Below are positions 1-64,000 of a DNA stretch of 64,000 bases, piece after piece. Made by a program: the position numbers and the translations under genes. This stretch comes from Podarcis filfolensis (taxonomy: Eukaryota): the NCBI GenBank assembly GCA_964270895.1, contig OZ185444.1; one strand, given 5' to 3'. Each line of letters starts with the position of its first letter. The stretch's first letter is position 1. The notes under the pieces were generated by a model. That model was not told the origin of the DNA and ran no database searches. It saw only the letters and a list, made by a program, of their open reading frames with translations.

Positions 1-136
1 ACCAGTGTTTCGTTAGATAAGGCACATCATTCTATGGATGTCCTATTACCAAAATGTTAACATGTGAAGATCAAGTCTCAAACTTAAGAAAACTACACAG
101 GTTCTCTATGTAGCTGAAAAGAAACAGTAAACTTAC

Positions 137-293
137 TTTTCCTCTTTGACTGTCCTGAAGCTGGTGAAGACTGAGTACCTGGAGTACTAGGTCTTTCCTC
201 CTCTTCCTTCACTTCTTGCTTCACTTCTGGTTTTTTCTCTTCTTGCTCTGTTGATTCAGATTTGCATTCCTCAGACATGGATTCTACCTTAAC
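137..293 (-). CDS. EP300: EP300 exon 16 (157 nt), VKVESMSEECKSESTEQEEKKPEVKQEVKEEEERPSTPGTQSSPASGQSKRK; CRD1 region
   Basis: Acceptor ttccag|GTTAAG, donor GAAAA|gtaagt, phase 0 to 1; resembles the p300 segment just before the bromodomain. Confidence 0.95.
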
Positions 294-422
294 CTGGAAA
301 AGCAAGAAGACATTTATGAGCAAAAAGCAATTAATAATAATAACAACAATAATAACAAATGATCACACCTTCAAGAATAATAATGAAGAAAGCGGCTGGG
401 TGACACTGTATGTACTCCATTA

Positions 423-490
423 CAGTGGCGGCGAACCTATGGCACGCATGCCAGAGTGGGCACTCAGAGCCCTCTCTGATGGCACGTGCA
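423..490 (+). mobile_element. Left terminus of a hAT-like DNA transposon
   Basis: cagtggcggcgaacctatggcacgcatgccagagtgggcactcagagccctctctg resembles squamate hAT left ends; no right end found before the gap. Confidence 0.55.
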
Positions 491-1444
491 CCATAGCCCT
501 AGCAGGGCCGTTGCTAGGGGTTGGCAAAGGGACAGCCACTCCCCCCATGCCAATGCGGGTGGGAAACGCTCCCTAAGACGCGCACTGCCCTCAGCAGCAT
601 CAGGGAGAGTTGTGTGCCGGCCAACCAGCCCCACCCCCATGCTGCAATTTAAAACAGACAGGGCGCTGGGTAAGGAAGCATGGAAACAGTGGGTTGTGAT
701 GGTGTGGGTTTGGATCTGAAGCAGGTTTGGATTTTTATATTTTATTTTGGCCTGGAGCGACAGCTCAGCTAGCCATCGATAAACCGAAAGGTCTGTCTCT
801 TACTCTTGAGGACAAACAGCAGGCTCGGGCTGTGCTGCTGTTTTCAAGATCCATGATGCAGAGCAGGGTGGGGGTGGAGGAGCCTGCCCTCCGACGCCAG
901 GGAGGGGAGAGCTACGCTGGGCCACACTTGGGCAAAGCAAAACACACACACAGGAGAGGGGGCAGCTTTGCAATGTGCCACATCGGGATGCTTCTGCCTG
1001 GTTTTGCATAAGCCTGATTTCCCTGCCTTTCCCCCCTCCTTTTTTTGAACTCAGAAGGAGGTTGCTCTTTCGCCTGTGTTGGACAGCGCAGACCGGGTGG
1101 GGAAGAGGGAGAACCAGTGAGAGGGTGGGCGAGGCGCAGAAGGAGTGAATGTCATGAAGCGGGGCTGGAAGAAGTGAAGGGGTGGAGGCGAGCTGCTCCT
1201 TGAAGACACCTTCACAATAGGAGACCTTGCTGCCTGCATGCTGCGAAGCCAATGAGCCTCAGTTCTCCTTCCTGCCCACCCAAAGCCCAACCCAACAGAG
1301 CGACTCCAGCTTCCCTGGTGAATGGGTCGGTCAGCCAGCTCCGGGTTTTCCCGAGTTCCACGCTGAGTCCTCTGTCTGTGTCTGTCTGTCTGTCTGTTTC
1401 CTCTCTGCTTTTCTCTTGTTCTCCAATGCCCGGGAGAGAAGCGC

Positions 1445-1580
1445 NNNNNNNNNNNNNNNNNNNNNNNNNNNNNNNNNNNNNNNNNNNNNNNNNNNNNNNN
1501 NNNNNNNNNNNNNNNNNNNNNNNNNNNNNNNNNNNNNNNNNNNNNNNNNNNNNNNNNNNNNNNNNNNNNNNNNNNNNNNN
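1445..1580. other. Assembly gap (136 N)
   Basis: Run of N. Confidence 1.
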
Positions 1581-1790
1581 GCCAGAGCCGGGCTCAGGGC
1601 GGCTAACACCAATAAAACCACAGTAAAAACATAATAGGGGAAAAAGAGAGGGGGGGAAAAACAATTTAAAATACAGGTTAAAATAAAATTTTAAATGCAG
1701 CCTCATTTTAAAATAGCTGATAAATCAAGACAATAAGGGGAGGGAAACATAAGGGTCGGACCGAGTCCAAACCAAAGGCCAGGCAGAACA
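1581..1790 (-). mobile_element. L2-like LINE 3' end fragment, truncated by the gap
   Basis: Reverse complement reads ...ctgcctggcctttggt...ttttattggtgttagccgccctgagcc, similar to the gccgccc motif of other L2 3' ends in the window. Confidence 0.45.
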
Positions 1791-2540
1791 TGCAGGGAAA
1801 GTATCCCGAGAGTGCTTCACAACACACACAAGTGCTGTCAAATTAATAGTGCAGATGAATTTACAGCAAGGCCACTGGGATCAGCACTTCCAGAAAGCCA
1901 AATATTTCACCACCAGCATGAAAAGAAGCCACAGATAAATTATTGTTCTCTGCAGGTGTGGCTTGCGCTATAACCATAAAACAATTTTTCTAGTCTGGGT
2001 CTTCTGATGTCACAATGAGTTTTTGCACCAAAAAGAGTGTGTGTCAATGAGACATCAGGTGACCCCACCCACCTGTTAAAACGGACCACAGGATGGGGGT
2101 GGTTCAGAATTTGACCAGCTGGCCAGAAACTGTTCCCCACACAAGTGCTACTAATTAAACTGCTTGGTCATCATTTGAGAGAAAACTTCTAACCCCGCTT
2201 GTATCATGCATCAGAGACTACAGAGACAGGAGACCTGGATCAAAAAAACAAAACTGAAATGTTTTAAAAATTAGTGCATTGACTTTCCTAATCAGCAAGT
2301 CAGACTGGTATAGTAGATAAAGTACCAATTTGGGGAGACCTGGGCTAAAATCCATGACATTTACAGGGCGACGTTGAGCCACTTACTCTCTTTTCAGCCT
2401 AATCTACTTCATAGGGTTGAGTGGATATATTGGAGCCCCCCTTTCCCGTATCCCTCCTGTTCTTCTTGGAAGAAAAAGATCCAGATGTGATCAAATGAAT
2501 GAATTCCTAGGCATATCCAGTGTGCATGCCACACTCTCAC

Positions 2541-2732
2541 CTCTGGCTTCTCCTCCATTTGAAGATCTGTTTGTTCTGACTCCTCCTCTTCCATTTTAAT
2601 CTCCATTTTAATTTCAGGCAAAGGCTGCTGCTGCTGCTGTTCAGGAGCAGCCTGTTGAGAGTTCACATCTGCACTGTTGGTGGATGGTGGGTTTGATACT
2701 TGCCCATCAATGTTTGCACCTGGATGTGAAAG
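2541..2732 (-). CDS. EP300: EP300 exon 15 (192 nt), LSHPGANIDGQVSNPPSTNSADVNSQQAAPEQQQQQPLPEIKMEIKMEEEESEQTDLQMEEKPE
   Basis: Acceptor ttctgtag|CTTTCA, donor CCAGAG|gtgaga, phase 0-0; GQVSNPPST matches p300. Confidence 0.96.
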
Positions 2733-3206
2733 CTACAGAAAGCAACAAAACCAGTAAAGCTACATGTCAAGTAGTGCTACACAGTTTTGCAGCAATTGTA
2801 TTCTTTGCTTTATTTTGTGCTTCTAAGCTAGATGGTATCTCGAGCAACTTATGCCACGTGCATCTCAATAACAAGAGGCGCTACACAAAAAAACCCCAAA
2901 TTCTTAATACTAGCCTACCACGGAATTATGTCTAGCTATACCGCTTTCTGCACCTTCCTCCCCAGAAATCACACACACGTATTTTTATCAGACATCTGTA
3001 GCTGAATTAGTTCTTTGAAACTCTGCTATACAAAAGACAGCATGCATTCCAAAGTCCAGCATACTGTTCTATACCTTCATGCAATGCATGCTATTGAGAC
3101 AGCAGAAACCATTTAGCCTTTGATACTGTATATAACAACCTAAAAAGATTTTGCCCAAGGTTGGACTTTCACTCTTAATAGCCCTAGAAAACTTAAACTT
3201 CCTTAC

Positions 3207-3674
3207 GGGTGTTGTAGGATGCTGAGGCTGCAGTGCTGCTGTAGGGGTGGGCACAGATGCAGTCGTGCTCTGTTGTGAAAGAGGTTGCTGTGGCAGCTGC
3301 TGCTCTGCAGAAGGGGTAACAGAAACTGGAGGCTGCACTTGCGGAGTCAGCTGAGCCTGGGGAGGTGTTGGGGTCTGCCTCTGTGGGGGGTGCATAGTTT
3401 GTGACGGTGGTCCAGGTGGCATCGCTTGAGGAACAGTGGCAGGAGCAGACGCAATTGTTGCCTGTGGTGGTGCTGGTTGCTGCTGCTGCTGCTGCTGCTG
3501 GGATACCAGTCCTGGGGGTGTATGGTGAGGTGTGGGAGTACGACTTGGTACTGGAGAAGGAGAGTTTCGATGTAAAGTAGACTGTGGAATAGGAGGGCAA
3601 TGAATATGACTCCCTTGAGAACCTGGCGCCACTACTGGAGAAGTCACAGGACAGGAAGAGCTGGTCATTTGTGC
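3207..3674 (-). CDS. EP300: EP300 exon 14 (468 nt), Pro/Gln-rich, AQMTSSSCPVTSP...PQHPTTP
   Basis: Acceptor ttcaacag|GCACAA, donor ACACCC|gtaagg; GSQGSHIHCP and SPSPVPSRTPTPHHTPP match p300. Confidence 0.97.
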
Positions 3675-4135
3675 CTGTTGAAAAAAAGAATTGTCAGTAT
3701 CTGAATAAACTATGTTCGGTATCAACAACTGAAAGTCCCAGGGGCAGATCTAGTCTCCATCAGCTCCTGCTCCCTCAGTTTGGAACACAAAGGAGAAAAG
3801 GATGTGGAGGGAGTGGTGTGACTTGCAGGCAGCTCACATCGGAGAATGGATGGAGCTTTGGCCCATCCTCCTCCTTCTCCCACTCAGTGGCACTCCTGTA
3901 GAACTACTTGCCAACCAATGAGAATGTGAGTAAAATGGAAGGCAGTGCACAGAGAACTTAAGGATAAGTACTAAGTACGCTTGCCTGAAAGATGGTCCTC
4001 ACTAGATAATCAGTAGTGCCAGTAACTGGCTTGAATTAATAATTTTGCTCCCTTTTTATCATTCATCCAGGTCTACCACGCACACAAACAAATCCACATC
4101 CAAAGAGCCTGCCAACAGAACTTCTCTCAACATAC

Positions 4136-4288
4136 TTGAGACGTGGGAGTCTGATTGCCAGGTTGAGTCATAGGCGTGCTTGTTGGATTCATTCCAGGAG
4201 ACAATGTAGGATATTGGGTCTGCTGAAGGAACTGACTTTGATTGGAAGGTTGTGACACCCCTTGTTGCATACGTGGGGAAAATCCCAT
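4136..4288 (-). CDS. EP300: EP300 exon 13 (153 nt), MGFSPRMQQGVSQPSNQSQFLQQTQYP...QTPTSQ
   Basis: Acceptor ttgttacag|ATGGGA, donor TCTCAA|gtatgt, phase 0-0; PRMQQ and PSNQ match p300. Confidence 0.94.
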
Positions 4289-4747
4289 CTGTAACAAAGT
4301 ATTTATTATGAATGAATAAAACATTGTATCAAGCTAATAGTCAATGTTAAGAATGACATAGTACTTCGAGACATTAACATAGCAAATTTATTGATACCCT
4401 CTTATCAGATAAGTTGCCAGGGACTATCATGGCCAGAGACTTAAATGGTACTGCCTCTGGATTCTCAGCCCAGTAGCCCAATAAAATTCATTATTTGAAG
4501 CATGTTGCAGGTCTAACTTAGTTAACATAACTGGTTAAAATATGAACAGTACTCCCTATTTAGAGAGTGGACTACCAACACATTTAAATACATAGGGTGG
4601 TATTCAAGGTAGATCCACCAAAATTAATAAACATGACCAAGTTAGATCTCTTAATTTCAACAGGTCTACTCTGAGCAGGACTTGAGTCAAACATCACCTA
4701 TATAGTTTGGGCACAGCAGCCAACAATGGAAAGCAAAGTCAACCAAC

Positions 4748-4857
4748 CTGGTTCATGGTCCCCGTCTGGCTTAGCTGTCCAGGGTGCTGAAGGGGAGGAG
4801 TTTGCCGGGGTCCAACTGACTGCATTTGCATGGTCATCTGGCCAAACTGATTCATTC
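4748..4857 (-). CDS. EP300: EP300 exon 12 (110 nt), (G)MNQFGQMTMQMQSVGPRQTPPLQHPGQLSQTGTMNQ
   Basis: Absent from the ORF track, read by hand. Acceptor cttccag|GAATGA, donor AACCAG|gttggt, phase 1 to 0; NQFGQM and PRQTPPLQH match p300. Confidence 0.95.
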
Positions 4858-5774
4858 CTGGAAGTTTACATGTTTAAACAAGATTGGTGAGTTCATCAGA
4901 ATATTTATACTATGCCACACAAAAAGTTAAATTTGTAAGAATCAGAGAAGGATGGGAATCTTTTAAATAGGCAAGAAAGAAGGAGGAAGATGTCAGGGAC
5001 AAACCAGTATCAGGACTGTGTGCAAGAGAATAAGGAGACACAAGGGAGTGTGAAGCTTGAAGTTAAAATGAATAGAGACAGGAAGCAACGGCAAATAGGA
5101 ACTTTATCATGGCACTGGAAAGAGACACTTACAGCACAGACATCCTGAAACAAATCAAGAGAGGAAAATGTACCAGAAATGCAGAAAAATTAAGAAAACA
5201 CAGCTTGGGGAAAATGATTACATATGGACATGGCCTGTTGCAATAAAAAGAAAAGGGTGGCTCTTAGAGACACTGTAAAGTATGTGGAAAGATTTTGGCA
5301 ACTGACATTGCTGCTGCTGTGTCCTGCCATTCCACTGCCATGTCCTGCCCAGTGATGCTGTCGGCCTCTCACATCTGGACATACTGACCCAACATGTGCC
5401 AGCACTTTGGAATCTATGCCAACTCAGTGCTCAGCTCTGATCTGCTTGTGGTGGCTTGACATTTTAGAATGATGTTGGACACTGCATGATGGGCAATGTC
5501 AAGCATTGACATTGGGGCAATTTACATTGGCAGGCAGCTGCTAAGCACTAGCTCAGCACCCATTCCAAAGCATGCCATGCAGGAAACATATCTGGAGGAA
5601 GGTGAATAACTGATGGTGGTGGCATGCTGTGGCAGCACCGAAGTGGGAGCCGAATAGGGTGGAAGCACTGTCAGGTAGGGGACCATGCTGGAGCTGGCAT
5701 GGGAAGTGGTAGAGACAATGAAAAGTCCCTACTATAGTGCCAAGTTGTTCAGCTCTCTTTTTCTGAACTCTTAC

Positions 5775-5852
5775 CTGATGGTGTCTGCATTCGATTCACC
5801 ATCTGGTTTGGCACATTGGCACGAATCATAGATGGATCGGGAAGAGGACCGT
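5775..5852 (-). CDS. EP300: EP300 exon 11 (78 nt), (N)GPLPDPSMIRANVPNQMVNRMQTPS(G)
   Basis: Read by hand. Acceptor cattacag|ACGGTC, donor CATCAG|gtaaga, symmetric phase 1-1. Confidence 0.96.
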
Positions 5853-6609
5853 CTGTAATGTAGTTGAACACCAAAATTAAAGAATTCAGACATTTTCATT
5901 TTAAAAAAAGTCAGTTTAGGGTAAGGGGAACTTTAATTCTTAAATTCTTGGACATATTTCAGCATTTGGGGAATATTAACTTTTACATCTAGGATGTTAA
6001 AAACCTAACAGCAGCACTATCTTTATAAAATTCAGCAGCTGATCAACCAAGTTCTATTTTCAAGAACCAAATGTATCTTTAGAAATGAAATGCCAGGATG
6101 AAGGGCATTATTCTGAAGGTACTTTCAACAGAATGTGAAAGCATGCACAGTTCTCCAAGCATCCTCCCTGAAATTGACGATTATGTATCACAAGCAGAAC
6201 AAAGGAAACCTTAAACAGAACTATATATAACTGAAGAGAGATTAAAGGGTGTAATGTCAATTGTGTAGAACTATTCGTTTTAATGATCAAATGATTGCAA
6301 TTATACAGATATATCAGAATGCTGATAATGAGTTAGCCGTTTTCACACATGCTTGTCCCAATGCCTCCTTTCACACAGACACAACTACTTTGCCATGTTT
6401 TCACACTATGCACTTCTGGGCTCTGAACAAATCACACAACTATATGGGGTGAAGGCTCATATGGGTTATTCCCTCTGTACCCAGCTGGAGGATGACTGTC
6501 ACCCCTGTAATTCTTGAGTGCCCAAGAATCAAATAGATTCAAATGTCTATTGTTGTTGTTAAATTCATTGTTATTGTTAAATCAAACTTTGTAAGGGTAC
6601 AACACTTAC

Positions 6610-6781
6610 TTGCTGTCATCACGGGTTGTGGCTGCCCCATGGGCCCCTGACTGATAGGAGCTGGTGGCATGACTGGGGCATTTGGTATCATATTCTGCCT
6701 TTGTAGCCTGGTCCTCCTCTTTTCCTCCAGTTCCTTCTGGATCTTATAAATTTTCTCTGCTAATAAGTGGTAGTACTCTGC
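6610..6781 (-). CDS. EP300: EP300 exon 10 (172 nt), KIX helix 3, AEYYHLLAEKIYKIQKELEEKRRTRLQ...
   Basis: Canonical KIX sequence; acceptor ttgcag|GCAGAG, donor ACAGCAA|gtaagt. Confidence 0.98.
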
Positions 6782-8336
6782 CTGCAATGAGAAAAGTATA
6801 TGAGATGCATACATAAGGAAAGCTTACAATATGCATATTTCCAGTCCACCCGAGACTGAAGGAATCCTCCAGCTACACCATATTAAGTTGTAATCTTTTT
6901 TTCCTGCACAGAAAATAGTGGCCACATTCTCATTAGAATTTCATTTTAATCCATACTAGTAAAATGCTGATCCTTGTGATGGATGGTATACACACATAGA
7001 AGGTTGCCCTTCATACTGTACTGACCTAGAAAGGGGGAGTGGGGAGAATGTGACTGGGGTCCCCATCAGTAGAGGCCAGGATACTTTGAAGTATCAGGGA
7101 GTGGTCTTGCACATGTAAGCCCAGGAAATCAAGATTCAGTGCCTTACTTCCTATGGCAAAACTGTTCAATTTACACTTCAAGTCTGGCAGATTGTGTTCC
7201 GTAATTCAAGGGCATCATCTAGGCTGCAGTTCTAGGTTGCCTGAGCATTCAGTCAGCTGACCACAAGTACAAGTATCTAGTCAGCAGGCCCTATAAAATA
7301 CTAGCCTCAAAAGTTTACTCCTTATTCCAAGTAACTCATCACTGGAATGAGCCTACACCAGAATGATATTTTGCTAATATTCTTTGTTTGTAGCTTTGGA
7401 ACTCAGCCTCTGCCTCCTGCTTCAACTGACAGACAGCACTCTACTAGGTCCCAGAATACAAGGTCTCAGAGTCTGTCCTTTGCATGCAAATACCCAGTGT
7501 CTGGCATGGTGGGCAGGTTTGGCCATAAGGCAACATTGTCCCAACTGCAGCACTTCATTACTGGAGTAAATGGACAAAAGCAAAGGAGTATAACCAGGAG
7601 AACTACTGAAATGGGGGCTAGTTTCTTGGTCAGAGCAGGTTTCATTCCTCACATTTGCTAAATACTATCCTATTTATATGAGGTATAGCAGGAACTGCTC
7701 AGAACCAGGGCTTTGTCACCCCAATCTGGCTTCTGTTTCTTGGTGAAAATAGCAGCAGTGGGGAACCTCTGGCCCACAGTCCAAACCAGAGTTTCATATT
7801 TGGCCTGCAAAGCAGTTTTCCCCAAAGTATGTCATATATGACATCAGGTGTGGGGTAGGTAGAGATGCAGCTGTCAATGCAGCTGTTGATACACAACTCT
7901 GAGCCTGAAAGGGTGCCACTGACTGTGTCCTGGCAGGGAAAGCAGACTTTGCCTCTACAAAGCTAAAGCTTCAAACACTTTAAAGCACTGTGCAGGGCTC
8001 TTTGCAATGATGCCATTCTGACATCCAGTGATTGACAGGAATCTAGAAACAAAGCTAGCATCTACTAGGGATCTGGCTTGCAAAGCCTAAAATGTTTCCT
8101 ACTCCTAAAATAGAATATGTTTGAATCCTTGGAACTTGCTTCAGAGAAAATTGGAATTTGCTACAAATGATGATTCATTAGTATTACTGAAGCATTCCTT
8201 CCAAATACTTATTATATATACATACAATGGAAAAGAACATGACTGGCTTTTGATCAACGTAATTATAGAAATGACAAAAAGACAAATTAATTTATAAATT
8301 AATACTTTGATACCAGAAAATTACAAAATAACTTAC

Positions 8337-8454
8337 CCTGCTATTTGCTGATTCATACATGTCCCCTTCTACTTTCCGAGCATAGGAAACAAGATTTGCC
8401 ATGCGCCTATCTTTTAGTGCTGCAGGGTCAGGAGTTGGAAATATGGCTTGTACT
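8337..8454 (-). CDS. EP300: EP300 exon 9 (118 nt), KIX helix 2, [39 protein letters not shown]
   Basis: KIX sequence; acceptor ttgcag|AGTACA, donor AGCAGG|gtaagt, phase 2 to 0. Confidence 0.98.
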
Positions 8455-9351
8455 CTGCAAGAATATAGAGGGAAACCTTGAACCAACTATTTGTCTCCTG
8501 AACTTCTGGATCCAAAAATCTAATGCCCACAGGTAGAGTTTATGTTATTCTTAATTTTTGTCAACTTCTGGTAAAAGCCAAGAACAATCATAGCTGGGAA
8601 TTCTGTAGCTGTACTGGACCAAGAGGTACAAATTGTCTAATTCAACTCACTGAAAACTTGCAACATCCAGATAACATAAGATGCCTTAAGTAGGAATAGG
8701 TGTTCAGTACAAATATGAAATTAGCTGTTGTGATGCTAGCTCACAGGCAGAACAAATTCTGGAATAAGAAATTGAAGAGAATCCAGCAGAGTATACAGCA
8801 GGAAGAAAGAGAAAGTCATGATAACCGTTTCTCAGGCAAAACAAGCTTTTATAGCCTTGTTATTTCAGGGAATGCGACTGATCCAGTAGAATCACCCTAC
8901 AGCCTCAGAGGAAATGATAGGCTTCTGAACCTTTCAATCTGTAACATGAAGTGCCTTACCACAAGGGGCAGCAGAGTATAGATCCAAAAGTTCTCAGTTC
9001 TAGGTCCAGGGGTTCCTAACAAAAGGGTACTTTCCACTCATACACTCTTTGAATATGATGTCTGAATAAGAACCAAAGTTTGCCACACTGAAACATCTAT
9101 TGTCTCAATAAAACATGTCTTGACTGGGCCAGAAGACAGACAACAAAACCAGTCTTCATCCAAATCTGTGCAATATGTGAATTATGATTAAGAACTGTCC
9201 ATTACTCAACAGTGTGCGGTCCGATGAGCGACACTGTTACCTACAGCGCTACTAAACAAGCCCCTGAAGCATGCTAGCAAACACGGCCTGGGCTTTTTCT
9301 TTTCAATTCAATTGTTTTTCCCCATCATGAAGAAATGGCAATGGTCTAGAT

Positions 9352-9487
9352 CAGGCATAGGCAAACTCGGCCCTCCAGATGTTTTGGGACTACAATTCCC
9401 ACCATCCCTGACCACTGGTCCTGTTAGCTAGGGGTGATGGGAGTTGTAGTCCCAAAACATCTGGAGGGCTGAGTTTGCCTATGCCTG
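9352..9487. mobile_element. hAT (Charlie-type) palindromic MITE, 136 bp
   Basis: Near-perfect fold-back caggcataggcaaactc...gagtttgcctatgcctg with an exact 8-bp TSD gtctagat (9344-9351, 9488-9495). Confidence 0.9.
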
Positions 9488-9957
9488 GTCTAGATTACAT
9501 GGACTACTTATTACATTCCCCTTAATCCATGTGTAGGCATAAAGTAGATCTCTGGATGATTTGCTGAAGATCCACAATGGTTTGACTCCAAATAGTTTAT
9601 CAGTAGCAAAATGGGCTACTCAAAAGAAAACTTGGGGGGGCAGGGAGTGGGTTAACAGGAACTGATTTTTCTGTGAAAGGGTTGTCAGCTAATTTTTGGC
9701 ACTAAAATTGTGATTAGCCTGATAATGTGTTCAGCCTCAAGAGATTCTGAATTTTAAGTATACCCACCCAATAGTTCCTCTAGCTCTTGCTGGCAGAACT
9801 TAAGGTTCTTGGGGGTTTTTTTTTGGGGGGGGGGGGTTTAAAGCCTGAAGTCTCCCCCAGCTTATTGCACTCCAATTAGCTGATGCATAAGAGCCTGAGT
9901 GGAACAGTGCTAAGGAAAATGCATATAGCCTGGAGAGGTAAATTCAAATTCTCACTA

Positions 9958-10300
9958 ACCTGGTGTGTATCACATTGAACCATAGTTTAAAACAAATTAT
10001 AATTTAATGTGAAAGAGAAACATGCTGCTCGAAAGTTCTCATGGCACTCCTTCCACACACACTCATGTTACACTGTGGACAAAATAAGCCAGAGCGACCT
10101 GGCTTGTCAGCCAAACCCGAGCCTGTGGATCATTTTGTCCAAACAGACTATGGACTGAAACCAAGGTTTGTTCCAGACAAGCTAGAGTCTGATTTGCTTC
10201 ATCTTTAGCACAGCAGAAGCAACATGAAAGTTTTGAGCAGTGTGCATCAGCATATTAAAGCACTGTTTAACTATGGCTTAATGTGACATGCAAACTAGGC
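9958..10300. mobile_element. Old degenerate MITE-like element
   Basis: Imperfect inverted ends: tcacattgaaccatagttt near 9970 and aactatggcttaatgtga near 10270. Confidence 0.35.
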
Positions 10301-11167
10301 CACTGTCATTGTTGTAACTGAGATGGATAGAGGACAATACACCAAGTATGCTACCTTGGAGGAAAACAGCGATGTTAAATAAAAATCTTCCAAATAAATC
10401 TATCACAATGAGTCTGTCTCCTGGTCGAAACCAGTAATAATTTCTTCTTCCTTATTGAGTCAGTATAGAAAAATGTTCTGGGCATGTTCAAGATCATCTC
10501 TCTTTGGTTTATTGGAAGTCATTTCAATTCCCCTATGGATGCCTTGGGAGGGGGGAAGTTTATGTGGCAAAGGTTCTAAGCACCAAAAAATGGCTCGTAA
10601 CCTGGGATAATTTATTTGGGCAGAGTTACAATGCTGTGTGTTTGTTCACCCATCACATCATGCACAGAATTGCCATTTAGCCCTGGAAATGACTTGTGTC
10701 TTCAGGAGCAGGGTGTGGAAACAATTACTGAGAAATTAAACTCTAATGACAAAAAAAGCTAGCTCAAGACAACATGGATGACATGCTAGAACCAGATCAC
10801 ACCACTTGGCCCCCACTGGCTGTTTCCTCTGAATTCCAACTACAACACCCTTTTAGGCATTTGGTTCAATGTAGAGATTCCAAATGAGCTAGGCAGCAAA
10901 TTGGAAGTATTGCCATCTTTGGTCATAAGGCTGATTTTCTCCTTTCATTAATAACTCTGTCTGATCTTTAGACTCCTGCTCAGTCTCCCACAACTCCCAT
11001 ACAAGAGATACCAGTAACTGTAAAGTTAACGAGGTAAGAAAGTGAATAGTTACACCCATCACCTATGGAAGGAATGCAGCAGATACATTTAGAAGGTTTG
11101 AGTACTTTTATTGCACCATTTCAATTATTTCATCTAGAAGTTTGAAGATTTGGTGATCAATACTTAC

Positions 11168-11305
11168 AGTTTATGAACAAGGTGATTTCTGAGGTCCTGA
11201 GTAATATCTTCATGCCATGGTTTCCGAATTCCAATGCCAGAAGGATGTGTTGCTGTTGGCATGGCTCCCAAACTGGCAACATTGGCATTTTCATTCATCA
11301 TGGTA
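11168..11305 (-). CDS. EP300: EP300 exon 8 (138 nt), start of KIX, TMMNENANVASLGAMPTATHPSGIGIRKPWHEDITQDLRNHLVHK(L)
   Basis: Acceptor ctttatag|TACCAT, donor TAAACT|gtaagt, phase 2-2. Confidence 0.98.
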
Positions 11306-12448
11306 CTATAAAGAAAAAAGAAAAAAGAGGCGATTATCAAAGACACAATAAACCTCGTTAAGTGAGACTTTCTTTATATGTAAACACATCGCAAGTAATT
11401 GTATATGAAAGTGGCCTACTCATGCTCAGATTCCTGCTCAGCCATAGGTGGATAAACATTTCTTTTCTCTGTGTGTGTGTGCGCGCGCACTTATGAACTT
11501 CTGAAACACTGTTTTATGTAAAGAGACAACTGTAAATAAATAATGGCTTAATACCCTGGGGCCAAGGAACAACAAGTCACTATTGGTGCTAAAATACATA
11601 TGGATGATATTGCACCTTCTTTCAGGAAAGGCTCTACATTAAGGTGAGTTCCAATATTCATTCACTTTCCACTTTATAGATGGAGAAATACAATTTTGAA
11701 CATTAGCTGCCATTTCTTGCATCTGGAAAGTCCTGAGTACTTGTTATTAACCAACAATAATTTACAGTGGTCAGGAGCTGAAGCTTCAGTGTCCTCACTT
11801 GACCTGTGTCCCAAGCAATGAGCAGCAGTAGCAACATTATGCACAATAACCAACTTTAATTTGTACAATATCTACCAATCACAACATGTACCTTTTTGTG
11901 GAACAGAATTAATTATTTAGCCCGGTATATGATATATATTCATATTATATATCATAGATCAAAACATGTGCTATAGCATGTGTATCACTAGCAGAATATG
12001 CTATACTACTTCACTGACAACATTTAAATGCCAACATTTTCCAGTCAAAATAGAACCGGCGATCTAAGAGCGTGTAGCAGCACTACAGAATTCAGTAACG
12101 AGGCGCATGTATATCTACTATGAAAGCAATGCAGCTACCGAGGTATTCTGCTTTACCTATAACCTTTACAAAAAAAGTTTTTCAGGTAGATGTGGAGCCC
12201 CTATGGCAGAACAGACAGAGTATCTCTATGCTAACTCAGATTTAGATCAGGCAGACAAAAAAGCCATCTCTATCATAAAGAGCTTTATTCAGAGGTCACA
12301 GATAAAATTTTAAAGTATACAATATTTTCCTTTTGTAAAAATCCCTCTTGTTCAAAGTTACTATTTTGTAGCTCTGTCACTTTTGTGAATTCTTTCCTCA
12401 ATGTGTTATTTCAAAAGTTGCTTTCTATACATTTAAAAATAAACTTAC

Positions 12449-12542
12449 TTTTGAGAATTCATAGCTGGATGCAACATTGATTCAGGTAGAAGACTCTGGG
12501 CTTGAACACCAACACCTCCATTCACTCCCATAGGATTAGCAT
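12449..12542 (-). CDS. EP300: EP300 exon 7 (94 nt), ANPMGVNGGVGVQAQSLLPESMLHPAMNSQ(N)
   Basis: Read by hand. Acceptor ggtctag|ATGCTA, donor TCAAAA|gtaagt, phase 1 to 2; PMGVNGGVGVQ matches p300. Confidence 0.96.
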
Positions 12543-13146
12543 CTAGACCAAAAGAAAGAAAGAAAAAAAAAATGCACTACTGTAGATTAATTGCTTTGGG
12601 TGCTTAAGTTGTTTCCAGATATTCTAGGGTACACATGCTGCTATCATTGCTGCAAAACAGATTTTGGCCCTACTACAAAACGGCTTCTTTCCCTCCATAT
12701 GAATGTGTAGGAGCAGCTCAAGGGGGGAGGGAGCACTTATGATGGCAGAGGCAGATCTTGCTTCCTTAACTGAGTCTCAGATTGCAGCGTGTTTAATTTG
12801 TTCATCAAATTAAAAATGAACTCAATGGGAATCACTGAGATAACCCCTCACTAAGACTACCCTGAGTTCAACTTTTTGGTTATACTAGAGAACAATGAAA
12901 CCTTGAAAACTTGCTTTTGCCATGTACAAAGCTCACCTCACTATCACCCATTCTCCCAATGGATGCAAAACTTCACAAATGCCTTTAGTAAAATACTTGA
13001 ATAAGTTGTAGCTTAGGTGCTGATGGTCATATTTTTGTTTTAATGCGGAATTACATATTTTATTGTTGTTGCTATGATTTGGAGTTGTTAGCTGCCTTCT
13101 GAAATAAGGTGGGATATACATTTTAAAAATGAAGTTAAGAACATAC

Positions 13147-13383
13147 TTGTAGGATTCATGGGGCGAAGTCCCTGCGGTGACTGTCCTTGCTGCTGGCTCT
13201 TCACTTGAGCTTGTGTCTGCGTCTGCATCTGATTCCCTTGATACGTCAGTCCAAGGGCAGCATAAGCCCTCTCAATCGAACTGGGGTCAATCTGGTTAGC
13301 AGTATTTATGTTGGGGGTTGTCTGCTGACCAACCCCTACAGAGCCAGAATTTCCAAGTCCTACTGCAGCACCACCTAGTAATG
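13147..13383 (-). CDS. EP300: EP300 exon 6 (237 nt), includes QIDPSSIERAYAALGLTYQ
   Basis: Acceptor ttttctag|CATTAC, donor CCTACAA|gtatgt, phase 1-1; conserved p300/CBP motif. Confidence 0.97.
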
Positions 13384-13802
13384 CTAGAAAAAATGAAGGC
13401 ATGAAAACGATCAAAAACAGTGACTAGAATGAACATAAAACACATCAACCCTTTTATAAAGTCCTTAGTAACACATCAATAAGGTTTGTGGCATTAAACT
13501 GTGTCTGTTGCTGACCTGATAAGCATGGAGGCTGCTGCCTACCACAACTTGGGCAGCTATGGCTGCGTCCTACTGTATTTGCAGACAAGACTGCCATCAC
13601 AATATGATAGTGAGGCCAGAGTAGAGGGTCCATGTATATCGAGGGTCCCTGCTGTCAGGAGCACTGCTTGTCCTGTAGGAACTTGATCCTGCAGCTGTCT
13701 CTCACACCAGCCATTAATAGTATTAGGAGAAACATTATGAGAAATGGAGTGATACTGCAAATCTGTAATGCCCTAAAAAGAAATAAATTAGTGACTACTT
13801 AC

Positions 13803-13916
13803 ATTGTTGATTTCTTTTGTCCCCAGCATTCTTGAGAGGGAGACACACAGGACAGTCATGCCGTGTACAATTCTTCCAGTGTGATATGATTTGTCGTGAA
13901 GATGCACAGTGAGCCA
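13803..13916 (-). CDS. EP300: EP300 exon 5 (114 nt), TAZ1 C-terminal half, (V)[37 protein letters not shown]
   Basis: Read by hand. Acceptor ttttag|TGGCTC, donor CAACAAT|gtaagt; TAZ Cys/His ligands intact. Confidence 0.98.
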
Positions 13917-14353
13917 CTAAAAAGAGGGTTAAAAAGCAATTTTACACTTAAAACTTTAAATTTCTTTGAGCCAGCTATACATGTGCTACTGATGCACAGA
14001 ATCTATGCACAATTACTTGGAGTACAGTGTGACTCATGCTTCTGAGTATATTGGACTGCATATATCTATATCTATATCTCCAGAATTGAAAACTTTCCCC
14101 TTAAGTCTTCTTTTGACTGATAGGTCAAGGAAATCTTAGTTGATTGAAACTTATCTTACCCAAGTACAGATCAAGGCTTTTCTGCTCTTTGCAATAGGTC
14201 ACCCAGTCTGGATCTCTTATTACTTATTGCACAGTGGAGGCCAAAGTTGATTGCTAAAACTTCAGTATCTGTATCTCTCATCCTGACCTTGTAACTTGTG
14301 AGCACAAATTACTGCAAAATTGTTTTTCAGACAGTATTAGCTTCCTACTGTCA

Positions 14354-14734
<381 letters not shown>

Positions 14735-16054
14735 CTAACCCTGACAGTTCTCTAGAAGTCAGCGAAACACAAAGAAGTTATCCATGTATTTTGAAAGTTT
14801 GCTTAAACTTGTAGAAGCAGCAGCTATATGAATTACTTTAAGATAACTTAATAAATCCTCTCTCTCAGAGAAAGCTCTTATTCCTTTGAAGAAAACCCAT
14901 TCTCAAGCAAAGTTCCACAATGCAACTTAATGCTCATATAGTCCCTAAAGAAAGCAGCCATACAACACAGCCTACTAATATAATGAGTATGAGGAATGAT
15001 TTCATGAATCAATATTTTCTAACCTCCAGCAGCCAACACATAAACATACCATCCCTAAATATGGAGCAATGCAAAGGACAGATCAAGCACAGGAGACATA
15101 GTTATTGTAGCCACTACCAATGCAACACAGCAAACTAATATTGCTGAGGTTGATAATTAGAAATATATGTCCTATTCTGCTTAGCAACCACCTTGCAACG
15201 CCACTTCTGAGGCTGATCTTTGGAAGTGGCAATGAAAGCATTATTCCATATTGCTTTTCATTCAACTTCAGAGAGCTTGACTTGATTTGGTTTTAAGGAT
15301 CTTCAGGCTTGCTTCATTAACTGGGAAGGAATAATTATTGTTTTTCTCTTTTAACAAGGGGTCAAGGTATGAGAGTTCAGCACAACTAACCTTGTACCAT
15401 CCATGGGAGAAATTCAGTTTTCATGTCAGCTTCACCCAAATACAGTAGTAAAGGGATTTCTTCACTTTCAGCCTGTTTTCAAGTATACTGGAGCTTCACA
15501 GCTTGAAACTAACTGGGCATCATAGGCAAAGGCTAACTCCAGTTTGAACAAAAGTTACACTAATAATTGAAATGAGCTTACCTCTGTGTTACTGTTCCAT
15601 ATGAACCATGTTTCATCCTTCCCAAACTGACTACAACATAATACTACAATTGAATTACCCTTTAGCAATGCTGTAAATTCCAGAACTTTGACTCTTCACG
15701 TGTATGGGTATTATGGCGATTCATAGTAAAACCCCACTGACATGAATGGAACTTCCCTATACAGGTGGTAGGATTGTGGCACTCACAGATAGCTTCACTC
15801 TCTTCAAATTAATTGGTGTACCCAATACCAATTGTATTTCAATCACAACTAATAAACTTACTCTTTATTAGAGTAATAAAGAGTAATACAACATACCTAA
15901 TTAGCATGATCTATAGTCATACAGTGAAGCTTTTAAAGTGCTCTTTGCCAATGCTATATGGATTATGGTGTACAAGTTTACACTGGCCCAGTTTGTACAT
16001 AACATTACTCCATAGTTTATTTTAAACTATGAGAAGTGTGCTCCTGCCCACTCT

Positions 16055-16195
16055 ATAGTCCCTATGGCCTTTTAAACCGTGAATGGGTGTGGGTTATTGT
16101 TTTTGCTTGTTACTATGTTATGTATGTTTATATTGTAAACCAGGCTGTGATCCTCGGATAAAAGGGTAGTATATAAACGTAATAAATAATAGTAA
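16055..16195 (+). mobile_element. Degraded L2-like 3' end
   Basis: ttgtaaaccaggctgtgatcctcggataaaagggtagtatataaacgtaataaataat resembles squamate L2 termini. Confidence 0.5.
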
Positions 16196-16415
16196 CAATA
16201 AGTTGTTCCTCCCCTACTCCTGCATGTGCCTGCCCCTCTCTCACTGAGGTAACTGTTTGACCAGCTCTATGAACAGCAGTGTTAGAAACAGAGATATTAA
16301 AGCTATTCGTCATATGGCCCCTTAAACCTAGGTTATGGGCACACTAATGGAATGTTTAGGCACTTTTTAAAACAAAAAACAAAAACAACAATGATGCTGT
16401 ACGCCAGTGGCTGAG

Positions 16416-16516
16416 ATGTCAGGGGCTATCCTGGCACCCAGGCATCTTCACTTAGTTGCAAGTGTCTGATAGCCAGGTGCAAAATGAGCATGGTGCCTGG
16501 CTAATTCAAATGCTGT
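16416..16516 (+). repeat. Dispersed ~100 bp repeat, copy 1 (copy 2 at 24072-24165)
   Basis: Both copies share atgtcagg...atcct.gcac..aggc...tagccaggtgcaaaatg...tgcctggctaatt.caaa. Confidence 0.75.
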
Positions 16517-18733
16517 AAGAGAGGGAAAATTTTTACCCATTCAGGGGAGTGTAAGTAGAATTCACCTCACATTTGAATTTCTTAGGTTGGTCAATTCTCA
16601 TTATGTGCCAGTGTCAGGAAGCCTCTGGAGACGGAGGCCGATGTTTCTGCCCTCACTCTAATTCATTGACATGAATGTTATAGCAGTAGAAGAATATACT
16701 GCCTATACTCATTAAAACATACTTTAAAATAAACTCTAGTTTAATGTATTGTGTGAACTAGTTCACTATTGGAATCTATTAGATCTGAGAGCCAAACCAA
16801 CTGTTGCTTATTGGCATGCTGATCTGATGAGCAGCGCAACATGCTGCCCACGTGATTCCCAATTGGTTTGGATATGGTTTAAAAGTTAATGTGAACAGTA
16901 CATAATGGAAGCAAGCAAAGAGGAGCACTGTAAGATGTTTTGACTTCTCCTAATCTTCTTTGTTCCCAGTATTTTTTAGGCAAAAGTTCAGCACAGTTCT
17001 ATTAAGATCTATACAATGTTATATCACTTTTAAAATGCCAATATCTAGGGATGTACAATTTGACCATAAGGTGCATAAGACATTCTTTTTAGTCAGCAAT
17101 CAGAATTAGCTTGAAATAAGTGAAGAGCTACACACCTGTGCTGCTCAGAGTAGATGAACATGATGAACGAAGATTTTTAAAAAAACACTTTTTACAGAGC
17201 AACACTCGGCTACAAAGATTACTGGCAACAGCTAGCCATTCAGAAACAGCAGTCTAAGAATGTTTGGGGGTCTGACTTACACTCTTAGCTTTCCACTTTT
17301 TAAGAGCATGGTTCCATGCATGCACTCAGGCCACACATACAATGCAACGTGAGGTAAGTAATACTGCATGCATACCTGCAATTCTATCCCCCACAAGTGT
17401 GGTAGAAAAATTAAGACAGGCTATACACAACCCAGGAATCAACTCTACACAGCCTCTTCAGTGCTCCCCTCCCCAGCTCCAGCCTGCTTTTCAGTGTGGC
17501 GCCTTCATCGCCCACCGCCCAGGCACCCCCTGACTTCCCAGAGAATGGAGCACTGAAAGCTAAAAAAGGCCAATACAGGCCACCAGAGAGAGAGGTGGTA
17601 GCTCTGCATGGCCTTTGCAGACCTCACAATCCAAGTAACACAGTTTGCCCATCTTCACCACAGCCACAGCAAGGAGAAAGGGACTGGAAGCTCCAAGGAA
17701 GTGTCACACTCTCCATGTTCTGACCAGCCTGGCTCCTCCAACATCTTACCCAGCTACATTCTGCCTCCTCCTCCACCTCTGTATTGTCCAGTAAGAAGAG
17801 TATGTTCCTTGATACCCCTGCCTCCAACCTCTCCACCATTCCCAAAACCTGCTGTTAAAAATACCAATAAGGCACACATCATCTGGAAGGGAATAGGGAT
17901 GCTAAGAACCTTATGAGCATGTACAGGCACCTTCCCACTCACACGACCACTGACACATGCATCATTTTTGGTGCCAAAGGGGGGCAGAACAGGACAGAAA
18001 GGACTTGTGTGTGTCCCACTGACATGCACAGTTACTGGGAATGGAATCTCTATGTACACAGAGATTCTCTTATACTGCTGTGTCACTAGCTCAGCACTGT
18101 GGAAGGCAGGATTAACAAGAATCAAGTTAAGTGTGTGCACATTACACTGTCTGCTCATTGGGAGCTCAGGTGTATCTGTGATGCAATGCTCCACTGAATG
18201 TGTTGGCTCAATGGCTGCAAAGCATAGATTGGCAAATGAATGAACTGATGCAATCACTCCTCATCAAATACATCTTACATCCTGTTATGACAATGCACCT
18301 ATGTAAACTCACATAAAGTCAGTTTTCAACAAAAAGTAATTTTATGTCATCCATTTCTTCCTATATCCCATTTCCCCTTGAACCTTCCACCCTTATTATC
18401 AACAAGCACATGAACACAGTTTCAGAATACATCACAGACTGTTATTTCTATATGTCCTCCAATATATGGATGGAAATAGTACTGTCTGCCCCCTAAAAGG
18501 CTAGAATTCAGATGATGAAAGGGTAGATATGAGAATTATGCAAAAGACAAGGAGATGTGGTTCAAATAGAAATGCCATTCAAAAGAAATTAAAACTCAAC
18601 TAAAATGCTTTTTTCCTCTAGGTTGAATACCATTATTTCTCATGATGTGACACAATATGGAACCCTTTAAGGCAAAATACTGGTATATCTTGAACTAGCT
18701 CTACAATAATTTGAAATAGAAGTTACTACCTAC

Positions 18734-18910
18734 CATATTAGGCATTACTGGACCAGGCACTGGCTTCTTGTCCATTGGAAACTGGGGTAAACTGTTAGGT
18801 AATACAGGCTTATTTTGCATCTGGGGACCAAGTCCACTGGCTCCAATTGGTTGTCCAGGATTCTGGCTGTATGGTGGTACATAAGGACCGGGGTTGTTCA
18901 TCATTCCCAT
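18734..18910 (-). CDS. EP300: EP300 exon 3 (177 nt), MGMMNNPGPYVPPYSQNPGQPIGASGLG...MPNM
   Basis: Acceptor ttctag|ATGGGA, donor AATATG|gtaggt, phase 0-0. Confidence 0.97.
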
Positions 18911-20693
18911 CTAGAAATTAAAGAATGACAATTAAGGAATATTTTCATTTTCTTCTGTTCATTTCATGGTATACACTATGGTTAACTACTGTTTGGTTCA
19001 AGGAATGGAATATCAACAAACTGCAAAGTATTAACAAATTCTGATCTACATATACCCTCTTAATACTATCCATCTCTTTCCAAACCCCAATTCAATATTG
19101 GTCGTACTGACAATTAATAAAATTTTGCTATCATTCAATACTTTCCATTTTCCCTTCATTTTAAATCAAGCATTTCATATATATATTCCTCCAGATATTG
19201 AATTATATTGACTGAGCACCTCAAAAGTTAATTTATCCTTGAATGCTTATGATCCAAAGGCACACCTTCAATTTTACAATCTGAATATTGAGCCTGATTC
19301 TGATCATAGGTCATGAAGAAATTGAAGATTTGAAATAATGTCTCAATGGTTTGGCAGATTAAAGATTTTATATCAAAGCAACACCCAAGCCATTAATTGT
19401 TTAACAAAGAATTATATATCACTTGATCTAAGAAAACCTCTAAGCAAATTACAAAAATATAAAATACAATTATTGATAGTTCCTAAATGTCAAATTTTTA
19501 CAAGTGCAGAATGAGTATTATGAATCACCTGTAAGTGTCAGTGCTCCAGACTGAAGCTGTCAAATAGGCATATATATATATATACACAAAATAAGCAGAA
19601 CACGTGAGTATATATGGAAAACACAGCTGAATGTGGCAGCTGCCTAAATTGATGTTTTCTACATTTATTGACTTTTTCACTATCAGCTGTTGAATAGTAA
19701 TCCAACAGTTCTCCTGACATGTGTGGATACTACACCCTAGAATCACCTAACCTAACATGCTAGTAGAAGCCAGCAAATTGTCTCCCACTAGCACAATGGG
19801 GCTTCTCCTGCTCCACCAAATCTACTCTGGCGAGTCAAGAGAATCCCTAGAACATTGCACGTGGGTGAGGAGAAGGGACAGTTCAACCTGACAAGCAGAA
19901 ATACATGCACTGACAGAACAATCATTACAGCATGAAGCTGAATTCCTCCATATGGTGGTATTATCATCATTATTATTATTATGTACAATGGTGGACTGGT
20001 CTAAATCATGACAATCTTTAAACAGTTATCAAAAAAATGCACAAGTTTTCAGTTGAAATTGAAGCAACAAGGCTCTGCCCTTCTCCCCAGCTCCAAGCTG
20101 GTGGACCCCTGCCCATTATGAATAAAATACACAATCTCTGTGCCTCTTTCAGAAGTGTGGTCTACCAGAGCAGGTAATTTTCAATGATTGGTTCTTTATA
20201 CAGGAAGATTTTCTATGTCTCAGATCTTATCTACTTGTCCAAGTAAGTTCATTTAATACTATTTGCTAGTAAAGTTCCTAGATAGCAGGAAATCTCTACT
20301 GGAAATTATAAGAAAGCTCTGCTGGCCACAGTCCATTTTACACAGAGATTTTAGTTGCAGAGAAAACAAGCACATTGTTTTTAAAAGAGGAAATCTGTGG
20401 TTTAAACAAAGTAGCAGGTACGAACATAATTAAGAAACCAGCATCAGTTAAATAAACCTAGATGGCTAGAGTGGAAGAGTCCATTCTATGCACTACTGTA
20501 ACATACTGGAAATTCCCTTCCAAAACTTTCTGATATCATTATCTTTTGCATTATCTAATACTCATCAACATACACAACTCAGTGCCCTGTTCTCCAGTAG
20601 AGACAGCTGATGCCACCCCCTAAAAAGGTCACACTGCTAGTAAGTTGAGGTGGATATAAAACAGACATAATTCTGTAGTATAGTAGTAGTAAT

Positions 20694-21575
20694 TAGGGCT
20701 GGGAGATACCTGAAGGAGCGTCTCCACCCCCATCGTTCAGCCTGGACACTGAGATCCAGTGCTGAGGGCCTTCTGGAGGTTCCCTCATTGCAAAAAGTGA
20801 AGTTACAGGGAACCAGGCAGAGGGCCTTCTCAGTAGTGGTGCCCGCACTGTGGAATGCCCTCCCATCAGATGTCAAGGAAATAAGCAGCTATCCTATTTT
20901 TAAAAGACATCTTTTAATATTTAATGCTGTATTGTTTTTAACACTCGATTGGGAGCCGCCCAGAGTGGCTGGGGAAACTCAGCTAGATGGGCAGGGTATA
21001 AATAATAAATTATTTTATCAGCACTAGCAGCAGCAGCTTTTCAACATAACAGTGTACCGCCAGCCAAACATCGCAGTTCGGCGATATACCACAATGTTGA
21101 AAAAACAAGGTGCATTGGCCTCTGCCAGCGAGACACCAGGTGAAACTGCCCCTGCTCTCACCTCCAGAGCTGAGGCAGTTTCACCCCCTCCCCAGCTGAG
21201 ACAGCTCCGTGCTCTCTAATGTGAGCAGCAATAGCATTGGAGCTGCTTTGTGCCACTCAGCTGGGGGGAGGGAACGCCTGTGAGTGGGCGGAGCATCAGG
21301 GCTCCTTTAACAGCTCGCTGCAGGGAGCAGCAACCACACTCTCTGCTAGTGCAAGGCTGGGGGCTCCTTTGACTGCTCAACTGATGCAAGGGCAGCAGCA
21401 CACTCCTCAGTCGGGCAGTTTAAAGATGCCCTTCACAGACACAGCTTGTTTCTCCCTCTCTGTTATATGAGAAAGAAGTGGGATGGCTGTTTCACTCAGC
21501 GAAACACGGCTGAGTGAAGCAGACATTGTGGCCTGTTCCTCATACCGGTCCTGGGCGATATATCGCCCAGGCCTA
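20694..21575. mobile_element. Non-autonomous hAT-type element (882 bp) containing an L2 3' fragment
   Basis: Terminal inverted repeats (TIRs) tagggctgggagata / tatcgcccaggccta (13/15 match); exact 8-bp TSD gtagtaat (20686-20693, 21576-21583). Confidence 0.85.
20703..21018 (+). mobile_element. L2 LINE 3' fragment nested in the hAT element
   Basis: Aligns by eye to 41500-41800 (gccaagttacagggaaccaggca, agatgtcaa, gccgcccagagtggctg, gggtataaataat). Confidence 0.88.
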
Positions 21576-22329
21576 GTAGTAATGGGGAATCTGTATTCCT
21601 TAGCTTCAAACATAGAGAAGCGTGGAAAAATAACTGAACACACAAGCTTGGTTACATCATCAGTGGAGAACGGAGCCTCTCTACTATCCTTCTATTGTGG
21701 AACAGAAGACAATTGCAAGTTATTCGGCTCTTGCTAAGTCATCCCATTTGCTCTGTCATCCTTGTGTCTTCAGTTTGTCTACCTTAAAACATGCCACACA
21801 GACAACCCTGAAAATTAAGACTACATAGGTTTAGATCCACCTTGACAGTACAGATCATGAAGTTATACATAAACTGGCAGGCACAATATGTTGTTCCTCT
21901 GGTAGTTGCTGTAGCCAACTTCAGAGTGACTGGTTAGAGTTTATTACTGCTTTTTAAAGAATGTTTAAAGTTTTCATTTGCTAGAGCATAGGAGGTGGGA
22001 AGGTGCTCACTATGCTGTGCACAGGAATCAAGTGGACTGCTGGCAAAGAGATGAAACATTTCAACGCACCATTGCCAGCCCACTGAATTTTCATACTGGA
22101 TTCTAGAGGTCAAGCTCCCTAATACCTGACCATTCTAGAAAGCAAGAGAGCTGGCGGCAGAGAAATGAAGCACTTCATTCCTCTGCCACCAGCCTGTAGT
22201 ACCTCTATGCTACACAAGTAGGAAAAGGAAGAACAGGGAGGTGTGGAGTGACTCATGCCTCTGCCACTAGTCCATTTGCTTTGTTTGCTGGATTTGCAGA
22301 ATGAGTCTGTATTTTCAAGACATAAAGTA

Positions 22330-22562
22330 CAGTGGTACCTTGGTTTATAACCATAATCCATTCCGGAGGTCCGGTTGTGAGCCAAAACATTTTGTAACCC
22401 AAGGTGCGCTTTCGCAAATGGGGCCTCCCCCCCCAAAAAATGGGTTGTAATAAAAAAAAAATGGGTTAGAATCCCAAAAAAGAGACACACACTTCCGGGT
22501 TTGATGTGTTTGTAATCCAAAATGGTTGTAATCCAAAGCGGTTGCAAACCAAGGTACCACTG
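22330..22562. mobile_element. TcMar/Tigger-type MITE (233 bp)
   Basis: Perfect 17-bp TIR cagtggtaccttggttt / aaaccaaggtaccactg, TA on both sides. Confidence 0.9.
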
Positions 22563-24071
22563 TATAGGAACACAAAAGGCTTGGTGCCTACTGTGTTTCT
22601 AACCTGTAGAATTCTTCACTCTGCTTTTTACCCAGAGCAGGGGCTGGCAAATATTCTAACCATCTTCCATCAGCCCCTCTTTTGAGTACTATTTTTGGCT
22701 GGCTGTTAACTTTCTGGCCAATTTATACTATTATTGTCATTAATTTTTAAGTAGCCTTCTGCACAATCATCTCGAAGTTATGCACAAGATAAAAAAATGA
22801 AAAGTGAAAAGCCGGTTAAAAACACAAAACACAGCAGACACATTTAAAACAAAACTCAAATAATATAAAGTAGATACAGCAAAGACCCATTTATCCAGTT
22901 GAGAAAGCTTGTGCACAATTGTTATAATCCTATTATTTTTTAATATTTGATTGGTCTGGGAATAACCTCTAGCATTCTCTTCCATTCATGATTTCATGTG
23001 AAAGCTCACTATGGACTATCAGCAGTCCCTAGATTCACAAGTAAAACTCAAGAGATAAATGCTATGACCACCAAGGTCCCTTGCAACTCTTACGATTCCA
23101 AAATATCAACAGATTTTAAGTTTAATGTTTGTAAAGTGTACCCATTTGGATTCATAACTAAACTATCTTCATGAGCCATTCTTCCAAGCCTCTAACTAAC
23201 TAAATTATCAATGTCATTGCACCAGCATAGCCGACTACCATTAAGTGTAATATGGCTGAGATGTGAAGAGAAGATCTGTTCAATGCCCTGGCTCTCTTAC
23301 AGGGTACTATAAGCAGGCCGATTGTTGACTCCCAGTTAAGGCCATATTATGTTGCAAACCACTGTGTGATCTTTGGTTGAAGAAAACTATATCAATTTAA
23401 TAAACAACAACAACAATTAAAATAAACTTGTGGTATTTATTCTTCAGTCATTGCTCAGGGAACTGACAATATTCACATTCACTGATTAAACATAACAATG
23501 AGTAGTAGAAGCTCCTATATTTGGGAGGGGGTGGTTCTCCACACACGTTCTTGGCAGCAAACTGATCCTCCAAATACTCAAATTTGGAAAATTCTCTATA
23601 GATGCTAACAGAGCAGATGGCACTGGAAACTTCTGTTTCAAGAATGCAATTTACTCCACCTCCCCTGTTAAATTCAGTCTGCAGCATGTGCATTTTAAAA
23701 GCCCAAACTGACCACACTCCCACTATAAACAAGTGTTAGAAACTCAGAACTTTGTGAACTTAAGGAGGAATAGCCACTTTATCCAGGGACATTTCACACA
23801 TACATATAGGCCTATTCTTACCTCTTTTTCTTAATGGTGACACAGACCATTCATAATGTAAGTGGGGTAGGTGAAGAGAAGCTACAACAATTAACTATAA
23901 CATTGTTCACTGCTCCTGCTCAGGCTGCACAGATAAAGCATGTTGGTTCCTGAAATTCACTCTGATTTTGTAGATAAAATAAAACTTATAGAATTCTACA
24001 GGATGTCTTATTAGTGTGTGAAAACAATCAAAATCCAAGGATCCTGAGGCATGCACCTCCAGATGGTGGAA

Positions 24072-24165
24072 ATGTCAGGCGCCATCCTTGCACTTAGGCT
24101 TCTTTACTTGGTCACAAGTGGCTGGTAGCCAGGTGCAAAATGTGCCTGGCTAATTTCAAACACTG
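24072..24165 (+). repeat. Dispersed ~100 bp repeat, copy 2
   Basis: Homologous to 16416-16516, same orientation. Confidence 0.75.
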
Positions 24166-24463
24166 TTGCAAGCTACTCTAGCATGTTTGCTCTAAGAAAA
24201 GACATGTGAACCATCATCAAGAAAAAATAAAGGAGAAGATAAGATGGACTTTCCCCAGACATATAAGATTACAGCATTTGAATTAAATTCAGTATTTACC
24301 AAGAGTTAAGGAGGTTTATTATTGCAAAGCCAAACCTTTCAGTTCATTTTAATATGTGGCATATTGAATCCTTAAGTGGCCAAAACACCTGTTAGACAAT
24401 GCCAACATGTAAATCAATGGATCAAAATGTGTCCTTTCTTGGAGTTCATTTATGTATCAAATA

Positions 24464-24702
24464 CAGTCAGACCTCGGGTTAAATATGCTTCAGGTTGAGC
24501 GTTTTCAGGTTATGCTCTGCGGCGACCCGGAAGTAACAGAACGAGTTACTTCCGGGTTTTGCCACTCGCGCATGTGCTCAAAATGCTGTCATGCGCATTG
24601 CAGAAGCGGTGAAACGGAACCCACGCACACGCGTGTTCCGTTCTACTCAGGATGCGAACAGGGCTCCAGAATGGATCCCGTTCGCATCCAGAGGTACCAC
24701 TG
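24464..24702. mobile_element. TcMar/Tigger-type MITE (239 bp)
   Basis: TA-flanked; ends cagtcagacctcggg / ccagaggtaccactg; internal hairpins acccggaagtaac...gttacttccgggt and ggatgcgaac...gttcgcatcc. Confidence 0.82.
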
Positions 24703-24814
24703 TATATCATGTCTTTTTTTACTGAAGCCCCAGAAACTATGCTATTCAATTATGACTTTGTCAGTTCTTGCATACATATAAGTTTTGAACCTTATCCTTT
24801 ATACCACACAAAAA

Positions 24815-24950
24815 TTCCAGGATTGGGAACCAGAGACCCTCTATGTGGGCTTCCAACTCCTACCAACTCTGATCACTGGCCACACTGGCTGGGCCTGAAG
24901 GGAATCGGAGTTCAACAACATCTGAAACGAAACACATTCCACATCCTTGG
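24815..24950. mobile_element. Degenerate member of the short hAT MITE family seen at 9352
   Basis: Remnant motifs tgatcactggcc...ggagttcaacaacatctg. Confidence 0.45.
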
Positions 24951-24970
24951 TGTTGCTAATATGGTGCACA

Positions 24971-25132
24971 AGAACATAAGAAAATGCCTTAGACCAAGTC
25001 AAACCATTGCTGCTGCTAGGTCTTTATCATCTACAGTCTGATTGGCAGTGGCTCTCCAACATTTCAGACAGTAGCCTTTTCCAGCCCTACCTAGAAATGC
25101 CAGGGGTTGTGTACAAGATGTCCCAGGTTCAA
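24971..25132 (-). mobile_element. Degraded tRNA-derived squamate SINE
   Basis: gaacataagaa...ggcagtggctctcca...ccagccctacctagaaatgccaggg resembles the reverse complement of a common squamate SINE (recalled consensus). Confidence 0.6.
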
Positions 25133-28100
25133 ACTGTGCACACTTCCTATTGTGAACCTAATCAGAGATTAATCCCAATTTCATCCTGACATTTCCCTTT
25201 CACATGTGGTTGTATATTTATGTTATTAGGGGATGTCTTGTACAATTGTTCTTTGAAATTATTCAAAAATAAATAAAAGTACAAACAAAAATTTGCCACC
25301 AAGTTACATCCCAACTTCATCTAGTTCTACCTGCAAGATCTTGTACTGCAGTTGTTGCTTAATTCCACTTGGACTGCATAATGTTCAGATATCAAGGTCT
25401 GGTTATTCTACACCCATCAATGATATTTACTGTAGCTCATGTATACCAATGATATGCCAAGTAACTACTAATCCATAATTCTTAACTGCTGTTCAAGAAA
25501 ACGTGACTCACCTTTTCACACACATAATAAAATTAAATTACAGCTCAAATGCAAGAGTTCTAGAGTATATTCAACAACACCAGAAGATTGTAGAATCATT
25601 GTACTGTGCTCAATTAGAGCCAGAACAGGCCAATTTATATGAATGGATAGAAACACACCTCTTTTAAAAAACAAAACACTGAACACCTGAACAGAAGTAA
25701 AACAAAAATAAATCCAGAGTATTCCAAACTACTGTCAGTTATATCTAACTAAGTCACTTCAACGTAAATGAACACAGTTCATTCTCTCTCTCTCAGGTAC
25801 AGCTGTTTGGGCTTGATAAAATTAGCATATGTTAACAATTTTCAGTGCTTCCTCCCCCCCCCCAATTAAATTTAAGCAAAGTGCATAACACTAAATTGTC
25901 TTAAAATAGTTGCAAATAATAATAAAAAAATTAGTAAAGCTTTGAATATGATTTACTAACATTTATACCACATCTATAGTACACAGTGCTATATGGTATA
26001 GAGTTTTGAGACAGCTATATATAGTATAGACTAAGTCCAACAATTATCATAATCAGATTTGTAAAGCTGATTTAAACTGGGCATTGGGGAAAATTAGATC
26101 CATTTTAGAAAATGGAAATTCACACCACTGCTTTCCACCTACTGTATTTAGAATTCAGGATAAGGGCTTTTATAAAAGCACAAATATCAAACCTTAGTAC
26201 AACAAAGTGTTAGTTGACAAGAATGTTTCCTGCAGATAAAGCACCTATATATTACAGCCCCATGAAAGTAGAAGAAAATGCTCATCCTGATATGCACAAC
26301 AGCCATGCCATTTTGCTTTGCCATACAAAAGAAGCCAAGTATTTCATTTGAAGATGAAGCTCAGCTATACGTAGGCTACAAAATACTTTTCATTTTTAGA
26401 CCCCTCAAAAACCTCCTGTTCCCAGCTTACTTTTCTAGACTCGGTTGTGGGGTATCGACAACAGCTGGTTGGAGAGCAACACAGATCAAGCATGCTTGTT
26501 GTCAGCTTGTACCAACTCCACCTCAAAAAGTGAAACTTGGGCTCTCTGCCAACAGCCAAACCAGTTGAATACACTCTTGAGTCTCAGCCTCCATTTCAGA
26601 TTTCCCTCTAATAGGCTCTTCAGCTAGCTTAAGAACATACATTCCAAATGGGGGTGTCCAAGCCAAAAAGAGTGTCCTTTCTGCTAAAACTGACAGAAGC
26701 AGAGCAAAACCATATCTACAATTCACGTTAAACAATCTTCTTTGCTTCTCCAATTACCACTCAAGTAAATTTCAGGATTTGAAGACAGTATACTCCAATT
26801 GCTCATTAAACTGAATCTTCACATGTTAAGTATTATTATATTATTAAAGTTGTCAGACTATTAAAGAAATCTTAGTAGAGTTTATCAATATTGTGAGGTA
26901 TAGCCAACAGACTAAGCCTGCAATGATATGTACATTTATCAGTAGTCCTACTTTGTTCAATGGATTTGCTTGAGTAAGAACGCACAATACTAAAAAATGC
27001 ATTTTGAGTAAAAGTGTATTAAAATTTAGCTCTGTAAACGTCTGCATAGAATGAAACTGTTTAAGGGAAAGACATTCAGTGTTCAGATTATTCGTGCCTA
27101 TGTTACAGGCGGCACCATCCTAGAAGAACATTTGCCTTTCTGAAGAAAAAAGCTACGCCCCCAAATTATGCCTGACACCTGCAGTTTTTCTTAAGAACTT
27201 TTGGTAATAAAGAAATAGTATTCTAAAAATCTGTTTACATTAGCCAACTAATCTTTAGGAACTGAAATTCTCATTATAGAATTATGAAGCTTCTTCAGCT
27301 GATGAAAGGTTGCAGCACTGCATTTTGTGGGCTTAAAGTCACAAAGCTAGATCTGGTAGCAGGGTCACTGTCTTTCTAACTGCTATTTGGCTATCTGAAA
27401 ATGCCTGCAGTTAAGTTTCTCCTGCAAGTTTCAAAGATCTCAGAAGCCCACTCTGCAGTAACTCGGAGCAGTGTGTGGCTGTCCCCACTCTGTGGAATAG
27501 AATTCCTGTCAAGATACAACAGGCATCCTCTCTACCTGTACTTTCCTGAAATAAGTGACATGTTTGTACCAACAGGTTTTACCAGCAGCATTAACTGGTC
27601 TATATCATAACTGTCTACTTTGCTTGAATCTGCTATTTTTGTGTTATAACTTGTTTTAATTATACATCACCTTGAGATGGTTTTTAAGAAGGTGATCAAT
27701 AAATTAATGAGGATTATATTTGCACCTTTAAGTTTAGCCAGTTTAAATCTAGTTATTTGACCAGCCCTTCTATGAAATATGGCACTAAGGTCTGCAGAAG
27801 GTAGTGGAATCAGTGAAAGGTATGTTCCCTATCTTGAGAGCAGAAACACTTTTCAATACAGCAAGGCTACTATTGGATACAACCATATGAAATCAAATTC
27901 TAAACTGCCACCTATAACTGTGTTGACCAAATACATATTTGCATCCATTTGAAAGACAGTGTTGTTGCTTTGCAACTTTGTTGTTAATCTATATTGATTT
28001 TTTATTGGCTGTAAGCATTTTTAGGTAAACATACCAGTTTTGCTCTCAGATTCAAAACCTTTCCCAAACCAGGGTTAGGTTAAACAACTGCCACCAAGAA

Positions 28101-28689
28101 AGAGCCAGTGAGAATTTCTGCTGGCTCAGACCTTGAGGGCCTGATATAATCAGGTAATAAATAAAAATGTTTGCAACTTAGAATTCTAGGTGCTTTGGGA
28201 ACCAAAACATACAAGTCCCATACATTGAGAAAAGGAAACTGCATCACTCCAGAGCCACTATTCATGTGTTTCATGTCCATGCAAAGCATAAGAGTTCTCA
28301 ATAATATGCAGCAGTAATGTGGAGCAGAAAACTTTTCAGAGCTTTATTTTTCCATGAAAATTTTTCTGTTTTGTAAGTTCATTAGCAAAAATTAAAAGAT
28401 GCCAAATGCAAATATTAAGCAAGCTTGATAGTTTCAAATATTTTAGTTTTGTTTATTAAATACAAGAAAATATGGCAAACTAGATCACTCTCAGAAATTT
28501 TTCCAGGAAATCCATGTTGAAAGAGGTGTTACAGTTTTTATCTTGGAAGCCACAGAATACATGTTATTTTTAAGGGCAATACATAAATAGCAACCCTTCC
28601 CCAAAGTAGTAATATTAAATGGGAGTTATCATTATAGTGGAGATCAGAAGGTGGCACAATGTATCTTTACTTCAGTAGCTCTTAGAGAT

Positions 28690-28990
28690 AGAACACAACC
28701 TGTTCCCAGCCTGAGTCATATAACAGGAGGTGAACTGACCAGTAAACCCTGAGAAAAAATCCATACCCACTACTTTGTGGGACATGTCCAGGTGAAGAAA
28801 AGGCTAAGGAGTAAACCCTACACAATCCAAAATGGAGTCCCTAAGACGGTTGGATGGTGCCCTGTATACCTCCTTCCAGCAACTCCTGCAACCAAACTTT
28901 CCTTTCCTTTGGACCACATCGGTGAAGCCGAGAAGGTTGTTGGATGCCACTTCCTTTGAGCTGCAGCTCCCAAGCATGCATGCTCCCCTG
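28690..28990 (+). mobile_element. Probable RTE-clade retroelement 5' region relic
   Basis: gaagaaaaggctaaggagtaaaccctacacaatccaaaatggagtccctaagacggttggatgg resembles RTE 5' leader sequence (recalled). Confidence 0.4.
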
Positions 28991-31900
28991 ACCAGGTGAG
29001 GAGGTGGGGTATTGCTAGGGAGAGGGCATGGCCAGCAAATTGTAGGGCCTTGTCACTGTCATATTTGTTCTTTACTCCACATGTTAACCCTGTTTCTGAG
29101 ATAGTGCTTCCACAACTTCTATCAAGATGCCACCAAAATCAGCAATGACTGCAAGACTTCCCTTTTCCAAGCATCACTGTCCACCTCATTCACATATACC
29201 TTGCTAAAATCATTTCCCATGTAAACCAAAACATTCACTAGTAGACAAAATTGAAGTGATTCTACTTCCCCAACTTCCAAATGTGAACATGTACCTACAG
29301 TAGTCACTGGCAGTGAAGCATTCTGCAGTGGGTATGTCCAACTCATTCACTTTATTTTTAAAAAGCTGCCATCTCAAGCACAGAAATAGTGATGGAAGTA
29401 CAGTAATGTAGCAGTCCTGTCACAAAAACATTCCTCAATAGCAACAAGCTCTCTCATGTCAAGCAAAAAATGTTTTTGCTTCAAGAATTCAACTACAAAA
29501 AATGTTGATTAATTCCCTGCATCTGGGGCCAGGATTCCTCTACTCTTCAATTTAGATTCCAGTAAGTTCTCAGACTGAATCAAACACTTGCATTCTCTTT
29601 CAGGGTTAGGACACTGTTCAACTGACCAGCCAAATATACAAGAAATCAAACATGTTGATAAAACATGGATCATTAAGTATTTTTGTAGGGGGGTGTTACA
29701 TTTACAATGGCAAATTTATTTTATATCATAAGATGGTGTTGTTTCAAGTTATGCTAAGCAGTGATGCTACATATTTTTCTGAAATTCCAGATTTCATCTC
29801 ACTATAAAATCTGGCACTACTTTTGATAATTTGAAATTCATATTTTGTCACTTGAATATGTGTGTAGCCAACTGCATCTACAATAGTAGTTACATTTCAT
29901 TGCTAAAGCCCAGCCTCTCATGCCTTCCCACTGCCTGAGTTAAACAAAAACAAAGAACACCATACTGTACTATTTTTTTGGTCACACACTTCCATTTCCT
30001 CGCTACTGACAGTGTGAAGTCCATTCTCCCCATAAAAAAACAAGCTTTCTAAAAATAAAATGTTATTCTTATCTTGTCACTGCACCTATATACATCCAAA
30101 CTTTAAAATCTTTGTTCTACTTTGTTACTTTAGTTATTGCCTTGTCTGCTTACAAGACTTGTGTCTGAACTATCAACTGAGATTCTGCAGACCTTAGGAA
30201 CCAAAGATCAGAATTTGCTATATTCCCTTTACAAGCTTCACTCTTTGACAAGCTAAACAGCTCACAAAGATGGAACTGTAAGGCAAGCAGGTTGACTGAT
30301 CAAGCAAGCTCATCAGCCAAGCAACTTGCAAACCCAGTCTGCATCTAAGTAGTAAACCTGCCAGTGAGGGCCACACTACGGAGACTGAACACATTGTTAT
30401 GTTTAGTCATTAGAGCAAATGAGTTTTCAAAAGACAGGTGAAAGGGTATTATATGCAAAGACTGCATAGATCTATTCTACTAAAGAAATCCTCACCAACG
30501 TGTGCCCTTCATATGTTTCTGACTACATCTATCACCAGGCATGAGGACCCTCTGGTTTGTGGGCCTACTTAGACCTAGCACTGTTCCCAATTTGGCTTGT
30601 GAGGCTGCTTTCCCAAAACCACACCCACCTACCCCACAACTGATGTCATGTGATATCAGGTATGGAGCAGATTGTGCAATGGCAGTCATGATCTACTGGG
30701 AGCCTTAAAGTACACTCCCAATTGTTCATTGGCAAGGGAGACTTGCTATCACTGCTGATCAGCTGGTTTTGGCAGTGACAGCAGCCCTGCTGGGATCAGC
30801 TGAACCATGGAGTTCCCCATACAGTACTCCATAATGCACTAAATCCCTGCTCAAAGTAGAGCATGAAGTTGGCCTGTATCAGCAGCTTGATGGTAACTTC
30901 CAAGTCAGGTCTGAATGAACTAGAATTTCCTTTGTAGCACTACCAAGTAAAAAATGTGTCAACTGCCATCACAGTGACATAGAGTAATTTCCAGGTGGGC
31001 AGAGGCTCACCTACCTGTCAAAATGGCCCACCATCGGCAGGAGAAACCAGGGTACAGCCCACAGCTAGATATAGTTCCTCACCCATTTTACATAAAGCAC
31101 CCAAGTCCTCTATTTGCTGCTCTGTACAATCATGTGTTAACTCTCACTGGCTACCACTCAATGAGAGCAACCTGGCAGTTTGCTACATGTTTCCCACAGG
31201 ACAGGCACCTGCTTGGCAAGTACCTATTGAGGACTCATTTTAGATGCTTAATCTAAACACTGTACTAAAATAAGTAAGAGAAAAGCTGTTTCCTATCCTT
31301 TCCCCTGAAGTAGTAAACAACTACATGCAGAGGTTACACCAAAGCTACATGATTAATAATGAAATGTACAGCATTTTTCTGCTCCACCACTTACAAAGCA
31401 CTAGGTTATTCATTCTAATTAGTGAAGATACTGTTCTTGGTGCCTTATTACACTCACAGTACTGTTTTTTTTCCAAGTACTGAGATATGAGAAGTCCTGC
31501 TGGAGCAAACCTACAGGTCTACCATCTAATTTGTAAAAGTGACTACAAAATATCTACAACCACCATGCAAACTCTCCTTCATTGTTTGGCACCAGCATCT
31601 GTACTCAGAAATGCTGCACCTGGAGGTTGAAGTTATCAATCATGGGTAACAGTTGTGATAAACCTACCCAGTACTTAACAAATCAAGGAAAATATTGCAT
31701 GCACATATATTCCCACCCCACCCACAATTATAGCAATGTTTCACTGAAGAATAGCAATATTAGCCTTCCCAGTAGTTTTGATACTAGGGAAAAAATTCAT
31801 CTTCAGTATCAACACCACCTGTAGGATTATTCTGCAATTGAAGAACTAATACACCAATCATAGGTACTATTGAAAGCTATAAACTCAACACATCATTTTG

Positions 31901-32120
31901 AATGGCAATACTGTAACTGGACACAAAGACTATGAGGTTTTTTTAGAAATACAACTTTTCATATAATGCTACATGCCTCCTTATCATGTATTAATATGCT
32001 TAAATATTCCCAGGTATCATTCATAATTGCAGTGAACAAGCCTGTTTTCTAGAAATCCTCAGGTATTTTGAAATATTATACTTCAAAAACTTTGTGATCA
32101 CAAGAAAAACGTTGTCTTAC

Positions 32121-32779
32121 CTTGCCCATTGCTCCAGGCTGTGGACCCCTCAAGCCTGTCTGTCCTCCCATCTGCGGAGAACCTTGCTGCAATGTCTCAG
32201 CCAACAAGTTACCAGCATTACCCATTCCTGGGTTCGAGTATGACATGTTGGAACGTCCTCTTCCTGCTCCAATCGAACCATTCAAAACTTGCCCCTGCAT
32301 CATGCCTTGTCCATTTCCTGAAGCCAACATACCAGGATTCATGCCAGCATTTATTCCTGCATTCATTCCCATTCCAGGCTGATTTACCGGATTGTTCACT
32401 GCTGGCATCATTCCTGCAGTGGGTTGAGTAGACGGACCTTGATTTGGTCCACTTGCACCCATCCCCAAATTTGGAGATGTCAATGCTGCCTGTGCCATAG
32501 GGCTTTTGACCATACTGTTTAAGATTCCCATTCCTGGATTGTTCTGCTGGGGCTGGCTGGCCATGCCCTGACCTGGCCCACCAACTCCCATATTAAGGTT
32601 TGGTGAGCTACCAGCACGTAACAGTTCAGACAACTGTTTGTGTTTTGAAGCAGCATCTTGTGCCATACCAAGACTAGTCTGCAGCTGATTAATGTCACCA
32701 CCATTGGTAAGTCCCAATTCTGTGGAGCTGATCAGTTCATCTGGTAAGTCATGTTCCAGATCAAACAGGGATCCAAAAT
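32121..32779 (-). CDS. EP300: EP300 exon 2 (659 nt), (D)FGSLFDLEHDLPDELI...KHKQLSELLR...GRGR...QPGAMGK
   Basis: Acceptor tttccctag|ATTTTG, donor GGCAAG|gtaaga, phase 1 to 0; contains the LSELL LxxLL motif. Confidence 0.98.
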
Positions 32780-34940
32780 CTAGGGAAAGGAAAAAACAAA
32801 AGAAATGGTTTAGAACACTGAGAATATATTTCATATAAAAGTTAGCTCTTTTCAATGCTGGCACAATATCACTTTTCTTATCTAATTAACTATGCAGCAA
32901 GCCTAGAAGCATAAACAGGTTTTTTTCAAAAAGTATTTCACATTTTTCCAACTATATAAAAGCCTCACACAATTGGCTACCCTTCTTCTCACTTCATTAA
33001 GACTAAAATGGGGAAAAGATTTTGGAGAACAGAGGAACAATTCTGGGAACACATTTGTAATAAACTGCCATTTGGATCAATCTCAATTAGAACTTGAGAA
33101 AATGCTTTAAAGATAGCACATCACTAGTAGATGTGTCCAGCCAGATTATAGAGAATTAATCATAACACATCCGACCTTTGCAAGCAGGAATGCAATTTAT
33201 ATGTCTCTAGTACACACCTGTGGTTTTGCCCCAAAATTATTCCCTTTCGGGAAGAAGTTTTTCAAACAATCAAATGATGGGACAATAGCTACAAGCCCTA
33301 CAATAATTTTTCTCCTCGGATTAAGAACATAACCAATAAAAACCTGATTCTCCATTTATTAACTGCAGCTAGATTAGTGACTGCAAAAAATTTGGAAAAC
33401 TTTAAATGCCAATCTTTGTGCCTGGATTTCACAGGTATTGTGCTTCTGGTCAGATTAACCATTTCACAAAAGGAATATTGACTGGGGGGTCGGGGAGGAA
33501 AACTCACACCTTCTATATGACAAGTTATCCTTTTATTGACTTTGTTAAGACAATCGACTGATGGAACCTTATGAAGAAACACTTTCATTTGATCGCCATT
33601 CTTGGGACATCTAAAACTACAACCATCAGCCTCTATTTTTCTTTCTTTTCTGCATAACTACTAAGCTCTGCATTCCTTGTTTAGTTACTTGAAATCATTT
33701 TTAATTTTTGGAAATTCACATTTTTCCTCCACAACCCTACAGAATCTGTCAGGCTGAGCAATAGTAACTGACTGAAGGTGAACAATGCTTAGCAATGGCT
33801 TAAAGCAAGGGCTCTCCTGTGCAAATCAAATAAAATATCAACTATACCACATTCCTTCATATTTATATATTCAAGGCTTAATTTCTTTTACTCCTGCAAG
33901 ATTCTAACTCATGTTAAAAGCTTTCATTGTAAAAATAATGTCACATAGTGTTTGTAAACTATTGGTTGTGGTGAAAGAACTGGATCTGGCTGGAAGGCCA
34001 GATTCCTACCTCCCCTATTCTGCAACCCCTCAGCAGGCTTGCTTTGACAGATGGGCAGTGCTGACCATCTATCAATCATCTGACATCACATGGCTCCTTT
34101 TCCTTTTTGCCCATGCAGTTTGAAATCAAGCCACTGCAGGCAAGGCACAACATTTCTCAAGCACCAATGATCAGTTGATTGTTGGCACTTGTAAAGCACT
34201 GTGCCTTCTTGGCTAACCCCAGTGGGGCTCACTGTCAGTGCACATCACCTGATCAACACTGTCAGCATGTCCCACTTGCAAATAAACAATTGGAAGCCCA
34301 CTTTAAGCTTCCAATAGCTCATTTGGAGCCACGTCCTTGCCTACCCTATCCATGTACTTCAGGTGTCAGGCAGCTGGCTATGGCAGCCAGCCTTGCAGGT
34401 CAAATGCTAGGTCTAATAATGTACACAAGCTAGAGGTTTCACACCCATGCCATATGCCAAGAGTTCAAAGCACCCCAGATATGAATTTGGTAAATCTTAC
34501 AAATAGCCTTGCAAAGTAGGTCTGTAGTTACACCATACTGAAGATGGGGGCAAGAAAACAGTAGCTAATGAAGACACCTAGCACGCTCACAGCCAAAGTG
34601 AAATGAACCAGGAACTTACTGTGCAACACCAGTTTTCTTCATGTGCCACTATAAAGAATACTTCCTTCTTGGTTTTCGTTCAGCAACTGAATTGCCTAGA
34701 CTAAAGGTCTTAAACATGCTATCGTTCACAGAAGTATATTGAGTTTGCATCAGCTCAATCTACTTAAACCTAAAACAGCTTTCAGCACAGAAATACAGGC
34801 AGGAAACCTTGTATGGGGGGGATACATGTCAGCAGAGCACATATAAGCACACACTGCTTCTGTTCTGCCTTCTTCTGGGTACCAAAGGACCCACGTGTTG
34901 GTGATCACATATCATTTGGACATGCCTAAAATGGTCACCA

Positions 34941-35303
34941 GGACGCGGGTGGCGCTGTGGGTTAAACCACTGTGCCACTTGGGCTTACCAATCGAAAGGT
35001 TGGCGGTTTAAATTCCCGTGATGGGGTGAGCACCCGTTGTGCAGTCCCAGCTCCTGCCAGCCTAGCAATTCGAAAGCACGCAGTACAAGTAGATAAATAG
35101 GTACCACTCCGGCGGGAAGGTAAACGGCATTTCCGTGCGCTACTCTGGTTTCGCCAGAAGCGGCTTAGTCATGCTGGCCACATGACCGGGAAAAACTGTC
35201 TGCGGACAAACGCCGGCTCCCTTGGCCTGTAAAGCGAGATGAGCGCCACAACCCCAGAATCGTTCGTGACTGGAGTTAATTGTCAGGAGTCCCTTTACCT
35301 TTA
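34941..35303 (+). mobile_element. Full-length Sauria SINE
   Basis: tRNA-like head ggacgcgggtggcgctgtgggttaaacc, body gtagataaataggtacc, ACCTTT-type tail; 16-bp TSD cctaaaatggtcacca (34925-34940, 35304-35319). Confidence 0.92.
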
Positions 35304-35336
35304 CCTAAAATGGTCACCACCTGTAAGTACACATGT

Positions 35337-35461
35337 ATCTTTCGATTAAAAAAAAATAAAATCCAAGTATTTTTTCATGATGGAGGGTGAGTGGGTGTGC
35401 CCACACACATACATACCTTCCATCATGAAAAAATACTTGGATTTTTTTTTAATCGAAAGAT
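35337..35461. repeat. 125-bp palindrome (47-bp arms, 26-nt spacer)
   Basis: atctttcgatt-A9-t[aaaat]ccaagtattttttcatgatggagggt pairs with accttccatcatgaaaaaatacttgga-T9-aatcgaaagat; 1 mismatch and one 5-nt indel. Confidence 0.95.
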
Positions 35462-36789
35462 CAAAAGCCTTTTAAACATCAGTGGGGTTTTGGGGGGGGG
35501 TAGGTTTTAAATGCTACAAGCCTCAACTGCCAAATGTTAGGCTTTGTGCATCTATTTATGCAGAACCATTTTGGACACGCAACAAAGGAAATGAATGATA
35601 GTGCCTACAACTAAGCAATTACAGCATCTTTTTATTGACTATGGACTTTCAGTTTCAAAACCTGTTTCACCCAACTCAAGCTAGAAAGTAGCCCTAGACA
35701 CCCACTAAAAATACACCTGCAAGAACCTGCTCCACCTTTGGAGCACCTTCATACAAAATGAAATTCAAATGTTCAACATACTGTACTCTTCAGCAATTTG
35801 ATATTTCAATAAAGTATGTACTATAAAAGATATTCCATATTTCTGTGAGAGAATGACCTGGTTCACACATATTAGTTCATGGTTTAGTATTATGTGTGAA
35901 CTTGACCCAGTTCCTCAAATAAAATAAGCCATGGTTGGCCACCTGACATTAACTATGTTTTAGAGCAAGGATGAGGAATCTCTGGCCCATGAGCCGATTA
36001 GGCCCAGTGTGTCCAGATTCTACGCCATTTCCTCCTAACCATATCTATCTGCCCCACAACTGAAATCATATGCTATGTCCAGTATGAGGAAAGTATGTGG
36101 CTCCAATTGTTCCTTTGCAAATGGGGCTCACTGACAGCCCCAAGAGATCTGCAGAACTACTTGGATTCAAACCACACCTGATGTCTCCAGAGGAGAAATG
36201 TCCATGTGTAGATGCAGTATGAATGCAAACTTTGCCAGCAAATGGGACTTCAAAAGGGTTTGCTTTAACTGGTCCCACTTACCTGTCAAAGCTGGCACGT
36301 GAGAAATGGGAGAATTGAGGAGCCAACCTGCCAGCCACATCCAGTTCTGCATCTCTAGTTTAGAGATGTGAACCAGGACAATTTTTTGACTATGGTTTAA
36401 GTGTGGTTGTTTGTTCCACATAAAGGTAGAGACAGTAGTAAGAGTATAAATGATTTCACTGCTAGATCTCCCTGGTAACATGGTCCTTTGCCCCCAAACA
36501 ATTCTTCCACCTCCAGATTTCTTAAAGCAACTTGCGTTATGGCAACTATTAATAAAATTGCATTCCTTAACAGAAATTTGTCTGCTCTGACCCACCATGA
36601 CTTCACAGAAGAGTTGTGGAGTGGAGATAAAAATTTAAAGTGTTTATTTCTCATTACGACCAGCTTTCCGCACTTCACTCATTGTCTACTGTTTACAAAG
36701 CTTAAAAGCCTGTTGCTAACATTCTAAAGTCATGCCTGCACGAGTGAGCGTGGGGCTTTTAAAATTATTTTAAAAGAAAACTACCATAG

Positions 36790-36912
36790 AAAACTACCCT
36801 TGGGTTGTTTTTGTTTTGATTATGCATTTTGTGGTGTTATATTCTGTTTTTATCCTGTGAACCGCCCTGAGACCTGTGGGTATAGGGCAGTATACAAATT
36901 TAATAAATAATA
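36790..36912 (+). mobile_element. L2-like 3' end fragment
   Basis: tgtgaaccgccctgagacctgtgggtatagggcagtatacaaatttaataaataata. Confidence 0.55.
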
Positions 36913-39819
36913 GATAAATTTATCTTAAGATTCTGTCCACAAGCAGCCATTTTATGGATACTCTTTCCCTCCCCCAGTTAATTTTCTTTCTTCTCTGCTT
37001 CTATGGTTTCCTATCTAAATTACTATACATGTCTACTCAGAAGTAAACTCCAGTAAGTTTAGTGGGGCTTACAGCTTGGATATATTCTAAGCATATCAGA
37101 AAGTCCCAATTTTAAACAGGAAAAGGGAAGGAGGGACACTTCAGGCTACATTGGAAATGATGAGATAGGTGAAGTAATGCCAGCAGCAACAACTCAATGA
37201 TTTCCCTTTGGACCAAAACCCACCAACGCACATACAAAGTCCTATTCTTCCTTCCAGAGGACAAGTGTCCAGTTCATGGAATCTTGCCTGTGAAAGAAAA
37301 CTAGTCCCTCTTCTCTAATTCCAGTCCAAGCGTATTTGCAAAAATGTTAAACTTTGTCTTTTCACTCAGATACATTTCATTCCTTGAGGAAGGAGGGCAG
37401 GATTTGTCCTAACCAAGGTAGGAGCAACGGAATTATGTGACAGAGCAACACTATGGGTGACTGGTGAGTAGGGGAATAAAGCAAAGCAGTGGAAGGAAAA
37501 GGTTAATCAACTACACTGCCAAGGATTTTAATGGAGTAAGATTTCCACTCCAGCCAACCAATGGAAGGAAGCATGGTATCACAGCTGGGCAATGCCAGTA
37601 GACAGGCATTGTCAGGATATCAGGTAGAGCACAAAGGAGGCAGGGGGGAAACAAGCCAATGTTTGCCTGATCATCTGTGGGGACACCTGTGATTATGGTA
37701 TTGTTTACTATGTTAATTTGGCTTAGCATTATCTGCAAACCAGGCCCAAGCTAGCTTAGCATTCTCATCTACATTCCCTGCTCCCATGTGCAAGTCTTTC
37801 TTGAGAGGGCAGTTCATAGACAGCAGGAACACCTGTGAGGAATGCAAACGGCTCGTATTTGCCACATAGTGGCCTGCTTTGACATGACCTGCTTGATGGA
37901 GTTTTCCATACGAAGTGCTAACCCCTATGAGCAGTATGCAAATGCCAGTGGCATTCAGATGTCGGGCCCTCCAAATGTTGCCAAACTACAGCTCTCATTA
38001 TCCTGGGTCATTGGCCATGCTTGCTTGGCCGATGGAAGTTGTAGTTCAACAACATCGGAAGGGTTCTAGTCCTTGGAGTCAGCATACACACATGCAGCAA
38101 CATCTCACTATGGAGCTCATGGATTATGCTATCCTTCAGCAAACAAGGAAGAAATAAAGAAAAACACAAATGATATCTGCCACACCCAAAGAAACTGCAA
38201 GGCAAGCAACCCAACAATGCCATGCAACTTTTTAAAGGCAGCATTCTAAGGTATGTCTCACTCTAAAGTACAACTGATTTATTTTGGAAGTGAAGAAAGA
38301 GAAAGGCCAATACGAACTTCTATTATAAAACACAATGCAATGAGGGCTTTTTAAAACCTCTTACTACAATAGACAGAGGCTGCCCTTCTCATAGCATTCT
38401 GAGTGGAAAGTGTACATTTTCAGCATGTTTAGAACTATAGAAACAAAAACAAAAAAAAAATCCATAAAATGTGGATTAGAAAATAAGGAACGGTTATACC
38501 TTTTTCTAGAGATTTAACACTTTAATTAGTATTCAATGAACCAGGAGTCCTATGATATTCTTAACCTATCATTTACTTGCCAGGTGTTCTGAAACTGCAA
38601 TATGAATGTTTGGTTCACCTGATTTGGTTTCCCCCCCTCTTACAACTGATTTTAAAACTGTGGGAATTTTTAGGTTGAACTAACCTTTTAGGTTGAACTA
38701 ACTGATCATATCAAACATGCACTCTAATAGAATGGAGAATGTCAGGCCAGATGAGTACTGGACTACACTAAGGACAGCAGTTTACAAGGTTGCCATTATA
38801 TGCCAACAGTTATTTTGAAAACGATTAGTTCCCAGTGCTATGGTTTCCTCTTTTAGGGACATGTTAGTTCTAGGCAAGAACAGCGAGGGTTTGGGGTTTT
38901 TGTTGTTGTTGTTGTTTAATGGAGGTTCAAATAATCAGAACCTGCTGCGGTGTGTTGCTTCTTCACAAAAATATTAATGCAATTTTAAATCACAACGAAT
39001 GATGTTGTCAACATTCTTTACTTTAATGTACACTTGTGGTGAGGAACCACTGACCCAAGGCAAAGTTAAGCCTCCCAGGCTAGCAAGACCATTTCAGTCA
39101 AGCCACAGTTGCTGTATATGAACTCAAGTTTGGAACAGGTAAAGGTCAAGCTGTGGTGGAAGGGGGGTGAAGGCAGTGCCTATCAGCAGTGCCTGCAAAC
39201 CCCCATGCAGAACACTTTGCAAGCACCAGTGATCAAAGCCATCAGATGATTAGCTGATCACTGACACAAAGCACTGCACCCACATCCATTAGATTCAATT
39301 TCAAACTATAGCAAAAGCAAGTCACCTGACACTGATGTCAGGTGACTGAAGGATGGGTGATCCCACCCATCTAGCAAACTTGACCCACAGGGGCAGAGGA
39401 GATAAAGATTCATCTGGATCCAGTTCCCCATCCTTGATGTACATGAATAGCTTTCTTTGGCTCTTCACACACACTTGAAGAAAACACTCTCATATTGGTT
39501 AGGATGTTTCTTTCATTCATGAAATGGTGGAAAGCATGAGCTTCCCGATACTAAAAACCATCATACTGAAAATAAACTACAGCCCTATTTCCATCCGGCT
39601 TCAGTTCAGTATCAGCTAAAACTTAAACAACTAACTTTAAACACTAAATTTAGCTGTTATTTGTTGTTCTTGGCCTTTATTGGCATAACTATATATGATT
39701 TGTATTATTTTATTGTTTAAAGTCATCCAAATACACTGATAACCCAAACACATAAAATATATAAAAGACTAGATAGCCACCACTGAATAAATCAGGCTGT
39801 TTTAATGCCAATTTAAAAA

Positions 39820-40020
39820 GTTCTGTTCCAGAAGTCCGTTCAACTTCCAAAACATTCGGAAACCAAAGGGAGGCTTCTGATTGGCTGCAGAAAGCTCCTG
39901 CAGCCAATCGGAAGCCCCGTCGAACATTTGGCTTCCAAAAAGAGTTCACAAACAGAACAGTTTGCATTCAGGAGCCAAAACGTTCAAGAACTAAGTTGTT
40001 CGAAAACCAAGGTACAACTG
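39820..40020. mobile_element. Partial Tigger-type MITE (right end only)
   Basis: Right end aaaccaaggtacaactg followed by ta matches the 22330 element; internal hairpin ggcttctgattggctgcag...ctgcagccaatcggaagcc. Confidence 0.65.
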
Positions 40021-40961
40021 TATTTCCCAGGAAATATTCACCTCAGGTATCTGAGTGGAGGTTGAACTTGGAATAAGCGAATGGACAAATTGCAAATATA
40101 TTTGGCACATCATTCAGATTTGTTATTTGGGTAGAATATTTAGTTGTTGCTTACACAACTGAGGATAGAATAATCCAATCCTAATTATATTTACTTGGAA
40201 GTCCTATGGTTGTCAATGAGCTTAGTTTTCAGAATGAAGTCTGATTAGTTACAATGCAATACAACACACAGGATCACATGAAAATAAACTTTTTGCAGTT
40301 TTGCTATTGTTTCCAGCATTCTATATTTCAATAAAATGAACTTAAACAACAAAAAGAGTCTCATTTCAAAATTCTAGCCATTCCTGTGCTATGTTGCATG
40401 GCGAAGTAAAATATATTCAGTTTAGATTTCTGTAGTCTAACTGTTTCCAAGCAAAGCAGAAGGGTTAAAATTCTGCATTTCTCTTCAAATACAGTATTTA
40501 GCAGTTTCACAGTACTTCCAAGGTCTATTTTGGACACAATCATATGAAAGAAAAATCACAGAAGCTAGACAAACAAGAAGTTGAAGTGCTCTCAGGAAAT
40601 ATTTCCCACCTCTGAACCCATCCAACACATCTCTTCCAAGAAATGTCACCTTTTTGATAGAAAATATGGTATGGGGCAAACTGGTTAAAGCGCAGAAGCA
40701 ATTCAAAATGTGGACCAAAGTTTCCTTTCAGGCTGTTTTTATTCAGCCTATTTTTTAACAGACAAAAGTTAATCTTTAGGACTGCTGGTTTTCAGAAAAG
40801 TAAAAGTAAGATAGCAGAAAGTTCCTAAATAACCGAAACAAAATCTATTGCCGCATACGTTGACTAGGTAGTAGTCGTCCATCTTTTCAGACCCATAATC
40901 TACATCTAGCCCACACAAGCATTTGGGGATGCAATAATTCTTTCTTTTGTAATCATGTATT

Positions 40962-41807
40962 TGTCTGGAGGCGGTTGGAGGATGGATGGCAGCTAACAGA
41001 TTGAGGTTGAATCCTGACAAGACAGAAGTACTGTTTTTGGGGGACGGGAGGCAGGCAGGTGTTGAGGACTCCCTGGTCCTGAATGGGGTAACTGTGCCCC
41101 TGAAGGACCAGGTGCACAGCCTGGGAGTCATTTTGGACTCACAGCTGTCCATGGAGGAGCAGGTCAATTCTGTGTCCAGGACAGCTGTTTACCAGCTCTA
41201 TCTGGTACGCAGGCTGAGACCCTATCTGCCTGTAGGCTGTCTCGCCAGAGTGGTGCGTGCTCTGGTTATCTCTCACTTGGACTACTGCAATGCGCTCTAT
41301 GTAGGGCTACCTCTGAAGGTGACCCGGAAACTACAACTAATCCAGAATGCGGCAGCTAGATTGGTGACTGGGAGCGGCCACTGAGACCGCATAACACCAG
41401 TCTTGAAAGGCCTACATTGGCTCTCAGTATGTTTCCGAGCACAATTCAAAGTGTTGGTGCTGAACTTTAAAGCCCTAAATGACCATCGTTCTACCCGGAA
41501 ACTGAGGTCCAACGCCGAGGGCCTTCTGGCGGTTCCCTCACTGCGAGAAGCCAAGTTACAGGGAACCAGGCAAGGGGCCTTCTTGGTGAAGTCACCCGCC
41601 CTGTGGAACGTCCTCCCACCAGATGTCAAAGAGAACAACAACTACCAGACTTTTAGAAGATATCTGAAGGCAGCCCTGTTAAGGAAGCTTTTAATGTTTG
41701 ATGGGTTACTGTATTTTAATATTTTGTTGGAAGCCGCCCAGAGTGGCTGAGGACGTCCAGCCAGATGGGTGGGGTATAAATAATTTACTATTATTATTAT
41801 TATTATT
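40962..41807 (+). mobile_element. 5'-truncated, defective L2 LINE (end of ORF2, 3' UTR, (TTA)n tail)
   Basis: Encodes WMAANRLRLNPDKTE...LGVILDSQLS...LDYCNALYVGLP...LQLIQNAAARL, typical of L2 ORF2 C-termini; premature TGA at 41382-41384. Confidence 0.9.
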
Positions 41808-44800
41808 TCGTGGTATTGCTGTCATAGTTGCAACCAACAACCAGAGTCTACTTCATTAGATTTGTGAAACACTATCCTCAATTATACCAATTATATGTAA
41901 TTGCCAGAGAGGAAAAGTTGTGAACAGTAGTGCCAAAAGGCCATGAAATGCAACTAATAACTATGGGTCACTTTCCTGTTTCATTACCATCCTGCAACTT
42001 TGACTGCTTTACAGGCAGTCCACTGTTTACGCGGGGGTTATATTCTGAGGCACTGCACACGTTGCGTATAACTGAAACCTATTGACAAAGCCTGCAAACA
42101 ACCCGTTCCACCTCATCCTTTTAATGGCATCTTTATGACATTTCCGGGTCATTTCTGGATTCTGTGATGCGCATATACATGGTAGCGCACATATAAAACA
42201 TGCCCCTTTCCCTAATCGCCACCAACCTCATTTCAGAAAGCAGGGAAGCTCAGAAAAGGGCAGGTTCATGTGAGACACTAAATGTGCCCCAAGTGAAACC
42301 AGTTATCAGAAAGTGAGTTACTGCCACTGGTGGTGACTAGGATCTGCCTCCAAGTGATTAGATGCCAAGTCAGAACCAAAAATTTTCATTACACTTCTCA
42401 GCATGAGTTTATTCCTTTAAAAGTTAAATCTACTGGATATGTTCAATTCAGTGCTAACCAAACTAAGTTAGAGCTAGTACTTTATACCAGATGACTCCTG
42501 CTTTGTTGTGCAGAGAGCTCTGCAGTCAATACCTTTTTTGCAAATCAAGTCCCAGTAAATTAAGAAAGTGACTAGTCTGCAGACAGTCCATGCATGCAAG
42601 TCTTTATCAACAGGAGATAACAGCTCCTTCCAAAGACACTGCCCTTTACAAGAGGCTGAGACTCAGAGAAAGCTATGAACCAAATCCTAACTAGTTGCCT
42701 GCAGTAGCTGCTGCTGCCTTAAGAGAAAATAGCCTGGAAACTACTTTTATAAGGGGCTTATTCAAAGGCTGTACAAGACTGCTTATGATTACCTGGTGAA
42801 TTGAAACTAGTACAAATGACCCATAACTTCTCATGTTCTTGGGATGAGTAAAAGCAAAGTCCTGCACATTATTCTTTAAGGGGAGAAAGATATGGATGTT
42901 CAACAGCAAAACCTCAGAAAGTTCTGTTTTGCCTTTGGTCATTTAGGATCTATGAACAGAAACCAGATTCGAGCATCTCCTATGCAAATGACATGATTTT
43001 TCAGTATGTTCCTCTGAAGTTTCACCGAAACAAAGCAGAAGCCTATTGCTTCTCTCAAGGTTTTTTTTTTTAAGTTCCCCAATCATAGAGCAATGAGAGG
43101 TTACTTGTATTTTCTAGATTCCCCCCCAAAAAACTTCTTTTTTACATCAACTATAAATTGACTGCTAAGCTCCTAATGAAGGGCTAATCAGGAAACTGTT
43201 AACTTATCAGCAAGCTTCTTGCATATACATTCAACTCAGCATGGAAATTTGATAAGACTCCTGGTCCTACTCTTACATCTCTAGGGCTACTACATATCTG
43301 ACAGCTAAGGATAATACCATGCATTTCATAAAGTGGGCTCTGATACATAAAAGCCTATGGGACAACAGGTTTTACTGTGCAATTATATGTCTTACAGTCA
43401 AATGTGTTCAGGATTACAGCAGGACTAGCTCTGGTGGGCTGCCTAACAAGCTTACCTGGTGGTTTGAGCCATTTAAACATTTATCACAATGCCCAGCAGC
43501 ACCTGATTTAGTGCTGAGCGTCTATTGCAACTTTAGTCTTTCAGGTGCCACAACTAAGTAAATTTTGCTGCTCCCTTGCAAAACAAATGCTTTAACACTA
43601 AATATAACTTAGTAAGTAAAAGCTTGTTCTTCAATCATCCACATACTACAGATGAATTGTCATTGTGATCCAAAACTCAGTGTTTTATTTTATTTGGAGG
43701 GATGCTTCACCTACAATGCATATCGCTCTGATTATTTATGCAGCTACTAGTTCGATTTTATACACCTAGAGTATTGAATGCTTCCAATTCCTACAACATA
43801 CTTAGAAATATGTTTTCTACAGGGTCTAGTATAAACTTTTGCATTAGTATTGATCAGTGATAAATGAGATTGGTTTAGGAAAGTCTGTCAAACATATTTC
43901 TAGTGACTTGTTAACAATTAGTCTGCCCCCATCTGCAAACTGTTTAGCTTTTGTTTGGATGACATGATAGTACTGATGATACTAATGATGTAAAAAGCTT
44001 TAAAAAGCAGTCTTAAGTGTTTGAAACACACTGAGACTCCACCATTTGGAAGTAGATACGCTATTTACGGTGCCACAATTTAATAGTGTTGTGAAGCACT
44101 ATTTTAATCATATTTACTTGGCATTAAGGCACCACTGATTTCACTGGCACTTACTTCGATATGTGAGTTTTCAGGGATTGCAACTTAGTATTCTTCTGTA
44201 TTGTTTAATAGTTACCTTACAATTGCTAAAATCCAGTGATACATGCATGCACACTGAAATAAGGACATCAAGAGCTACACTCTATAAAACTAGCTTACAT
44301 TTTTCAACTCCCTACATTAGAAAACAGTAAGGAACATTGGACATTAAATTGCTTATAAAAATATTATAATTCTGCCAGAACTACTTGCTCTATTTCCAAT
44401 GGCCAAATGTCTGTAGTCCGAAACTAAAGCTCCATGGCTTATTACCACCATTTCTGCTGGGCTCCCAGGTCAAAGGTATTCACCACTGGGGAAATGGTCT
44501 CTAGGCTCAACGGCTTGCTATGAAAAAAGACAAGAACCCTCTGCCACCTCTCCCCAGTGCTCCTGATCCCAAGGACAATGGCAAGGTATTCCTGCTATGT
44601 GGTGAAAGCGACAGGAGAAGTAAAGAGGAGTACAGAGATTGGTCTCCTCCACTATCCACTTTACCTGCAGTCTTAACTCTCCTGACATGAAGGGAACTAC
44701 CAGCATTGGTGCCAAAGGAGTGAGAAAGAAAAAGATGAACAACTATTCCTTATACACAAGGTTGGTGAATGCACTACAGCCCATTATGTGTGTGTGTGTT

Positions 44801-47800
44801 GCCAGTGGTACAATAGTAACTATTAGTTTACAGTAGCTTTCTATTCCCATCTTTCACAGAGAAAGCTAAAACGTATACTAAATAACTTATACTTTGCAGT
44901 CATCTAAACTTTCCCATTTTGTTCTACCTTTTCCAGCTCATTCTTATGGATTTTGCAGCTGGGATATACTGTTTCCAATAACCTCTGAAACAAACTGATA
45001 TCAAAAGAATGATTGAAGTGATTTGTTCTAAATTAGGCACACATACACCAAATTAAGTATGAAATACAAATCATACTTCAGTCATTTGAAAGTATGCTTA
45101 TTTGTCAGAAGAAAAACACAACTTTGAACATGACTGAGTATAATGCTATACATTTTGAAGATCAGAATAATAATTCTAGTTAGGTACACAGACAGAGAAA
45201 TAAGCATACAACAAGAAGTTTAATGCACAAACAGAAAAGTAAGGCTAATGAGATTTAACGACAAGGATTTATGATACTGGAATTAATACATCTCAAAGGT
45301 AAGGGGTTTCTGTGTTTTTCAAACAGGAGATCCTACTCCATTCCAAAATCGATTTGAAACTGAGGGACAGTTCAAAAGCACATAGGTGCAGTAAAAAAAT
45401 TCCATAAAGGCCTTGAGTATGCTTAAAGCACCTATTTGGGTCCTGACATAGAATCTGAATAGCTGTGTATCTGCAAAGCTATTCTGAATGTACACTGCAC
45501 ACATTTAGTTTTGCCTGTTGCTGCAAAGTAGCCAAGATGACAGAAACAAATTGTTTGTGTAAAATGATAGTCTGTAAAATCAGTCACATACCAAACAGAA
45601 GCAGCAGGTTTAAAATGCAGGTCCGTTACCTACTTTCTGCCTCATTTCCCAACATCAGCACTGTATGTATCTGGATGATATTCCAATTTTTACTCAAGAG
45701 TTCTTTACATACCTAACCTTCAGAAAGACAACTGAAATGCAACCTTATAGGTTTACACTAACTAAAATTCTCAAATGTGTATTTCATTTCACAAAACACA
45801 ACTAAATTAAAACATATACTGTAGGTTTAATAAGAGCTTTCATAACACAATGCACTACTTTATGGATATGGCATACAGTAGTTGTGTTCTCTCTCAATGC
45901 AGCACATGCTTGTGTTGTGTTCTAACCTGTGTTTTCAGCTGAGCTCATACAGGACCACACAACTTTGTTATAATCAAATAATGAAAAGACATCTCCTTCC
46001 ACTCAATATGAAAGCTATTAATAATACTATAGCAAAACTCATTTGTTTGAGGAAAGCGGGAAGCACCGTATTCCGGAGTTCTGATAGCAGTCAATACAGG
46101 CAATGTGGGAATTCTAAGCAATAATACTGCTGTTCAGCATACACACAGAAAAGCTGCACAAATTGCCAACTTTATTCTTATGGCAATGCCATATCTAGAA
46201 ATGTTTCTATTTATCAACAGTCTTTCTTCTCCAACATTAGTATCTCCATATACTCTAATGATTTCAGCATTAATATGAAGTATTCTACAACTATATATGC
46301 TTTAAAACTTGTATTAAATATGTTTTAAGGCATCAGAACAAGAACACAGAAATAAGGCAGCTAGGGCTTCTATTAGCTAGAAAAAGATGCAGCACTGTGA
46401 CGCAGCATTATAGGGGGGAAGACCACTAGTTTGTTTCCAAAATGAGGTTTACTACCATACCACATGTTAGTATATTTTAAATTACTTCTCTGCATGTCCA
46501 TATTCTGAACACATAAAGTAAGAGTCACTATCATATTTCCACATTCTAAATATGAAGTAATGTATCTGTACAATCTAACCTCTAGATAAAGTACTTCTGG
46601 AGATTAAATTTGACTAGCCCTGGTTGCAGTATGCTGAATATACTTAGCATTTCTCCAAACACAGCTAAATTAACGTTACACTTAACATCTCCAGTTGACT
46701 AGTATTTCACTGAGGATTCAATCAAAATAGGCATTATAGATCATTTATTACTAGTCAATAATTACCTTTTTAAAGGAGGTAACAAGCCTAGTAAACAAAC
46801 CAAGTAACCATTACAAGACACTAAGATTTGTCTAGTATACTTCTCAAATAAGGTAGGAAGATATGTGATAGCTTACCAATATTATAAAAGAACAAAACAA
46901 CTAAAATATGCTTACTGGATATTAAGAGTAATGCAATTCTCATAGGCAAAGGAATCATTCACTGAACACAACTACATAAAGGATGCAATCTTGAGCATAT
47001 TCACTGTAATCCTAACCCCTGTAATCTGGGAGTAAACTCCATTTAGTTCAATAAGACTTCTGAGTAGACATGGTTAGGAATCTCAAAATAGGACTTACTT
47101 CTGAGTAAATATGTGCAAGATTGCACTGACTTTAAGCACAGGCATGTCCACTCAAAAATTCAAACTACTCTTACAGTGTGCATAGGGTTGCAGGCTTTAA
47201 GATTTAACTACATAGCTTCGTTCTGTCTAAGAGAATGACCTGACATGAATCTAAATACCACTCTGTAGCATAGTATGCAGAAATGAGTATATACTGCATT
47301 ACCTATGTAGTATTTGCTTTTTGGCCAGAGCTTCTAATTCTGCTTACCAGTACAATGGAACCTGTTGATTTTCAGATAAGTGCAATATCCCAATAAATGG
47401 TGTAATTAATGCTGCTTCATTTGAAATCAAGTTCCTAAACTTACTACAGTGCTCTTAAGGAGAGTGGATTCAAGAAAAAACATTGCTCAGCACCAAATGC
47501 TTAAAACAGCTTTCTGAATTATGCTAAACCAACCAGAATTCAAACTAAAAGACAAGAAAATGAAAACAACTTGTTATGCATCAAATAATATCAGCCATTT
47601 CCCCCCTGACTTCATATATGAAGTAGTGCTAACAAGTTCAATGTACAAAACTGGCTACCATCACTAACCACAATGCCCAGATATGTGGCTGAAGAGCTCC
47701 TCTCCTCTAATAAAGTAAGTTAAGAACTACTGCACTGTTTGATTACTTACTCCCCATACCTATACCTTCAGAAAAGCAATACCAGTACTTGTATAGCCAG

Positions 47801-48664
47801 TTGCATTCTACAGTGATTTAGTTCCCTGAACTTCTAAAACAACCAGTAAACGTTTGTTACCAAATGAACACCTGTAACTTGCATCCATAATTTCTAAGGA
47901 GTTCTAGAGTTCTAACTAGCTGGCTTTTACGAACCTCAAGAAATATCATATTAAAATACAGACAGAAGAGTTCAGAATAGTTGTACTCATCCTCACACAT
48001 GCAGAGAGACTATATGGGAATTTCAGACATTTTGGTCTCAAAGCAAGGAAGTAGAAGATGCAAAAGAAAAAGGTGGCTCCATAGTTTCTCAAGGCAAATC
48101 AGGTGAACTATTTAACAAAATGTCAAGACAAACATTATTCGCCAATTAATATTACGACTCTTGACCAAACAGAAATGTTGGCATTTAAGAACGCTTTGTG
48201 GTTATGAAAGAAATGGTGGAGGAAACAAACTATCCATCATAATACTGCTCAGAGAAAAAAAAATTTCAAGACTGAATGCCTCATCTTTAAAAAGCAAGAT
48301 TTTACAAAAATCAGGACTCTACATGCACAAAAATGTAGATAACAGTTGTGTAATGATTTACACTATAACTAGAGTTTAGGATTGTTGGTGTTTTTTTAAC
48401 AAAGGTTTCATTTGCTGCAGAACAGTGAAACGGGCAAGCAAGTAACACAGACATGCTTATAGCCCCTTCAATGAAAGGGCAGCAGCAGCAATTAAACACC
48501 CAATGTGATTAATGCAGCAAGGTGCAGAGAAAAGTAGGTACACAGAAAGGCAAAAAGAGAGAGTATAAGAAGGGTACTAGACAACAGACTGTGCAAAACA
48601 TGGGGACATTCAAGAGGAAAGGAAGGGACCCATATGCAGTGAGGTAAAAGCAAGAGAGACTGAC

Positions 48665-48758
48665 CTGTGCCATCGCTTGCAGAGACAGAGAGCGCCGGTG
48701 AGGAGAGTTTAGGCCTCTTGGCTGAAGGCGGGCCCGACTCCACCACATTCTCGGCCAT
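48665..48758 (-). CDS. EP300: EP300 coding part of exon 1 (94 nt), MAENVVESGPPSAKRPKLSSPALSVSASDGT(D)
   Basis: Start context GAATTAAAAATGGCC, in-frame TAA 5 codons upstream, donor GCACAG|gtcagt; NLS-like AKRPK. Confidence 0.98.
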
Positions 48759-50275
48759 TTTTAATTCTTTTTAGACAAACAGAGCCCAAATTAAAGATGG
48801 GGTTCGTCAAAGTCGTCAGCCTTCTTCTTGGATCCGGAATCAACCGAACAACAGTAAGAGAAGGAACTGAAGAAGAAAGGGACAAAGTTCCTCTTTTTCT
48901 GCCCCTCGGGATCTATCTCTGTTGGGTAGCAGCGACTAAGGGGGAACAGAGATGGGAAATAGGGTGTGGAAGCAGTCTTTCCTCCGGCCCACAGGGAAAA
49001 ACAAGGATGAAAAGAACAGAACAAACCCTTCTCCAAACACAAATATGCGGGGTTGGTGGGTTTACAAATCGAATTAAATCCGGCTGTGGGGCTGCTGGTG
49101 CTTCCTCGCCGCCGCCAACACCACCATCTTCATCCTCCGGGGGGTCGTCGTCTTCTCCTCCTCCTGCTGCCTCTTCGCCGCCGCCATCAACCTCTTCCTC
49201 CTCGGCGTCGTCCTCCTCCTCCTCATCGCCACAAGGAGGCGGGCGAAGGAGGAGAGGAGAAAAAAAGGAGAAAGAATCTCTCTCCTCTGCTCGCAGTTCC
49301 TTCCCTCTCCTTCCAAAAACCAGCTTGCAATGCGGGGGGGGGGGGGGAGAGAAATGCCCACTGCTAGTGGAAAAGGGACTGGGGAAGGGGGTCACAGACG
49401 GAGCGTGTCGAGGGTCCCCAACTCCCCCTGCGCCTTTCTCGCCAGTCACTAATGGCTGCAGAAAGGGGAGCCGTAAGGAGGAGGAGGAGGATGAAGCTAA
49501 GTCCCAGGAGTCTCCGCTTCACATCTTGTTGTGCAGGAACAAGGAGGCGGAGGAGGGGTTGTTGTCCCGATGGAGGCAGCAGAGATCCCGGGATGGGGGC
49601 TGGAGAGGGTGGGCTTCAGGACTCGCACCCCGCGCCCCCACCTTTTCTTCCTTTCTTTCTCTGTAGCAGGGTGCCCCCCTTCTGGTCAGATGGAGGGATC
49701 GATCCCAGAGCAGGAGGAGGAGAAAGCAGCGGCGGCGGCCCCTCCCCCCCTTCTCTCTGCCTCTTCCCCCTCCCTGGGGGATAAGGATGGTTGCGAGCGC
49801 TTGGTCTGCGGAGAGGACAAGACTCTCCTCGGAACCGAAGACGCGATGCCTCAGGCGTTCCTGGAGCGGCTCCGTCTCATGTCCGCCATGTAGGACCTGG
49901 GGAAGAGGGAAGGGGGGGCGCAGAGAAAAGAAACAGCTTTCCAAACCGGAGCCAGGCGGCCTCCTGACCCCGCGAACGGGCTCAGTAGCCAGGAGAGGCT
50001 GTGGGTGGGGTCCACCCGGGGTCCCGAGTCACTAGCCGAAGCCGGCAGTGCGTACTCCCCTACTGGCTGCGAGGCTGGGGTAGGGGGTGTATCACGGAGG
50101 TTTCGGGTTCCCTCAGGTCTGGCCGGCCAGGGGCCCTGAGCGGCTGTCGGTCTCTGTCGTTGCTTTTCCACCTCCCAGGCTCTACCCGCCCAGCTCGGTC
50201 CCTCTCGTTCGCTCCCTCCCCTCAGTCGCTCACACACAAACAAAATGGCGGCTGTTGTTTCTTCACTCTCCCGAT
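48759..50275 (-). other. EP300: Putative long EP300 5' leader (~1.5 kb)
   Basis: Blocks GAAGAAACAACAGCCGCCATTTTGTTTGTGTG and CGCCTCCTTGTGGCGATGAG...GAGGTTGATGGCGGCGGCG resemble the human EP300 leader as recalled; the exact TSS is not observable. Confidence 0.6.
49074..49226 (-). CDS. Candidate upstream ORF, 50 aa, MRRRRTTPRRKRLMAAAKRQQEEEKTTTPRRMKMVVLAAARKHQQPHSRI
   Basis: ATG in GTGGCGATGA (G at -3), three further in-frame ATGs, TAA at 49076-49074. Translation not demonstrated. Confidence 0.5.
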   Translation of the reverse strand: MRRRRTTPRRKRLMAAAKRQQEEEKTTTPRRMKMVVLAAARKHQQPHSRI

Positions 50276-50830
50276 TCCTCAGAGGGAAGCGAGCGGCGGC
50301 GGCCGGAAATGAGCCAAGAGAAAAAAGGGGCGTGGCCAGAAAAAGGAGAGGCGGGGACGCACGCAGCTCGCACACACAATGGAACGCGGAGGGCCGAGGA
50401 GGGGGAGAACCCGAGGCGGGGTCAGCTGCGGTCACGAGACTTGCTCAGCCACTCGCCTTGCGCTCCCGGAGCGATCCCTTCCGCAAACTCTCTCGCCTCC
50501 GCCTCTTAAAGGGGAAGGAGAAGCTGCTCGCCCGCTTCCCTCCGCCTTTACTTGTGTTTTCTGTCGGCCAAAATAGACCGCGAGGTTGCTGCTTGGGACA
50601 GGCCTATTGTAATGGGGGAAGGGGGGGGGGCGCTGAGCTTGTGTACTCTGGACCTGGCATTGCCCACGATACGCATCGGAAGCCCTCCGTAGGAAGACAG
50701 GCCCTGGCTCCTCGCTTCCCTCCTTTGCTGCTGCAAAGACAGCGGCCCAGAGTCACAGCCGAGGGGTGGTTTGGTGGGGGGCGGCGGAAGAGAGCAGGGT
50801 TTGGCCGGCCTTCTAGCTTCTCATGTACGG
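49080..50830. promoter_or_regulatory. CpG island over the EP300 promoter and leader
   Basis: Sharp rise in GC and CpG against the AT-rich, CpG-poor intron 1. Confidence 0.9.
50241..50425. promoter_or_regulatory. Core promoter motifs: YY1-like CAAAATGGCGGC (50241-50252), ETS-like CCGGAAAT (~50303), GC boxes (~50328, ~50349, ~50413)
   Basis: Motif matches by eye; no TATA box seen; consistent with a housekeeping CpG-island promoter. Confidence 0.6.
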
Positions 50831-52610
50831 TGCAGGCACACACACACCGATGTGATGAGGACGACGACTCAGGGTGTACGTGCACATATAGACATAGGAC
50901 ATGAGCCGTAACCTGTGATAGTATGAGAACAAAATCACCACACAGCCTCAAGGTGGAGGCGCAGAGGTCTTTTTATCAAGCGATCTTGCACAATTGCATT
51001 TTCCTGCCAGCATCCATGTCTTTTCCTCGTAAAGAAGGAAAATTCACTGCGGGGGGAGGGCTTTATTACGCGAAAAGACGTGGGGTAGCATTGTGCTGGG
51101 ACCGATACGTATTCCCTGTAATGCCGCGAGTCTGGTTTATAACGCTACGCCTATGTTTTTATCGTGATTTGCCACCGCGCTCTTTCGTACAAGAATCCAT
51201 AATGCTCTCTTAAGGCAGGGATGGGGTGGGGGATCACAGTAAAGTAATGTATAGACTAGGAGAGCCTTCCGTCGTTCGGTATGTTGTGTGTATACACATG
51301 AGCCTTTCTCTGCAGACCCCCGGGAGAAACAGCAGCACCTTCCTCACATATTCCTTTGTAAAACGTAGAGAAGCGAGAGGGTTCCGTGTTCTTTCCTTTC
51401 CCTCTTCGTAGGAGAGATGAACAATCAGTTCACAAGACCACTGGACACATGGCTTGCTTTTTCTAGCTTGCTTTTTTATAAGTGCCTGTAGGAAACGCCT
51501 CACCTGAGCAGCGCACATACTGTAATATGGAATGCCTGCTACGTTCACTTTTCCAAGGGTTTTCTGGTCTGTGCTTGCGACAGACAGTTCTGTTAGTCCG
51601 TTCATCACAATAATTGTTTTATTAAGGTTAAAAGGACAGAGCAAATCAGAGCATTCCACCACTTGTGTGAATTGGTCTTTATATGACACTTGTAGTGGAC
51701 TGGACTACTAAAAGTGATCCATAAGGTTACTTACGATATAGTGACATAGAAGGGTTGTAAAATCCAGGCAACTGTGGCCCGGACCTAGTTGCTGAAAAGG
51801 ACAGGAAGGTACGTCTCTCCTCGGGTATGTGCTACTACACAGAACACCGAAGGACAGCAGGATTGTGGAATACCACTGCTGTCTCTTGCTCCTTTTGTCT
51901 GTGCTTCTTTCCCCATCCCAGTTATTTCTCTCAAGCCTATTTTCAGTGAAGCTCAACTTACGTTGCTCTCAAACTTTTATGGAGATGTGTGAGCAGCACA
52001 AGCAGGAGCCAGAAAATCATCTTCAGTAAGAGGGAAGATACAGAGACAAACCCAAGCAAGAATACTGACACATCACTCCCTTTCGGTCTAGTCCTAGTAC
52101 AGCTTGCAGGTCCTAAATTTTCTGTTTCGTTTAATGTATCTGCTGCTTTTCCACAGTGGACTGTGCCCAAAGCAGCTCACAATAAGCACCAGATAACAGA
52201 AAAGACCATTAAAACAATTCACAACAAATTTAAATAAGGGGGAAATGAACCATTCTTCCTCAAATTATTTTGCATGCAAAAAATAATGTCCATCTTCATA
52301 GACAGTTCCTTAAATGTGTTTGTGGGTGTACCAAATAGAAAGACTTGTGAAAACTTATCTCCTGCCAAAGTCCTATGGTCACCATCCATTGACTGTTCTT
52401 CTGAAGAATGTCGGGATATCAGAAAGTTTTGTCAAAAGTATTTGCGCTCTTGGTAATCCACTGTCTGTGAAGCATTCAACTGATCTCATAATTAGGAAAA
52501 AATAATACCTGGTCTGCTTCACCCAAACTGCACAAAACTTTAGCACACCAGACAGTAAAACAGTGGTACATTATGGCACAGTAAAAGAATACTACCATAC
52601 CTGGGCTTGG

Positions 52611-52715
52611 GGTGGGGATGGGAAACTAGTGCCCTCCAGATGTTGTTACTATCATGACCCATATCCAAGGATAATGGAAGCTGTACCAGCAATGTCTGGA
52701 GGGCCTCAGGATTTC
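52611..52715. mobile_element. Degenerate short hAT MITE (family of 9352)
   Basis: gccctccagatgttg...caatgtctggagggcc inverted arms. Confidence 0.6.
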
Positions 52716-54142
52716 TGTTTGAATCCAAGGCTGCAGCAATGGGGGAAGCAAGGTCCTCTTGGGGTTTTGTTTCTGTGAACCCCTACATCTCATGCTCAGG
52801 TTGCGTAAATATATCATAAAGACACCATAGTCTCTGCTTTGCCTTGCTACCAAAATGAAACACGAACTCTGGGTAAGTGCCTGGAACCCCTGGAATCTCG
52901 TAGTGCTCAGAGATTGGGGTGGCGTGCGACAATATTTTAACTTTTGAATGTTTTTTAAGTGTAATTTTTTCTTGGTTTTCATGTTTGAGTGTGTTTTTTT
53001 TTACTTACAATCAAGCAGTGTATACACCTTATGAAATAAATAAAAATAATAAATTATGTGTAGTGAATAGGCTGGAACATCACACCTCAAGTAAAATTTA
53101 TGAACTAATAAATCACTGTTAAACTTCAAGGGGGGGGCCGGATCTGTCTTACCAGGTCTAGTGCTAGTCAATATTTTAATTCATTACTTAAAAGAAGGGA
53201 AATGCATCTAATTTATACATGCAACAGAACAAAATATGTGAATTTATTGAATAACCCTACACTGAATCAGTCTAAATGTATGTTTTTTCCTCAGCCTCCC
53301 TTGCAGTTTCCCCCCCTGCCTGGGATAAACTCCAGAAGGTAAAATGGCAATGGAATGGTAGATACTAGGAAGAGGGGTTTGGGGAATCTGTGTATGTTAT
53401 CATGAGCAGCTGCTATCACCAAAGTATTGCACTTTCCCAAAATGTTTAGAGGTACCAAGGCTCCATCTCTCTCTGCAGCAGTGCCTCTGTGCCACCCATG
53501 TTTGCTTAGTTATGTCCCACCTCAGTTATGCCTGTCCTCCCAGTTCTAATTTATACACCCAGATACAGCATCTTGCTCCCAGTCTAGGTGGATTATGGTT
53601 GATAATCTAGCTTTTCGGCCTGTCAGTTGGTGGGGACTGATTCTGTTGTTGCTGCAACCTGCTACATCTAAGCTTTGCTGTGGTGACTCCCAGCTGGTTT
53701 GACCTCAACCCTGCCAATGGTCACAACTTGAAGGAAATGGTGAAATCCACATCTAAAAAGAGGCAAGAGTTTGTTGGGAAGGTTCAAGTGTAGAGCAGAG
53801 AATCCTGCTTGTGCACAGAGTTTGGCCTTGAGGTCTCCTTCAGTCCATTATTCTTCATTGATCTATTCCAATACTTCTAAAGCATCAACAGTATCTATCA
53901 ATCTGCTTCCAGTGAAATCTCTAGAATCTTTTGAGATTTTTTTTTTTAATAAAAAGACTGGTGTATTATTGTGTTCTTTTAGAGATTGTAGATATGTGGT
54001 ACTACTCTCCTGTGGTTCTTTCCTATCTGGAAAACTGGTCGCAGAAGGTGGTGCTGGGAGATTGCTTGGCTATCCCATGACTTCTGGCATGTTAGGTACT
54101 TCAGGGTTCCATCTTGTTTCCCTTGTTTTTTAATATCTACAT

Positions 54143-54430
54143 CAGTGGTTCCCAAATGTTTCTCGCTGTGGACCACTTGAAAATTACTGAAGGTCTTGGT
54201 AGACCACTTCATGACTCTCCTGCTTGTTGTAGCAATTGTAATTAACAGATGCTGTATGATTTTTTAAATGTATTTTTACTGCTTCTTTTAATTCTTATAT
54301 TGTATGTTATTGTATTATAATTTGTAATAAAATAAAATCCAATATAATAAATAAAAGAAGTGCTAAAAATACAAGAAATAAAAATACAGTTAAATTCAAT
54401 GTGAATATTTAATGCTGTGGATATGCCTGT
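54143..54430 (+). mobile_element. hAT/Charlie-like left end with AT-rich body
   Basis: cagtggttcccaaa...gtggaccacttg...gtagaccac; right end not found. Confidence 0.5.
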
Positions 54431-54649
54431 CCTGCTAAACACCCCATTAACTTTGCTCTTAATCTTCTCTGTTCCTTTCAAGGCCACATTTTAGCAATTC
54501 CTGCGTAAGGGGATATCTAGCTAAAGGGAGATTTATCCTCTTCACATTTTTTGTTATGTCTATTAGACTGCAAGCCTGTGAACCTGCACGTCAGACCAAC
54601 TGGGCAGCTGTGTAACAGACGTGTAATCTTTCAAGGGAAAACCATTCCC

Positions 54650-55547
54650 ATATCTACCTTCTGATAAATTCTACAGGAAAAGGACATAGGAGAAGCTGTT
54701 TCCCAGGAACCCAGTTGCATATTTGACTCCTGCTGCTAATGTGCCTCCACCATCCACCGACACCACTCCAAAGAGGCAAGAAACATCCTTGCAATGTTTG
54801 GATGCTCAAAAGCCAAGAACAGTGTGTCACTACCACAATTCAATACAGCCCTGAAATCAAACTTCATTAAGACTCCATGACAACCACCACTTGGTTAGTA
54901 ATCCAGCCAGGCAGCACTTTGGATCCCGCAACCAATGTCTGACTGAGCAACAGGACAGTTTCAAATTCAGCCTTTCAAATACATTTGCAAAATTTACTAA
55001 GATAGGATTTATACTGATCTTAAAAATGTTTAAAGGAGCCTACCCTGCTCCACTTTTTTAAAAGTTTCTCTCACCAACCAAAACACAGCATTCTCCACCC
55101 TTGTGTGTTCAGGGTGCAGGTGCAGGAAAGAAAAAAAAGGCATAAAGTCCCTCATGGGTTTTGAAAATACACCACCTTTGTTGGTTAGTGGGCATCAACA
55201 ATAGTATGGCACGGGGCAAAGATCCTATCATTAAGTGCACTAGTTCCTGGACAAGGTTTCATGCTCAAACCATCTGCTGTGAGTCAGTCTCCTTACCGGC
55301 CCACATCAGTGTGGACTGGTCTGCTTACAGCAACCTGGGAGCACAATGACCCAACAACCCCCTCAGCTGCTGGGGCCATGGACAGAATGCAGCACCCTTA
55401 GATTTTCCAAGAGATACTGCCATTGGCTTCCGCATAGTAGGCCTGCCTACACACGAATGCGGCCAAGTGTCACTCCTGCACCCACAAAAGGGGAGAGATC
55501 ATTTACTCCTGCCTGCACAGGGGCACAAATTGCAGCCCCTTGTTAAG
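54650..55547 (+). repeat. Unclassified ~0.9 kb repeat, copy 1
   Basis: Reverse-complement homology along its length to 61945-62915 (e.g. gactccatgacaaccaccacttggttagta; ccacatcagtgtggactggtc; gggcacaaattgcag). Confidence 0.9.
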
Positions 55548-56936
55548 TCAGGAAGTACATCAAGGGATAACACCAAACCAGTGCTGCAACACTGACATGG
55601 CTCCATCTCCCCCTCCCCCAGTCAGATTGTTCCACACAAATGCCGGACTTAGACATTGCTAGGGGAGTAGAGAAAAAAGTCATAGAGGAGGGACAGTTGC
55701 CCCTCTGACACAAAATATAAATCAGCAGTTGGATTTCTCTAGTCAAGAAACAAGTTGAAAAACTAAAGTAGAGTCAGTTTGAACATGTATGACCCTATGG
55801 CACGTCAGACTCAAGTAATGACTGGAAATATGTAGTTAATTGTTAATTATTCATTTTATTATAATTACTTGCAGTATATTTTATGGGTTAACGACTGCAT
55901 TGTGGGAGAGAAACATTTGGTAGAACAATATCCTGCTGCAGATATTTTGAATTAGAATATACATCATAATCTAGTCCTGTGTTGAATTATGCTTTTAAAA
56001 TGTTATGTTCCTTCTTAAATATGTGTTTTATGTATATCTTTGTATGTTACCCATGAAAACTGACACTTTAATGGGGGTATAAACTGAGATTTGTATTATT
56101 TTTTAGGTTATGCTACTTACAGACTTCATTGTTCTTTTTCCTCTCCCCCCCCCCCCTTTTATCTTTATTGCGGTCCATAGACCCACAGTTTCAAAACAAG
56201 ATACAGTTAAGACAACCAAACAACAGGCGAAAGAGACCGAGGTAGTCGTTTTGTTATGTCTAGGGCATGATGGTCTTTTTTTCTTACGACCTCCGAAAGA
56301 AACTTTGCCACGGTCAGTGTAATATCATTTGACCTATGCTCCAGAAGGTATTTAATATGGGAGGCTTCGCATTTTCCCGATATTGTTCTTTAACTTTAAC
56401 CTTAAAAAAAAAAGTGAGATCAGCATTTCTGCTAAAATTCCTCAATACAGAGGGTAATTTATCTGACTTACTAATTTTAGTTACTAATTTTGTAAGTTTA
56501 AATAAAACCTACCATTTGTGTGTGTGTACACTTACACTTACAAGCAAGAACATATAAAATTGAAGTTAAGAGAAATCCAGGCCTGTTGTTAAAGACTAGA
56601 GGAGTGCTACTCAAGCTCCCCCTCCTCACACATGGCATAATTATCACAATTTTCCTGTGTATATAATATAAACGCTCAAATACATAACTTAGTTCAGACA
56701 GGAATCGCTCCATGGACAAAATATATGCTGCGGACCAAACTCTCAAGGAACCCATTCACCTCACCTTGCTCTTCTTTTACTCTATTTAAATCCTCTCCTA
56801 TCATAGTAGGATGTGGTCTTCATAGTACCACATCAACATTCATGCCAGTGAATTAATTTCTTTATACTTTTATTTAGACCATTTATATACCACTTAACAG
56901 ATAAAAGCAACAAGTATTACAAAAATACATAAGCAG

Positions 56937-57063
56937 CAGTGCTTTTTTTCTGGGGGTACTCAAAAGGCGCATTTAAAAAAAAATGTTAAAAGTGTGGCAC
57001 TTACTGTAACAACTTCATGGTGAGTACCAGCACCATTTTTTCATTATTATTTTTTAAGCATTG
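56937..57063. mobile_element. Short degenerate MITE (cagtgctttttttc...aagcattg)
   Basis: Imperfect inverted ends with internal ggtgagtaccagcacc, as in common lizard MITEs (recalled). Confidence 0.4.
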
Positions 57064-57850
57064 CATAATAACATATACAACTGTAGAATTAATAATTACT
57101 AACCTTTCTAACCTATCTCCCCTCTCAGCCTCCTGGCTCTTACCCAGGACACAAACAAACTCACAACTCAGTCACAAAATATCAAAAAGAAGGATTCTGC
57201 AAACTGCTGACTTCACACTAATTTCTTACTCTAGACGTACTTGTTTATGGGCAGGCACCAAGGTGAATGGAGCTTCCTCAGCCTATGTCCCATTCAACAG
57301 TTAGCTGCCCTCTCCACAGCTAGTCCCAGGTTACGGCAGCTTTGGTGAGTTTCTCAGTGAGTTCCAAAGATGGAGAAAATAACATTCCTCCACACACAGT
57401 TCTTTCTGTCGTTTTTTGCCCATTTCTCCAGCTGCTCTCTCATGCTCCTATGGAGGGGCTTTCATTTGTGGGCAGGCACCAAGATGGATGGAGCACCCTC
57501 ATACTGCCCACAACTATGTCCCATTCGGTAGCGGAGCTCCAATCTCCACATCCACTTTGTATGCAGCATATGACCATAGAACAGTTTAAGGAGCAAAAAC
57601 ACATGGATATGTTGATTACAGAGTTGTGCCCAAATGCCCTCTCAAAATTCTCCACCTGATTTGTGGGCAGAAAAAAATGGGGTATACCATTTCGCCAGAT
57701 TTATCTAGATGGAGAAGAAATTATCCAATAGTTTCTCAATGAATGAACCTCGCTGATAGCAGTGGCAGCAGCACAGCTTGTTTGTTTTCCCCTTGTGTGC
57801 CTGTGAGAGTTTTGCTGCTGTACAATCGTTATGGAGTGCTGCTTGGAGCC

Positions 57851-58012
57851 NNNNNNNNNNNNNNNNNNNNNNNNNNNNNNNNNNNNNNNNNNNNNNNNNN
57901 NNNNNNNNNNNNNNNNNNNNNNNNNNNNNNNNNNNNNNNNNNNNNNNNNNNNNNNNNNNNNNNNNNNNNNNNNNNNNNNNNNNNNNNNNNNNNNNNNNNN
58001 NNNNNNNNNNNN
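57851..58012. other. Assembly gap (162 N)
   Basis: Run of N. Confidence 1.
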
Positions 58013-59213
58013 AAATTCTGCAAAGTGGCCTTCTTCTGGGAGAGGGATGAGAAACAGCAAAACTCATAAATATTCACAATAATGTTTTCATATGCATATA
58101 AAGAGGCCCAAAATGCACATGTCTTAAGCATAGGCTTGTACTCTCATCACCCCTGATCATTGGCCATGCAACATCTAGTGGGCCAAAGGTTTCCCACACC
58201 TGTATTATACCTTACTCCTGTTGGATATTCAGGTGGAATTGACATTGTCCATATGTTCTGAGGTCCTGGGAGTTATTAACATATTTTCCTCAACACTTGC
58301 AGGAGAACAATGCAATGGTATTGCATGGCAGACATTGATCCAAAGTGGAGAAGCATCTGCAAGTAGTGCTGTCATTTTGATTTACCAATTGCCTGTAGTT
58401 TGTATTGCTCCTTATCTCTCTATCCATATCTTCATGGCTGCTCAGTATCTGCACAGATAGAAGTCAATAATTAACCTAGGCTCAGAGCCCAATTAATTCC
58501 TATGCAGACAGTATCAAATAACAGGATTAAAAATCATTTTCCCTTAGCACTTTATTTTTATCACCCGGTCCTTACTCTCTAATTCTCATGTAGCTTTTGC
58601 TGTGAAACCTTTTAAAATCTGCTGCTATTTTGCCCCAGTTTTGTTCCCTCTGCATGCCTATATTTAAAGCAATTTTGTTCTTCCCTCGCAGATTTTGGGG
58701 AGGTTAAGTACGTCCGATGATATCTCACTGATGAGCAAACATTGCATCAGTTTGATAAAGAGATAGAAGGTCTGAATAGAAAAAAAAAGTGGACAGTTTG
58801 ACATTATCGTGGGTAAGTTACCATTTCAACAGCAAAAAGGCACCGAGCCATCTGCCTTTGTGTAACAAATTGTTCCTGTTTGAACGATAATCAGTAAAAG
58901 ATGAGAATCAGTAAAATCAGAGGGCATGTGAGCAATGCCAGCTCAAATACGCAGAGTGGTAGTTTAAAGCCCAGAGAGCCCGTGAAGCCACTGACTGAGT
59001 TGTGTGGCAGCCAGAATGACTGCAGGGGAGCAGGAAACCTCCCACAAGATCCTGGGGTCCCTTCCAACTCTACAATTCTACACCTCTACTTACTAGTCTG
59101 TAGCAATAGGCCTTAATTCCCCTTAGCTTCAATTACTAGTTCTTACTAGTACTAATGTGTGTGTGTGCGCACTAAACAAAAGGTTAGTTTTACTTAAACT
59201 TGTAAAATAATTT

Positions 59214-59309
59214 GTTGTTGTTGTTTAGTCGTTTAGTCATGTACAACTCTTTGTGACCCCATGGACCAGAGCACGCCAGGCACTCCTGTCTTCCACTGCC
59301 TCCCGCATA
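59214..59309 (-). mobile_element. Very short 5'-truncated BovB (RTE) LINE 3' end
   Basis: gttgttgtttagtcgtttagtcatgt...gaccccatggaccagagcacgccagg resembles the reverse complement of the BovB terminus; 11-bp TSD taaaataattt (59203-59213, 59310-59320). Confidence 0.85.
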
Positions 59310-59509
59310 TAAAATAATTTACTTGTTAGTAAAAAGAGAGAGAAATTACCCTCTGTGCTGTGGAACTGTGCGATAGATACTCATTTCACATCTCCTTCTC
59401 TTTTTAAGATGAAGGAGCAAATTCCTTGATACAATGAAGTCTGTTAGTTGCATAACTGAAAACAGAATCTACATCCAATTAACTACATATTTCCAGTCAT
59501 TATTTGATT

Positions 59510-60095
59510 CTTGGTTGGCATCCATCTGTCTTGGAAGAGTGTACTTTTGAGGGGGGGGAGACAAAAAGTTGGAAGTTACAGCGTCTACTGTGGCTGTAGA
59601 GGCCAATACAGGAGAGACATGTTTCATTGCAGTTGGAGCAAATAGAAGTGCCTGGTTTTGCTGCTGCAGATGCACCATGTCATTGCTTCTCTCTGTGCTC
59701 CTCCCAGTGGTCCTCTTTTGGTCACTGCTGTGGATACACGACCTGATTGTCTCCAGGCACTGCAGATGTCTGCAAGGGATTCCCAAATGGCAGGGTTAAT
59801 GTTGCCAGCCTTCATGTCATGTTTGCAGACATCTTTGTAATGCAGAGTCTGGTGCCTGAACCCATCTCTGTAGAGCACAGCCTTGTGGAACCTGCCACCT
59901 TCCATTCTGTGAACATGACCAAGCCAGCATAGACATTGCTGAGACAGGAGTGTGAATATTCTGGGAATGTGGGCTTGGGAGAGCATATAGTTGTTTGACA
60001 GTCTCCTGTCATGTGATGCCCCAAATCTTCCAGATACAGCACATATTGAAGGCATTGAGGTGCATTGTAAGTTGCCCATGTCTCACTACTATAAA
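59510..60095 (-). mobile_element. Degraded RTE-clade LINE 3' portion
   Basis: Frameshifted remnants TLLYSSETWATY, WLGHVHRMEGGR and YKDVCKHDMKAGNINPAIWESLAD match the RTE ORF C-terminus; terminus gacagatggatgccaac. Confidence 0.85.
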
Positions 60096-60466
60096 GCAGT
60101 GTAGTGAGACGTGTGGGCAACTTACCGTATATCCACCAGAAGCGATGCTTCAACACTTTCCACATGCGCTGAGTTAGGAAGGTTTGGGGCATCCTGTAGA
60201 CAGAGACAGAGTCTCAAAGATGTGACATGTCCTATATGTTCAAACTGACACAACCTTAGTTATTTAGCTCTCAGAGAAATTCAATTGCTGATTTATATGT
60301 TGTTTCAGAGGCAGTTGTCACTCCTCTATGGCTTCTTTCTCTACTCCTCTAAGTGAATTCTAAGTCCAGTAATTGTGAGGGACAAGTAGACTGGGGAAAG
60401 AGGAGATGGAACTATGTCATTGTTGTAGCACTGGTTTGGTGTTATCACTTGCCAGTGATGCAGTTA

Positions 60467-60805
60467 CATACCCTCCAACATTTCTCTGATTAAAATAGAG
60501 ACATCCTAGTCAACAACAACAACTTTTCTATTTATACCCCACCAATCTAACTGGGTTGACCCAGCCTCTCTGGACTGCTTCCAAAACATATAAAAACATA
60601 ATAAAACATTAAACCTTTTTTAAAAACTTCCCTATACAGGGCTGCCTTCAGATGGCTCAGGGCTGGATAACTCCATACACTCCATTTCTCCAATGAAAAT
60701 AGGGTTGTCTTAAGGAAAAGCAGGACATTACGGAATCAAATCAGAATCTGAGGTGGCTTCTGTAAATTCAAGACTGTCCCTGGAAAATAGGGACACTTGC
60801 AGGTG
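60467..60805. mobile_element. Composite hAT-like MITE with inverted L2 3' end, copy 1
   Basis: End motif cataccctccaaca...aaaatagagacatcct (60467), inverted L2 terminus, second end motif (60674), right end aaatagggacacttg. Confidence 0.75.
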
Positions 60806-61944
60806 GTTAATTTTAGTCTCTGTCTTAATAGTCTTACATGTGCAGCAGGGTTCTCTTTCGATCAGGAGTGAGGGACCTCGGGTCCAGAGGCCACATACAG
60901 CACTCCAGTCTTCTCTATTTGACCCATTGGACTCTCTCTAGGTCGTGCTCCCTTCTTGGCCAAGCCCTATTTGGGCCTGGCTGACATTTGACCTTGAACT
61001 CTGATAACTCCTGCTTTCCTGGATGGAGGACAGAGAAGGTGTCTGAGTGTGTGCAGAAGCTAGCCTACTGTACAAAGGTAATATTTGCATGCATGGCTCT
61101 GCCCATCTTTGTCTCTGCCCCCTCCCTCCACAAGCATGTGGCCCCCAGAAGGTTAGCCAGAAGGGAAATGAGGCCCTTGGGTTGTAAAAGATTCCCTAAC
61201 CTTGCTTTACATGGTAAGGGAAAATGCGGAAAGTTAGTCCTGTTTCATTTGGCAGCTCTTCTGCAGTCATTCAGCTGACCAGAGCCCTGCCTTATACTTC
61301 TGCCCCCAAGTCCGGGTCTGATGGGACAACTTCCCCTTGTGATCCACCTTCTCCATGTGATCACGGACTGCAGACAGAATTGGAACAGTGCTGTGTGAAG
61401 AAGCTACGATTGTAATGCATAAATCTGCTCTGATATTTCCTTTCCACTGTACTATGTGAACAGAGAATGTAAACTCTGTTACAACTTTTCTATCTTATGA
61501 AAGATGCCATTAATATGGTTTTACAGAATGTAATTTAAACAAAAGCATGTGTTCCAGGGGGAGAGGAATCCTCTGGTGAGCAACCAAGCCTGAAATGGAG
61601 AGCAGCATAGTTGTGCGTTTGCATACTGCAAGAATGGTGTGACTAGGAAAGCCTTCGGGCCAAAGTGATATGAAGAAGTGGTTTTCCTTCCCAGGTGTAC
61701 TTTTGTCATTATTAATTTCCAGGAATACACAAGCAAAAAGCAGAAGCTCGAAAATGCACCGGGAATAAGCCATATTCCACACTGCGTAGGTTAGTAGCTT
61801 AGGGATGAGGGAGAAATTATATTCAGTTTGCATTAAAAAGCAACTCTATCAAATTCACACTTACTGAAACAGCCATCCTTCAAAATTGGCACTTATCTTA
61901 AATTTTGTGAAGCACTTCTGCATCCAAACAGTGTTTACAAAGAT

Positions 61945-62915
61945 GCATATATTAGGTTAAAGGACTGCAATTTGTGCCCCTGCACAGGCACGAGTAAGTG
62001 ATCAGCCCACTTTTGTGGGTGCAAGAGTGTCACTTGTCCGCATTGGTGTGTGGGCAAGCCTACTGTTGTAGAGTCAATGGCAGTTCCCCTTAGGAAATCT
62101 TGGGGTGCTGCATTCCACACATGGCCCCAGCAGCTCGGGGGGCTGTTGAGTTGCAGTGCTCTCAGGTTGCTGGAAGGGCCCACCAGACCAGTCCACACTG
62201 ATGTGGGCCTGCAAGGAGACCAACCCTCAGCAGGCGGCCTGAGTATTGAGCTGCATCATCATCCAGGCATTGGCCCATTCGATGATGGTATGTTTACCCC
62301 ATGGCACACTATAGTTTGTGGGCTATAACCAACAACAATGTGATCTTTTAAAACTCACTCTATGCCATTTATCGCTTCTGTACCTGCATCCTGGGTGTGG
62401 GGTGCAGGCCCAGAATAATGTTTTTCGATTGATGAAATAAACTTTTAAAAAGTGGAGCAGAGTGGGCTTATTTAAACATTTCTCTCAGTTTTATACACAG
62501 AGGCAGAAAGATAAGTATAAATCCTAGCTTAGTAAATTTTGCAAATGTATCTAAAAGGCTGAATTTGAGACTGTCCTGTTGCTCTGTCAGACATTGGTTG
62601 CACGATCCAAATTGCTGCCTGGCTGAATTACTAACCAAGTGATGGTTGTCATGGAGTCTTAATGAAGTTTGATTTCAGGGCTGCATTGAATTGTGATACT
62701 GGCCCACTGTCCCTAACCTTTGAGCATCAAAACATTGCAAGTATGTTGTAAGGTTTCTTGTCTCTTTGGAGTGGTGTCAGTGGATGGTGGAGGCACAGCT
62801 TTCCATATCAGTAGGAGTCAAATCTGCAACCTAGTTCCTGAGAAACAGCTTCTCCCATGTTTGTTCCCCAGTGGAATTTATCAGAATCACAGAATCATAG
62901 AATCAGAAAGATAGA
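61945..62915 (-). repeat. Unclassified ~0.9 kb repeat, copy 2 (inverted)
   Basis: See 54650-55547. Confidence 0.9.
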
Positions 62916-63676
62916 TATTTACATCCTTGTTTAAATCCATTGTCTAACATGCAAGTTTATTGCACCAGTTAACCATGTATGGCTGTTAAGAGTGATTGAA
63001 AGCCTTTATTTGCTTTTCTTCCCCCTTCGATTCAGATGTTGCTGAACTACAACTTCTATCAGCCCCGGCAAGCATGCCAATGGCCAGGAATGGTGCGAAT
63101 AAACTATAGCAATGATATGGGCGATAGATTGCTGTTAATTGCATTCCTTCAAGTTCAAATGAAAGTGTTAGCTGCAGCATTTACTTGGGCTTATTAATAT
63201 GCATTTGACTATTACTGTTATTTAAGCTGTAATAAATAAAAGAGAAGGACACGTCAATCACCAGGACATTAAATTATTATTGCACATCTTACAGGATACA
63301 GAGGGTGAACATAATACAGAACAGAGCCAAGATGAAATTTATCAGAATACATACTTCTGAATGTTTCCACAATTTGTATCTTGTGTATGCTGAGATGTAG
63401 CAACAGCCATTGTAGCCACACTATAGTGTGTTGAATTTATCAAAATTAATTTTGTAAAGTGTTTTTGATCACAGTCCAGGCCTCCAAAACTCTGGGCCTT
63501 CCAAAGATCTGGGGTCTGGGGTTTTGGCCCCATTTCTTCAGCCCTGTGACAATTCATTCTGTTTTACTTGTGGGGTATTTATACCTCTTCCTGTATTTGT
63601 TCACTCCTCCTCACTTCCCTAACTACAAAAAACCTGTTTCTTTTTAATGTGGATTTATTGCACTAGGGTGATAGAG

Positions 63677-64000
63677 CATGCCCTCCAACATTTCCTCCAT
63701 GAAAATAGGGACATCCAGCAGCAGCAGCAGCAACAGCAGTAGCATCATCATACTTATACCCCACCCATCTGACTGGGTTGCCCCAGCCACTGGGCAACTT
63801 CCAACACATATAAAAACAATAATATTTTTTTTTTTACTTCCCTGTACAGGGATGCCTTCAGAAGTCTGCTAAAGGTTGTATAGTTACTTAGCTCCTTGGC
63901 TCAGAGGCTGCATAACTCCATACCCTCCAACATTTCTCCAATAAAAATAGGGGCATCCTAGGGAAAAGTGGGACATTCCAGGATCAGATCAGAAACCAGG
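63677..64000. mobile_element. Composite hAT-like MITE with inverted L2 3' end, copy 2 (runs off the window)
   Basis: Same order of parts as 60467-60805; end motifs at 63677 and 63919. Confidence 0.75.

Follow-up and report, generated by a model that had tools for sequence, protein, structure and literature searches.

We identified, in the leader of EP300 on the minus strand of the window (the whole 64,000-nucleotide stretch of Podarcis filfolensis DNA analyzed here), an upstream open reading frame (uORF) of 50 codons whose start sites, frame and stop are kept across the sauropsid leaders that we fetched. The reading that we favor, at about even odds (roughly 0.5), is a regulatory uORF with multiple AUGs that imposes reinitiation and acts through the sites at which ribosomes start and stop rather than through its product. 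Judging from the distribution of conserved bases, selection seems to act on the upstream AUGs (uAUGs) and the bases that surround them, instead of on the frame that they open. The initial annotation had proposed a conserved-peptide uORF that sets p300 dosage, or else a nuclear microprotein. The idea of a dosage control by reinitiation fits both the anatomy of the leader and the literature on DAP5/eIF4G2, whereas the conserved-peptide part of the proposal was not supported. The features, in window coordinates, are as follows.

50229..50311, minus strand: promoter-like element with an ETS-like motif (CATTTCCGG, 50311..50303) and a YY1-like motif (GCCGCCATTTTG, 50252..50241)
49519..49524, minus strand: start-stop mini-uORF (AUG-UGA) within the conserved block 49541..49492, in the same leader and upstream of the uORF
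49190..49260, minus strand: predicted hairpin with AUG1 at its apex, formed by pairing between a pyrimidine tract and the (AGG)n start of the uORF
49177..49257, minus strand: main invariant block, in which a 31-nt pyrimidine tract is followed by the opening 50 nt of the uORF (AUG1 and AUG2 included); 74 of 81 columns invariant in six sauropsids
49122..49146, minus strand: second block, which holds AUG3 and AUG4
49074..49226, minus strand: uORF from the ORF scan, ATG at 49226 to TAA at 49076..49074, 50 codons plus stop
48759..49073, minus strand: ATG-free spacer of 315 nt, from the uORF stop to the EP300 start
48665..48758, minus strand: EP300 exon 1, coding portion (31 codons plus 1 nt), start context TTAAAAATGG, donor GT at 48664
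32779..32121, minus strand: EP300 exon 2, found as a homology match

The uORF encodes a product of 50 amino acids (MRRRRTTPRRKRLMAAAKRQQEEEKTTTPRRMKMVVLAAARKHQQPHSRI; N-terminus MRRRRTTPRRKRLMAAA). It opens with an AUG upstream of the main start and is closed in frame ahead of the main ATG (48758), which opens MAENVVESGPPSAKRPKLSSPALSVSASDGT. Four in-frame ATGs, at 49226 (AUG1), 49187 (AUG2), 49133 (AUG3) and 49127 (AUG4), share this stop. Below 49880, the only other ATG of the leader is the single start-stop ATGTGA at 49524. The earlier claims that four ATGs fall in one frame ending at TAA 49074, and that 315 nt free of ATGs (49073..48759) precede the EP300 start, were both confirmed on the minus strand. 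The context of AUG4 is optimal (A at -3 and G at +4), while those of the other uORF AUGs are mostly partial.

If this arrangement works by reinitiation, scanning ribosomes would first encounter the conserved start-stop AUG-UGA (49524). They would next meet a ladder of four in-frame AUGs, in which ribosomes that leak past one AUG would be captured by a following one, the optimal AUG4 being the last. Initiation at any of the four would lead to termination at the common UAA (49074), and EP300 would mainly be made by ribosomes that resume scanning and reinitiate after the 315-nt AUG-free spacer. The output of p300 would thereby depend on helicase activity and on the capacity for reinitiation (eIF4G2/DAP5 and ternary complex). 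We infer that ribosomes translate the uORF and that the main ORF is repressed or gated by it.

The uORF is probably part of the mature EP300 mRNA. The promoter-like element lies 1,026 nt upstream of AUG1 and is kept in budgerigar and in all reptile loci that reach that far. For 36 nt (50264..50229), its sequence is identical in budgerigar and in a contig of the frog Nanorana parkeri. The conservation of this ETS/YY1 element upstream supports the placement of the uORF inside the leader. If transcription starts at the element, the transcription start site would lie ~1 kb upstream of the uORF and the leader would be ~1.5 kb long, in keeping with the long EP300 leader described in publications; the leader also appears to be structured.

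A CpG island (~49000-50950) covers the leader region and could host starts downstream of the promoter-like element. This opens an alternative that we regard as improbable, in which most EP300 transcripts start in the island, past some or all of the four AUGs, and the uORF is promoter or first-exon DNA that is seldom or never scanned. The island makes dispersed initiation plausible. The human EP300 reference transcript has been given leaders of ~1.2 kb and ~0.4 kb, and this too counts for downstream starts. However, the ETS/YY1 element ~1 kb upstream of the uORF is conserved in reptiles, budgerigar and frog, and both the depletion of ATGs and the conserved uAUG contexts are what one would expect of RNA that is scanned. 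Furthermore, studies in mouse and human report a long EP300 leader that contains uORFs (10.1101/2025.05.19.652834; 10.1101/2021.01.21.427569).

We retrieved orthologous leaders using the translation of a 289-amino-acid antisense ORF (48797..49666), the longest ORF across the leader, which led to eight gene calls in public assemblies. The leader set comprises eight orthologous sauropsid loci among L001-L009, with seven distinct sequences. These loci come from close relatives (L001/L002, L003 and L004), from birds (L005-L008) and from a budgerigar chromosome (L009), on which EP300 is annotated beside the retrieved gene call. A further word search, confined to the conserved antisense segment, returned no additional taxa.

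The uORF is found in all the fetched loci and measures 47-57 codons (50, 57, 50 and 50 in the reptile group, and 47 in birds). Its start context (GTGGCGATGAGG) is the same in all loci and its TAA falls at the same aligned position in all of them. AUG1, AUG2 and AUG3 are present together with their frame in eight out of eight loci. The N-terminus reads MRRRRT(T/A)PRRKRLMAA in every fetched sauropsid leader, with birds carrying MRRRRTAPRRKRLMAAV. Birds gained extra ATGs, all in the uORF frame, and no fetched locus has an out-of-frame ATG from the start-stop to the main AUG. The spacer is free of ATGs in every species (312-415 nt), with only 28% of its columns invariant. Between the window and birds, the uORF accumulated ~0.10 differences per site; in the neighboring EP300 exon 1 the synonymous rate is 0.24-0.28, and pS across reptile-bird comparisons is 0.24-0.32. 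The uORF had been described as apparently conserved at its N-terminus. In the fetched sauropsid leaders the start, the frame, the stop and the 16-17 N-terminal residues are indeed kept, but selection at the level of amino acids is not supported.

The frog contig (L010) aligns with the window at the exon 1 coding part and at the promoter-like element only. Its leader of 698 nt contains many ATGs in several frames. We found no homologous uORF or alignable leader on this contig, whose orthology is putative and whose leader may contain an intron.

We scanned six full-length leaders for stretches with at least 88% invariant columns. This revealed four non-coding blocks (49597..49571, 49541..49492, 49257..49177 and 49146..49122) and a Kozak/CDS block (48775..48688). 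The non-coding blocks occupy ~22% of the leader, yet they hold all five uAUGs (in 49541..49492, 49257..49177 and 49146..49122). In the start-stop block (49541..49492), 45 out of 50 columns are invariant and all loci share the same AUGUGA. The main block runs from 31 nt upstream of AUG1 to codon 17, and its conservation (74/81) matches that of the EP300 coding exon (82 of 94 columns invariant). Within the uORF, 90% of the columns are invariant in codons 1-17 and 50% in codons 18-50. Drift is seen in the intervening leader, in the C-terminal two thirds of the peptide and in the spacer.

Purifying selection on a peptide is expected to produce a clear excess of variation at third codon positions. 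The variable columns of the uORF are distributed as 15/11/10 over the three codon positions (seven distinct sequences, a sample with low power). In the uORF frame, pN/pS (Nei-Gojobori) is 1.0-1.7 when the window and L003 are compared with birds, 0.43 between L001 and budgerigar, and 0.4-0.6 among reptiles. Similar values were obtained in the other frames (0.3-1.35 in frame +1 and 0.4-1.3 in frame +2), and a codon-level signal is absent from both of these alternative sense frames over the uORF. For comparison, pN/pS is ~0.05-0.1 in EP300 exon 1 (31 codons, located 315 nt past the uORF stop). A lack of frame-specific constraint had been named beforehand as evidence against a conserved peptide, and in this sample we found none, with pN/pS at 0.4-1.7 overall. 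Assessed as a conserved-peptide uORF, the sequence showed no purifying selection on amino acids (among seven distinct sequences, at low power) and no conserved C-terminal or tunnel-proximal segment, codons 18-50 being the least conserved. Only three differences separate reptiles from birds in codons 1-17 (ACG>GCG, TTG>CTG and GCG>GTG), and one out of three is synonymous. These proportions, and a conservation that begins 31 nt before the AUG, disfavor both forms of the original proposal, the conserved-peptide uORF and the nuclear microprotein. Peptide-level selection on the uORF is not supported by these alignments.

The indels of the uORF could be taken as a sign of a preserved frame. All of its pairwise gap runs are multiples of three (5/5), compared with ~26% elsewhere in the leader. 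Every one of these indels falls in a GCG/GCA, CAG/GAG or ACG run, however, and slippage in triplet runs gives multiples of three, so selection is not required.

A function of the peptide itself is, in our judgment, distinctly improbable. In such a case, the polybasic MRRRRT(T/A)PRRKRLMAA would slow or arrest ribosomes in cis as a nascent chain, or would be released as a microprotein of the nucleus or nucleolus. Neither among reptiles nor among birds do the first 16 residues vary, and the two groups differ from each other at position 7 (T/A). This identity, the length changes in steps of three and the conservative nature of several later replacements (K/R, V/M/L) would agree with a peptide function. 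Nevertheless, there is no synonymous excess, two of the three differences in codons 1-17 are non-synonymous, and the 31 nt upstream are equally conserved, so the identity of the N-terminus need not reflect amino acids. The C-terminal part, which corresponds to the exit-tunnel segment usually conserved in known arrest peptides, is variable here. The peptide has no Pfam match, and a search of 8.4 million papers did not return its string.

It is doubtful that the polybasic N-terminus (MRRRRT-PRRKRL) matters as protein, either as a nascent chain that slows ribosomes after the AUG at the hairpin tip or as a nuclear or nucleolar micropeptide made from EP300 mRNA. If it did, nascent-chain slowing would queue ribosomes and tune how many of them reach EP300. 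The nucleotide conservation would in that case reflect a dual constraint from RNA structure and peptide, and would be no argument against a role of the peptide. As it stands, the uORF is a cautionary case of a seemingly conserved peptide without a codon-level signature, in which the shared frame of the ATGs comes from a period-3 pattern of G.

This pattern also enters another alternative, in which the block 49257..49177 is a conserved element at the nucleotide level and the ORF is its by-product. We consider this unlikely overall, though a serious contender. The element could be a pyrimidine/(AGG)n RNA hairpin, a purine-rich (GGA/AGG)n tract (G-quadruplex or protein-binding), or a DNA element of the CpG island. 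The frame would persist only since stops and out-of-frame ATGs do not easily arise where T is scarce and every third base is G. The limits of the block, from 31 nt upstream of AUG1 to codon 17 inside the ORF, agree with such an element, as do third positions that are no more variable than the others and a pN/pS of ~1 against birds. The confinement of the indels to GCG, CAG or ACG runs also agrees with it.

The composition of the stretch points the same way. G occupies 43 of the 50 third codon positions of the uORF, and 24 out of 27 near-ATG triplets (one change away from ATG) lie in the uORF frame. Because the G-rich third positions put the near-ATG triplets there, the presence of all ATGs in one frame is no independent signal. 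The stretch is T-poor and stops are therefore rare in it; frame +2 is also open across the uORF, and a length of 50 codons is unremarkable for such a stretch. In neutral simulations the uORF stayed open in 39-66% of the runs (39% with 39 random changes), so the survival of the uORF is not significant by itself. For the spacer of the window, 3.0 ATGs were expected and the complete lack of them had P ~0.02 against dinucleotide shuffles. The corresponding P was 0.01-0.02 in related reptiles and 0.18-0.24 in two birds. The ATG depletion of the spacer is thus modest, which counts against the reinitiation reading. Taken together, the anatomy of the uORF exceeds chance only partly.

The predicted hairpin is stable, with a free energy of about -38 kcal/mol, and this also fits an element at the nucleotide level. 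Yet its stability is what composition predicts and does not go beyond that of shuffled sequence (z-score -0.7 in the window and -1.9 in budgerigar). Its paired columns are invariant and thus contain no covariation for or against the structure. Rfam returned only weak matches to hairpin models over the segment, all below the gathering scores. A nucleotide element in 49257..49177 also leaves several observations unexplained, namely the block 49146..49122, which is centered on the AUG3/AUG4 pair, the start-stop AUG in a conserved block of its own, and the in-frame-only gains of ATGs in birds together with a spacer that is ATG-free and poorly conserved. Such an element would be compatible with a translated uORF, and the reinitiation reading and the nucleotide reading may both hold.

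Published work on translation of this gene is consistent with the reinitiation reading. Weber et al. list EP300 as a target that depends on DAP5 for reinitiation and has a long structured leader (10.1101/2021.01.21.427569). In mouse intestinal organoids, the loss of eIF4G2 decreases footprints on the Ep300 CDS, increases those on the 5'UTR and reduces p300 protein (10.1101/2025.05.19.652834). The uORFs, the stable predicted hairpin and the AUG-free spacer described here would yield such a dependence in the same gene. The human and mouse papers neither name nor map this uORF, and the leaders studied here are those of sauropsids. Some points count against the reinitiation reading. In the Ep300 leader, the mouse study draws attention to near-cognate codons instead of AUGs (10.1101/2025.05.19.652834). 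At 47-57 codons the uORF is long for reinitiation to be efficient, and conservation of the block around AUG1 could have a cause other than initiation.

Comparison with well-known systems helps to place the leader. It partly resembles the delayed reinitiation of GCN4/ATF4, in that uORFs are followed by an AUG-free stretch that must be crossed before the main start. The permissive uORFs of GCN4/ATF4 have ~3-4 codons, while the EP300 uORF has 47-57 and several starts, and the EP300 leader has no overlapping inhibitory uORF. Conserved-peptide uORFs, such as the MAGDIS uORF of AMD1, the fungal arginine attenuator peptide and those surveyed by Takahashi et al. (PMC7530721), share with it an AUG uORF whose N-terminal residues have been kept for ~250 million years or more. 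In the known cases the constraint is at the level of amino acids and usually strongest near the C-terminus; in EP300 it is at the level of nucleotides, already begins ahead of the AUG and weakens toward the C-terminus. The main text of a survey of conserved-peptide uORFs (Takahashi et al., PMC7530721) does not list EP300. In the searched literature we found no naming of the EP300 uORF and no description of its sauropsid conservation or of the blocks. Conserved regulatory uORFs as such are well known. What is already published is a uORF-bearing, eIF4G2-dependent EP300 leader, and what appears to be new is this uORF, its conservation in sauropsids and the blocks around it.

The dose of p300 matters for development. 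Rubinstein-Taybi syndrome type 2 results from haploinsufficiency of EP300, and the combined dose of Crebbp and Ep300 affects development in the mouse. The published dependence of EP300 on eIF4G2/DAP5 leaves the responsible leader elements unspecified. The elements mapped here (the start-stop AUG-UGA, the four-AUG uORF whose AUG1 caps a predicted hairpin, and the AUG-free spacer) are candidates that make the mechanism testable. Variants that create, destroy or shift uAUGs could change the dose of p300. A parallel is offered by NIPBL, likewise a dosage-sensitive chromatin regulator with a long leader that contains uORFs, in which human genetic evidence shows that 5'UTR variants cause Cornelia de Lange syndrome (PMC12267970). 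For variants in the EP300 leader, we found no human genetic evidence in the searched literature, but the parallel makes 5'UTR variants a plausible disease mechanism for this gene.

We also evaluated other readings of the ORFs in this region. In the window, the uORF shares its frame with the main ORF, and could be mistaken for an N-terminal extension of EP300. We rejected this possibility: the relation between the two frames differs between species (0 in the window, and 2 and 1 in the two birds with the main ATG on the contig), which makes the shared frame in the window accidental. A 178-amino-acid ORF in the GNN frame (48913..49449) was rejected as a gene, with no Pfam domain above threshold and no codon-level signal. 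The antisense ORF of 289 amino acids was likewise rejected as a gene, with no Pfam domain above threshold. An exact look-up of the window ORFs in a protein collection (five queries, two of them offset by one codon) found none of them present.

Exon 2 of EP300 in the window has 87-88% identity to bird-like matches, compared with 76% to a cobra model, which by itself would suggest a non-avian reptile of the turtle/crocodilian side. The window contains two runs of N, at 1445..1580 and 57851..58012.

The 50-codon upstream reading frame in the EP300 leader (uORF, 49074..49226, minus strand) has a strict period-3 pattern, with G at 43 of its 50 third codon positions. This pattern arises because runs of AGG, GCG, ACG, CAG and GAG triplets adjoin in phase. 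Third-position G is kept in all species (39-44 per species), and the phase of the triplet runs has been held for ~250 million years or more. Four further features lie over or near the leader.

Additional features
48797..49666, plus strand: antisense ORF, 289 aa, Ser/Pro-rich, overlying the EP300 leader
49519..49524, minus strand: AUG-UGA mini-uORF of the start-stop kind; position -3 is A
49851..49889, minus strand: short uORF MADMRRSRSRNA; its ATGs lie at 49889 and 49880
50229..50311, minus strand: promoter-like element, with ETS-like CATTTCCGG and YY1-like GCCGCCATTTTG motifs

The AUG-UGA mini-uORF, with its A at -3, does not differ between any of the nine sauropsid leaders (the window plus eight fetched loci). 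The 50-nt block that encloses it (49492..49541) is invariant at 45 positions among the six full-length leaders compared. The mini-uORF may by itself act as a start-stop element that pauses ribosomes. The short uORF further upstream was also found in a close relative (L001). At roughly the matching position, two other reptile loci (L003 and L004) each carry one short uORF of different sequence (MVERRRGRC...), and the region has no alignable counterpart in birds.

In the promoter-like element, 36 nt (50264..50229) are the same in the window, the budgerigar chromosome (L009) and a contig of the frog Nanorana parkeri (L010, KN909735.1). Its retention in budgerigar and frog would imply EP300 leader lengths of ~1.5, 1.8 and 0.7 kb for the window, budgerigar and frog, respectively. 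In the frog contig, the EP300-like leader (6230..7030) has ~10 ATGs in several frames directly 5' of the main ATG. A pyrimidine-rich site ending in AG, ~30 nt 5' of that ATG, suggests a leader intron or another leader organization in the frog.

We rejected the antisense ORF as a gene; it is a compositional by-product. Its budgerigar counterpart (P0128, from L009) was deposited at NCBI as 'translation initiation factor IF-2-like', an entry that most probably reflects an erroneous gene model.
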